A DNA stretch of 30,777 nt, taken from IMG/VR virus record IMGVR_UViG_3300018405_000049, positions 1 to 30,777 of that record; one strand, written 5' to 3'. Below the pieces are notes generated by a model, which worked only from the letters and a program-made list of their open reading frames with translations, was not told the origin of the DNA and did not search any database. Shown piece by piece: positions 1 to 30,777 of this stretch. The position numbers were made by a program, and so were the translations under genes. Each line of letters opens with the position of its first letter. Position 1 is the stretch's first letter. The DNA comes from a virus. Lineage: Duplodnaviria > Caudoviricetes.

Positions 1-2
1 AA

Positions 3-287
3 TCTATAATGTGCATTAATTTTTTTTTCAAGATCGTAGATAAGCCACTTTTCGTATTCAGCTAATGTTAGCTTTGCAGCTTGATCACTTTCAACCTCAA
101 ACCAAACACATCCATTGTGTACAAGGCCGGGTTCTAACGAACAGTTAATAACTTTATGCCCGACAGTAAAGCCGGCCTCGTCATTACGGGTAATATACGG
201 ATAAACATACACATCACCTTGTCGAACGGTGAATTTGTTGTCAGCTATCGAATATAAGTAGCAACCACGTTTTAATAATTCTTTCAT
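3..287 (-). CDS. Hypothetical protein, 3'-truncated by window edge (MKELLKRGCYLYSIADNKFTVRQGDVY...)
   Basis: Translated by hand: ATG at 287 with GGAGG RBS upstream, open for 95 codons to the window edge. Not in the ORF track. Confidence 0.7.
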   Translation of the reverse strand, partial: MKELLKRGCYLYSIADNKFTVRQGDVYVYPYITRNDEAGFTVGHKVINCSLEPGLVHNGCVWFEVESDQAAKLTLAEYEKWLIYDLEKKINAHYR

Positions 288-289
288 TA

Positions 290-487
290 TTATTTCCTCC
301 TTACTGGGATGTTAAAATTTTTAGATAAAAAGTTTGTGTTGATTGAATCGTCTGCAAATGCTGAACCCACAACGAATGCAAATTCTATACTCTCGTTTGA
401 CGCCAACACGCTGTCAACACCCTCTTTTTGTTCACTCTTTGCCGACTTTAATATAGATGTAATCTCTAGTGGTCTTAGTTTTCGCAT
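290..487 (-). CDS. Hypothetical protein (65 aa)
   Basis: ORF with AAGGAG RBS, packed between neighbours on the coding strand. Confidence 0.6.
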   Translation of the reverse strand: MRKLRPLEITSILKSAKSEQKEGVDSVLASNESIEFAFVVGSAFADDSINTNFLSKNFNIPVRRK

Positions 488-514
488 CTCATTTCTCCTT
501 TGTATGTCTTATAT

Positions 515-1375
515 TTAAATTAAACCTTGGTCTTGAAAGCTTTTTTTCATTGCAAAGAAAATATCCGATCGTAGTTTAACAACATCATTGACCACATAAT
601 GCCCTGTGTCTAAATCTTGAAACGGGCGTTGTATGGCATTAACAAGTTCTCGTTGGGTCGCCTCTCCAATGATATATCCGCGGTTATTGGGTTTTGGAAT
701 TGCAAATTTATACGTATCAACACTCGGATCAATATCGTATTCTGTATATATCACTTCTTGATCAAGATCGTTTACAGCGTCAGCGTATTCTGTTAGATTT
801 CCGTATTCACGACGTAACTTATCAAACTCGGTCTTCTCAAGTTGTACGTGTTGCGTAATAATATATCGTCGAGAGTCTGGATCCTTAGTCGGATATTGCA
901 ATGCGTTCTTCACTTCCGCGTCATTACACCAATGAACAGATCCGTCGTAACTAACTAGTTCTCGATTTAAGCGACCAAATCCGGTATTTGATCTTTGTAA
1001 ATCAGCAGCAGAATATGTTGTGGGGTTTCCATACTTAGAATTTAACATCGCAGTTATAGTAGCCACCGGTAAAGATTTATAAACCTCTTTTACAACCATT
1101 TCTTCGACTCTTTGAGCTATCGATGTTGTGAGATCTACAAGTTCACTCTTTGGAATTCGACTTTCAAATACTAAGTCATTAGTAAATATATCTTCTTTTT
1201 GTAGGAGCTCCATATAAATTTTGTCTTTTAATCTAGGACTTCGGTCATACCCCAACTGCCAGCATCTAAATGCAAAAGTATATGCTTCGTCCTTAGAAAT
1301 GTTACTAGCCTCTAATACATGTTTTTCAATTCGCTCAATATACTCTTGTTGTTCCTTTGGCATTTGTTCTCCCAT
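515..1375 (-). CDS. Hypothetical protein (~286 aa)
   Basis: Long ORF. ATG at 1375 preferred over the track start 1393 because AAAGGAG lies just upstream. No recognisable motif. Confidence 0.75.
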   Translation of the reverse strand: MGEQMPKEQQEYIERIEKHVLEASNISKDEAYTFAFRCWQLGYDRSPRLKDKIYMELLQKEDIFTNDLVFESRIPKSELVDLTTSIAQRVEEMVVKEVYKSLPVATITAMLNSKYGNPTTYSAADLQRSNTGFGRLNRELVSYDGSVHWCNDAEVKNALQYPTKDPDSRRYIITQHVQLEKTEFDKLRREYGNLTEYADAVNDLDQEVIYTEYDIDPSVDTYKFAIPKPNNRGYIIGEATQRELVNAIQRPFQDLDTGHYVVNDVVKLRSDIFFAMKKSFQDQGLI

Positions 1376-1676
1376 TTTCTTATCTCCTTTCAAGATATAA
1401 GTAATTTTATATAATACTCTAATGAGTTTGTTTACTTGGACATTGAGGTCAGGAGTAATAATGGTCCCGACCTCTAAAAGTGCTTTTTAATAAAATAGTA
1501 ATAAGGATTGTAAATACTTTTTTCGTTAATTTGTTTGTTGTTTAAATTTGTTAGTTATAACTTGTTTTTGTTTGTTTCCGAACGTCTGTTTTTGTACCAT
1601 TTTTTTCTTATTAAATTGTATTCTTTTTTGTTATAGATACTTTATCATATACTCACCTCTCCATCCTTAGATTTAT

Positions 1677-1705
1677 ATATTAATAGCTTACACTAAAAAT
1701 ATCAA
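1677..1705 (-). promoter_or_regulatory. Possible sigma-A-type promoter
   Basis: TTGATA-N17-TAATAT on the minus strand in the intergenic gap upstream of the 515-1375 gene. AT-rich context makes a chance match plausible. Confidence 0.3.
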
Positions 1706-1719
1706 GTCAAATATGTAAA

Positions 1720-1869
1720 TTAACCGATCCAATTCTGCTTGGCAAAAAATAAAGGAATACCAACTATTAGTGCCCATGTTAAATATGTAGCATCCTTGGA
1801 TAATAATGTAGTGATAATGCCAATAGCTATTATAGCAAGGGATGCTTTTTTATTCTTAATGTTTTTCAT
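1720..1869 (-). CDS. Small membrane protein (49 aa, MKNIKNKKASLAIIAIGIITTLLSKDATYLTWALIVGIPLFFAKQNWIG)
   Basis: Hand-translated. GAGGAG RBS, overlaps the stop region of the upstream gene, two hydrophobic segments. Confidence 0.7.
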   Translation of the reverse strand: MKNIKNKKASLAIIAIGIITTLLSKDATYLTWALIVGIPLFFAKQNWIG

Positions 1870-2161
1870 TCGTATTTCTCTCCTCTACAACTTTTAAATA
1901 TGCCGCCGCTCGTCGGGTATCGGTGATGCTCATCAATGTTTTAAGTTCTTGGTCGCTTACTGCACCGGACGCTATCATATCGATGTATCTTTGGGTTTCA
2001 CTTGCCAATTTATCAAGTTTCTCCTGATCCTTTGGTGTTTCCTTAAGTTTGAAAGTGTCCTTACACGCCAACATTACACAAGGCATTATGACCTGCATTA
2101 TAAAATGTTTAGACACAGTTTGTTGTTGCTTGTTTTTCTTTGTAATTTTTACTCTTTCCAT
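1856..2161 (-). CDS. Hypothetical protein (101 aa)
   Basis: ORF with AAGGAG RBS on the coding strand. Confidence 0.7.
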   Translation of the reverse strand: MERVKITKKNKQQQTVSKHFIMQVIMPCVMLACKDTFKLKETPKDQEKLDKLASETQRYIDMIASGAVSDQELKTLMSITDTRRAAAYLKVVEERNTNEKH

Positions 2162-2287
2162 CTTTTTTGCTCCTTTTTAGCTAAAACATGTTTTTTCTTC
2201 AAAACCCCGAAAAAACGAGGCTCTATTTTGCGTTCTAAGCGATTTTATTTAGTAGGGTGGATACTTAGTACCTCGTAAAAACTTGTA

Positions 2288-2613
2288 TTATTGCCCATAA
2301 TTTTTTATTTCGTTTATAGGGACGCCCTTTAAAATATGTTCGTCATCGTTTGGTGTATATGAACCTTTTTCAAACATAAAAGCAAGCATCGCAAAGTTCG
2401 CAACATCTACTAAATAATCTTTGTTCCCGGTTTCTATCCACTTTTGCAAACGAATATATATATATTATCTGTTGCGCTTATTGGGCACGTTGTTCGAGCA
2501 TAATTTTCCTTAGCTGGTCCGTATTTATGAAAACTTACAACCATAGCATTCTTACGCTTTTCGTCAAATGATTCGCTATATTCTGTTTTTAAAACTTGTT
2601 CTGGATTATTCAT
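2288..2613 (-). pseudogene. Frameshifted phage gene (107 aa if one AT unit is removed from the (AT)6 tract at 2454-2465)
   Basis: ATG 2613 with GGAGG RBS gives MNNPEQVLKTEYSESFDEKRKNAMVVSFHKYGPAKENY..., stopping after 59 aa. A second frame continues RLQKWIETGNKDYLVDVANFAMLAFMF... to TAA at 2288. The frames join exactly at the AT repeat. Confidence 0.75.
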
Positions 2614-2647
2614 AATATCTCCTCCTTAGTGTAGAAAAAATAAAAGA

Positions 2648-2720
2648 AAAAGAATATGGGAGTTGAACCCACAATCCACAGCAATACTGCTATGTGCTCT
2701 ACCGAATGAGCTAATTCTTC
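2648..2720 (-). ncRNA. tRNA-like cloverleaf with non-canonical anticodon arm (pseudo-tRNA or tRNA mimic)
   Basis: GAAGAAT-TA-GCTC ATTCGGTA GAGC-A-CATAG CAGTATTG CTGTG-GATT-GTGGG TTCAACT CCCAT-ATTCTTT-T: 7-bp acceptor stem, canonical D arm with GG, canonical TTC T-loop. The anticodon loop is 8 nt without U33 and there is no encoded CCA. Confidence 0.75.
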
Positions 2721-2748
2721 TTCATTATAGTACTTGTAATTTTCGCGT
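2720..2748 (-). promoter_or_regulatory. Phage promoter-like motif copy 1 (ACGCGAAAATTACAAGTACTATAATGAAG)
   Basis: One of three 29-bp gapless copies (2720-2748, 3083-3111, 29376-29404), directly upstream of the tRNA-like element. Confidence 0.7.
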
Positions 2749-2774
2749 AAAAGGAAAAGAAGCAGTTAGCTTCT
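2749..2774 (-). terminator. Intrinsic terminator
   Basis: AGAAGC-TAACT-GCTTCT hairpin followed by TTTCCTTTT, overlapping the stop of the 2766-3050 gene. Confidence 0.55.
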
Positions 2775-3050
2775 CTGATCCCAACCAAGCACTCTAAATG
2801 TTTCTTTAGCACTTTTACTAAGTTCAGATTCATCTTCTGTTTCTTCCTCATACAATTCACTATTATTTTTCTTTGATGTAAGTTTATCTTTAAGCGCTCC
2901 GACTGCTCCAATTACGGCAAAACTACCAACACAAATACCCGCTACTCCAACATTCATTAGGATTACTCCTTTCCAATGTTTCTTGTAGAATGTATTTGAT
3001 GCTTCCTGTAATACCGCATAATCTTTACAAAATTCTTTAACTGCTTTCAT
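2766..3050 (-). CDS. Hypothetical single-pass membrane protein (94 aa, MKAVKEFCKD...)
   Basis: ATG 3050 has a GGAGG RBS, so the track start at 3137 is likely over-extended through the promoter motif. Central hydrophobic segment and acidic tail. Confidence 0.7.
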   Translation of the reverse strand: MKAVKEFCKDYAVLQEASNTFYKKHWKGVILMNVGVAGICVGSFAVIGAVGALKDKLTSKKNNSELYEEETEDESELSKSAKETFRVLGWDQRS

Positions 3051-3082
3051 ACTGTTACCTCCAAAAATTACAATAATATATT

Positions 3083-3111
3083 CTTCATAATATAGCTTGT
3101 ATATTTCGCGT
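3083..3111 (-). promoter_or_regulatory. Phage promoter-like motif copy 2 (ACGCGAAATATACAAGCTATATTATGAAG)
   Basis: Matches copies 1 and 3 without gaps and lies ~30 bp upstream of ATG 3050. Confidence 0.7.
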
Positions 3112-3178
3112 ACTAAAACTTTTTTAGGAAATATCAACCCGGGAATTTTTTAGATATAGAAAAAGAAAGAGTCCTTGT

Positions 3179-3224
3179 AAAAATAGCGGATGTAAGTTAA
3201 CTAACAACTAAACACCCACTATTT
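3179..3224 (-). terminator. Long hairpin terminator ending the lysis/late transcript
   Basis: AAATAGTGGGTGT...ACATCCGCTATTT 13-bp stem (two G-U pairs that only work on the minus strand) ending in a T run, just downstream of the holin stop. Confidence 0.6.
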
Positions 3225-3238
3225 AATAATATGTATAT

Positions 3239-3472
3239 TTATGACTTATCATCCAAAATCACATCGACCTCTGGAAGACCCGTTGCAACACTTGTTAGTA
3301 TTGAATAGACTCCAGCGGCAACTGAAACAGATAGCATGTACGTCCATTGAACACCGCTCATAGCTGTGCCTACGGTAAATACACCAAGAGCCGTTTGAGC
3401 CATTGTTTTAATAGCACGTATAAATATAGCATAAAACCAATCTTTGGTTATTTTATTTTTTTTACGTTTCAT
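3239..3472 (-). CDS. Holin (r1t-type)
   Basis: RAIKTMAQTALG...W..MLSVSVAAGVYSILTSVATGLPEV is typical of the phage r1t holin family. Two TM segments, located at the end of the tail module. Confidence 0.85.
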   Translation of the reverse strand: MKRKKNKITKDWFYAIFIRAIKTMAQTALGVFTVGTAMSGVQWTYMLSVSVAAGVYSILTSVATGLPEVDVILDDKS

Positions 3473-3485
3473 TATTACCCTCCTA

Positions 3486-3791
3486 TTATAGTCCCAATTG
3501 TGATAACACTATGCCAAATATGGCTCCCACAATTAAAGTAATTAAAACATTTGTTAGGTTATCCCATCTTTTTGCAGGCTTCATTTTCAACTCATTAATA
3601 TCTTTTGTAATGGCTTCAAATTTTTTATCTATTGTCTTCTCTAGATTTTCCATTTTTTCCTCGATATTTTCAAGAGTAGTATTAATTTTTGCCATGGCTA
3701 TATCCCCCAAACGTAATTGTTCTCTATGTTCTATTACCTCGTCTCGAGTGTTAATTAACGCATCACACGGGCATGTTTTTTCGCTTGCCAT
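3486..3791 (-). CDS. Coiled-coil protein with C-terminal TM helix (XhlA-like lysis accessory)
   Basis: Heptad-rich body, KPAKRWD followed by a hydrophobic C-terminus, immediately upstream of the holin. Confidence 0.6.
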   Translation of the reverse strand: MASEKTCPCDALINTRDEVIEHREQLRLGDIAMAKINTTLENIEEKMENLEKTIDKKFEAITKDINELKMKPAKRWDNLTNVLITLIVGAIFGIVLSQLGL

Positions 3792-3829
3792 TATCGCCTC
3801 CTACTATCCATATGTGGATTAATAGTAAT

Positions 3830-3853
3830 ATAAAAGGGGGTCTAAGCCCCCTA
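3830..3853 (-). terminator. Intrinsic terminator
   Basis: AGGGGG-CTTAGA-CCCCCT hairpin followed by TTTATATT, downstream of the XkdX-like gene. Confidence 0.6.
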
Positions 3854-3862
3854 TATACAGTA

Positions 3863-4018
3863 TTAGTTTTGTGCTTGTGGTGTTGCTAGGATCATATCAC
3901 ATTCTTCTTGTGTAAGATATCCTTTGGTTACAGCTAAAGCTAGTTGCTCTGGTGTAATTTTTCTCATAATCCACATGTTTAAATAGAATCCATAATAGTA
4001 TATTGATAGTATACCCAT
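3863..4018 (-). CDS. XkdX-like small tail-associated protein (51 aa)
   Basis: Hand-translated MGILSIYYYGFYLNMWIMRKITPEQLALAVTKGYLTQEECDMILATPQAQN with AAAGGAGG RBS. The 'L..AV.KGYLT.EE...I' pattern and position after fibre genes fit XkdX-like proteins. Confidence 0.7.
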   Translation of the reverse strand: MGILSIYYYGFYLNMWIMRKITPEQLALAVTKGYLTQEECDMILATPQAQN

Positions 4019-4036
4019 ATCATTACCTCCTTTCGT

Positions 4037-4345
4037 TTATAATCCTAACATCATACCCATCATAGCGGTCTCTAAAGTAGAAACTCGCTCTTCAACGGTT
4101 GGTATTGGCACTGTTGGTTGTTCCGGTTCAGGGTCCGGTGGATCTACTGGAGCTGGCGTCGAAAATGTTTGAGTGATCGGGTCGTAAATATCATTAGCGT
4201 TAACCACCACATTTTCATCCACCGCTACACATTTAGATAAGAAATCCGGAGAGTATCTATCTGTAATTGGTATGCCCGGAAAGATTGGATCTTCTTCTGG
4301 AATAATCTCTACTGCTATATTATTAGATACGTATATATATTTCAT
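4037..4345 (-). CDS. Putative tail fibre assembly/accessory protein
   Basis: 102 aa with Pro-rich linker and C-terminal PTVEERVSTLE coiled motif, lying between a fibre gene and the XkdX-like gene. Confidence 0.55.
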   Translation of the reverse strand: MKYIYVSNNIAVEIIPEEDPIFPGIPITDRYSPDFLSKCVAVDENVVVNANDIYDPITQTFSTPAPVDPPDPEPEQPTVPIPTVEERVSTLETAMMGMMLGL

Positions 4346-4357
4346 TAATGTTTCCTC

Positions 4358-5182
4358 CTACCATAAAATAATTACTGCACCACCTGCACCACCACCAGAA
4401 GCCGATGATTGATAAGTGTTACCTGTTCCCGTGGAAGAAGCATTTCCACCTGGAACTCCTCCATATCCGCCACGACCGCTTATAGCTGTTCCGTCATTAG
4501 TACCCGTTACAGATGCACCGTAAGTTCCAGACCCCCCATTAAGACCTCCTGTGGAGTAAACTGCGCCACCTCCTCCACCACCGACACTAACAGGCATAGA
4601 TGTTATCGACTCTAATTTAATAGTTAATATTAGGATTTCTCCGGCATTTCCTCCGTTAGCATATGTATATCCGATATGACCTGCACCACCGCCGCCAGCA
4701 CCATAGCCAGATCCGCCGCCGCCAGATAAACCATTATAATTAGAGCCACCTCCTCCACCCTTTACAATACCGCCCGAAGAATCTCTCAACTCTGCGACGT
4801 AGCTTCCGTCGCCGCCAAGACCGGAGCTCACATTTCCAGCGGATGTGCCTCCTCCTCCTCCTCCTAGACCTGGTGGTTTTGTAACGCCGGCATTTCCGCC
4901 ATTTCCGCCATAAAAAGTCATTCCTAAAATATAACCGCCTGCACCGCCGCCGCCGCCAGCACCATTGCCTCGACCACCTCGGCATCCATTACTTGTGTCT
5001 GACCCGCCACTTGCAGTTCCGTATGAACCTAGCGAACTGGCACCGCCAGAGCCGCCCTTTTTCGAAGCGCTCATTCCACCTTGTCCTCCGCCAACAATAA
5101 TAGCAGTTATAGTATCACCTATTGCTAACCCGTAATCAGACGGGGAGAAAGTTCCACTAGCTTCAAATAATTTCATTCCCAT
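4358..5182 (-). CDS. Glycine-rich tail fibre / adhesin-like protein
   Basis: 274 aa with many GGGGG/GGxGG runs, N-terminal FEASGTF...IIVGGGQGG and C-terminal GGGAGGAVIILW typical of phage glycine-rich domains. Confidence 0.7.
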   Translation of the reverse strand: MGMKLFEASGTFSPSDYGLAIGDTITAIIVGGGQGGMSASKKGGSGGASSLGSYGTASGGSDTSNGCRGGRGNGAGGGGGAGGYILGMTFYGGNGGNAGVTKPPGLGGGGGGTSAGNVSSGLGGDGSYVAELRDSSGGIVKGGGGGSNYNGLSGGGGSGYGAGGGGAGHIGYTYANGGNAGEILILTIKLESITSMPVSVGGGGGGAVYSTGGLNGGSGTYGASVTGTNDGTAISGRGGYGGVPGGNASSTGTGNTYQSSASGGGAGGAVIILW

Positions 5183-5200
5183 AACACATAGTCCTTTCTA

Positions 5201-6250
5201 TTAAAAATGGTCTTCTAGATTTACTCTACCAGAAAGCATCATTTGTAATATTGATTGTTGATTTTTATCATTGCCAAATCTCGTCGAGGTAGAAGGAAGA
5301 TCACCTCCTTCACCCTGCAAGATAAAAGACGTTCCGTTATATATTACCGTTATGTATGACCCTGCAACAATCCCGGGTTTAACAGCTAGCCCTTTGGCTG
5401 TATATATCGCGTGCGCCCCTAAATCGTTTACATTTAATGTTGCCCCGGATTGTATGTCGGCGTGGATTTTTAATCTGATTGTTGATCCATCCGATAACGT
5501 TAGGTTTGGTATTGTTGCTACAAAAGCGCTACCAGACCCAGAAGTTGTTACCGGTATTGACATTTTTAAATTATTAATCTCATTTTGAATATTTCCGGCT
5601 GGGTCGTCTCCAAAAAGAGTTTTTATATAATCCAACCAACTTGTAAAGTCAGTCTCTTGAAGATCAATCCAGTTTAAAAATGCTGTTCGATTAGTATCAT
5701 TCCATTCACTAAACTGAGTCTGCCACTGAGCTACAATAGCATCTATAGTCATAGTTTGTAAAATACCTGTTACAAACGGACAAGATGTGGTACCAACTTT
5801 ATTAGTTATGTTAGCCTGTGTTATGGTACTTACCGCCGCACCTACATATATGTGTGCTAACGGGTACTGGTGAACATTTGTAGTGCTTACCATGGTGGGC
5901 GCTACTGGAGAAGTTCCAGGTGTACCCTTTATTATTTTAATACTATTATCTCTAACCGCAGTGTCGTTGTTTACTTCTAAAACCACAGCGTCAATTCGGT
6001 TTAGTATTGATTCTGACTGTGCGACAGTTAGTGGTAGGATAGCGTCATTATAAGTCCAAGTGCTATTAAACCATGCACGACCAATTCCAACTGATATATT
6101 CATACCGGTTGTGGCATTGACCATAAGAGCTGTTCCTATCGATTGAAATACTCCGTCGTTAATTATCCCGTTAAAAATGCTTGACATTTGACCTGCATTA
6201 AACTTTCGGTCATGGTTTATACCGTTAAAAAATCCAGAAGTTATAGTCAT
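5201..6250 (-). CDS. Minor tail / baseplate-fibre (receptor-binding) protein
   Basis: N-terminal SGFFN...DRKFNA..MS..F.GII.DGVF and RIDAVVL motifs of siphophage upper-baseplate proteins, with a C-terminal ATLNVNDLGA fibre-like domain. Confidence 0.7.
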   Translation of the reverse strand: MTITSGFFNGINHDRKFNAGQMSSIFNGIINDGVFQSIGTALMVNATTGMNISVGIGRAWFNSTWTYNDAILPLTVAQSESILNRIDAVVLEVNNDTAVRDNSIKIIKGTPGTSPVAPTMVSTTNVHQYPLAHIYVGAAVSTITQANITNKVGTTSCPFVTGILQTMTIDAIVAQWQTQFSEWNDTNRTAFLNWIDLQETDFTSWLDYIKTLFGDDPAGNIQNEINNLKMSIPVTTSGSGSAFVATIPNLTLSDGSTIRLKIHADIQSGATLNVNDLGAHAIYTAKGLAVKPGIVAGSYITVIYNGTSFILQGEGGDLPSTSTRFGNDKNQQSILQMMLSGRVNLEDHF

Positions 6251-6270
6251 TTTTATCTCCTTTCTGGTAG

Positions 6271-7338
6271 TTATACCTTGGCGAATGTTGGATATATCTT
6301 TGCCCCGGACACACTATCAGAATGTATGTATTCTATTACTCGTGTCTTGGTTTCCATACCATATTCGTTTGTTATTTGCACAATGTCGCCCATATAATAA
6401 TCCCGGCCATATTTATATATGCTGGAGCTATCGACCTCACCATCAAATGATGTCGTAAATATATTAGCGGCCAAGGTTTCAACTCCTTTTTGTGCGAGTT
6501 GAGCTTTGTACTGCGTATCTGTTAATGCCCCACCAGAGGTGTTAGACGATATACTTCTTGCATCGGTGAATATCTCTCTCCTAGATAAATCTGTTCCAGC
6601 TCCAGTAGTCGCATTAACAATTGTTGTTTTCCTAGCAGAACCCTCGCCCTCTCCACCGACAAGGGTAACGGTTCTTGTTGTTTTGTTGGACTCTACATAA
6701 TTACTATTTATTAGATTCTCGAATTTGGGAGAGAACACAATATACGGATTAGTTAATTGATCGTATGATCTATTAATTCCGGTATACAATTTAAATTTAA
6801 ATTTGTTGTCATCGGTAAGGGTTACTTTAAAACCTATATTATTTGCTTCGCATAACTGTTGAATTGCTGTATAAAGATTATCCCCGAAATACTGAGCGTT
6901 AATTGTTAGTGCTGTAATTATAGGGTCTGTTGATGCTTCAAATATAAAGTTAGCTATCTTTCTATCAGTAATTGTTGGGCTTATAATATTTTCATTAAGA
7001 AGTTGTTGTATTCCCGTTTGAAGATTACCAGTTAGTATGGTTTGGTTCCAAATTATTCGTCCGTCAAGAATTGATTCTAAAGACCGACCCGTCACCGTAA
7101 GATGTTTACCTTTTTCTACATCGGTGTCTATTTCTCGACCTTCGATAATCATAACATGTTCTGAAGTGCTTAACCATAGGTAATATGACGGTTTAAGAAG
7201 CGATAACATCTCAGTATTAGCTTGTAGATATATTTCGAAATCGCCAGATTTAAAATATCTATCAGTCCATATGAGAGATTCATAAGCATCCAAAACGGCT
7301 ATCGTTTTAAGAGAGGTATCTAATACTAAAATATTCAT
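6271..7338 (-). CDS. Siphovirus Gp37-like (ReqiPepy6-type) tail hub protein
   Basis: YESLIWTDRY...GDFEIY, VGGEGEG, RREIFTDAR and YGRDYYMGDIV motifs. Follows the Dit gene. Confidence 0.8.
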   Translation of the reverse strand: MNILVLDTSLKTIAVLDAYESLIWTDRYFKSGDFEIYLQANTEMLSLLKPSYYLWLSTSEHVMIIEGREIDTDVEKGKHLTVTGRSLESILDGRIIWNQTILTGNLQTGIQQLLNENIISPTITDRKIANFIFEASTDPIITALTINAQYFGDNLYTAIQQLCEANNIGFKVTLTDDNKFKFKLYTGINRSYDQLTNPYIVFSPKFENLINSNYVESNKTTRTVTLVGGEGEGSARKTTIVNATTGAGTDLSRREIFTDARSISSNTSGGALTDTQYKAQLAQKGVETLAANIFTTSFDGEVDSSSIYKYGRDYYMGDIVQITNEYGMETKTRVIEYIHSDSVSGAKIYPTFAKV

Positions 7339-7339
7339 A

Positions 7340-8245
7340 TTAAACCCCCTCGTAAACCGTTTTATTTTCTATTTTGAATTGTAAGTTCGATGTTCCTGAA
7401 TCGGCCGTGTAAGCAAACAGATTATCACCCCTTGTTATTTGTATCCAGTCAACGTTCTTATCTAGACAATTAATTATGTTAGTTGTTACGCCCGCTCGAA
7501 GTAGTGTTATAAATTTATTACCGCTCACTGTTGATATCGTGATATCGTCACCGGCAATTATTCCAGATCCGGTTAGCGATATAAGTTTTGCGCTGTCTAA
7601 TCTAATAGTTTCATGTGTCCCAACATTCACAATTGTTACATTAGTAGCCGGTCCAATAGCGTGCATTGTTATGGTGACACCTACTTCTGAATCACCAGTA
7701 TAATACACTGTCTGAGTCGTCAAATTAACGATCTCACCAAACTCTATTAGGTTTTCAGTTACTGAATTGTTTTCAAACTCAAACTCAAACTCCGGAACAA
7801 TCCCCGAAAATATGGTGGTTTGTGTATCCAACGAATAAAAATACGGATCTGGGCAAATTATTGATATATTTGTAGTTGAACTTTTAGCAAAAACATCTGG
7901 ATCGTTTAACTCCACACATCCATATGCATAACAAACTCTGTTGTCGGTCGTAAATTGTAACTTGATTCGTTTCTTAATCGGAAAATATTTGTATGCTAAT
8001 AGACGAGAATCTTCAATAGTTGGGTTTGGTAAGAACTTAATTTTTAGTGTTATATTTCTCGAATTTACTCTAGACGACGTATAAGATGCACCGTCGTTCG
8101 TAGCATTCTCAACAATATTTATATCGGCTTTTGGAGGTCCTAACCCATCTATTTTTTGAATAAGAAACCCAGATTTTTCCGGGCTTCCTAATTCCATATC
8201 AATAGACTCGTCTAGGTGATTGGTAACGGTAAGTATTTTAATCAT
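7340..8245 (-). CDS. Distal tail protein (Dit)
   Basis: Directly after the tape measure gene, with IDGLGPP, RNITL and ICPDPYFY motifs. Confidence 0.8.
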   Translation of the reverse strand: MIKILTVTNHLDESIDMELGSPEKSGFLIQKIDGLGPPKADINIVENATNDGASYTSSRVNSRNITLKIKFLPNPTIEDSRLLAYKYFPIKKRIKLQFTTDNRVCYAYGCVELNDPDVFAKSSTTNISIICPDPYFYSLDTQTTIFSGIVPEFEFEFENNSVTENLIEFGEIVNLTTQTVYYTGDSEVGVTITMHAIGPATNVTIVNVGTHETIRLDSAKLISLTGSGIIAGDDITISTVSGNKFITLLRAGVTTNIINCLDKNVDWIQITRGDNLFAYTADSGTSNLQFKIENKTVYEGV

Positions 8246-11200
8246 TTAATCTGTCACCATACCTTTCATAATTGAGAGTTGATTTTTTGTCTGTCTATAG
8301 ATTTCTAATCGAGATAATGGCTCCGGTGAATAATTATTTTGTACAAACGAATATGTAGATTCTCCATTTTTGACATTGCCCGCGGACGTGTCGTACGTAG
8401 TTAAACCCTTAGTCGTTTGGACAGCTGATGCAGCATTATTAACACTTGACGAAACATCTATACCACGACTGCCAAGTAACGACGTTATAGAATTGGCTCC
8501 GTTTTTAACATCTGTCAAATCTAAAACAGGTCTTATAGTTGGGTTTGGATCGATATCTCCTGATATAACGTCATATATTTTAGACACTGCACTTTTAAGA
8601 GTATCTAAGGCATTAGTACCCATGCTCTCAGCCTGTGACGATGCTAAATACGAATATCGATCCAAACCGTTTGCAAAACCTTCGGCAGAATACATACCAA
8701 GTTCCTGAAATAATCTTGACGGGGACTTAATAGATAATGATTTCTTAACTGCAGCCGCAGCTTTGCTTGTGGCGTTAGTAATGCTTGTTGTGGATTTTGT
8801 AGCGGCCTTTGTTACGACACTAGTATTTTGTGTAATACCATTGGCTAAACCTTGGGCCGAATACGCACCAACCGCTTTGAACTCTCTAGACGGTGATTTA
8901 ATACCTAAAGCAGTCTTAGCAGCAGCTAAAGCTTGTTGTGCCATTTGTGCAGCGGCTTCAGCCAAAGATTTAATCTTGCTCTTCATTCCTTCCATAAAGC
9001 CATCAATTACATGAACCCCGACTTCTTTGAATGACGAAACCGTTGCTTCGAATTTTTGGATACATGAACTAGCCAAACTTCCAATTGTTGATACGCAATC
9101 TGATATTTTATTTTTAATTCCTTGTATAAAACCGCTATTCATTATTGTTGAACCGATGGTACTAAACCCCGGAACAGATGCCGTAAGCACCATAAACATG
9201 GCTTCTAACACAGCTTTTGCTAGGTTCTGCATGGCTGCTATTAGAATCGGCGTATTAACTCGTATTGCCTCCGCTAAACCATTAATAAAACTAATTACTA
9301 AATCAAATCCAGCTTGAATTAGATCAGGAATCTTTGACGCTATTGCTTCTATAAAGTTGACCATTACATCGATAGCCGTTGTGACAACAGCGTCAATATT
9401 ATCAGCTATTCCTTTTAGGAAACCTATTAAAATTTTGAACCCCGCATCCATAAATTGCGGAACGGCATTAGCAATGGCATATAACAAATATGTTATTAAC
9501 GATATTAGGGTATTTACCGCTTTTGGTATAACGGTTGCTATGGCGTCTATTAAAGATGTTAGTATTGCGGTAAATGCCGATAATATAGCAGGTCCACCTT
9601 TACCTATTACCGCGGCAAATTGTAATAGACCCTCCGCAACCTGTTTTAAGAACATCGGTATTAGTCCTATGATTGACGTTACAATTGCCACTAAAGCAAC
9701 TGCTCCGGCTGTTCCAGCTAAGGCTATTGCCGATAACCCAGCAGAGAAGGCTAGTAACCCAGCACCTACTGCCAAGCAACCAACTCCTAATAAAGCTACT
9801 GCAGCGCCTAACGCCAACATAACAGGTGTTAACGGAGCTAATATAAAAGACACTCCGCCTAGAATAACGAATACACCTACTAATGTAAGCAAACTCTTTG
9901 CTATTGCTCCGACAGACATACTACCTAGTAGTTTGAGAACTGGCGCTATAATAGCTAATGCTGAGGCCATAACAAGTAGAGCTGCCGCTCCCGGTAATCC
10001 GGTTTTCATAGCTGACATGGCTATACCCATTATAAGCAAAGATGCAGCCAAAGCAGTTAGACCTTTAGCTAATTCGGCAACGGACATACTTCCCATATTT
10101 TCTAAAGCTTTTGAGAATATAATAAGTGCTGCCGCTAAAATGGTTAGACCAATTGCGGTGGTTGTAACTCCGGTAGCATTACCTGTAAGCTTAACAAATA
10201 ATGTTATCTGCGTTAGTAATATACCAATAGATGCTAAACCTTTTACTAATGTTTCGGTATCAATCGAACCAAGCGATTGGACTGCATTAGATAAAACAAG
10301 AAGTGCCCCGGCAAGTATTAAAATACCAACACCGGTCTTTACACCCATGCTATCCATATTTGTAGCTTTCATAAATAATACCAATTCACTACAAAGAACT
10401 CCAACACCAATTAAACCCTTAGCAAGTTCTGCAGTGTCAATACTCCCAAGTTTTTTAACTGCCTCCGATAACACTAAGATCGCCGCGGCAAACACAACAA
10501 AACCTGTTGCGCCTTTTATCAACTCACCCGATGTTGTCGATAGAAGTTTAGCTGATATGATAAGAATCGCAGACAGTGTTGTAACTGAAACTAACCCTTT
10601 AGCTATGCCACCCCAATCTAATTCTGCTAAATTTTGCATAGCGTTTGACAGGATTAATATGGCTGTTGACAGACCAAGCATCGCAGTAGTAGTCGTAACC
10701 ATTGACTTAAAACCGGGTCCAACTACAAACTTTTCAAATATGACCATTGAACCGATTAATTGTCCAAACATAACACTCATTGCGGCTAAGGATGATGCTA
10801 ATTTACCAGAGTCTACCATTGATAAAGCTACGATAGATGCTGATAAAATACCTATAGCAATTGCTATTTTCATTAAGGTTCCAGCTTTTAGTTGATTTTG
10901 GTATGCTTCTAGGCTTCCTTTTACACCATCTAAAATATCCGTAATCCCACCGAGCAAGCCTTTACCGTTATCAACCACTTCAGTCAGCGAACTAACAAAT
11001 TTCTTTACAGCCAATAGAATAGCCGCAAATAATCCACCGTTGATAATCGCAAATAACTTATCGAAACTAAAATTTTCAAGTCCAGTAGTAATATTTCCGC
11101 TTATAGAACCGAAGGCTTTAGCTATTGCGTTTGCTAAATTATAGAATACATCAGCAATTTTACCAACGCCTTCAAACATGTTTGGTATTGGTTTTATTAC

Positions 11201-12652
11201 TTCTTTAAATTTTTCTAATACGGTGTTAAGTATTCCCGACGATTTTATAGTATTGTCTATAGATGTTACGAATCCACCAACAGCACTGGTTAATCCTAGA
11301 ATACCGTTTCCTGCAGGAAGCACGATTCCAACTAGTGATGCGATACCTTTAACAAAAGTAGAAACTATTTGTATTGCAATGTCAAATACTGAGAACAATC
11401 CAGTAAATGTAGTTTTTAGTTTCTCTGCAGTATCATCTCCTATTTTGAATTTCTCGGTTAAGTCTCTGAACGATTCGGATAATTCAACAAGTCGTGCCCC
11501 AGTTGTCGCTGGGAATACGTCTCTAAAAGCTTCACCTATTGGTTTTAGTATAGACATTAAACCCTTGAACGCGTTCGATAGAGCTTCAATTAATGCGTCT
11601 CGTCCGCCGTTTGTATTCCAGAAAGACAACATTGCATTTCTAGCATCTGTTGACGGTTTTATGAGAGATCCAAAAGCGTTGTTGATGTTTGTTAGCATTT
11701 CCGTTGCTTGCGCTTTATCGCCGATAATGTTTTCCCAAGATATAGCCCATCCAGAACCAACTGATTCTTTCATAGTACCAAACAATTTACTAAATGTAGT
11801 TACTTCACCAGCAAGCTTAGTCATCGACTCGTCATTTGCAAACTTGTTAAGTGTGGCAGTCATTACTTCTGCGGATAACCAACCGTTTTCTAGAGATTCT
11901 CTCCAGTCTTCCATTTTTGGAACATTTCGACCAAGCTCTTTTCCGGTGTCTATTAACGCTTGTTTAAACATCTCGCCGCCTATATTGGCGTTCTGCACAG
12001 AGTTCCAATCCTGAAGCCTAACTTCTCCAGAAGCTATGGCTTGAGAAAGTTGATACATTGCTCTAGAAGCATCTTCTGAACTTGCCCCAGATGCTGCTGC
12101 TATGTTAGCGATACCCTTAATCGAACCGACCGATGTTTTTAGATCAACACCTGCTGCGGTGAACGTACCTATGTTTTTCGTCATCTCGGCAAAGTTGTAA
12201 ATGGTTGTGTCCGAATATGCGTTCAATTCAGCTAATGCTTTATTTACCTCGGTAAGAGTTGTACCCTTACTTTTAGTATTCGTCAATATCGTTTGTATTG
12301 CATTTATTTTTGTCTCGTATTCGCTTAGTCCTTGCTTTACTGGATCGATTGTTAACGCTGAAACGATTTGTTTTCCGGCATTAATTGCTGAGTTTGTAAT
12401 ATTCTGCAATACCGTTATTCCCATAATACCAAGGGCTGAGAATTTCTGATTCAAACTTTCAACACCAGAAGCAATGCCAGCAAGGGAAAAACCATTAGCC
12501 ACTTTTTGGAGATTGGATATATTCTGAGCAGATCCGTTTAAATCGAGACCCTTCTTTAAGTTCTTAAGAGACTCTGTCGATTCTTTAACTCCGCTCTCAA
12601 ATTGTTTATTGTTGAATTGCATTTGTACAACTCGTTCGTCAACACTGTTCAT
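8246..12652 (-). CDS. Tape measure protein
   Basis: 1468 aa, N-terminal tape-measure domain (LNAYSDTTIYNFAEMT...AMYQLSQA), long hydrophobic Ala/Leu/Gly repeats, C-terminal IKSPSR motifs. Confidence 0.93.
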   Translation of the reverse strand: MNSVDERVVQMQFNNKQFESGVKESTESLKNLKKGLDLNGSAQNISNLQKVANGFSLAGIASGVESLNQKFSALGIMGITVLQNITNSAINAGKQIVSALTIDPVKQGLSEYETKINAIQTILTNTKSKGTTLTEVNKALAELNAYSDTTIYNFAEMTKNIGTFTAAGVDLKTSVGSIKGIANIAAASGASSEDASRAMYQLSQAIASGEVRLQDWNSVQNANIGGEMFKQALIDTGKELGRNVPKMEDWRESLENGWLSAEVMTATLNKFANDESMTKLAGEVTTFSKLFGTMKESVGSGWAISWENIIGDKAQATEMLTNINNAFGSLIKPSTDARNAMLSFWNTNGGRDALIEALSNAFKGLMSILKPIGEAFRDVFPATTGARLVELSESFRDLTEKFKIGDDTAEKLKTTFTGLFSVFDIAIQIVSTFVKGIASLVGIVLPAGNGILGLTSAVGGFVTSIDNTIKSSGILNTVLEKFKEVIKPIPNMFEGVGKIADVFYNLANAIAKAFGSISGNITTGLENFSFDKLFAIINGGLFAAILLAVKKFVSSLTEVVDNGKGLLGGITDILDGVKGSLEAYQNQLKAGTLMKIAIAIGILSASIVALSMVDSGKLASSLAAMSVMFGQLIGSMVIFEKFVVGPGFKSMVTTTTAMLGLSTAILILSNAMQNLAELDWGGIAKGLVSVTTLSAILIISAKLLSTTSGELIKGATGFVVFAAAILVLSEAVKKLGSIDTAELAKGLIGVGVLCSELVLFMKATNMDSMGVKTGVGILILAGALLVLSNAVQSLGSIDTETLVKGLASIGILLTQITLFVKLTGNATGVTTTAIGLTILAAALIIFSKALENMGSMSVAELAKGLTALAASLLIMGIAMSAMKTGLPGAAALLVMASALAIIAPVLKLLGSMSVGAIAKSLLTLVGVFVILGGVSFILAPLTPVMLALGAAVALLGVGCLAVGAGLLAFSAGLSAIALAGTAGAVALVAIVTSIIGLIPMFLKQVAEGLLQFAAVIGKGGPAILSAFTAILTSLIDAIATVIPKAVNTLISLITYLLYAIANAVPQFMDAGFKILIGFLKGIADNIDAVVTTAIDVMVNFIEAIASKIPDLIQAGFDLVISFINGLAEAIRVNTPILIAAMQNLAKAVLEAMFMVLTASVPGFSTIGSTIMNSGFIQGIKNKISDCVSTIGSLASSCIQKFEATVSSFKEVGVHVIDGFMEGMKSKIKSLAEAAAQMAQQALAAAKTALGIKSPSREFKAVGAYSAQGLANGITQNTSVVTKAATKSTTSITNATSKAAAAVKKSLSIKSPSRLFQELGMYSAEGFANGLDRYSYLASSQAESMGTNALDTLKSAVSKIYDVISGDIDPNPTIRPVLDLTDVKNGANSITSLLGSRGIDVSSSVNNAASAVQTTKGLTTYDTSAGNVKNGESTYSFVQNNYSPEPLSRLEIYRQTKNQLSIMKGMVTD

Positions 12653-13026
12653 TTCTTAGTTACCTCCCTCCATATAGCTTCGGCCATACTATCAAATAAC
12701 GGCCTCATTGTTGGATTAATGTAATCACGACCTTGTACGTATCCACCATTTTTTGTAGCGTGACCGTATTGTATAATTATGGCGATTGGTACTCCGTTTA
12801 CAATATTCGAGTTGGTCCACGTTATTGATAGGCTTCCGCCATTTTGAATTATTTTGTAGCTCCAGCAATTAGCAGTGGTTCCTGATTGTTTAGGGGTGGC
12901 CTTAGATAGAGCCAAAACACCTTCTTTACCATACTTATGTAGAATTTCTTTATGGTCTATATTAGCAACTCGTGTTAAAAAACTTTCGGTATTTTTAAAA
13001 TCACCACTCTGCTTAAAACTAATCAT
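12649..13026 (-). CDS. HK97 gp10-like neck/tail completion protein
   Basis: ATPKQSGTTANCW...IQYGHAT...VQGRDYINP pattern of gp10-like proteins. Confidence 0.7.
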   Translation of the reverse strand: MISFKQSGDFKNTESFLTRVANIDHKEILHKYGKEGVLALSKATPKQSGTTANCWSYKIIQNGGSLSITWTNSNIVNGVPIAIIIQYGHATKNGGYVQGRDYINPTMRPLFDSMAEAIWREVTKK

Positions 13027-13037
13027 AACAACCTCTT

Positions 13038-13724
13038 CTACAGTTCAAGTTTATCTCTAAGGTCATCACTATGGCAGTTGTAAATGTATTTAAGTGTTTC
13101 TATTTGGAAGTCTTTCTTTCCAGCTAATAGACCTACCATAAGATTGTACCAGTATTTATACTGATTCACATAATTAGTCTCTTCTGCAGTTAACTTAAAC
13201 CTTTTTTGGATAGCCCACCATAAACACTTTCGTCTAAAGTGATCCCAAACTGCGGGCTCGCTTACAAATTGCTGTGGACAATTTTTATAAGTCACGTCAA
13301 AATGTCTGATTACTCGTTCTATCGGTATGTTATATTGGACCATCTTCAATCCAATTAATTCAGCTGCGACATTCTGAGTTTGCTCTGTTATTATTAATTT
13401 ATTATCCACAATATCAGAACACAATTCAAATCCTAATGAATTAGAATTTAAACATTTACCTTTGAATGTTCCACCGCCAGCAACCGCTCGTTGTTTATCA
13501 GCACAATGCCACGCTGTATCTTTATCTTCGACAACCTGAGTGGCACTATCCTCATCTACAAAGTAGTTTGCAGAGGCGTTCAATACATTATCGTGAAAGT
13601 ATTTAGCATTTCCCTCGTCTGTATCGCCATTATTTGCGGTGTTATGCACAACAAGATACTGAATTGTATACCCAGCTCGTCCTTTACGAAAATTTACATT
13701 TGTTAGGTTTCTTTTAATAATCAT
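13038..13724 (-). CDS. N-acetylmuramoyl-L-alanine amidase (Amidase_2-type endolysin)
   Basis: YLVVHNTAN, SANYFVD, AWHC, SLGFELC and IRHFDVTYKNCP zinc-amidase motifs. Confidence 0.88.
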   Translation of the reverse strand: MIIKRNLTNVNFRKGRAGYTIQYLVVHNTANNGDTDEGNAKYFHDNVLNASANYFVDEDSATQVVEDKDTAWHCADKQRAVAGGGTFKGKCLNSNSLGFELCSDIVDNKLIITEQTQNVAAELIGLKMVQYNIPIERVIRHFDVTYKNCPQQFVSEPAVWDHFRRKCLWWAIQKRFKLTAEETNYVNQYKYWYNLMVGLLAGKKDFQIETLKYIYNCHSDDLRDKLEL

Positions 13725-13736
13725 GTTATATTCTCC

Positions 13737-14276
13737 TTATCCATTTGTATTTAAAGCTTTCTTACGAGTCTCGTTAAGTGTTCTATGTCTTTCTGCAAGC
13801 TCGCCTTTGCTCATTTTTTTAGACGGAGTGTTCTTAATATTACATACGTTTATAAGTGTTATTAACCTATTTAGATGCCACTTTTGAAATTCTATAGGTA
13901 TATTCTGAGCAATCATACAATAATAAATAATCTCCGCAGTAATTGGTTCGTTATTAGAGGCTCCGGTATTCTGTCGTATAGTAGTCGCAGTCATTGGTGC
14001 CGCAATATAAGTAGCAACTTGATTTATGTGATCGTTGGTAATTAATTTATATATGTCAGGTGGGACATTTTGCGTGATTGTCATACATCTTATATAGTCG
14101 ACAGATTCCTCAAAGGTTTGTTCGTTCTTTGAAAGAAATGGTTTCCCCCATTTGGATTCCCATTTTGAAATTGAGACTAGAGAGTGTTCAAGTTGGAGTA
14201 CATGTTCTTTGGTATAAATAAACTCATTATTTTTTTCATCATAAAATTGAGCAGATGGTATTATAAGTTTTAACAT
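13737..14276 (-). CDS. Putative tail assembly chaperone (second)
   Basis: Position after major tail gene and first chaperone. LEHSLVSISKWESKW and WHLNRL motifs recalled from related phages. Confidence 0.55.
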   Translation of the reverse strand: MLKLIIPSAQFYDEKNNEFIYTKEHVLQLEHSLVSISKWESKWGKPFLSKNEQTFEESVDYIRCMTITQNVPPDIYKLITNDHINQVATYIAAPMTATTIRQNTGASNNEPITAEIIYYCMIAQNIPIEFQKWHLNRLITLINVCNIKNTPSKKMSKGELAERHRTLNETRKKALNTNG

Positions 14277-14294
14277 CTCTAGTCTCCCTTCTAA

Positions 14295-14672
14295 TTAGTT
14301 ACCGATAGGTTCAGAAATTTTAGGCGTTATACCATTAACAAAAGCTGTTGCTGCTTCGGTGCTCGTGGCTAATTCCATAAATAATTCGCTATACGCATCG
14401 GTCTGTGCAAACGAAGCTGTTAGCTCGTCGCTTTTAATAAACCGCTTTCCGTCTTCTGATTTTTCGCCATATGCTTTTAAAATTAAATCTTTAAAGATAG
14501 CAACTATCTTTTTAGAATCGTTTTCTTCAATAATTCGCTCAAGGGTTTTTTCTAACCCCCCTTTTTCGGACATTTCCATCTCAACTAATTCAGCCTTAGT
14601 CAGATTAAATAAAAACTCCTCAGATCTTTCAACACCATTAAAATCGGTGTATTTAATTGTTTTTCGTAACAT
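14295..14672 (-). CDS. Putative tail assembly chaperone
   Basis: Acidic helical 125-aa protein immediately downstream of the major tail gene. Confidence 0.6.
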   Translation of the reverse strand: MLRKTIKYTDFNGVERSEEFLFNLTKAELVEMEMSEKGGLEKTLERIIEENDSKKIVAIFKDLILKAYGEKSEDGKRFIKSDELTASFAQTDAYSELFMELATSTEAATAFVNGITPKISEPIGN

Positions 14673-14699
14673 ATTATGTAACTCCCTTCAAAAAGTTAT

Positions 14700-14735
14700 A
14701 ATAAGACGAGACCCTCGTATTTCAGAGGGCCGTCT
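14700..14735 (-). terminator. Hairpin (probable attenuating terminator) after the major tail gene
   Basis: AGACG-GCCCTC...GAGGGT-CT-CGTCT followed by TATT, intergenic. Confidence 0.5.
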
Positions 14736-14767
14736 ATGTTAATGAATGATTATGGGTTTAGTTGTTA

Positions 14768-15424
14768 TCAACCCGCTGATAATAGGGTTAAAACTTCATT
14801 TGGTGTTGGTAATTTAGCAGGATTTGAAGCCGTTCCATACAATAAATCTTCCAAAGCTGCTAGTTTAGTAGCATCGACTTTAGTTGAATCGATAGTAAGT
14901 GTGGATGTCGGTTTGTGTCCTGTTACTGAAATAGGTGTTGTCGTAACTTCCCAAGAGAACGTAATTAATTCTGGAGAGTCGTTAATTGAACTGTACGCCT
15001 TTTCGGATGGAGCCGCTTTTGCACCATAGATAAGATGTAATTTATAACCTAAATCGTTACCTAATATATCGTTACCAATCGTTGTCCTGTAGCATAAACC
15101 AAAACCCTTTCTGGACTGTTGTCCAATTAGCGCACCGGGAGCAAGTTCTGCTGTCCCATCGCACTGACCAAATTCTTCTGGATATGTATAGGCTTCGATT
15201 GTAGCTCCAAATTCTTCAGTCGACATAAGTTCAACATATTTTGTGTCGTCGGCATATTGTGGACTTGCTTCTGCTCCGGAAGGACTTTCTGTAACAGAAA
15301 CTAAACCGTTCCACGCAACACCCGATGGGTATGTACCGCTAGCATCTTGCGGATACAAAACGCCTTGTTTAATACCTGTTTCGTAGAAGCGTTTTCCAAC
15401 TTCATCCCAAACAATTTTACTCAT
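14768..15424 (-). CDS. Major tail (tube) protein
   Basis: WD..GKRFYETG..QGVLY, AWNGL, YADD.KY, IEAYTYP and FSWEVTTTP motifs. Position after tail terminator. Confidence 0.88.
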   Translation of the reverse strand: MSKIVWDEVGKRFYETGIKQGVLYPQDASGTYPSGVAWNGLVSVTESPSGAEASPQYADDTKYVELMSTEEFGATIEAYTYPEEFGQCDGTAELAPGALIGQQSRKGFGLCYRTTIGNDILGNDLGYKLHLIYGAKAAPSEKAYSSINDSPELITFSWEVTTTPISVTGHKPTSTLTIDSTKVDATKLAALEDLLYGTASNPAKLPTPNEVLTLLSAG

Positions 15425-15438
15425 ATTTTAATTCCTCC

Positions 15439-15744
15439 TTAATAATAAAGGTTGTAGACATCATGATACATATTATCCGCTTTATAATGCCTATCAAAAG
15501 AACATAACGGAAGTTTAAGAATCTTCTCCGGGATGTCACTATCCGGATTGGAGTCTATAATGGTTACCGTGTACGATTGTGTATACATATAAAGCGAATC
15601 GTTTGCAAATTCTGGTTTTATAGTATTTTTGTTGTAAATTATACACGGATATTTAATACCAACAGAGGGTGGTGCTTGAAAGTATACGTTTCTAGAACCT
15701 AATAGAATTTCTAATAAAGACTGCAGTTCTAATCTAATGCCCAT
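15439..15744 (-). CDS. Tail terminator / completion protein
   Basis: NVYFQAPP...YPCIIY motif. ATG 15744 overlapping the upstream gene end preferred over the track start 15759. Confidence 0.7.
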   Translation of the reverse strand: MGIRLELQSLLEILLGSRNVYFQAPPSVGIKYPCIIYNKNTIKPEFANDSLYMYTQSYTVTIIDSNPDSDIPEKILKLPLCSFDRHYKADNMYHDVYNLYY

Positions 15745-16051
15745 TATACACACCCCCAATTGTAAGTATTAACTTAGGAAACTGAACGTTTGCATCTGTA
15801 ACTTTCCATTTAGCGCCCATATATTCAGCATATCGTATAGTGTGGAAATTCTTCATGGCAAAAGGATCAGCAAGTATACTAATTTGTAGGTCGATGTTAA
15901 GATTATCGTTTGTCGATTCGGAAGACTGTAGTTTTCTAGAATTCCTAATAACTTCTCCTGAATATTCAATTGTATTAATTTGCTCGTCTTGAACCCCGGG
16001 CACTGTTTCTACTATACTAGCATACCCTATCTTGCCGTAATATTTTGCCAT
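15734..16051 (-). CDS. Head closure / head-tail joining protein
   Basis: Follows the capsid gene, beta-rich with ISILADP and YMGAKWKVT motifs (SPP1 gp16-like position). Confidence 0.65.
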   Translation of the reverse strand: MAKYYGKIGYASIVETVPGVQDEQINTIEYSGEVIRNSRKLQSSESTNDNLNIDLQISILADPFAMKNFHTIRYAEYMGAKWKVTDANVQFPKLILTIGGVYNGH

Positions 16052-16087
16052 TTTGAATTTCCTCCCTTAACAATATAAATTATACAA

Positions 16088-17821
16088 TTAACCGGCTGTG
16101 TTTACTTTAAGTTCTAAAGCAATAGCTGAGAAAGGCTTAGTTAGCGCTCCGGAACAACGAGTTTCGATTAAATACTTTTGCTTGTTGTAGTCAATATCGA
16201 AGTCGTCAAATAGATTAACAGCTCCGCCCTTATCGGCACCAACATTATAATCCGCCAAGTTAACGATAATACCCATTAATGTTAATGTGTCGGTACCGTC
16301 TACTCTTGATTGACCTTCCATAACAGGAACAGTGACGATCTCTCTAACACGAAGTGCTGTGGCTAACTTTTCCACGGAATCATAGATAATTCTTCCAGTA
16401 GTGTCTTCCATAAGTAGACAATCAGTTAACACATCTTCTGTGCAATATAATGTTGGAGAACCAGAACCCTTATACGCTTTTCTAGACTTAACAGCAGCAC
16501 GAATAAATGCCTTAGCCTTAGCGTCTGGTGTTGCATCTGAAGCCACGCTTACTGCCTGTTTAATTGTATATAGAGCTTCATCTTTCCAGATAGGTCTAAT
16601 GTTTGTTTCGTTAACCTTATCGTCGGAGGAATTAAGTCTACCGTCGCCGATAAGAACGGCTCTTGCAATTTCTTCATCAAGCATCATTCGCATTTCAGAC
16701 TTAAGCCAAGCAACTACGTCGAAATCGGTGATGTCGACTACGTCATCTCGGTCAAGCTTCTGTTTCTTATAAATTGTAGTCGGTGTCGTGCTTCTCTTAA
16801 GTAAAGAGAACACTTCTTCGGTCTTAAGATTCCCTGTAATATAACCCTTTGCTCTTGCGTCTGCTTCGGTAATATCAGCAAAGATAGACTTAATTCTGGA
16901 GAATGGAGTATTATGTACTGCGTTCATAACCTTTGTAACCCAACCCATATCTCTTTGAATAAACATAGGTGTATTTTCAATAGTTTTTGCGTCTGGCTGT
17001 AAATAGCCAATGTTTGTAATCCCATGCTCAAGTACACTCTCTTTAAGACTTCCGCATCTCTTAGCGTCGCTAATAATAGCAGCCATCTCGGAATGACTTA
17101 ATACATCATCCTTAGTGTTCTTTTCCTGATCAAATAAATTATGTTTCATAGTATCGTCTCCTCCTTTAGGATCTTCATTTTTGGCAGCGACATCTTCTAT
17201 CGCCTGAGCGATCATAGCATAAACAACTGTTTGTTGTTTTTCACTTAATGTGTTAAACACATCAGCTACTGTTTCTTCGGATTTAGCAGGATCTACTTTG
17301 TCCTTATGTTCTAATTTATCCAAACCGTCTTCTCCTTCTTCTTTTTCGTCTTTTCCGGAGTCGTCGGAATGATACATTTCGATTTTTTCTCCAGTACAAA
17401 AGATAGCTTCTTCGTTAGTCAATTCACTATGACTAATTACTGATTGAATTAGTGCTTCTGGATTAGCCCCAGCAAGAACCAAACTAACTTCTTTAATTGC
17501 GCCGTGAAGAACATTTTCTCCCTGTTGTTTTAGTTGATTTGCAAATATCGATAACGCGTCGACATCCCCATGTTCAACTAAGACCTTGGTTAGTTTACCA
17601 GATTCAGTATCGTTAAACGTACAGTAAGCATACACCCCTTCTTTTCTATTTTCTAATATAGCATGACCGAGTATACTTTCTGGAGCATCGTGTTGGTGCA
17701 TCCATACTAACGGTACTTTTTTACCGTCGTTATGTTTAAATGCATCTTTTCTAATGATTCGCCCATCCGAACATTTAATATCGTTTCTGGTTGCCCAACC
17801 ACTAAAATCGTATTTATCCAT
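16088..17821 (-). CDS. Prohead protease-major capsid protein fusion
   Basis: N-terminal HK97-type protease (FSGWAT, VPLVWMHQH, LSIFA, EVSLVLAGANP), acidic linker, then HK97-fold capsid region (LDEEIARAVLIGDGR, FDDFDIDYN..KYLIETR.SGAL). Confidence 0.88.
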   Translation of the reverse strand: MDKYDFSGWATRNDIKCSDGRIIRKDAFKHNDGKKVPLVWMHQHDAPESILGHAILENRKEGVYAYCTFNDTESGKLTKVLVEHGDVDALSIFANQLKQQGENVLHGAIKEVSLVLAGANPEALIQSVISHSELTNEEAIFCTGEKIEMYHSDDSGKDEKEEGEDGLDKLEHKDKVDPAKSEETVADVFNTLSEKQQTVVYAMIAQAIEDVAAKNEDPKGGDDTMKHNLFDQEKNTKDDVLSHSEMAAIISDAKRCGSLKESVLEHGITNIGYLQPDAKTIENTPMFIQRDMGWVTKVMNAVHNTPFSRIKSIFADITEADARAKGYITGNLKTEEVFSLLKRSTTPTTIYKKQKLDRDDVVDITDFDVVAWLKSEMRMMLDEEIARAVLIGDGRLNSSDDKVNETNIRPIWKDEALYTIKQAVSVASDATPDAKAKAFIRAAVKSRKAYKGSGSPTLYCTEDVLTDCLLMEDTTGRIIYDSVEKLATALRVREIVTVPVMEGQSRVDGTDTLTLMGIIVNLADYNVGADKGGAVNLFDDFDIDYNKQKYLIETRCSGALTKPFSAIALELKVNTAG

Positions 17822-19550
17822 TTTGAATTTCCTCCTTCTTACTTTTCTTTGATTTAGTTTTTGTCTTTATAAATGATTTAGAAGCTCTAATTTTGTCCAC
17901 CTCAGCCGCGTACTTTTCGTCGTATTCGGTTTTTAAATCTTCTCGTGCTTTTTTATTTTGTGCACGCAGATCGTCTATCTGTTTCTGAAATCTCTCTTTA
18001 TAAAGAATTTTCTGAGTAGGGTTCATGTTTTTAAGTTGTTCCCTTATAGAATCGATTTTGGACATCATATCTTCTTTTTGTTGATCAAGTTTCGTCTTAT
18101 GTTCGTCCTTGATTTTTTGCTTGACATATGCCGCTGCTTGTTTGCCCGAATCACTCAAACCAGATGTGGACGTTCGACCTTTTAGATTCTTCGTTCTCTC
18201 ATAATATTCATGAGCTTTGGCTGGATCATAGTATTCGCTGGCATAATGTTTAATCTCGCCATCACTATTTAGTTCGTCTTCTAATTGGTCTAGGTTGTCA
18301 TCGACTTCGTCTAGCTCGTCAACGTCTGACGAATACTGATCTTCGACGGGGATTTGCGTTTGATCTGCATCCGATGATCGGTTAGCGATGTTACTATTTT
18401 CTAGTTTATCAGCTTTTGGATCTTTTGACGGCTTCATACCAATAGCTTGTCGTATCTCATTAGACGAGGCAATTTCATTCCTTGTAAATTTATCTGCGAT
18501 TTCAGCAATGGTTGATACCGGAACTAATTTGAACGGATCTCGAAAGAATACAATAGATTGTTTTTGTGTTCGGGCAGTTTTTGTTAGAAACTTTCGTTTC
18601 ATCTCATCAACTATTGCCGAGACAATTGGTTCTATTGTTCTGTTATAATAATTAAGCATCGTCGTTTCATCAGCAGTTCCGTCTAATATACCCTGAGTTA
18701 TACCTAACTGGCTATAAAGCATACTCGTTAAATATTGTATCTGGGCCATTAAATTATTTTCGACTGGTCGGTTTAATTGGGTTATTCGCTCTGTGCCATC
18801 GGTATAAGCAATACCATACTGCGACCCAGATAACTGATTCTCAATGTCCGCACGTCGACTTTCTGCTTGTTTACGGCGAGCCTCTGTTTTTATAACATAT
18901 GGTAACTGAATTATTAGGTCTAATTTTCCAGAACCACTTTGTTTATCGATGGAGTCCAAAATATTAAGTTTATAGATTAATCGTTTTAATGTTGAATTCG
19001 GTTCATTAACTACTGCATATAGCGGGTTTTCGACAATAACAGTACTTTTTTTAGGAACTAACACATCCTCTTTTTGTCCTGTTTGTTCATTGTAAACTCG
19101 AATTCTTACATGCTGTGGAAACCAATCTAGAATCTTTCCTGTACGCATTGATAACACATCGTAAGAGCCAACATTCGGGTCTATGGTGGTATCAATTGGG
19201 GTAACAGCAACGCAACCTTCGTCTAACATTGACATTACAATGTCTTGCATAAATGCTCGTCCGGTTTGATCCGTGTTAGCATCTAATATTAGACAATTGT
19301 TAAGTCCAGACGATATAACTGATTGAAATCTATCGTCCTCATCTAATTTAACATGTTGTATAATTAGTGATGAAACGTCTAACGCAATTCTATTATAAAC
19401 CGACGTAATTATTGACTTTTCATTTCCGCCAGTAAATCTAGGACGATCTGGTCGGTAATTAGATGATGCACCACCAATAGGCACTCTATATGTTGGGTCT
19501 TTATTTGTAAAAGCATTATAGGCATGTTGGAGCCTGTCCGTTAGTCCCAT
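17814..19550 (-). CDS. Portal protein with long C-terminal extension
   Basis: Follows TerL, with SVYNRIALDV, DIVMSMLDEG, NYYNRTIEPI and SNEIRQAIG portal motifs. About 190 extra residues (acidic linker plus basic coiled coil) follow. Confidence 0.88.
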   Translation of the reverse strand: MGLTDRLQHAYNAFTNKDPTYRVPIGGASSNYRPDRPRFTGGNEKSIITSVYNRIALDVSSLIIQHVKLDEDDRFQSVISSGLNNCLILDANTDQTGRAFMQDIVMSMLDEGCVAVTPIDTTIDPNVGSYDVLSMRTGKILDWFPQHVRIRVYNEQTGQKEDVLVPKKSTVIVENPLYAVVNEPNSTLKRLIYKLNILDSIDKQSGSGKLDLIIQLPYVIKTEARRKQAESRRADIENQLSGSQYGIAYTDGTERITQLNRPVENNLMAQIQYLTSMLYSQLGITQGILDGTADETTMLNYYNRTIEPIVSAIVDEMKRKFLTKTARTQKQSIVFFRDPFKLVPVSTIAEIADKFTRNEIASSNEIRQAIGMKPSKDPKADKLENSNIANRSSDADQTQIPVEDQYSSDVDELDEVDDNLDQLEDELNSDGEIKHYASEYYDPAKAHEYYERTKNLKGRTSTSGLSDSGKQAAAYVKQKIKDEHKTKLDQQKEDMMSKIDSIREQLKNMNPTQKILYKERFQKQIDDLRAQNKKAREDLKTEYDEKYAAEVDKIRASKSFIKTKTKSKKSKKEEIQNG

Positions 19551-19564
19551 TTTGAATTTCCTCC

Positions 19565-21310
19565 TTATTCGAATGCGTCTTTGTTTTGTTTATATGCGAC
19601 GTACGCATCCATCATAGCTGCCACCGCATCAATCTTTTGATCGGATCGCTTCTTAAACAACTTTCTATTACCGTTAGTGTCTTCTAAGGTTATACAGTTG
19701 CCCATAGCAAACGTCATGAGTTCCTCGTCAAAGATAAGCATTCTCTCTTCTGATAATTTCTTAAGTTCGCCAAGTGGAACCGACTCAGTCTTGGCCCCCT
19801 GTATAACTTTTACTATGCCAAATGGCCCGTTTTCAGATTCCCATCGAGTAACGAATTCTTTAGCATTGTAAGGGTCAAACCCAAAACATCTAACGTCATA
19901 TCCAAGTTCACATATGTGATTATCTAGATCGTCGTAAACATCCATCATGTCTAAAACGGTCCCCGGTAAAACAACCAGACTGCCTTCTTTGATAAACTGA
20001 TCGTACTTTATTCTCATTGCGCCCGGTAATTTTGCTAGGGTGTGTTCGGTTATGTAGTTTCTGGTCTTTATTCCAAAAGCCCCTCGAACCAATGGGAATA
20101 AGAACGTAAACGAACAGAAGTCATCGCCCTGTGACAGGTCTCCTCCAAGAGCGCACGGTAACTTCCAAAACTCTCGTGGTTTATGACTTAGTGTCTCTTC
20201 ATAAGTAAAGTAGTATGTGTAACCCTCCATTGGAATGCCAAAACGTTTAGCTAGGATATCATTACGGGCAGCTGGAGCTTTCTCAGCTCTATCTACGTCT
20301 AATTGATACGTTTCATAACTAACTGTCTTGCCAAGATTGGGGTTGGCTTTTAACCACATGTCTGGATTGCTAACTTCTTCAACTGAATCCAACTTATACC
20401 ACCAAATCGAAACGTGAGGATTGATATAGTCACCTTTAAGTATGTCGGCTAACTCCATTTTGATTGTGTCGCCGCTACCGTTTCGAACAGTACCTTCGGA
20501 ACTCATTGCTACGATTAAGTAGTCGTCAAGTTTAGAAGCACCTTGTTCAATTGCACCTATAACATCTTCTCGGATATCCCCTGAGAGCCATTCGTCAACG
20601 GTAGCAATCTTACACCGAAGACCTTGAAGCTTGTTAATGCTCATTGGTCGTATTTCAATGATAGAGCCAGTAAGGAAGTTTTCTATTCCCTTTTTAGTTG
20701 ACGCCAACTTCATACGATTTGCTTTTGAACCGGTCGTATTTTGCATTGACCCATCAGTTAAGAATTTAAATAGTGGTCCTCTAGAACGAACTATTGCCGT
20801 TCTAATTGGAGACATTACTTCTTCGGCCTGTTTCATGGTTGGAGCGGTTGTGATTTGATGAGTTGTGGATGTGTCTACGTTTTGGAAGAACGATTGAACA
20901 CACGAACCATATACCGACTTGGCGGCACCTCTTCCAACTATTAAAAATTGTTTGTTGATGAGTCGTTTTTTGACCATCTTCTTAACAAAGTGTCCACCAT
21001 GTCCATCGGGGTTTGGTTCATAAACACTACGTTCAACATAGTAAAACCATGCGAGTGCAGATTCTCCCCATAATTTAAAAGTGTCTAAAAGATTTAAATC
21101 AGAACCATCGGTTAGTGTTAACTCAGCTTCGCAATACTTAATCCAGCCGTCTATAGCTTGATCGTCGTAATAAATACCGGGATTAGCAATTAACTCGTCA
21201 ATTCTATTCATCTCCATTGAGACTTCTTTATTGACTGGTATCTCACTATGCACGACGGCATCTCTAAACATGCCGTAATACTTTGGAACGGCGGTGTTAG
21301 ATAATGCCAT
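19565..21310 (-). CDS. terL: Terminase large subunit
   Basis: Walker A-like VGRGAAKS, Walker B ATVDEW, nuclease-domain GGDLSQGDDF, FDPYNA and KIDAVAAMMDA. Confidence 0.93.
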   Translation of the reverse strand: MALSNTAVPKYYGMFRDAVVHSEIPVNKEVSMEMNRIDELIANPGIYYDDQAIDGWIKYCEAELTLTDGSDLNLLDTFKLWGESALAWFYYVERSVYEPNPDGHGGHFVKKMVKKRLINKQFLIVGRGAAKSVYGSCVQSFFQNVDTSTTHQITTAPTMKQAEEVMSPIRTAIVRSRGPLFKFLTDGSMQNTTGSKANRMKLASTKKGIENFLTGSIIEIRPMSINKLQGLRCKIATVDEWLSGDIREDVIGAIEQGASKLDDYLIVAMSSEGTVRNGSGDTIKMELADILKGDYINPHVSIWWYKLDSVEEVSNPDMWLKANPNLGKTVSYETYQLDVDRAEKAPAARNDILAKRFGIPMEGYTYYFTYEETLSHKPREFWKLPCALGGDLSQGDDFCSFTFLFPLVRGAFGIKTRNYITEHTLAKLPGAMRIKYDQFIKEGSLVVLPGTVLDMMDVYDDLDNHICELGYDVRCFGFDPYNAKEFVTRWESENGPFGIVKVIQGAKTESVPLGELKKLSEERMLIFDEELMTFAMGNCITLEDTNGNRKLFKKRSDQKIDAVAAMMDAYVAYKQNKDAFE

Positions 21311-21322
21311 TTTGAATTCTCC

Positions 21323-21496
21323 TTATTTCTTGGTACGATGTATAAGTATTGGTGTTCCGATTATTGCTTTGTTTGTGGAATCGGTTTTTCTAGTAACCCC
21401 CCAATGTGTGACCGGGTCTTCTTTCGTTGGAATCGTTTCTAAATCCATGTCAAAACTACCCATTCGTTGAACGAATTCATCATAATCTTTATTCAT
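21323..21496 (-). CDS. Small hypothetical protein with internal HWGVTR motif
   Basis: ORF filling the gap between the ART-like gene and terL. ATG 21496 has a GAAAGGA RBS (track start 21514). Confidence 0.55.
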   Translation of the reverse strand: MNKDYDEFVQRMGSFDMDLETIPTKEDPVTHWGVTRKTDSTNKAIIGTPILIHRTKK

Positions 21497-21514
21497 TATT
21501 AATCGTCCTTTCAT

Positions 21515-22393
21515 TTATGAGGCATCTACAGTAATAGCAAACATTTGACGTTGTTCGTCAAACTCCAACTTACGATAGGTTAACTTTTCTGGTGCTAAAA
21601 TTGCCTCTTGGTTACTTCTAGTGTTAACAAGAGATTTGCCAGTACTAGTTTTACCATCAGCTAATACTCCAGGACAACCTTTACAGTTTATTACCATATA
21701 GGTGTTGTATGTCTTTGCTGCTGTCGGGTTAACTGCTCGCCATGTGTCAATAGCAAATAACGGAGAAGTACTCGTTGAGAATACTCGACTCTCTTTATTC
21801 GATTTACCAGAGAAATTGTTAGATAGTCCAGCAAACATACTTTTCATTTCTTCGTCATCTATTTGATCTGCCTTTTTAGCAATACCATTAGCAGAGAATT
21901 TAAGATTACAACTTCTATACACAGTAACATCATCTACTTTATTCTTACGAAGGGTCTTTTTTAATTTAGCAGCATCTTCGGCATACGCTTTAGGGTCGCC
22001 TATAGCCAAGTAACCGTTAACGCCTCGAGAATATCTAGCTGAGTCGGTATACGTTTTTAAGTTTTTTAAGTCGTTGTCGTCGAGATTGTGGTAGACGGCT
22101 TTCTTATGAGTCGCTATACCAACACTCTCAATTGCTTTGAGCGCTCTAGGATTACTAGGAAGTACCCCATCTCTGTGAACAGCAGCTAGAGTATAATCAG
22201 CTAATAATTGAATGTCGTCATTAACTTTGTTAGCTAATTTACGAACTTTATACTTCATCTCTCTAGGGTTAGCTTGAGCGGCAACACTATAAACCTTTCG
22301 CTCGACCGACTTTTTAATGTTTGATAGTTGAGCATCAGTACGGGTAACTCCCCAATGCATTCCTTTAACGCCATAGTGATATAATTGGGTCAT
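21515..22393 (-). CDS. Putative ADP-ribosyltransferase (VIP2/Alt-like R-S-E fold) with N-terminal HYGVKGMHWG tag
   Basis: LKTYT...Y.RGVNGYL helix, VTVYR (R), FSTSTS (STS) and SNQEAIL (catalytic E) in the correct order and spacing. ATG 22393 has a GGAGG RBS. Confidence 0.7.
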   Translation of the reverse strand: MTQLYHYGVKGMHWGVTRTDAQLSNIKKSVERKVYSVAAQANPREMKYKVRKLANKVNDDIQLLADYTLAAVHRDGVLPSNPRALKAIESVGIATHKKAVYHNLDDNDLKNLKTYTDSARYSRGVNGYLAIGDPKAYAEDAAKLKKTLRKNKVDDVTVYRSCNLKFSANGIAKKADQIDDEEMKSMFAGLSNNFSGKSNKESRVFSTSTSPLFAIDTWRAVNPTAAKTYNTYMVINCKGCPGVLADGKTSTGKSLVNTRSNQEAILAPEKLTYRKLEFDEQRQMFAITVDAS

Positions 22394-22407
22394 AAGTATA
22401 ACCTCCA

Positions 22408-22944
22408 TTAATTTCCAAATATTTCGTCAAGAATAGATTGTGTTCTTACTTCTCTAGCTGCGTCGGTTTGTCCTCTTTTTTCTAGCATTTTACTACGCAA
22501 ACGAGCCGCAGTTGCATCATTTCCCCCAAACAACTCTTTTGTGATTTGTCTAGCTCTCAGTTCTCTTGCAGCATCATTTCGCCCTTGTTTCTGTAACATG
22601 CTAATTCTAATGTTTGTGGCTATCTTATCCAAATCAGCTTTTTCTTCGTCTGTTAAGTATGACTTTTTAGGAGCCGGTTGGTCTTTCATTTTTTTTAATT
22701 TTAAAGTATTCTTTTCTATACGCTTTTCAAGAGCTTTTTTATCTCTTTCATCGTACGCCGCATGTCGCTTTTTGGTTATACCTCGACTAGTATGTCCACC
22801 GTTGTCTAGTTTTGTAAGGGCTTTTTTATCGAAAGCTATTTGTCTACTTGTAGTTATTCCTCGACCAGCTCTTTGCCCCCAATGCATTCCTTTTACACCA
22901 AAATGTATTAGTTGGTCGTCTTTAATTTTTATAAAGTCAGCCAA
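22408..22944 (-). CDS. Basic hypothetical protein with N-terminal HFGVKGMHWG tag
   Basis: TTG start with AAGGAGG RBS, shared tag, and a C-terminal ~36-aa duplication. Confidence 0.75.
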   Translation of the reverse strand: MADFIKIKDDQLIHFGVKGMHWGQRAGRGITTSRQIAFDKKALTKLDNGGHTSRGITKKRHAAYDERDKKALEKRIEKNTLKLKKMKDQPAPKKSYLTDEEKADLDKIATNIRISMLQKQGRNDAARELRARQITKELFGGNDATAARLRSKMLEKRGQTDAAREVRTQSILDEIFGN

Positions 22945-22960
22945 GTATCGACCCTCCTTT

Positions 22961-23383
22961 TTAATTACCTTTCAGTTGTTTCATAGCAAGCGCTATTCCA
23001 ATAGCTGAACTACCAATTGCTAGGACGCTTCCACCAACATCTAACGCGCTTTTAGCATAAGCCTGTCCTTTTGAAATTTGATTAGCCGAAAGATTTGCAT
23101 ATTGCTGCTCCATATTCATTCTTGCAACCTTAGCTTTTAACTCGGCATCAGATAGTTTGGCAATATCTTCTTGATTTTTAGCAGCTCGTGCAACGGATAT
23201 TGATTTGTTAATTTTTCCACCTTGTTCCGTAATTTTAGAAGAGTGGTCGGTAACTTCCTTGGCACGGATTAATTGATCGGTTGTCATCTTATGTTTTTCA
23301 CCGCCCGAACTCTCAGAGTTTGAACCTCTCCTAACGCCCCAATGCATTCCTTTGATGCCAAAATGTAATATTTCGTTATTCAC
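22961..23383 (-). CDS. Hypothetical protein with N-terminal HFGIKGMHWGVRR tag and hydrophobic C-terminus
   Basis: Shared tag, LSDAELKAKVARMNMEQQY motif and a Gly/Ala-rich C-terminal helix. Confidence 0.75.
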   Translation of the reverse strand: MNNEILHFGIKGMHWGVRRGSNSESSGGEKHKMTTDQLIRAKEVTDHSSKITEQGGKINKSISVARAAKNQEDIAKLSDAELKAKVARMNMEQQYANLSANQISKGQAYAKSALDVGGSVLAIGSSAIGIALAMKQLKGN

Positions 23384-23747
23384 TTATTTCACCACCTTCT
23401 ACAACTGGCGTATAACCAGGATCGACTTCTGCTAATATTCGGTATTCTAATTCGTTTACTTGTTCCTTCATAGAGGCTACTGCCGCCGAACTAGCAGGTG
23501 GGTCAAATATCAGCTTCACCTTTAGATACACATATGTTTTTACAAATTCGAGTTTTGTACCTTCTCCCAAGAAATCAGTCCATGCCGATTCTGCAGTTGC
23601 TATAAATCCAGTATCTGGTCCAACTCCAAGTTGTCTTAGTATTCCAAACGTGGTGTTTGTGTGGATTAAAATATCGGTATCGAAGTGCGTATAACTTGCA
23701 TCTCCACCTCCGATTAACTTCTTTAGTGTTTCAAGTATACCCGTCAT
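23376..23747 (-). CDS. Putative head-tail adaptor (connector) protein
   Basis: ILETLKKLIG...FDTDILIH.N..F..L.QLGVG...YVYLKVKLIFDPP helical protein, recalled as the gp6/gp15-like adaptor in related phages. Confidence 0.6.
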   Translation of the reverse strand: MTGILETLKKLIGGGDASYTHFDTDILIHTNTTFGILRQLGVGPDTGFIATAESAWTDFLGEGTKLEFVKTYVYLKVKLIFDPPASSAAVASMKEQVNELEYRILAEVDPGYTPVVEGGEISE

Positions 23748-23761
23748 CGTAGATCTCCTAT

Positions 23762-24154
23762 CTATTTAAGCGTAATATATTGTTTCATACAATATCCATC
23801 AAAGCCCGCAGATGTACAAATTTTATAGAAATCTTCAGCGGTTTCCTTATCATAAATAATTACCTCAGATCCTGATCTGAGTACACCGACAACATCACAC
23901 TCAATATTTGGTTCGCTTCTGACATTCAATGAATCGCAATCAGAAACCACACCAATTACTTTGTCATATGCGTCTGTTTTTTCATCACCTTCGGATTCCA
24001 CCTCTGTAGTTTCGTCTACTAACACTTCACTTTCTTCTTTACTCTCGGTTTCTAATTCAGTGTTTGTAGTTTCGGCTGCTGGAATTTTAATTTCTTCTTC
24101 ATTGTTTTTTAAAGCATCAATATTTTCGATGCCGCTTGTTCTTCTTCCACTCAT
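23762..24154 (-). CDS. SH3b-domain protein with acidic N-terminus
   Basis: LNVRSEP...VVGVL..GSEV.I...FYKI...GFDGYC is a bacterial SH3 signature. ATG 24154 has an AGGAGG RBS. Confidence 0.75.
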   Translation of the reverse strand: MSGRRTSGIENIDALKNNEEEIKIPAAETTNTELETESKEESEVLVDETTEVESEGDEKTDAYDKVIGVVSDCDSLNVRSEPNIECDVVGVLRSGSEVIIYDKETAEDFYKICTSAGFDGYCMKQYITLK

Positions 24155-24171
24155 GATAAACCTCCTATGAG

Positions 24172-24606
24172 TTAACTTCGCCAAGGACATGTGTCATTCC
24201 TTGATCGTTCAATTGGTACGCGACGATTTATTAAAGATAAGTCACCATAATGTATAGCGTTATGTGTTGACAAAATGGTTGTTATAAGATACTCGGGATC
24301 AAATAAGAATTGACTTCGGAGTTCTATATCTTCTTTAGTGAGTGCATTCATATGATGTATTAACGCAAAACCTTTCGGTATATCATAACCATCCACACCT
24401 AAGTCACATCCTAAATCTCGAATTATAATTTGTCTTCTGGTATCTTTCCATTCTTGAGTTTTGTAAAATATCTGGTTTAGATATCGATCAAAACCAAAAG
24501 TATCTTTACAGACGGTTCTATCCAATCGTAAGTATTCGAATCTTTCTTCAAATGTTTTGAGTCTTGATAGTTCGGAATACGTTCTAATAATCATTTGAAT
24601 CACCAT
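24172..24606 (-). CDS. HNH endonuclease (terminase-associated)
   Basis: EWKDTRRQIIIRD.GCD...IHHMN...LIT....THNAIH. Adjacent to putative TerS. Start may be ATG 24594. Confidence 0.8.
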   Translation of the reverse strand: MVIQMIIRTYSELSRLKTFEERFEYLRLDRTVCKDTFGFDRYLNQIFYKTQEWKDTRRQIIIRDLGCDLGVDGYDIPKGFALIHHMNALTKEDIELRSQFLFDPEYLITTILSTHNAIHYGDLSLINRRVPIERSRNDTCPWRS

Positions 24607-24922
24607 GTCCGCCGTACTGCTTCATTGCAACAATGGCGTTTTTATATAACTCTTCTATAACTGCTCCTGACTCAAGTGCTTTTGTCTTTGCCGACATTAA
24701 TTTCTTCTGTTCCAGTAAAATTTCTTTTTCCAATCGAGCACTGGTAGACCCCATCTTTAAAAAATGACTTATGACTTGTGACGAGGCAGTTCCGTCTGCT
24801 AACTGTCTTTCAGCAAGATCTGTAGCTAAAGAGATCAATTGATTTTCTCTAGCTTCTGGAGATAAAGCTGGTCTAATTTTTTTAGTTGATCCAGAAGAAC
24901 TTGACGATCCGACTTTAGGCAT
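24584..24922 (-). CDS. Putative terminase small subunit
   Basis: First gene of the head operon, 112-aa helical protein (RPALSPEARENQLISLA.DLAE.QL..GTASSQVI.HFLK). Assignment is mainly positional. Confidence 0.5.
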   Translation of the reverse strand: MPKVGSSSSSGSTKKIRPALSPEARENQLISLATDLAERQLADGTASSQVISHFLKMGSTSARLEKEILLEQKKLMSAKTKALESGAVIEELYKNAIVAMKQYGGHGDSNDY

Positions 24923-24968
24923 CCTTTGTGCCTCCTCTCTAATAGTTTGCTAGTGCTTTTAGTATAGT

Positions 24969-25080
24969 TTGATACAGGTATTAAACACCCACGTAGACTT
25001 CGTTATATACCTCTTTGCTGAAAGGAGCACAAAAACCCAAAGATCGAGCGATGTTCGTAGGTGCTTAATACCTGTATCAA
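24969..25080 (-). ncRNA. Candidate structured RNA: 25-bp stem enclosing a 62-nt region
   Basis: Arms 24969-24993 and 25056-25080 match at 23/25, and both mismatches become G-U pairs on the minus strand. Intergenic, upstream of the head operon. Confidence 0.55.
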
Positions 25081-25247
25081 GTGAATTGTTTTCTCAAATC
25101 CTCCCCCGGGGAATTTTTCGAGACCCACGCGATGACACGGGGGGTGTCAATTTTGCGAGACCCCCCCTATGGTATTAATATAAAAATATTTTTTACTAAA
25201 ACGTCTAGCATTGTTTAATTACGACAGATTGTTTGTTTATTTGTGTA

Positions 25248-25487
25248 TTATTTTTCTTTTATTTTTTTGTAAATGTTTTGAAAGTCATACTTGATGATCT
25301 CGTCAATGGCCCGTTCAATCTCAGCATTATTCTCTTCATCAGACAATTGATCCGAGGTACGGGCTATTCTACCAAGGTAAGAACAAGTACCGTAGCCTTT
25401 CTCGTCGTCGAATAGCAACCAAGAAGTGAAGTCTTTGATCGGGTCATAAGGGTTGTCGAACGTCGTTAACATGCATCTAGTTCCCAT
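25248..25487 (-). CDS. Small acidic hypothetical protein coupled to the polymerase gene
   Basis: ATG abuts the stop of the 999-aa gene. MLTTFDNPYDP...W..FD..KGY.TC.YL.RIA. Confidence 0.8.
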   Translation of the reverse strand: MGTRCMLTTFDNPYDPIKDFTSWLLFDDEKGYGTCSYLGRIARTSDQLSDEENNAEIERAIDEIIKYDFQNIYKKIKEK

Positions 25488-28487
25488 TTAATTATTCACT
25501 CCTTTCCCAAGTGTGTAATTACTTACAGTTGTGGCTGATACACCTATAGCTTTTGCTATTTCAGAAGTGGTGTAACCAGACGCTATCATTGCTTTTATTT
25601 TGTTCTTTTGAACAGGTGTTATGCTAGTCGTAGCTCTTGGTGTTGCTCTTTGTCTAAGCGTATCCGAATCTACATGATTGATGATCTCTGATAACTTATT
25701 AGGGCTTATAGCGCCAGCCTGTATTGCTTCCCATTCTCTATCACTAATAGGAATAGGTTCTCTTTTAGCACCAACAGCTAGTCTAGCTTTAACTAACTCT
25801 TGTTGACTGGCCTTCTTTATCTCACCTGAGGTCATATCGGGGTTGTCTTGTTTCTTTGCATTTATAACAGAATTAGCTATTGTTTGTGCATATCGTTCTC
25901 TAGCAGAATTCTTCTTAGAAATGTTTAGATTTGCTAATAGGGTGTTAACTTCTTGTTGATAAGTTTCTTTAGCAGAACTATTGTACTTGATATCTTCTGT
26001 GGAGATCATCTCTTTTCTAGCAGAGTTAGCTAACGCTTTCATTTGATTAGCGTATTCGCCATACAATTTTTCTTGTTGAGTGCCGGACGATAATGCTAAA
26101 GCATCTTTAGCCTCGGCCATCTTAGTACTAGGTTGTGTTCTCTCTTTAGTTTTCACTACAAAGTCATTAGTAGATTCACCATTCTCAACAGCTTTTCTAT
26201 ATGCTGCCATTTGTTCATTTGTTGGTTTCTCTAATTTCTTAGTCGTTGGATTACGATATTTAACAACATCATATGAACCATCGTTTCTAGTATCAACAAT
26301 AAAGTCGTCTGTGTTATCTCCATTTAATACTGCTTTTTTATACTGACTTAATTGAACAGCTGTTGGTTTTGTCAATTTTCCAGTAGTTGGATCTTTGTAT
26401 TTAACTACATCATAAGGAGTACTCGCTAATTTATACTTAAGTTCACCTGTGTCTGGATCAATTGTAGGGCTTCCTTTTCTCTTAAGAACTGAGGTTTCAG
26501 ACTTAGAACGAGAAATTAAAGTGGACGCGCCTTCTTTATATCGACCGTTTTCGTCTATCTTACCCTGATATTTTTTCTTTAGCAAAGCTATATTATTATC
26601 CAATTCACTCTGTTTGTAATCTAAATGATGTTTCTCGGCATCAATAACAACCATGCTATGTCTTACCGCTTTTGCTAATTCAGGCTCAGTAGCACCTTTT
26701 AATGTCATGTCAGTGATTAAATTAGAAATTCGACCCATCTCGGTTTGGGTGTTTCGCATTGGTCTGAATTCCCTATCGCCGCGATAATAATGTTCTGTTC
26801 CATCAGAATCTTTTGTAACTTTATCATATTGATATGATGACTTTGTATCAAACCCCTCTAATCCTTTTAACGGTTTGGTTGACAATATATTAATTTTATT
26901 GCCTGTTGGTATTGTCATAACTGCATCGCCGTCAAAGTCAGCACCCGATAATCTTTCGGCAACTTTACTATTTATACCTATAGCATCTACTGCATTACCT
27001 AAGATTCTAGCAGCATCTTTATGTTTATTGTTAACTGTTAGTATCGGTATTTCAAAAGTTCCACCATGCGGAAATCGAATTAACGCCAGTTTTTCCCCAT
27101 TTTGATAGGTTGGCGCATATACTTCAGTATCAGGAAGCGTTGTAACTGGAAGTATAACTTTATATTTTTGTCTAGGTAAAGCGGCGGCTTGCAAATGTAC
27201 TGCTGCTGAATCACAATCCTCAGCAAAAGTTTTAAGCATTACTTTTTTAATTGTAGGATTTGTTAATGCTTTTATTTCTTCATATTCAGCCACTTTATTA
27301 GCCGATGCGAGATTTAATTGCTTTTCGATTAATTGTTTTGGTTGCTTCGATAGAAATTGTGATGGTAGATGATCACTCCAATCACCCCAATCACCTTCTT
27401 CGGCTCTTTTATTAATTAATGATAGAGATTGTTTCTTGCCAGTGACAGGGTCTGTATAATCACCATTTGGGTCGTCATAGTATTTCTGTCCGCCAGCTTT
27501 AATTAAAGAACCAAAAGGATTATCAGGATCGGCGCTAATCTTTTTAAGAACATCCATCTTAGGAGTTCCTACTTTTTTATTAGTATTAAACATAACATCT
27601 ACGCCATCCGGTAGATCATCAGAATATATAGCCATACCTTTAAGATATCTATTGCCATCAACCAAAATTCTAACTTGAGCATAGTGTGAATTACCAAGAG
27701 ATAAATCTTCAACACCTCTGCGAAGCTCTATTACGCCATCTTTATGGACGCCTCCTTCTTCTGCGTATCGAATTTTTAATCTGCTAGAATCCATACTTTT
27801 AGGATATACAAAAGCATTAAAGGTATCGCCGCCATCATGTGAAACATATTTATCGACAATGCTATTGATCTTGTCAAATTGGTATATTTCTTTATGCTCT
27901 GTTCCTGGCGGACACAGTACTGTTAACGTTGTCATTTTTCCCGGATTAGTTACTTGTGGAACTCGACCGCCATATGTAGGGTAGCCATCTAATTCGCAAA
28001 TATACAGAGCCTCTTTCATTTTTTCTGGAGAAACACCTAAACTAATATTGACACCGGCCCCAACTTCAACCATTCCTAACTCATCAACTCGTGATTTAAG
28101 GAAGTCTGCTGTTTTTTTAGCCTGATTCATTCTGGCCTCGGCACCTTCATCCAAAAGTGATCTAATTGATGAGTCGTTATTATAACCCATTTCTTTTGTG
28201 ATTTGGGCTAAACTTAATCCGTTATCTCGTAATGTTTTAGCTCTGGCTGCTTCTACAGCTCTTCGTTCATCTCTTGCCAAAGATCTCTGAACTCTAAACT
28301 GAGTGGTTGTTAAACCCATTGCTTCTGCTATGTCATTATCGCTCTTACCGCTATCTTTCATCTCTTCATATCGACTAATAAAATCGCCACTATGTTGATG
28401 GGGGTTTTGACCAGACCCCCATGGATAACGACCAGATCTTCTAAGAACTCCGCTATGTTGGAGTATTTCTTCAATGATTGGATTCAT
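25488..28487 (-). CDS. Putative single-chain two-barrel (DPBB) RNA polymerase with terminal HTH domains
   Basis: LSGADFDGDAV (DFDGD at 26925-26939) preceded by ALIRFPH (RxP motif). HTH-like segments near the N-terminus and at the C-terminus (GYTTSEIAKAIGVSATTVSNY). Confidence 0.75.
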   Translation of the reverse strand: MNPIIEEILQHSGVLRRSGRYPWGSGQNPHQHSGDFISRYEEMKDSGKSDNDIAEAMGLTTTQFRVQRSLARDERRAVEAARAKTLRDNGLSLAQITKEMGYNNDSSIRSLLDEGAEARMNQAKKTADFLKSRVDELGMVEVGAGVNISLGVSPEKMKEALYICELDGYPTYGGRVPQVTNPGKMTTLTVLCPPGTEHKEIYQFDKINSIVDKYVSHDGGDTFNAFVYPKSMDSSRLKIRYAEEGGVHKDGVIELRRGVEDLSLGNSHYAQVRILVDGNRYLKGMAIYSDDLPDGVDVMFNTNKKVGTPKMDVLKKISADPDNPFGSLIKAGGQKYYDDPNGDYTDPVTGKKQSLSLINKRAEEGDWGDWSDHLPSQFLSKQPKQLIEKQLNLASANKVAEYEEIKALTNPTIKKVMLKTFAEDCDSAAVHLQAAALPRQKYKVILPVTTLPDTEVYAPTYQNGEKLALIRFPHGGTFEIPILTVNNKHKDAARILGNAVDAIGINSKVAERLSGADFDGDAVMTIPTGNKINILSTKPLKGLEGFDTKSSYQYDKVTKDSDGTEHYYRGDREFRPMRNTQTEMGRISNLITDMTLKGATEPELAKAVRHSMVVIDAEKHHLDYKQSELDNNIALLKKKYQGKIDENGRYKEGASTLISRSKSETSVLKRKGSPTIDPDTGELKYKLASTPYDVVKYKDPTTGKLTKPTAVQLSQYKKAVLNGDNTDDFIVDTRNDGSYDVVKYRNPTTKKLEKPTNEQMAAYRKAVENGESTNDFVVKTKERTQPSTKMAEAKDALALSSGTQQEKLYGEYANQMKALANSARKEMISTEDIKYNSSAKETYQQEVNTLLANLNISKKNSARERYAQTIANSVINAKKQDNPDMTSGEIKKASQQELVKARLAVGAKREPIPISDREWEAIQAGAISPNKLSEIINHVDSDTLRQRATPRATTSITPVQKNKIKAMIASGYTTSEIAKAIGVSATTVSNYTLGKGVNN

Positions 28488-28504
28488 TATTGTAATTCCT
28501 CCTC

Positions 28505-29050
28505 TTAACGAATTTTAGACAATATTTTATCAAATGTAATTATTTTATCCATAATTGGAAGTATATCTTCGGCAGTTGGTCTATCATATAATATTTCATC
28601 ATTCTGATAAATTCTCAATTCGGTTTCTATATCGGATGGCCTAATCTTGTATTCTAGACAAAATAGAGCATTATATATTCTCAATTGGTCCATATGAGCT
28701 GGTGTTATACCGCTCTTATAATCATGAACTCTTAAAAAGTCTTTTCTGAAATCAATTGTATCGGCAGTGCCAAAACAATTCGGCGAGTAATATAATACTT
28801 GCTCGGGCGTCATTTTAAAACCTATGGCGTCATTAACGTACATGTTTAATGTTTTCTTGGTAGCTGCTAGTTTCTGTCCCAAACGAATTGCTTGTGCTGC
28901 AAATTCATGAAGCTCAGTACCTTTTTGTACAGCCATCATTTTCATATACGAGTCTACAATTTTTTCATCGTCATATCTGATCCAATGATATTTACTAGCA
29001 CCTAAGAAGGCATGTAAACCATTAAGCTCGGAATGCTTGTTGAAGTCCAT
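28505..29050 (-). CDS. Cas4-like / PD-(D/E)xK exonuclease
   Basis: HAFLGAS, GTELHE, EQ, FGTADTI, VHDYKSG and QLRIY motifs of the RecB-family fold. Confidence 0.8.
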   Translation of the reverse strand: MDFNKHSELNGLHAFLGASKYHWIRYDDEKIVDSYMKMMAVQKGTELHEFAAQAIRLGQKLAATKKTLNMYVNDAIGFKMTPEQVLYYSPNCFGTADTIDFRKDFLRVHDYKSGITPAHMDQLRIYNALFCLEYKIRPSDIETELRIYQNDEILYDRPTAEDILPIMDKIITFDKILSKIR

Positions 29051-29312
29051 GTAATACCTCCTCTTTATTCTCTGGGCAAATGAATGCCGCGAACGACATA
29101 GCGTTCATCATATCAACATAATAATCCTGATTAGGTCGCTTGGAAGATTTAGAAGTTTTCTTTCCCTCTAACACTGCCCACCTTGGACCCCATAGAATTA
29201 ATAAATCTGAAATACCTTGAACCTCATTTGGATCGAGGTGAAATACTAAGCAACCCGGAAACAATTCTTTTATCTCTTTAATTAACTTTGTCTTAAATCT
29301 ACTTTCCAGCAT
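29022..29312 (-). CDS. VRR-NUC domain nuclease (Holliday junction resolvase-like)
   Basis: LESRFK...QGISDLLIL...LEGKK......RPNQ. ATG 29312 has a GGAAAGGAG RBS, so the track start 29381 lies inside the promoter motif. Confidence 0.8.
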   Translation of the reverse strand: MLESRFKTKLIKEIKELFPGCLVFHLDPNEVQGISDLLILWGPRWAVLEGKKTSKSSKRPNQDYYVDMMNAMSFAAFICPENKEEVLHGLQQAFRA

Positions 29313-29375
29313 TTTGGTAAGCTCCTTTCCAACTTTTCCCAAAACGTAAGAGAGGTTGGCCATTTTATTCTCTCT

Positions 29376-29404
29376 CTTCATAAAAGGACATGTTTTTTTC
29401 GCGT
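29376..29404 (-). promoter_or_regulatory. Phage promoter-like motif copy 3 (ACGCGAAAAAAACATGTCCTTTTATGAAG)
   Basis: Matches copies 1 and 2 and heads the nuclease-nuclease-RNAP operon. Confidence 0.7.
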
Positions 29405-29417
29405 GGTAAATTTTGGT

Positions 29418-29450
29418 AAAAAATAAGACACAATGTTACTCATGTCTTAT
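29418..29450 (-). terminator. Intrinsic terminator
   Basis: ATAAGACA...TGTCTTAT stem followed by TTTTT, just upstream of promoter motif copy 3. Confidence 0.6.
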
Positions 29451-29586
29451 GATTTTTTTCGTTTACGTAAAAGATAGTGTTGCTTATCCAGAGAGCACTA
29501 CCTATAATGGCGGTTATAATATCATCAAATAATATTGCGCCGAATATTATTATCCCGGAACATATAAACCCAAATCGATCGCCCAT
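29440..29586 (-). CDS. Possible small membrane protein (48 aa)
   Basis: Hand-translated MGDRFGFICSGIIIFGAILFDDIITAIIGSALWISNTIFYVNEKNHKT. Fills the gap to the terminator, weak RBS. Confidence 0.45.
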   Translation of the reverse strand: MGDRFGFICSGIIIFGAILFDDIITAIIGSALWISNTIFYVNEKNHKT

Positions 29587-29587
29587 G

Positions 29588-29797
29588 CTATTTCGCCGGC
29601 CTTCCATATTTTAACTGCATGTACTTGTTTGCTGACACAATATACACAACTGCTTCACCACCTTTAACTCCAAATCGCATTGGTGTGTCATCATCAATCT
29701 TATACAATAAGCAATTCTCATAGGACTTAATTTTAAATTCTCCAACAAACAAACCAATAAGTAAACCCGCAATTAGTGCTAATCCTATAAATAACAT
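29588..29797 (-). CDS. Small membrane-anchored protein (paralog of 29800-30000)
   Basis: N-terminal TM helix MLFIGL..., AGGAGG RBS. Confidence 0.75.
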   Translation of the reverse strand: MLFIGLALIAGLLIGLFVGEFKIKSYENCLLYKIDDDTPMRFGVKGGEAVVYIVSANKYMQLKYGRPAK

Positions 29798-29799
29798 AA

Positions 29800-30000
29800 T
29801 TATTTCCTCCTTGATATGATGCGTTCTAAATACATGTCTTCAGACACTAAATACGCAAATTTTAATTTACCGTCAACTTTAAAGTCAGTTGGTGTACAAT
29901 CGTCGATCTTTAGCTTTAAATAACGCTTATACGAATGTAGTCCAATTTCACCAAGAACAACGCCGATTATAAGCCCAATAACTAATCCTATAAACAACAT
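29800..30000 (-). CDS. Small membrane-anchored protein (paralog of 29588-29797)
   Basis: N-terminal TM helix MLFIGL..., AAGGAG RBS. Confidence 0.75.
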   Translation of the reverse strand: MLFIGLVIGLIIGVVLGEIGLHSYKRYLKLKIDDCTPTDFKVDGKLKFAYLVSEDMYLERIISRRK

Positions 30001-30016
30001 AACAATTCTCCTTACA

Positions 30017-30100
30017 CTATCCGAATATCTTTGATATGAGAAAACATAATACCGATCCTATTACAACAAAACAGATCGTACCGATTACAGCGATACTCAT
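30017..30100 (-). CDS. 27-aa hydrophobic peptide (MSIAVIGTICFVVIGSVLCFLISKIFG)
   Basis: Hand-translated, strong AGGAGG RBS, fills an intergenic gap. Confidence 0.55.
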   Translation of the reverse strand: MSIAVIGTICFVVIGSVLCFLISKIFG

Positions 30101-30109
30101 AAAAACCTC

Positions 30110-30373
30110 CTAAATATTATTTTCTTTATAATCAGCGATGGCTTTTAAAATACATTCAAAAACAGGTTGTTCAGTCAATAAGCATTCTCTTTCAAAAAAG
30201 CTAGGACCGCTCTTCCCTGTCCAATCACCAACAATATACAACGATGCTTTAGCTGTTAAAATATCTGTACCGGAACCATGATATAAAATATGAATTTCGT
30301 AAGCTGCTTTTGCGGCTATTACATATCGATAAATACCTCGTCCAATTTCAGTCCAATTTTTTAATTCTTTCAT
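30110..30373 (-). CDS. Hypothetical protein (87 aa)
   Basis: ORF with AGGAGG RBS. Confidence 0.75.
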   Translation of the reverse strand: MKELKNWTEIGRGIYRYVIAAKAAYEIHILYHGSGTDILTAKASLYIVGDWTGKSGPSFFERECLLTEQPVFECILKAIADYKENNI

Positions 30374-30399
30374 ACTGTTACCTCCTAAAATTCTTAAAA

Positions 30400-30686
30400 G
30401 CCCACTTGCCCACTTTTTTTGGCCAACTTTCTCTATATACTTAAACTTTTTATCACAATTAAATAGAAATAAAAGTGGGCAAGTGGGCAGAAGACCTTAC
30501 AAACGTTGAAATTTCAACGAAAAACCGCGCCCACTTTGCTTTTTAAAAGTGGGCAAAAACCCACATAAAGTGGGCAAAAACGTACTAATACTACTAAAAA
30601 GCACTCCACAGAATTCCCAAAAATCTACAAAATGCTAAAAAGCCCACTTTGTTTTTTTCAAAAGTGGGCACAGAATTCCCAAAAAT
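30400..30686. repeat. Iteron-like repeat cluster, probable replication origin
   Basis: Nine copies of AAGTGGGC/GCCCACTT in both orientations, an 18-bp perfect inverted repeat around a 53-nt AT-rich spacer, a 16-bp palindrome, and two copies of CACAGAATTCCCAAAAAT. Confidence 0.75.
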
Positions 30687-30687
30687 A

Positions 30688-30777
30688 CTAACTATTGTTA
30701 CGTAAGAATCTGATAACGATCCATATTAACCAGAGTCCTCCAGTACAAAGTGTCAGTACGACATCAAACAATATACC
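30688..30777 (-). CDS. Small membrane protein, 5'-truncated by window edge (...GILFDVVLTLCTGGLWLIWIVIRFLRNNS)
   Basis: Open frame from the window edge to TAG at 30688, with a hydrophobic TGGLWLIW motif. Confidence 0.6.
   Translation of the reverse strand, partial: GILFDVVLTLCTGGLWLIWIVIRFLRNNS

Follow-up and report, generated by a model that had tools for sequence, protein, structure and literature searches.

Evidence for a conserved family of tRNA-shaped phage elements that may act as elbow decoys

The window analyzed here, a stretch of 30,777 nt that forms part of a siphovirus genome, carries on its minus strand a tRNA-shaped element belonging to a family that is spread over phages of two host phyla. 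That this family is real and under selection we regard as almost certain. Judged from sequence and predicted structure, its members are likely transcribed into an unprocessed small RNA of ~85 nt, which would engage host proteins that recognize the body of tRNAs and so act as a decoy (probability about 0.45). The most likely targets would be tRNA-attacking defense or toxin enzymes.

The genes for terminase, portal, a protease-capsid fusion, tail proteins and holins are located on the minus strand of the window. The element lies after the holins, among small cassettes that are each headed by a repeated promoter-like motif, for which we counted five matches in the window with up to two mismatches (0.82 expected). 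Copy 1 of this motif adjoins the 5′ end of the element, as an earlier note on this DNA had reported, and its TATAAT stops 3 nt ahead of G1. We infer that the putative phage RNA polymerase encoded in the window may use these promoters. A DxDGD-bearing homolog has been proposed, in the accessible part of a preprint (bioRxiv 10.1101/842583), as the signature of a phage group that spans Actinobacteria and Firmicutes hosts. By this polymerase-like gene, relatives of which occur in 250 named phage records, the window belongs to the Actinobacteria-Firmicutes phage supergroup (1706-, Oengus-, AM/AU/AW/BI/CC/DJ-like). A related promoter motif was described for the cluster DJ phage Vardy and is read there as a sigma-70 -10 box, according to the available part of that paper (PMC9671010).

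Table 1 Features of the window around the tRNA-shaped element and of its promoter system.
Feature	Position	Strand	Basis
tRNA-shaped element, 73 bases	2720-2648	minus	ARAGORN and Rfam tRNA model
Acceptor helix	2720-2714 with 2655-2649	minus	7/7 pairs, the first being G-U
U8/A9 connector	2713-2712	minus	sequence
U8-A9 connector and D arm with G18G19	2696..2713	minus	Rfam, fold
D stem	2711-2708 with 2699-2696	minus	sequence, Rfam, fold
G18G19 in D loop	2703-2702	minus	sequence
Anticodon arm, predicted closed 7-bp hairpin with 4-nt loop, no anticodon	2677..2694	minus	fold
Anticodon stem	2694-2690 with 2681-2677	minus	sequence
Anticodon loop, 8 nt without U33	2689-2682	minus	sequence
T arm (T loop 2667-2661)	2656..2672	minus	Rfam, fold
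T stem	2672-2668 with 2660-2656	minus	sequence
Closing helix, 5′ strand, 10 bp	2714..2723	minus	fold
Closing helix, 3′ strand, no CCA	2646..2655	minus	fold
U tract, predicted termination site	2635..2645	minus	sequence; 10 U in 11 nt
Phage promoter-like motif copy 1 (CGC...ACA...TATAAT)	2724..2747	minus	exact match
Promoter motif copy 2, ahead of 94-aa ORF 3050-2766	3087..3110	minus	motif scan
Third promoter-motif copy, one mismatch, ahead of nuclease and polymerase genes	29380-29403	minus	motif scan
Terminator-like hairpin directly ahead of promoter copy 1, ending the preceding cassette	2756..2776	minus	terminator scan
Ribosome-binding site (2627-2621) and start codon of downstream ORF; no promoter between element and ORF	2613..2627	minus	sequence, ORF list
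Putative phage RNA polymerase, 999 aa, phrog_4291, phage-group marker	25488..28487	minus	1217 bits

The Rfam tRNA model scores the element (Table 1) at 43.8 bits (E 6.3e-7; cut-off 29), and ARAGORN calls it a tRNA of undetermined type (tRNA-???) and not a tmRNA. Read on the minus strand, the D and T arms, U8/A9, G18G19 and the acceptor pairs are intact, as the earlier note had it. The predicted fold likewise matches its description of a loop that can close further into the stem, and we confirmed the lack of CCA and the T-rich tract behind. Beyond these points, the 3 nt between TATAAT and G1 lengthen the acceptor helix to 10 bp in the predicted fold, A3 pairs with U70, and U15/U48 stand in place of the 15:48 pair, which makes this copy an exception within the family. 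The 84 nt from 2723 to 2640 fold with a z-score of -4.4, with none of 200 shuffled sequences folding as well, and a terminator scan flagged the T arm together with the U tract. With a sigma-70-type start near 2717 the acceptor helix is lost in the predicted fold.

Contigs from all three DNA runs, two of which may be the source of the window, span the element without difference, and a 54-kb contig from another assembly, possibly of the same campaign, is identical at this site. The element is therefore not an assembly slip, an explanation that the earlier note had considered. No RNA dataset was listed as containing the stretch. From one run guessed to be RNA came one contig of 198 nt (2643-2839, depth 4.3), in which the anticodon arm is unchanged and positions 8 and 15 differ; since contigs show neither ends nor strand, we do not count it as evidence of expression. 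Compared with a gut member of the family, this run gave short tRNA-like pieces only.

Behind the element, two ORFs of 59 and 53 aa (2613-2288, minus strand) overlap at an AT dinucleotide run near 2466-2455. They may derive from a single gene divided by slippage, with an identical division in the three DNA runs and in the other assembly. The second part resembles phage hypothetical proteins, and tblastn of both ORFs against named phages gave no match. The adjoining noncoding stretch 2197-2288 is common to other contigs in all four runs compared and is perhaps a genome-end or repeat region.

The recurring layout of the family consists of promoter motif, closing helix, D arm, closed hairpin, T arm and U tract. 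A weak BLAST match led to the same layout in the saliva phage D_HF5_2C, and further members were identified in the Rhodococcus phages ReqiPoco6 and ReqiPepy6 and in the Gordonia phage Pherobrine. A pattern combining promoter and D stem was found at 121 IMG/VR loci out of ~430 estimated. Over all collected loci there were 140 pattern matches, 122 of which could be parsed with a T arm, yielding 84 distinct cores and 43 types at 85% similarity; after one locus lacking a true T arm (L137) was dropped, 42 types remained, including the window. The 18 unparsed matches comprised 13 of an oral type with a bulged T stem, three cut by locus ends and two with an altered T loop. A second scan, run on bacterial genomes with promoter and T loop and not asking for a D arm, gave 115 matches, 61 of them with a paired T arm, in 36 types. 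A tRNA D arm is present in 27 of these types, with six D-stem variants, and 18 of the 27 are new, so that the union with the 42 comes to ~60 types. Four pattern matches turned out to be ordinary CCA tRNAs without promoter, as were two matches of one early pattern ordinary tRNAs, and all were rejected.

Carriers include contigs of the isolates Hungatella hathewayi WAL-18680, Ruminococcus torques ATCC 27756 and Clostridium leptum DSM 753 as well as cultured phages of Rhodococcus, Gordonia and Lactococcus. We ran a covariance model without the promoter on 30 of 80 polymerase-selected records, namely those of at least 45 kb. It matched 14 of the 30, among them 12 of 18 near-complete records, one of which does not hold the element, leaving 11 of 18, several being close kin. 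The real matches all lie directly behind the promoter motif or a close variant, and model hits in G050 and MT835495 were rejected on inspection. Among 15 named records, the Lactococcus phages 1706 and P078 carry the element and one match was an ordinary tRNA; the element is absent from the 12 actinophages of this set, and a second search over the whole or partial sequence of 11 of them also found none. The polymerase-like gene is present in all 17 near-complete carriers tested, a count that is favored by the promoter in the search pattern.

Usually there is one copy per genome. A few genomes have two or three (L009:700-900; L012 and L014; G026; G060), some in tandem, each with its own promoter. 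In larger genomes (L085, L135 and L255; G024 and G028), a series of ordinary tRNA genes begins with the element or with a D-arm-only variant. In oral phages (L007, L010 and L012-L015), the sequence directly after the element is noncoding and conserved and contains a further T-loop-like motif; an Rfam search of this stretch in L013 gave no match.

The stems of the element covary. In a MAFFT alignment of 38 types that was not fitted to structure, 89.2% of the cells were paired, compared with 69.0% after shuffling, and 18 of 23 pairs showed two-sided change; slid controls gave 37-56%, and the D stem is invariant in this alignment by construction. All 42 types have GG (G18G19) in the D loop and all have G53-C61, the parser having required the T-loop motif. 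The tertiary 15:48 pair is present in 33 of 39 types and in 22 of 27 of the genome set. It is made up of G15-C48 in 19 of 23 and A15-U48 in 14 of 16 types (Fisher p 1.8e-5; control columns unlinked), a link that could partly be inherited from different parent tRNAs; the types are not independent. Among close relatives in 15 types we counted 14 stem changes, of which five were compensatory and none broke a pair, and 15 changes at 90 anticodon-loop sites versus one at 60 core T-loop sites. The anticodon stem has at least 4 bp in 39 of the 42 types (mean 5.1 versus 3.1 in shuffled sequences), and the loop on it ranges from 3 to 29 nt. Only two of the 42 types, and none of the 27, have a canonical-looking anticodon loop; CCA is encoded by none in either set. 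A pyrimidine occupies position 73 in 41 of 42, and the closing helix has 7-14 pairs, with an unbroken 7-bp register in only 22 of 42. Thus selection acts on the elbow shape and not on decoding or charging. The search for homologs and covariation suggested by the earlier note thus returned a large family with a variable anticodon loop, which supports its view of a tRNA mimic as opposed to random decay; relatives with a normal 7-nt loop, which would have spoken against that view, are confined to the two types mentioned.

We compared 63 distinct promoters from 24 records: the base directly following the motif is G in 57, and a ribosome-binding site starts at +1 to +3 behind six of them. A start just after TAWWAT therefore fits better than the usual one 6-7 bases later, and the transcript of the element is predicted to start at about 2723. 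The G at +1 pairs with C in 10 of 40 cases, which is no enrichment over the 27% expected by chance, so that the exact start is not fixed; positions +2 to +5 are modestly enriched. In phage 1706, the closing helix is interrupted and much longer (roughly 25 bp by eye), and it too extends to the base that directly follows the promoter. Behind 37 of 42 types there is either a U tract or a separate hairpin terminator. In 30 of 42 types an ORF follows directly with no promoter in between, and these downstream ORFs belong to many unrelated families. In seven of 42 types, a new promoter follows within 80 nt behind the element in at least one member each, as it does in P078 and G042. No ORF family tracks the element (118 families; 15 carriers versus 9 non-carriers), and close relatives with and without it exist.

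The slot between promoter and terminator can also be filled otherwise. Across the site, G064 is 92.8% identical to the carrier G060; its promoter, closing helix and U tract are the same, but they enclose another structured RNA (L299:17334-17455, ~115 nt; also in L510 and L520). This RNA, as we see it, resembles T-box Stem I, an assignment that we dropped as Rfam gave no match, and a pattern scan for it returned three near-identical copies only. Other slots hold a bare hairpin (L488), T-loop-only or D-arm-only forms, and some copies lack the T arm or the D arm (L137, L255, L392); the tRNA-shaped form is the commonest cargo seen. A second slot type (L392, L441, the second match in L458, and L497) keeps the T-loop-like arm and has the D arm replaced by another shared motif; it matched no Rfam family. 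In L441, a Marmoricola MAG contig, a Pistol ribozyme match above cut-off (646-684, plus strand) lies ~300 bases from an element of this second type.

We propose that transcription would start at about the base that follows TAWWAT; the enzyme may be the polymerase of the phage itself. The first bases would pair with the 3′ strand that runs into the U tract, by which both ends would be protected, and part of the transcripts would stop there. The RNA would then fold into an L shape that can neither be charged nor decode. In the last and weakest step, it would occupy a host factor that needs the elbow and not the anticodon or CCA. This proposal builds on the existence of the family and its place behind the promoter motif, the covarying stems and the 15:48 pair, the free anticodon loop, the missing CCA and acceptor identity, and the U tract or terminator. 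Stand-alone copies and the selection on tertiary contacts favor the decoy reading. The element is accessory, being present in 11 of 18 near-complete polymerase-selected records, and host-interaction genes usually are accessory. Several observations count against it: the slot can accommodate a bare hairpin or other structures, so selection may in part concern only the closing helix; the copy in the window has no 15:48 pair; the ORF without intervening promoter in 30 of 42 types suits a role in cis; and the majority of known anti-phage tRNases recognize the anticodon arm, the loop of which is unconstrained in this family. Phage rescue tRNAs, in the part of the study available, worked where tested by replacing the cut tRNA and not by protecting it (P2-OLD, PMC12445682), which counts against a decoy as well. 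As a broader and tentative idea from these sequence data, a phage group spanning two host phyla may have made tRNA a dedicated RNA weapon, in which uncharged, non-decoding, end-sealed elbow mimics expressed from phage promoters would soak up host defense enzymes that recognize tRNA. They would correspond, at the RNA level, to sponge and DNA-mimic anti-defense proteins and would be one of several interchangeable cargoes of a cassette made of promoter, closing helix and terminator.

The alternative that comes closest places the function in cis. A folded 5′ end could stabilize the downstream mRNA against 5′-3′ decay, or the element could be an attenuator or a nascent-RNA antitermination signal, such as put of HK022, that sets read-through. 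The element begins at the predicted start site, an ORF with its ribosome-binding site directly behind is the rule (30/42 types), and an unrelated structured RNA (G064) or a bare hairpin (L488) can occupy the same slot, all of which suits such a leader. A plain hairpin would suffice for it, however, which leaves the selection on G18G19, T loop and 15:48 unexplained; the downstream genes are unrelated, and copies with a new promoter at once behind (7/42) have no target in cis. We consider a cis leader possible but doubtful. The partner could also be a protein of the phage, such as the polymerase of the group, a virion component or a replication protein, for which the RNA would be a handle or regulator and not a host decoy. 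The polymerase-like gene in 17 of 17 near-complete carriers and the usual single copy per genome would agree with this, but the link to the group is partly built in because the promoter was in the search pattern, many group members lack the element, and the comparison of 15 carriers with 9 non-carriers revealed no ORF family that tracks it. We hold such a phage-directed role to be unlikely.

The earlier note had also considered an RNase P/Z processing signal for the downstream mRNA. Both enzymes would then cut at the tRNA fold, in the manner of a t-element, and release this mRNA; a CCA-tailed mimic is a further form of this reading. Both enzymes read the elbow and top half of a tRNA, which are intact here, and the YrlA RNA of M. 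smegmatis is cut by RNase P and gains CCA (PMC4201824, accessible part). Such processing is quite improbable in this family, in which the 7-bp register is unbroken in just over half of the types (22/42), the closing helix continues past the cut sites, base 73 is almost always a pyrimidine, and some copies stand alone with a new promoter directly behind. Sensing through the 3′ end in the stringent response or by T-boxes, another suggestion of the note, requires NCCA, which no copy encodes. Decay of captured tRNA genes, whose remnants would persist among the repeated promoters, could account for the patchy presence, for copies without T or D arm and for the two canonical-looking loops. It is largely refuted, and we give it very little chance, by the 0 of 14 stem changes that break a pair, by the maintained anticodon stem and by the uniform loss of CCA with gain of a closing helix in phages of two host phyla. 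The idea of a working four-base (frameshift) tRNA was prompted by the copy in the window, with its 8-nt loop on a 5-bp stem, and we consider it refuted, as loop length varies from 3 to 29 nt, the loop is predicted to zip up, and U33, CCA and acceptor identity are lacking. Neither decay nor a four-base tRNA fits a family with such loops, only two of 42 canonical-looking, and CCA in none of 42.

Phage tRNAs are explained as substitutes for the tRNAs of the host. No such substitution is open to this family, and still phages of Lactococcus, of gut and oral Firmicutes, of Rhodococcus and of Gordonia have conserved its L-shaped core, which points to a use of the tRNA shape in infection that is independent of translation. 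Current annotation misses or mislabels the family, as "tRNA-OTHER" or not at all. The cultured phages 1706, P078 and Pherobrine and the sequenced gut isolates make it amenable to test, and it offers a handle on the predicted promoters and the putative polymerase of this phage group. In the literature searched, mostly without subscription journals or the original Rhodococcus phage paper, we found no published description of the family, nor did we in the accessible parts of PMC13313380, PMC11008172 and PMC10264068. The family may thus be a variant of tRNA mimic without a published description found, a view on which the original Rhodococcus paper and the models of PMC10690425 may bear.

Compared with known systems, the family shares the cloverleaf order, the consensus of the D and T loops and the 15:48 pair with phage tRNAs (RF00005), including anticodon-nuclease-resistant ones in the available parts of PMC10264068 and PMC12445682, and the element scores above the Rfam tRNA cut-off as they do. 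It differs from them in that no rule governs the anticodon loop, CCA is not encoded, the helix is longer than 7 bp and base 73 is a pyrimidine; by its sequence, a family member should be unable to replace a host tRNA. Measured against a canonical tRNA, the D and T arms with their invariant bases are thus present, while the 7-nt loop with U33 and purine 37 and the 7-bp acceptor with discriminator and encoded CCA are not, nor is the conserved 8-nt loop with U33 of a quadruplet tRNA. The GenBank records of ReqiPoco6 and ReqiPepy6 list "tRNA-OTHER" features that are family members, annotated only as tRNAs of undetermined type, and in Pherobrine, 1706, P078 and D_HF5_2C the element carries no annotation. 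A set of 10,006 viral structured RNAs, also mined from IMG/VR, contains tRNA-like candidates, five of which overlap ARAGORN tRNA calls (PMC10690425, accessible part). In that part the layout of the family is not described and six member motifs are absent from the three supplements searched; other model files of that study may contain a match.

The bacterial Y RNA YrlA resembles the family in its D and T arms, tRNA tertiary contacts, covariation, lack of an anticodon and occurrence in phages, as far as described in the accessible part of PMC4201824; there, the tRNA module is permuted with a closed acceptor stem, whereas the family keeps the tRNA order with open ends. Elbow contacts under covariation are common to both. 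Rfam gave no YrlA match for the family members searched, and a search for a TROVE (Ro60/Rsr) gene yielded none in 23 carrier records, the control being positive in 2 of 14. By this analysis, the family would work most like the YrlA tRNA module and yet falls outside the Y RNAs, being unpermuted and without TROVE. The tRNA-like domain of tmRNA and the species 1 RNA of T4 are tRNA mimics without an anticodon that keep a 7-bp acceptor with CCA. The family is likewise a tRNA mimic without an anticodon; the window's element lacks the Ala acceptor with CCA and the tag reading frame of a tmRNA, having A3-U70 instead, and, in contrast to both RNAs, what the family keeps, without CCA, is the D/T elbow.

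Follow-up and report, generated by a model that had tools for sequence, protein, structure and literature searches.

Why do proteins as different as an RNA polymerase, an ADP-ribosyltransferase, several small proteins, an extension of the portal and the capsid precursor of one phage carry a short peptide in which a hydrophobic residue stands two positions before a histidine (hydrophobic-x-His)? The question is raised by positions 16,088 to 28,487 of the window, the whole stretch of 30,777 nucleotides that we analyzed, where the head module of a tailed phage, on the minus strand, holds genes for the polymerase, a connector, three tagged proteins, the remnant of a tagged gene, the terminase, the portal and a protease–capsid fusion. 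A first-pass annotation had proposed that the peptide loads interchangeable cargo into the head and is cut at the histidine, and the peptides that it quoted all lie where it had placed them. Its interpretation is supported by the sequence comparisons described here, which make it probable on balance that the head protease cuts after His and that the polymerase, the transferase and the other tagged proteins are packed, trimmed and injected with the DNA. The best reading of the locus appears to be a load-and-trim system resembling that of T4, with a His-specific protease and with a basic tag that likely stays on the cargo.

The protease–capsid fusion and the YonO-like polymerase place this gut-type phage in the group of Lactococcus 1706 and Oengus ('Sisseviridae'). 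Among 50,697 phage records, 244 match the precursor and 250 the polymerase, and both proteins have full-length counterparts in 1706-like, Oengus and AM/AU/DJ/BI phages; the matching records come from Lactococcus 1706-like, Faecalibacterium Oengus, Arthrobacter, Gordonia, Streptomyces and Rhodococcus phages. In the accessible portions of the sources, the 1706 / Oengus / actinophage supercluster and its YonO-like polymerase are described (bioRxiv 10.1101/842583), the candidate family name is used (PMC9723715, PMC10159846), the protease–capsid fusion is likewise noted (PMC5513430) and 80% of infants are reported to have the phage group (PMC10159846). Our comparison covered the best 80 of 600 confirmed terminase-centered viral loci, the best 80 of 309 confirmed genome loci and stretches of eight cultivated phages. 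All window features given below are on the minus strand. Two genes served as reference points: the untagged terminase large subunit (19565..21310, identified by Pfam), which we used as a background control, and the head–tail connector (23376..23747, Pfam Phage_connect_2), the upstream landmark of the tagged-gene cluster.

The protease–capsid precursor

We collected 128 matches to the capsid precursor, 117 of them full length and 73 non-redundant. The prohead protease domain occupies residues 1–128 (17438..17821) and matches Pfam Peptidase_S78 at 22.5 bits (cut-off 21). His42 and Ser91, which on motif grounds are its catalytic residues, are present in 73 of 73 precursors and are invariant in a further alignment of 69. 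In the AlphaFold model of the precursor, the protease is folded to residue 128 with a pLDDT of 95, and two short helices precede the capsid fold. The best fold matches of the protease model in Foldseek are herpesvirus assemblins, with the EBV protease at the top (E 2.5e-4, TM 0.63); the solved phage prohead proteases of the PDB are absent from the matches listed. PDB sequence and profile searches gave no match for the precursor, the protease, the tag or the transferase.

The HK97-fold capsid domain (16088..17023) is predicted from the model and the last His site to run from Gly267 to Gly577 in its mature form (311 aa, 34.4 kDa). Model residues 267–573 superpose on residues 104–383 of HK97 (1OHG), and many other mature capsid superpositions begin at model residues 265–267. 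Because residue 267 pairs with HK97 residue 104, which we take to be the mature start left by a cut directly before it, a cut is expected between His266 and Gly267. When the capsid of phage 1706 is likewise started after its last hydrophobic-x-His, the predicted product has 359 aa and 40.0 kDa, out of a precursor of 74.9 kDa.

The protease domain has internal hydrophobic-x-His-Gly sites of its own (17504–17572), with His106 in 73 of 73 precursors and His84 in 62 of 73; lying inside the folded domain, these are possible self-destruction sites.

A conserved hydrophobic-x-His motif in the capsid linker

Between the protease and the shell domain lies an acidic, scaffold-like linker (residues 129–266; 17024..17437) with hydrophobic-x-His at His131, His151, His172, His227, His243 and His266. 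The first-pass annotation had listed five such sites; the motif is present as described, with the count rising to six through MKH-N at His227, which had been missed, and with LEH-K at His172 set aside as a conserved site since its column is not conserved across precursors. The model has low confidence over most of residues 132–237 (pLDDT below 50 at 132–179, 212–229 and 231–237), and His243 and His266 sit at helix ends of middling model confidence, not in fully disordered chain. The sites lie where a prohead protease would be expected to cut, as had been claimed: the invariant His131 comes just after the last strand of the protease, and His266 stands where the HK97-fold capsid begins.

In the 73 non-redundant precursors, 388 of 416 linker His residues have L/I/V/M/F at position −2 (shuffles: mean 94, maximum 123) and 390 of 416 have a small residue at +1, counts that overstate the number of independent events because the precursor and tag sequences are related by descent. 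MKH-N does not count as independent evidence for a protease site, as it follows a start Met, and we removed the His227 column from the count because its hydrophobic residue is that Met. The remaining columns still give 322 of 351 His with a hydrophobic residue at −2, against a mean of 80 and a maximum of 105 in shuffles, so that the motif is both conserved and well above background, as the first-pass annotation required of it. No residue other than His exceeds 49% for a hydrophobic residue at −2 in the linker. Among control proteins, His fits at 21% in the capsid domain, 19% in the terminase and 14% in the major tail protein, and some short head and packaging controls run higher (portal 49%, connector 50%, a 112-aa family 60%). 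Five core His columns are conserved in the linker, and outside them 37 of 63 His also fit (background 23%). The pattern extends to four distant cultivated phages, where 32 of 37 linker His fit; in phage Qui, the linker is lengthened by a duplicated helical scaffold repeat whose copies are flanked by sites, and all 11 of its His fit. A site of the (I/L)-x-Glu type is not seen in the linker, where a hydrophobic residue precedes Glu by two positions in 16% of 1677 cases versus 93% of 416 for His.

These sites could alternatively form a docking motif that binds the protease or the shell and loads cargo, being no cut site at all or leaving the cargo uncut. That the residue at +1 differs between the two settings (small in the linker; His, Tyr or Phe in the tags) would suit docking, as would the motif copy directly after the start Met, where a cut would remove just three residues. 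We nevertheless regard docking as improbable, since the sites flank pieces that must leave an HK97 shell (after the protease and at the start of the capsid fold), 325 of the 351 linker His are followed by a small residue, as fits a protease site, and polyproteins described below repeat the site ahead of each unit. Cleavage directly after the His remains our preferred reading of the linker.

A predicted nested translation start in the capsid gene

The Met that precedes His227 belongs to a conserved 'KGG..MKHN' motif of the precursor that marks a predicted internal translation start. In the window, AAAGGAGG, which contains a Shine–Dalgarno match, is followed by an in-frame ATG at 17149 (Met225; whole element 17141..17169). 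A Shine–Dalgarno match of at least 5 bases precedes 65 of 67 'KGG..MKHN' Met codons versus 63 of 899 other internal Met codons, and five of the six precursors without this Met use GTG or TTG, so a start codon is kept in 72 of 73. Three actinophages have the same pattern. Because the Shine–Dalgarno match and the start codon are conserved at Met225, we predict that the nested start yields a 353-aa capsid chain without the protease, beside the full fusion. The nested start inside the capsid gene is new here.

A shared N-terminal tag on unrelated head-module proteins

Three window proteins carry the tag in full. EILH-FGIKGMHWGVRR stands near the N terminus of a 140-aa protein (22961..23383; tag 23327–23371), QLIH-FGVKGMHWGQR in a basic 178-aa protein with an orphan body (22408..22944; tag 22870–22911), and QLYH-YGVKGMHWGVTR in a 297-aa ADP-ribosyltransferase of the R-S-E type (21515..22408, with Met6 at 22393; tag 22340–22384). 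The shared peptide is Pfam DUF7211 (PF23847), to which Pfam assigns no function; the 140-, 178- and 297-aa proteins score 34.9, 31.4 and 37.1 bits (cut-off 27), and the cut-off is reached by neither the polymerase, the portal nor a 63-aa open reading frame of the window. Clusters from the ESM Atlas were all DUF7211, and its model of the 140-aa protein is poor. We found no description of the tag in the largely open-access literature searched. It goes unmentioned in the available text of PMC5883640, PMC5513430 and bioRxiv 2024.02.26.582091, and the parts at hand of bioRxiv 10.1101/842583, PMC9723715 and PMC10159846 mention none of the tag, the His sites, the nested start or polymerase packaging.

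The 63-aa frame (21323..21514) had been put forward as a fourth tagged protein. Its VTH-WGVTRK is present, but the gene is decayed: the middle of the tag and the body are lost, and we rejected it as working cargo. It has no Pfam match and is homologous to the leaders of tagged proteins at four loci (L021, L030, L042 and L073) where the gene is whole.

A profile of the tag detects 359 tagged open reading frames in the loci, all on the gene strand. The tag occurs in 115 of 116 loci that hold both connector and capsid (1–8 copies per locus, some loci being near-identical), and 254 of 261 tags lie between these two genes. When the downstream half of the tag is the sole query, the His is lacking in just one of 253 distinct matches, and the other 252 all have the hydrophobic residue as well. 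A matrix trained solely on the six residues before linker His gives a score above 2 to 62% of 239 DUF7211 His and to 0–9% of His in 13 background sets; the window's own three DUF7211 sites score weakly (0.3, 1.6 and −2.9).

What follows the tag varies widely. Single linkage, which can chain, sorts the 229 bodies into 66 families, of which 52 have a single member; the catalogue bears out the first-pass claim of a common tag on otherwise unrelated head-module proteins. The largest recurring body, a family of 105 of the 229 that includes the window's 140-aa protein, is the one widely kept cargo family, and 95 of the 105 lie upstream of the terminase. A Pfam scan of 166 of 243 tagged representatives found a named enzyme or toxin-type domain in 13 and none in the other 153: seven papain-fold toxin domains (one under the cut-off), two GNAT domains, and one each of ADP-ribosyltransferase, 2H, Ntox50 and DUF6883. 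The idea of interchangeable effector cargo therefore holds for the many unrelated bodies and is limited for their function, as most of the tagged cargo is only putative effectors when 13 of 166 carry such a domain.

The window's transferase matches PF03496 at 25.8 bits (cut-off 23.4) and retains its catalytic residues (Arg165, Ser-Thr-Ser 211–213 and Glu268), with Asn-Gln-Glu instead of Glu-x-Glu. In the best 120 of 397 homologues, the Arg and Ser-Thr-Ser motifs are found in 120 and the Gln-Glu pattern in 114; 105 of these 120 have the strict tag, five have a variant, nine start inside the tag and one is a fragment.

The tag follows an acidic leader, and a net basic charge is found in 98% of 224 bodies. 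This basicity, the 153 of 166 scanned proteins with no named enzyme or toxin-type domain and the core-like place of one family beside the terminase in most loci would all agree with a different fate, in which the sites are cut and the tagged proteins serve as basic components of the core or as DNA condensers that remain in the head or are destroyed during maturation, the polymerase tag being a relic. We consider this unlikely. Domains of the transferase, papain-fold toxin, GNAT, Ntox50 and 2H kinds occur among the cargo, and such kinds are known from polyvalent proteins (PMC5512222, as far as its accessible text goes). The transferase has retained its catalytic residues, and the tag of the polymerase is itself strictly conserved, including in distant cultivated phages. 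Injection of the tagged proteins remains the better account.

Short untagged genes stand directly behind papain-fold cargo genes at five loci (L157:8298–8579, L060:4981–5256, L152:4929–5192, L149:9721–9978 and L072:3324–3560). Such genes are arranged like toxin–immunity pairs, and none of 16 checked has a Pfam match above the cut-off.

Sites on the RNA polymerase and the portal

The 999-aa polymerase (25488..28487; PHROG 4291) is, by its sequence, a single-chain, YonO-like two-barrel RNA polymerase with DFDGD at residue 517. It begins EEILQH-SGVLRRSGRYPWG, a variant N-terminal tag (28416–28463). In 34 non-redundant relatives, both the N-terminal hydrophobic-x-His-x-G...SGR[YF]P and the catalytic-loop ADFDGD (DxDGD) occur in 34 of 34. 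A search of the PDB with the polymerase gave a single chance match (E 0.62).

The portal (17814..19550; Pfam, PHROG 11413) carries a C-terminal fusion made up of an acidic linker, an IKH site (18246–18254) and a basic 'YASEYYDP..AHEYY' protein, with EIKH-YASEYY at residue 435. In relatives, the extension stands alone as its own gene; in the window it is fused in frame, with no in-frame start before the site. Among its 31 homologues, 15 of 15 non-redundant motif copies have hydrophobic-x-His, so that the sites of both the polymerase and the portal extension are kept in relatives. The linker-trained matrix scores above 2 for 71% of the 34 polymerase His and 60% of 15 His of the YYDP class. At two further loci (L148 and L068), the portal is fused to a DUF7211 unit. 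An LxH at the N terminus of the portal, considered as an obligatory site, was rejected because it is absent in many relatives.

Yet another post-His peptide, resembling KYI...G.W.Y.Y, is found in three proteins, with a papain-fold domain in the one at L060. Peptides of this type occur at L055:6258–7334, L159:5249–5692, L060:3944–4999 and in the C-terminal part of 1706 orf7; in the L055 proteins, LYH sites stand in tandem. Pfam DUF7211 includes neither the polymerase, YYDP and KYI peptides nor the sites of the capsid linker.

Could the tag simply be a free-standing peptide of intracellular proteins that binds nucleic acid or metal, its likeness to the linker being coincidental? The tag is basic and aromatic, and His-His occurs in 58% of 233 tag seeds, as such a peptide might. 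This is a very improbable explanation given that DUF7211, SGRYPWG, YYDP and, in three proteins, KYI all follow hydrophobic-x-His and that the tagged genes lie in the head module. Of 50,697 phage records, the tag also matches 206; among the 60 matches listed, the genera are those that have this capsid precursor. A peptide tied to the head, with a site common to cargo and capsid precursor, fits these observations better.

Polyproteins and scale

At E up to 0.001, the tag profile finds 49,806 protein clusters built at 50% identity. In the best 150 of these, a set whose scoring favors repeats and whose selection profile includes the His, 142 have two to five tags, spaced 141–449 residues apart (5th–95th percentile), and the units have a median length of 221 aa, each with an acidic leader and a His site. 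Pfam finds GNAT, papain-fold, 2H or barstar domains in nine of 64 of these tagged proteins. A single signal would be enough to load an entire chain; a tag ahead of every unit fits a need of each cut-out piece for its own tag. The multi-tag pattern could also come from simple fusion of tagged neighbors.

In the GenBank record of phage 1706, orf7, which has two tags, and orf75, the tagged polymerase, bear the depositor label 'structural protein', which presumably derives from virion mass spectrometry. The labels are suggestive of packaging, though orf62 and orf71, untagged and far from the structural genes, bear the same one.

Proposed mechanism

We infer packaging into the virion and cleavage after His from the sequence patterns above, and propose the following course. 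The capsid gene would give the full protease–scaffold–capsid chain and the shorter chain from Met225, which has a 42-residue propeptide; that both build the shell seems very likely, and the protease would thereby be placed inside. The protease would free itself and strip the linker at His131, His151, His243 and His266, so that the capsid starts at Gly267. We hold the choice of these sites with strong confidence, and the placing of the cut directly after the His as quite likely. Leader and tag would bring the tagged, mostly basic proteins into the prohead by binding the acidic scaffold or the protease, a step in which we have good confidence. The acidic leaders are likely to be cut off in the same manner, with polyproteins and portal fusions split into units. 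There is perhaps an even chance that the basic aromatic peptide, as the new N terminus, retains cargo within the head or on the DNA up to ejection. Once in the host, the polymerase would transcribe phage genes and the transferase would modify a host target, which we think somewhat more credible than not.

A more far-reaching version is tentative, and we lean slightly against it: the whole would be a modular injection platform, run by a phage group common in the human gut, with a His-specific protease, in which each piece starts with a retained basic retention or ejection peptide, which extends to about 50,000 clusters, which includes a virion-borne polymerase and in which a 20-residue tag loads any protein into a small siphophage.

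Relation to known head-packaging systems

In T4, the prohead protease gp21 cuts after Glu at an (I/L)-x-Glu site. The proposed system resembles that of T4 in its assemblin-fold serine protease, in a short N-terminal signal that is common, judging from sequence, to unrelated head-region proteins including an ADP-ribosyltransferase, and in a protease motif common to shell precursor and cargo, which here is a sequence match by the linker-trained matrix. It differs in that His is predicted where T4 has Glu; prohead proteases with a cut after His are not known to us, and a literature search listed none. In this siphovirus-type HK97-fold phage, one fused gene encodes protease and capsid, and the cargo of the group includes a 999-aa polymerase and multi-tag polyproteins. 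A further difference concerns the fate of the signal. The T4 capsid targeting sequence on IPI–III and Alt is removed by gp21 (PMC7411985, in its accessible part), whereas the conserved basic peptide here follows the likely cut and therefore would stay on the cargo.

Giant phages package a multi-subunit RNA polymerase. They resemble the proposed system in that polymerase and in protease-cut propeptides on cargo, and differ from the window phage in a T4-like site, long propeptides, the multi-subunit form of the polymerase and far larger genomes. In SPN3US and related giant phages, propeptides of head and ejection proteins are cut by the prohead protease, according to the available text of PMC7411985. 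MuF and polyvalent proteins, which include 2H, GNAT and T4 Alt transferase domains, are described as virion-packaged in the accessible text of Iyer et al. 2017 (PMC5512222); like the tagged proteins, they bring variable enzyme domains among the head genes, sometimes fused to the portal, and are thought to be packaged and injected. Unlike them, this phage group uses a peptide of about 20 residues in place of the MuF domain, once per unit, and we found no MuF domain on window proteins (Pfam, PHROG) or on 230 tagged proteins (166 and 64).

If the proposal is true, DUF7211 gains a function, and the 49,806 clusters become candidate injected host-takeover and counter-defense proteins. It would also mean that a small tailed phage packages a YonO-type polymerase and that its prohead protease has a specificity not known from another phage; a short tag might offer a way to load phage heads with chosen proteins. 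The cultivated dairy and soil members of the group make these predictions easy to test.

Other genes of the module and its surroundings

Just upstream of the connector, an SH3_3 protein with an acidic N-terminal half (23762–24190) has 69 homologues across the loci, none of them tagged. An Amidase_2 gene (13038–13724) lies between a gene of the tail-chaperone region and a neck gene, in a slot that holds genes of differing length in relatives, and at the tail-tip end a Gly-rich 274-aa protein and a 349-aa protein (4358–6250) have no Pfam match. Head-module insertions of untagged clusters of small Asn/Gln-rich genes are found at L076:2663–5355, L063:1368–3028 and L159:7170–8676. At L127:5748–7900, a 481-aa P-loop ATPase and a 236-aa partner stand among the module genes and resemble a defense pair.
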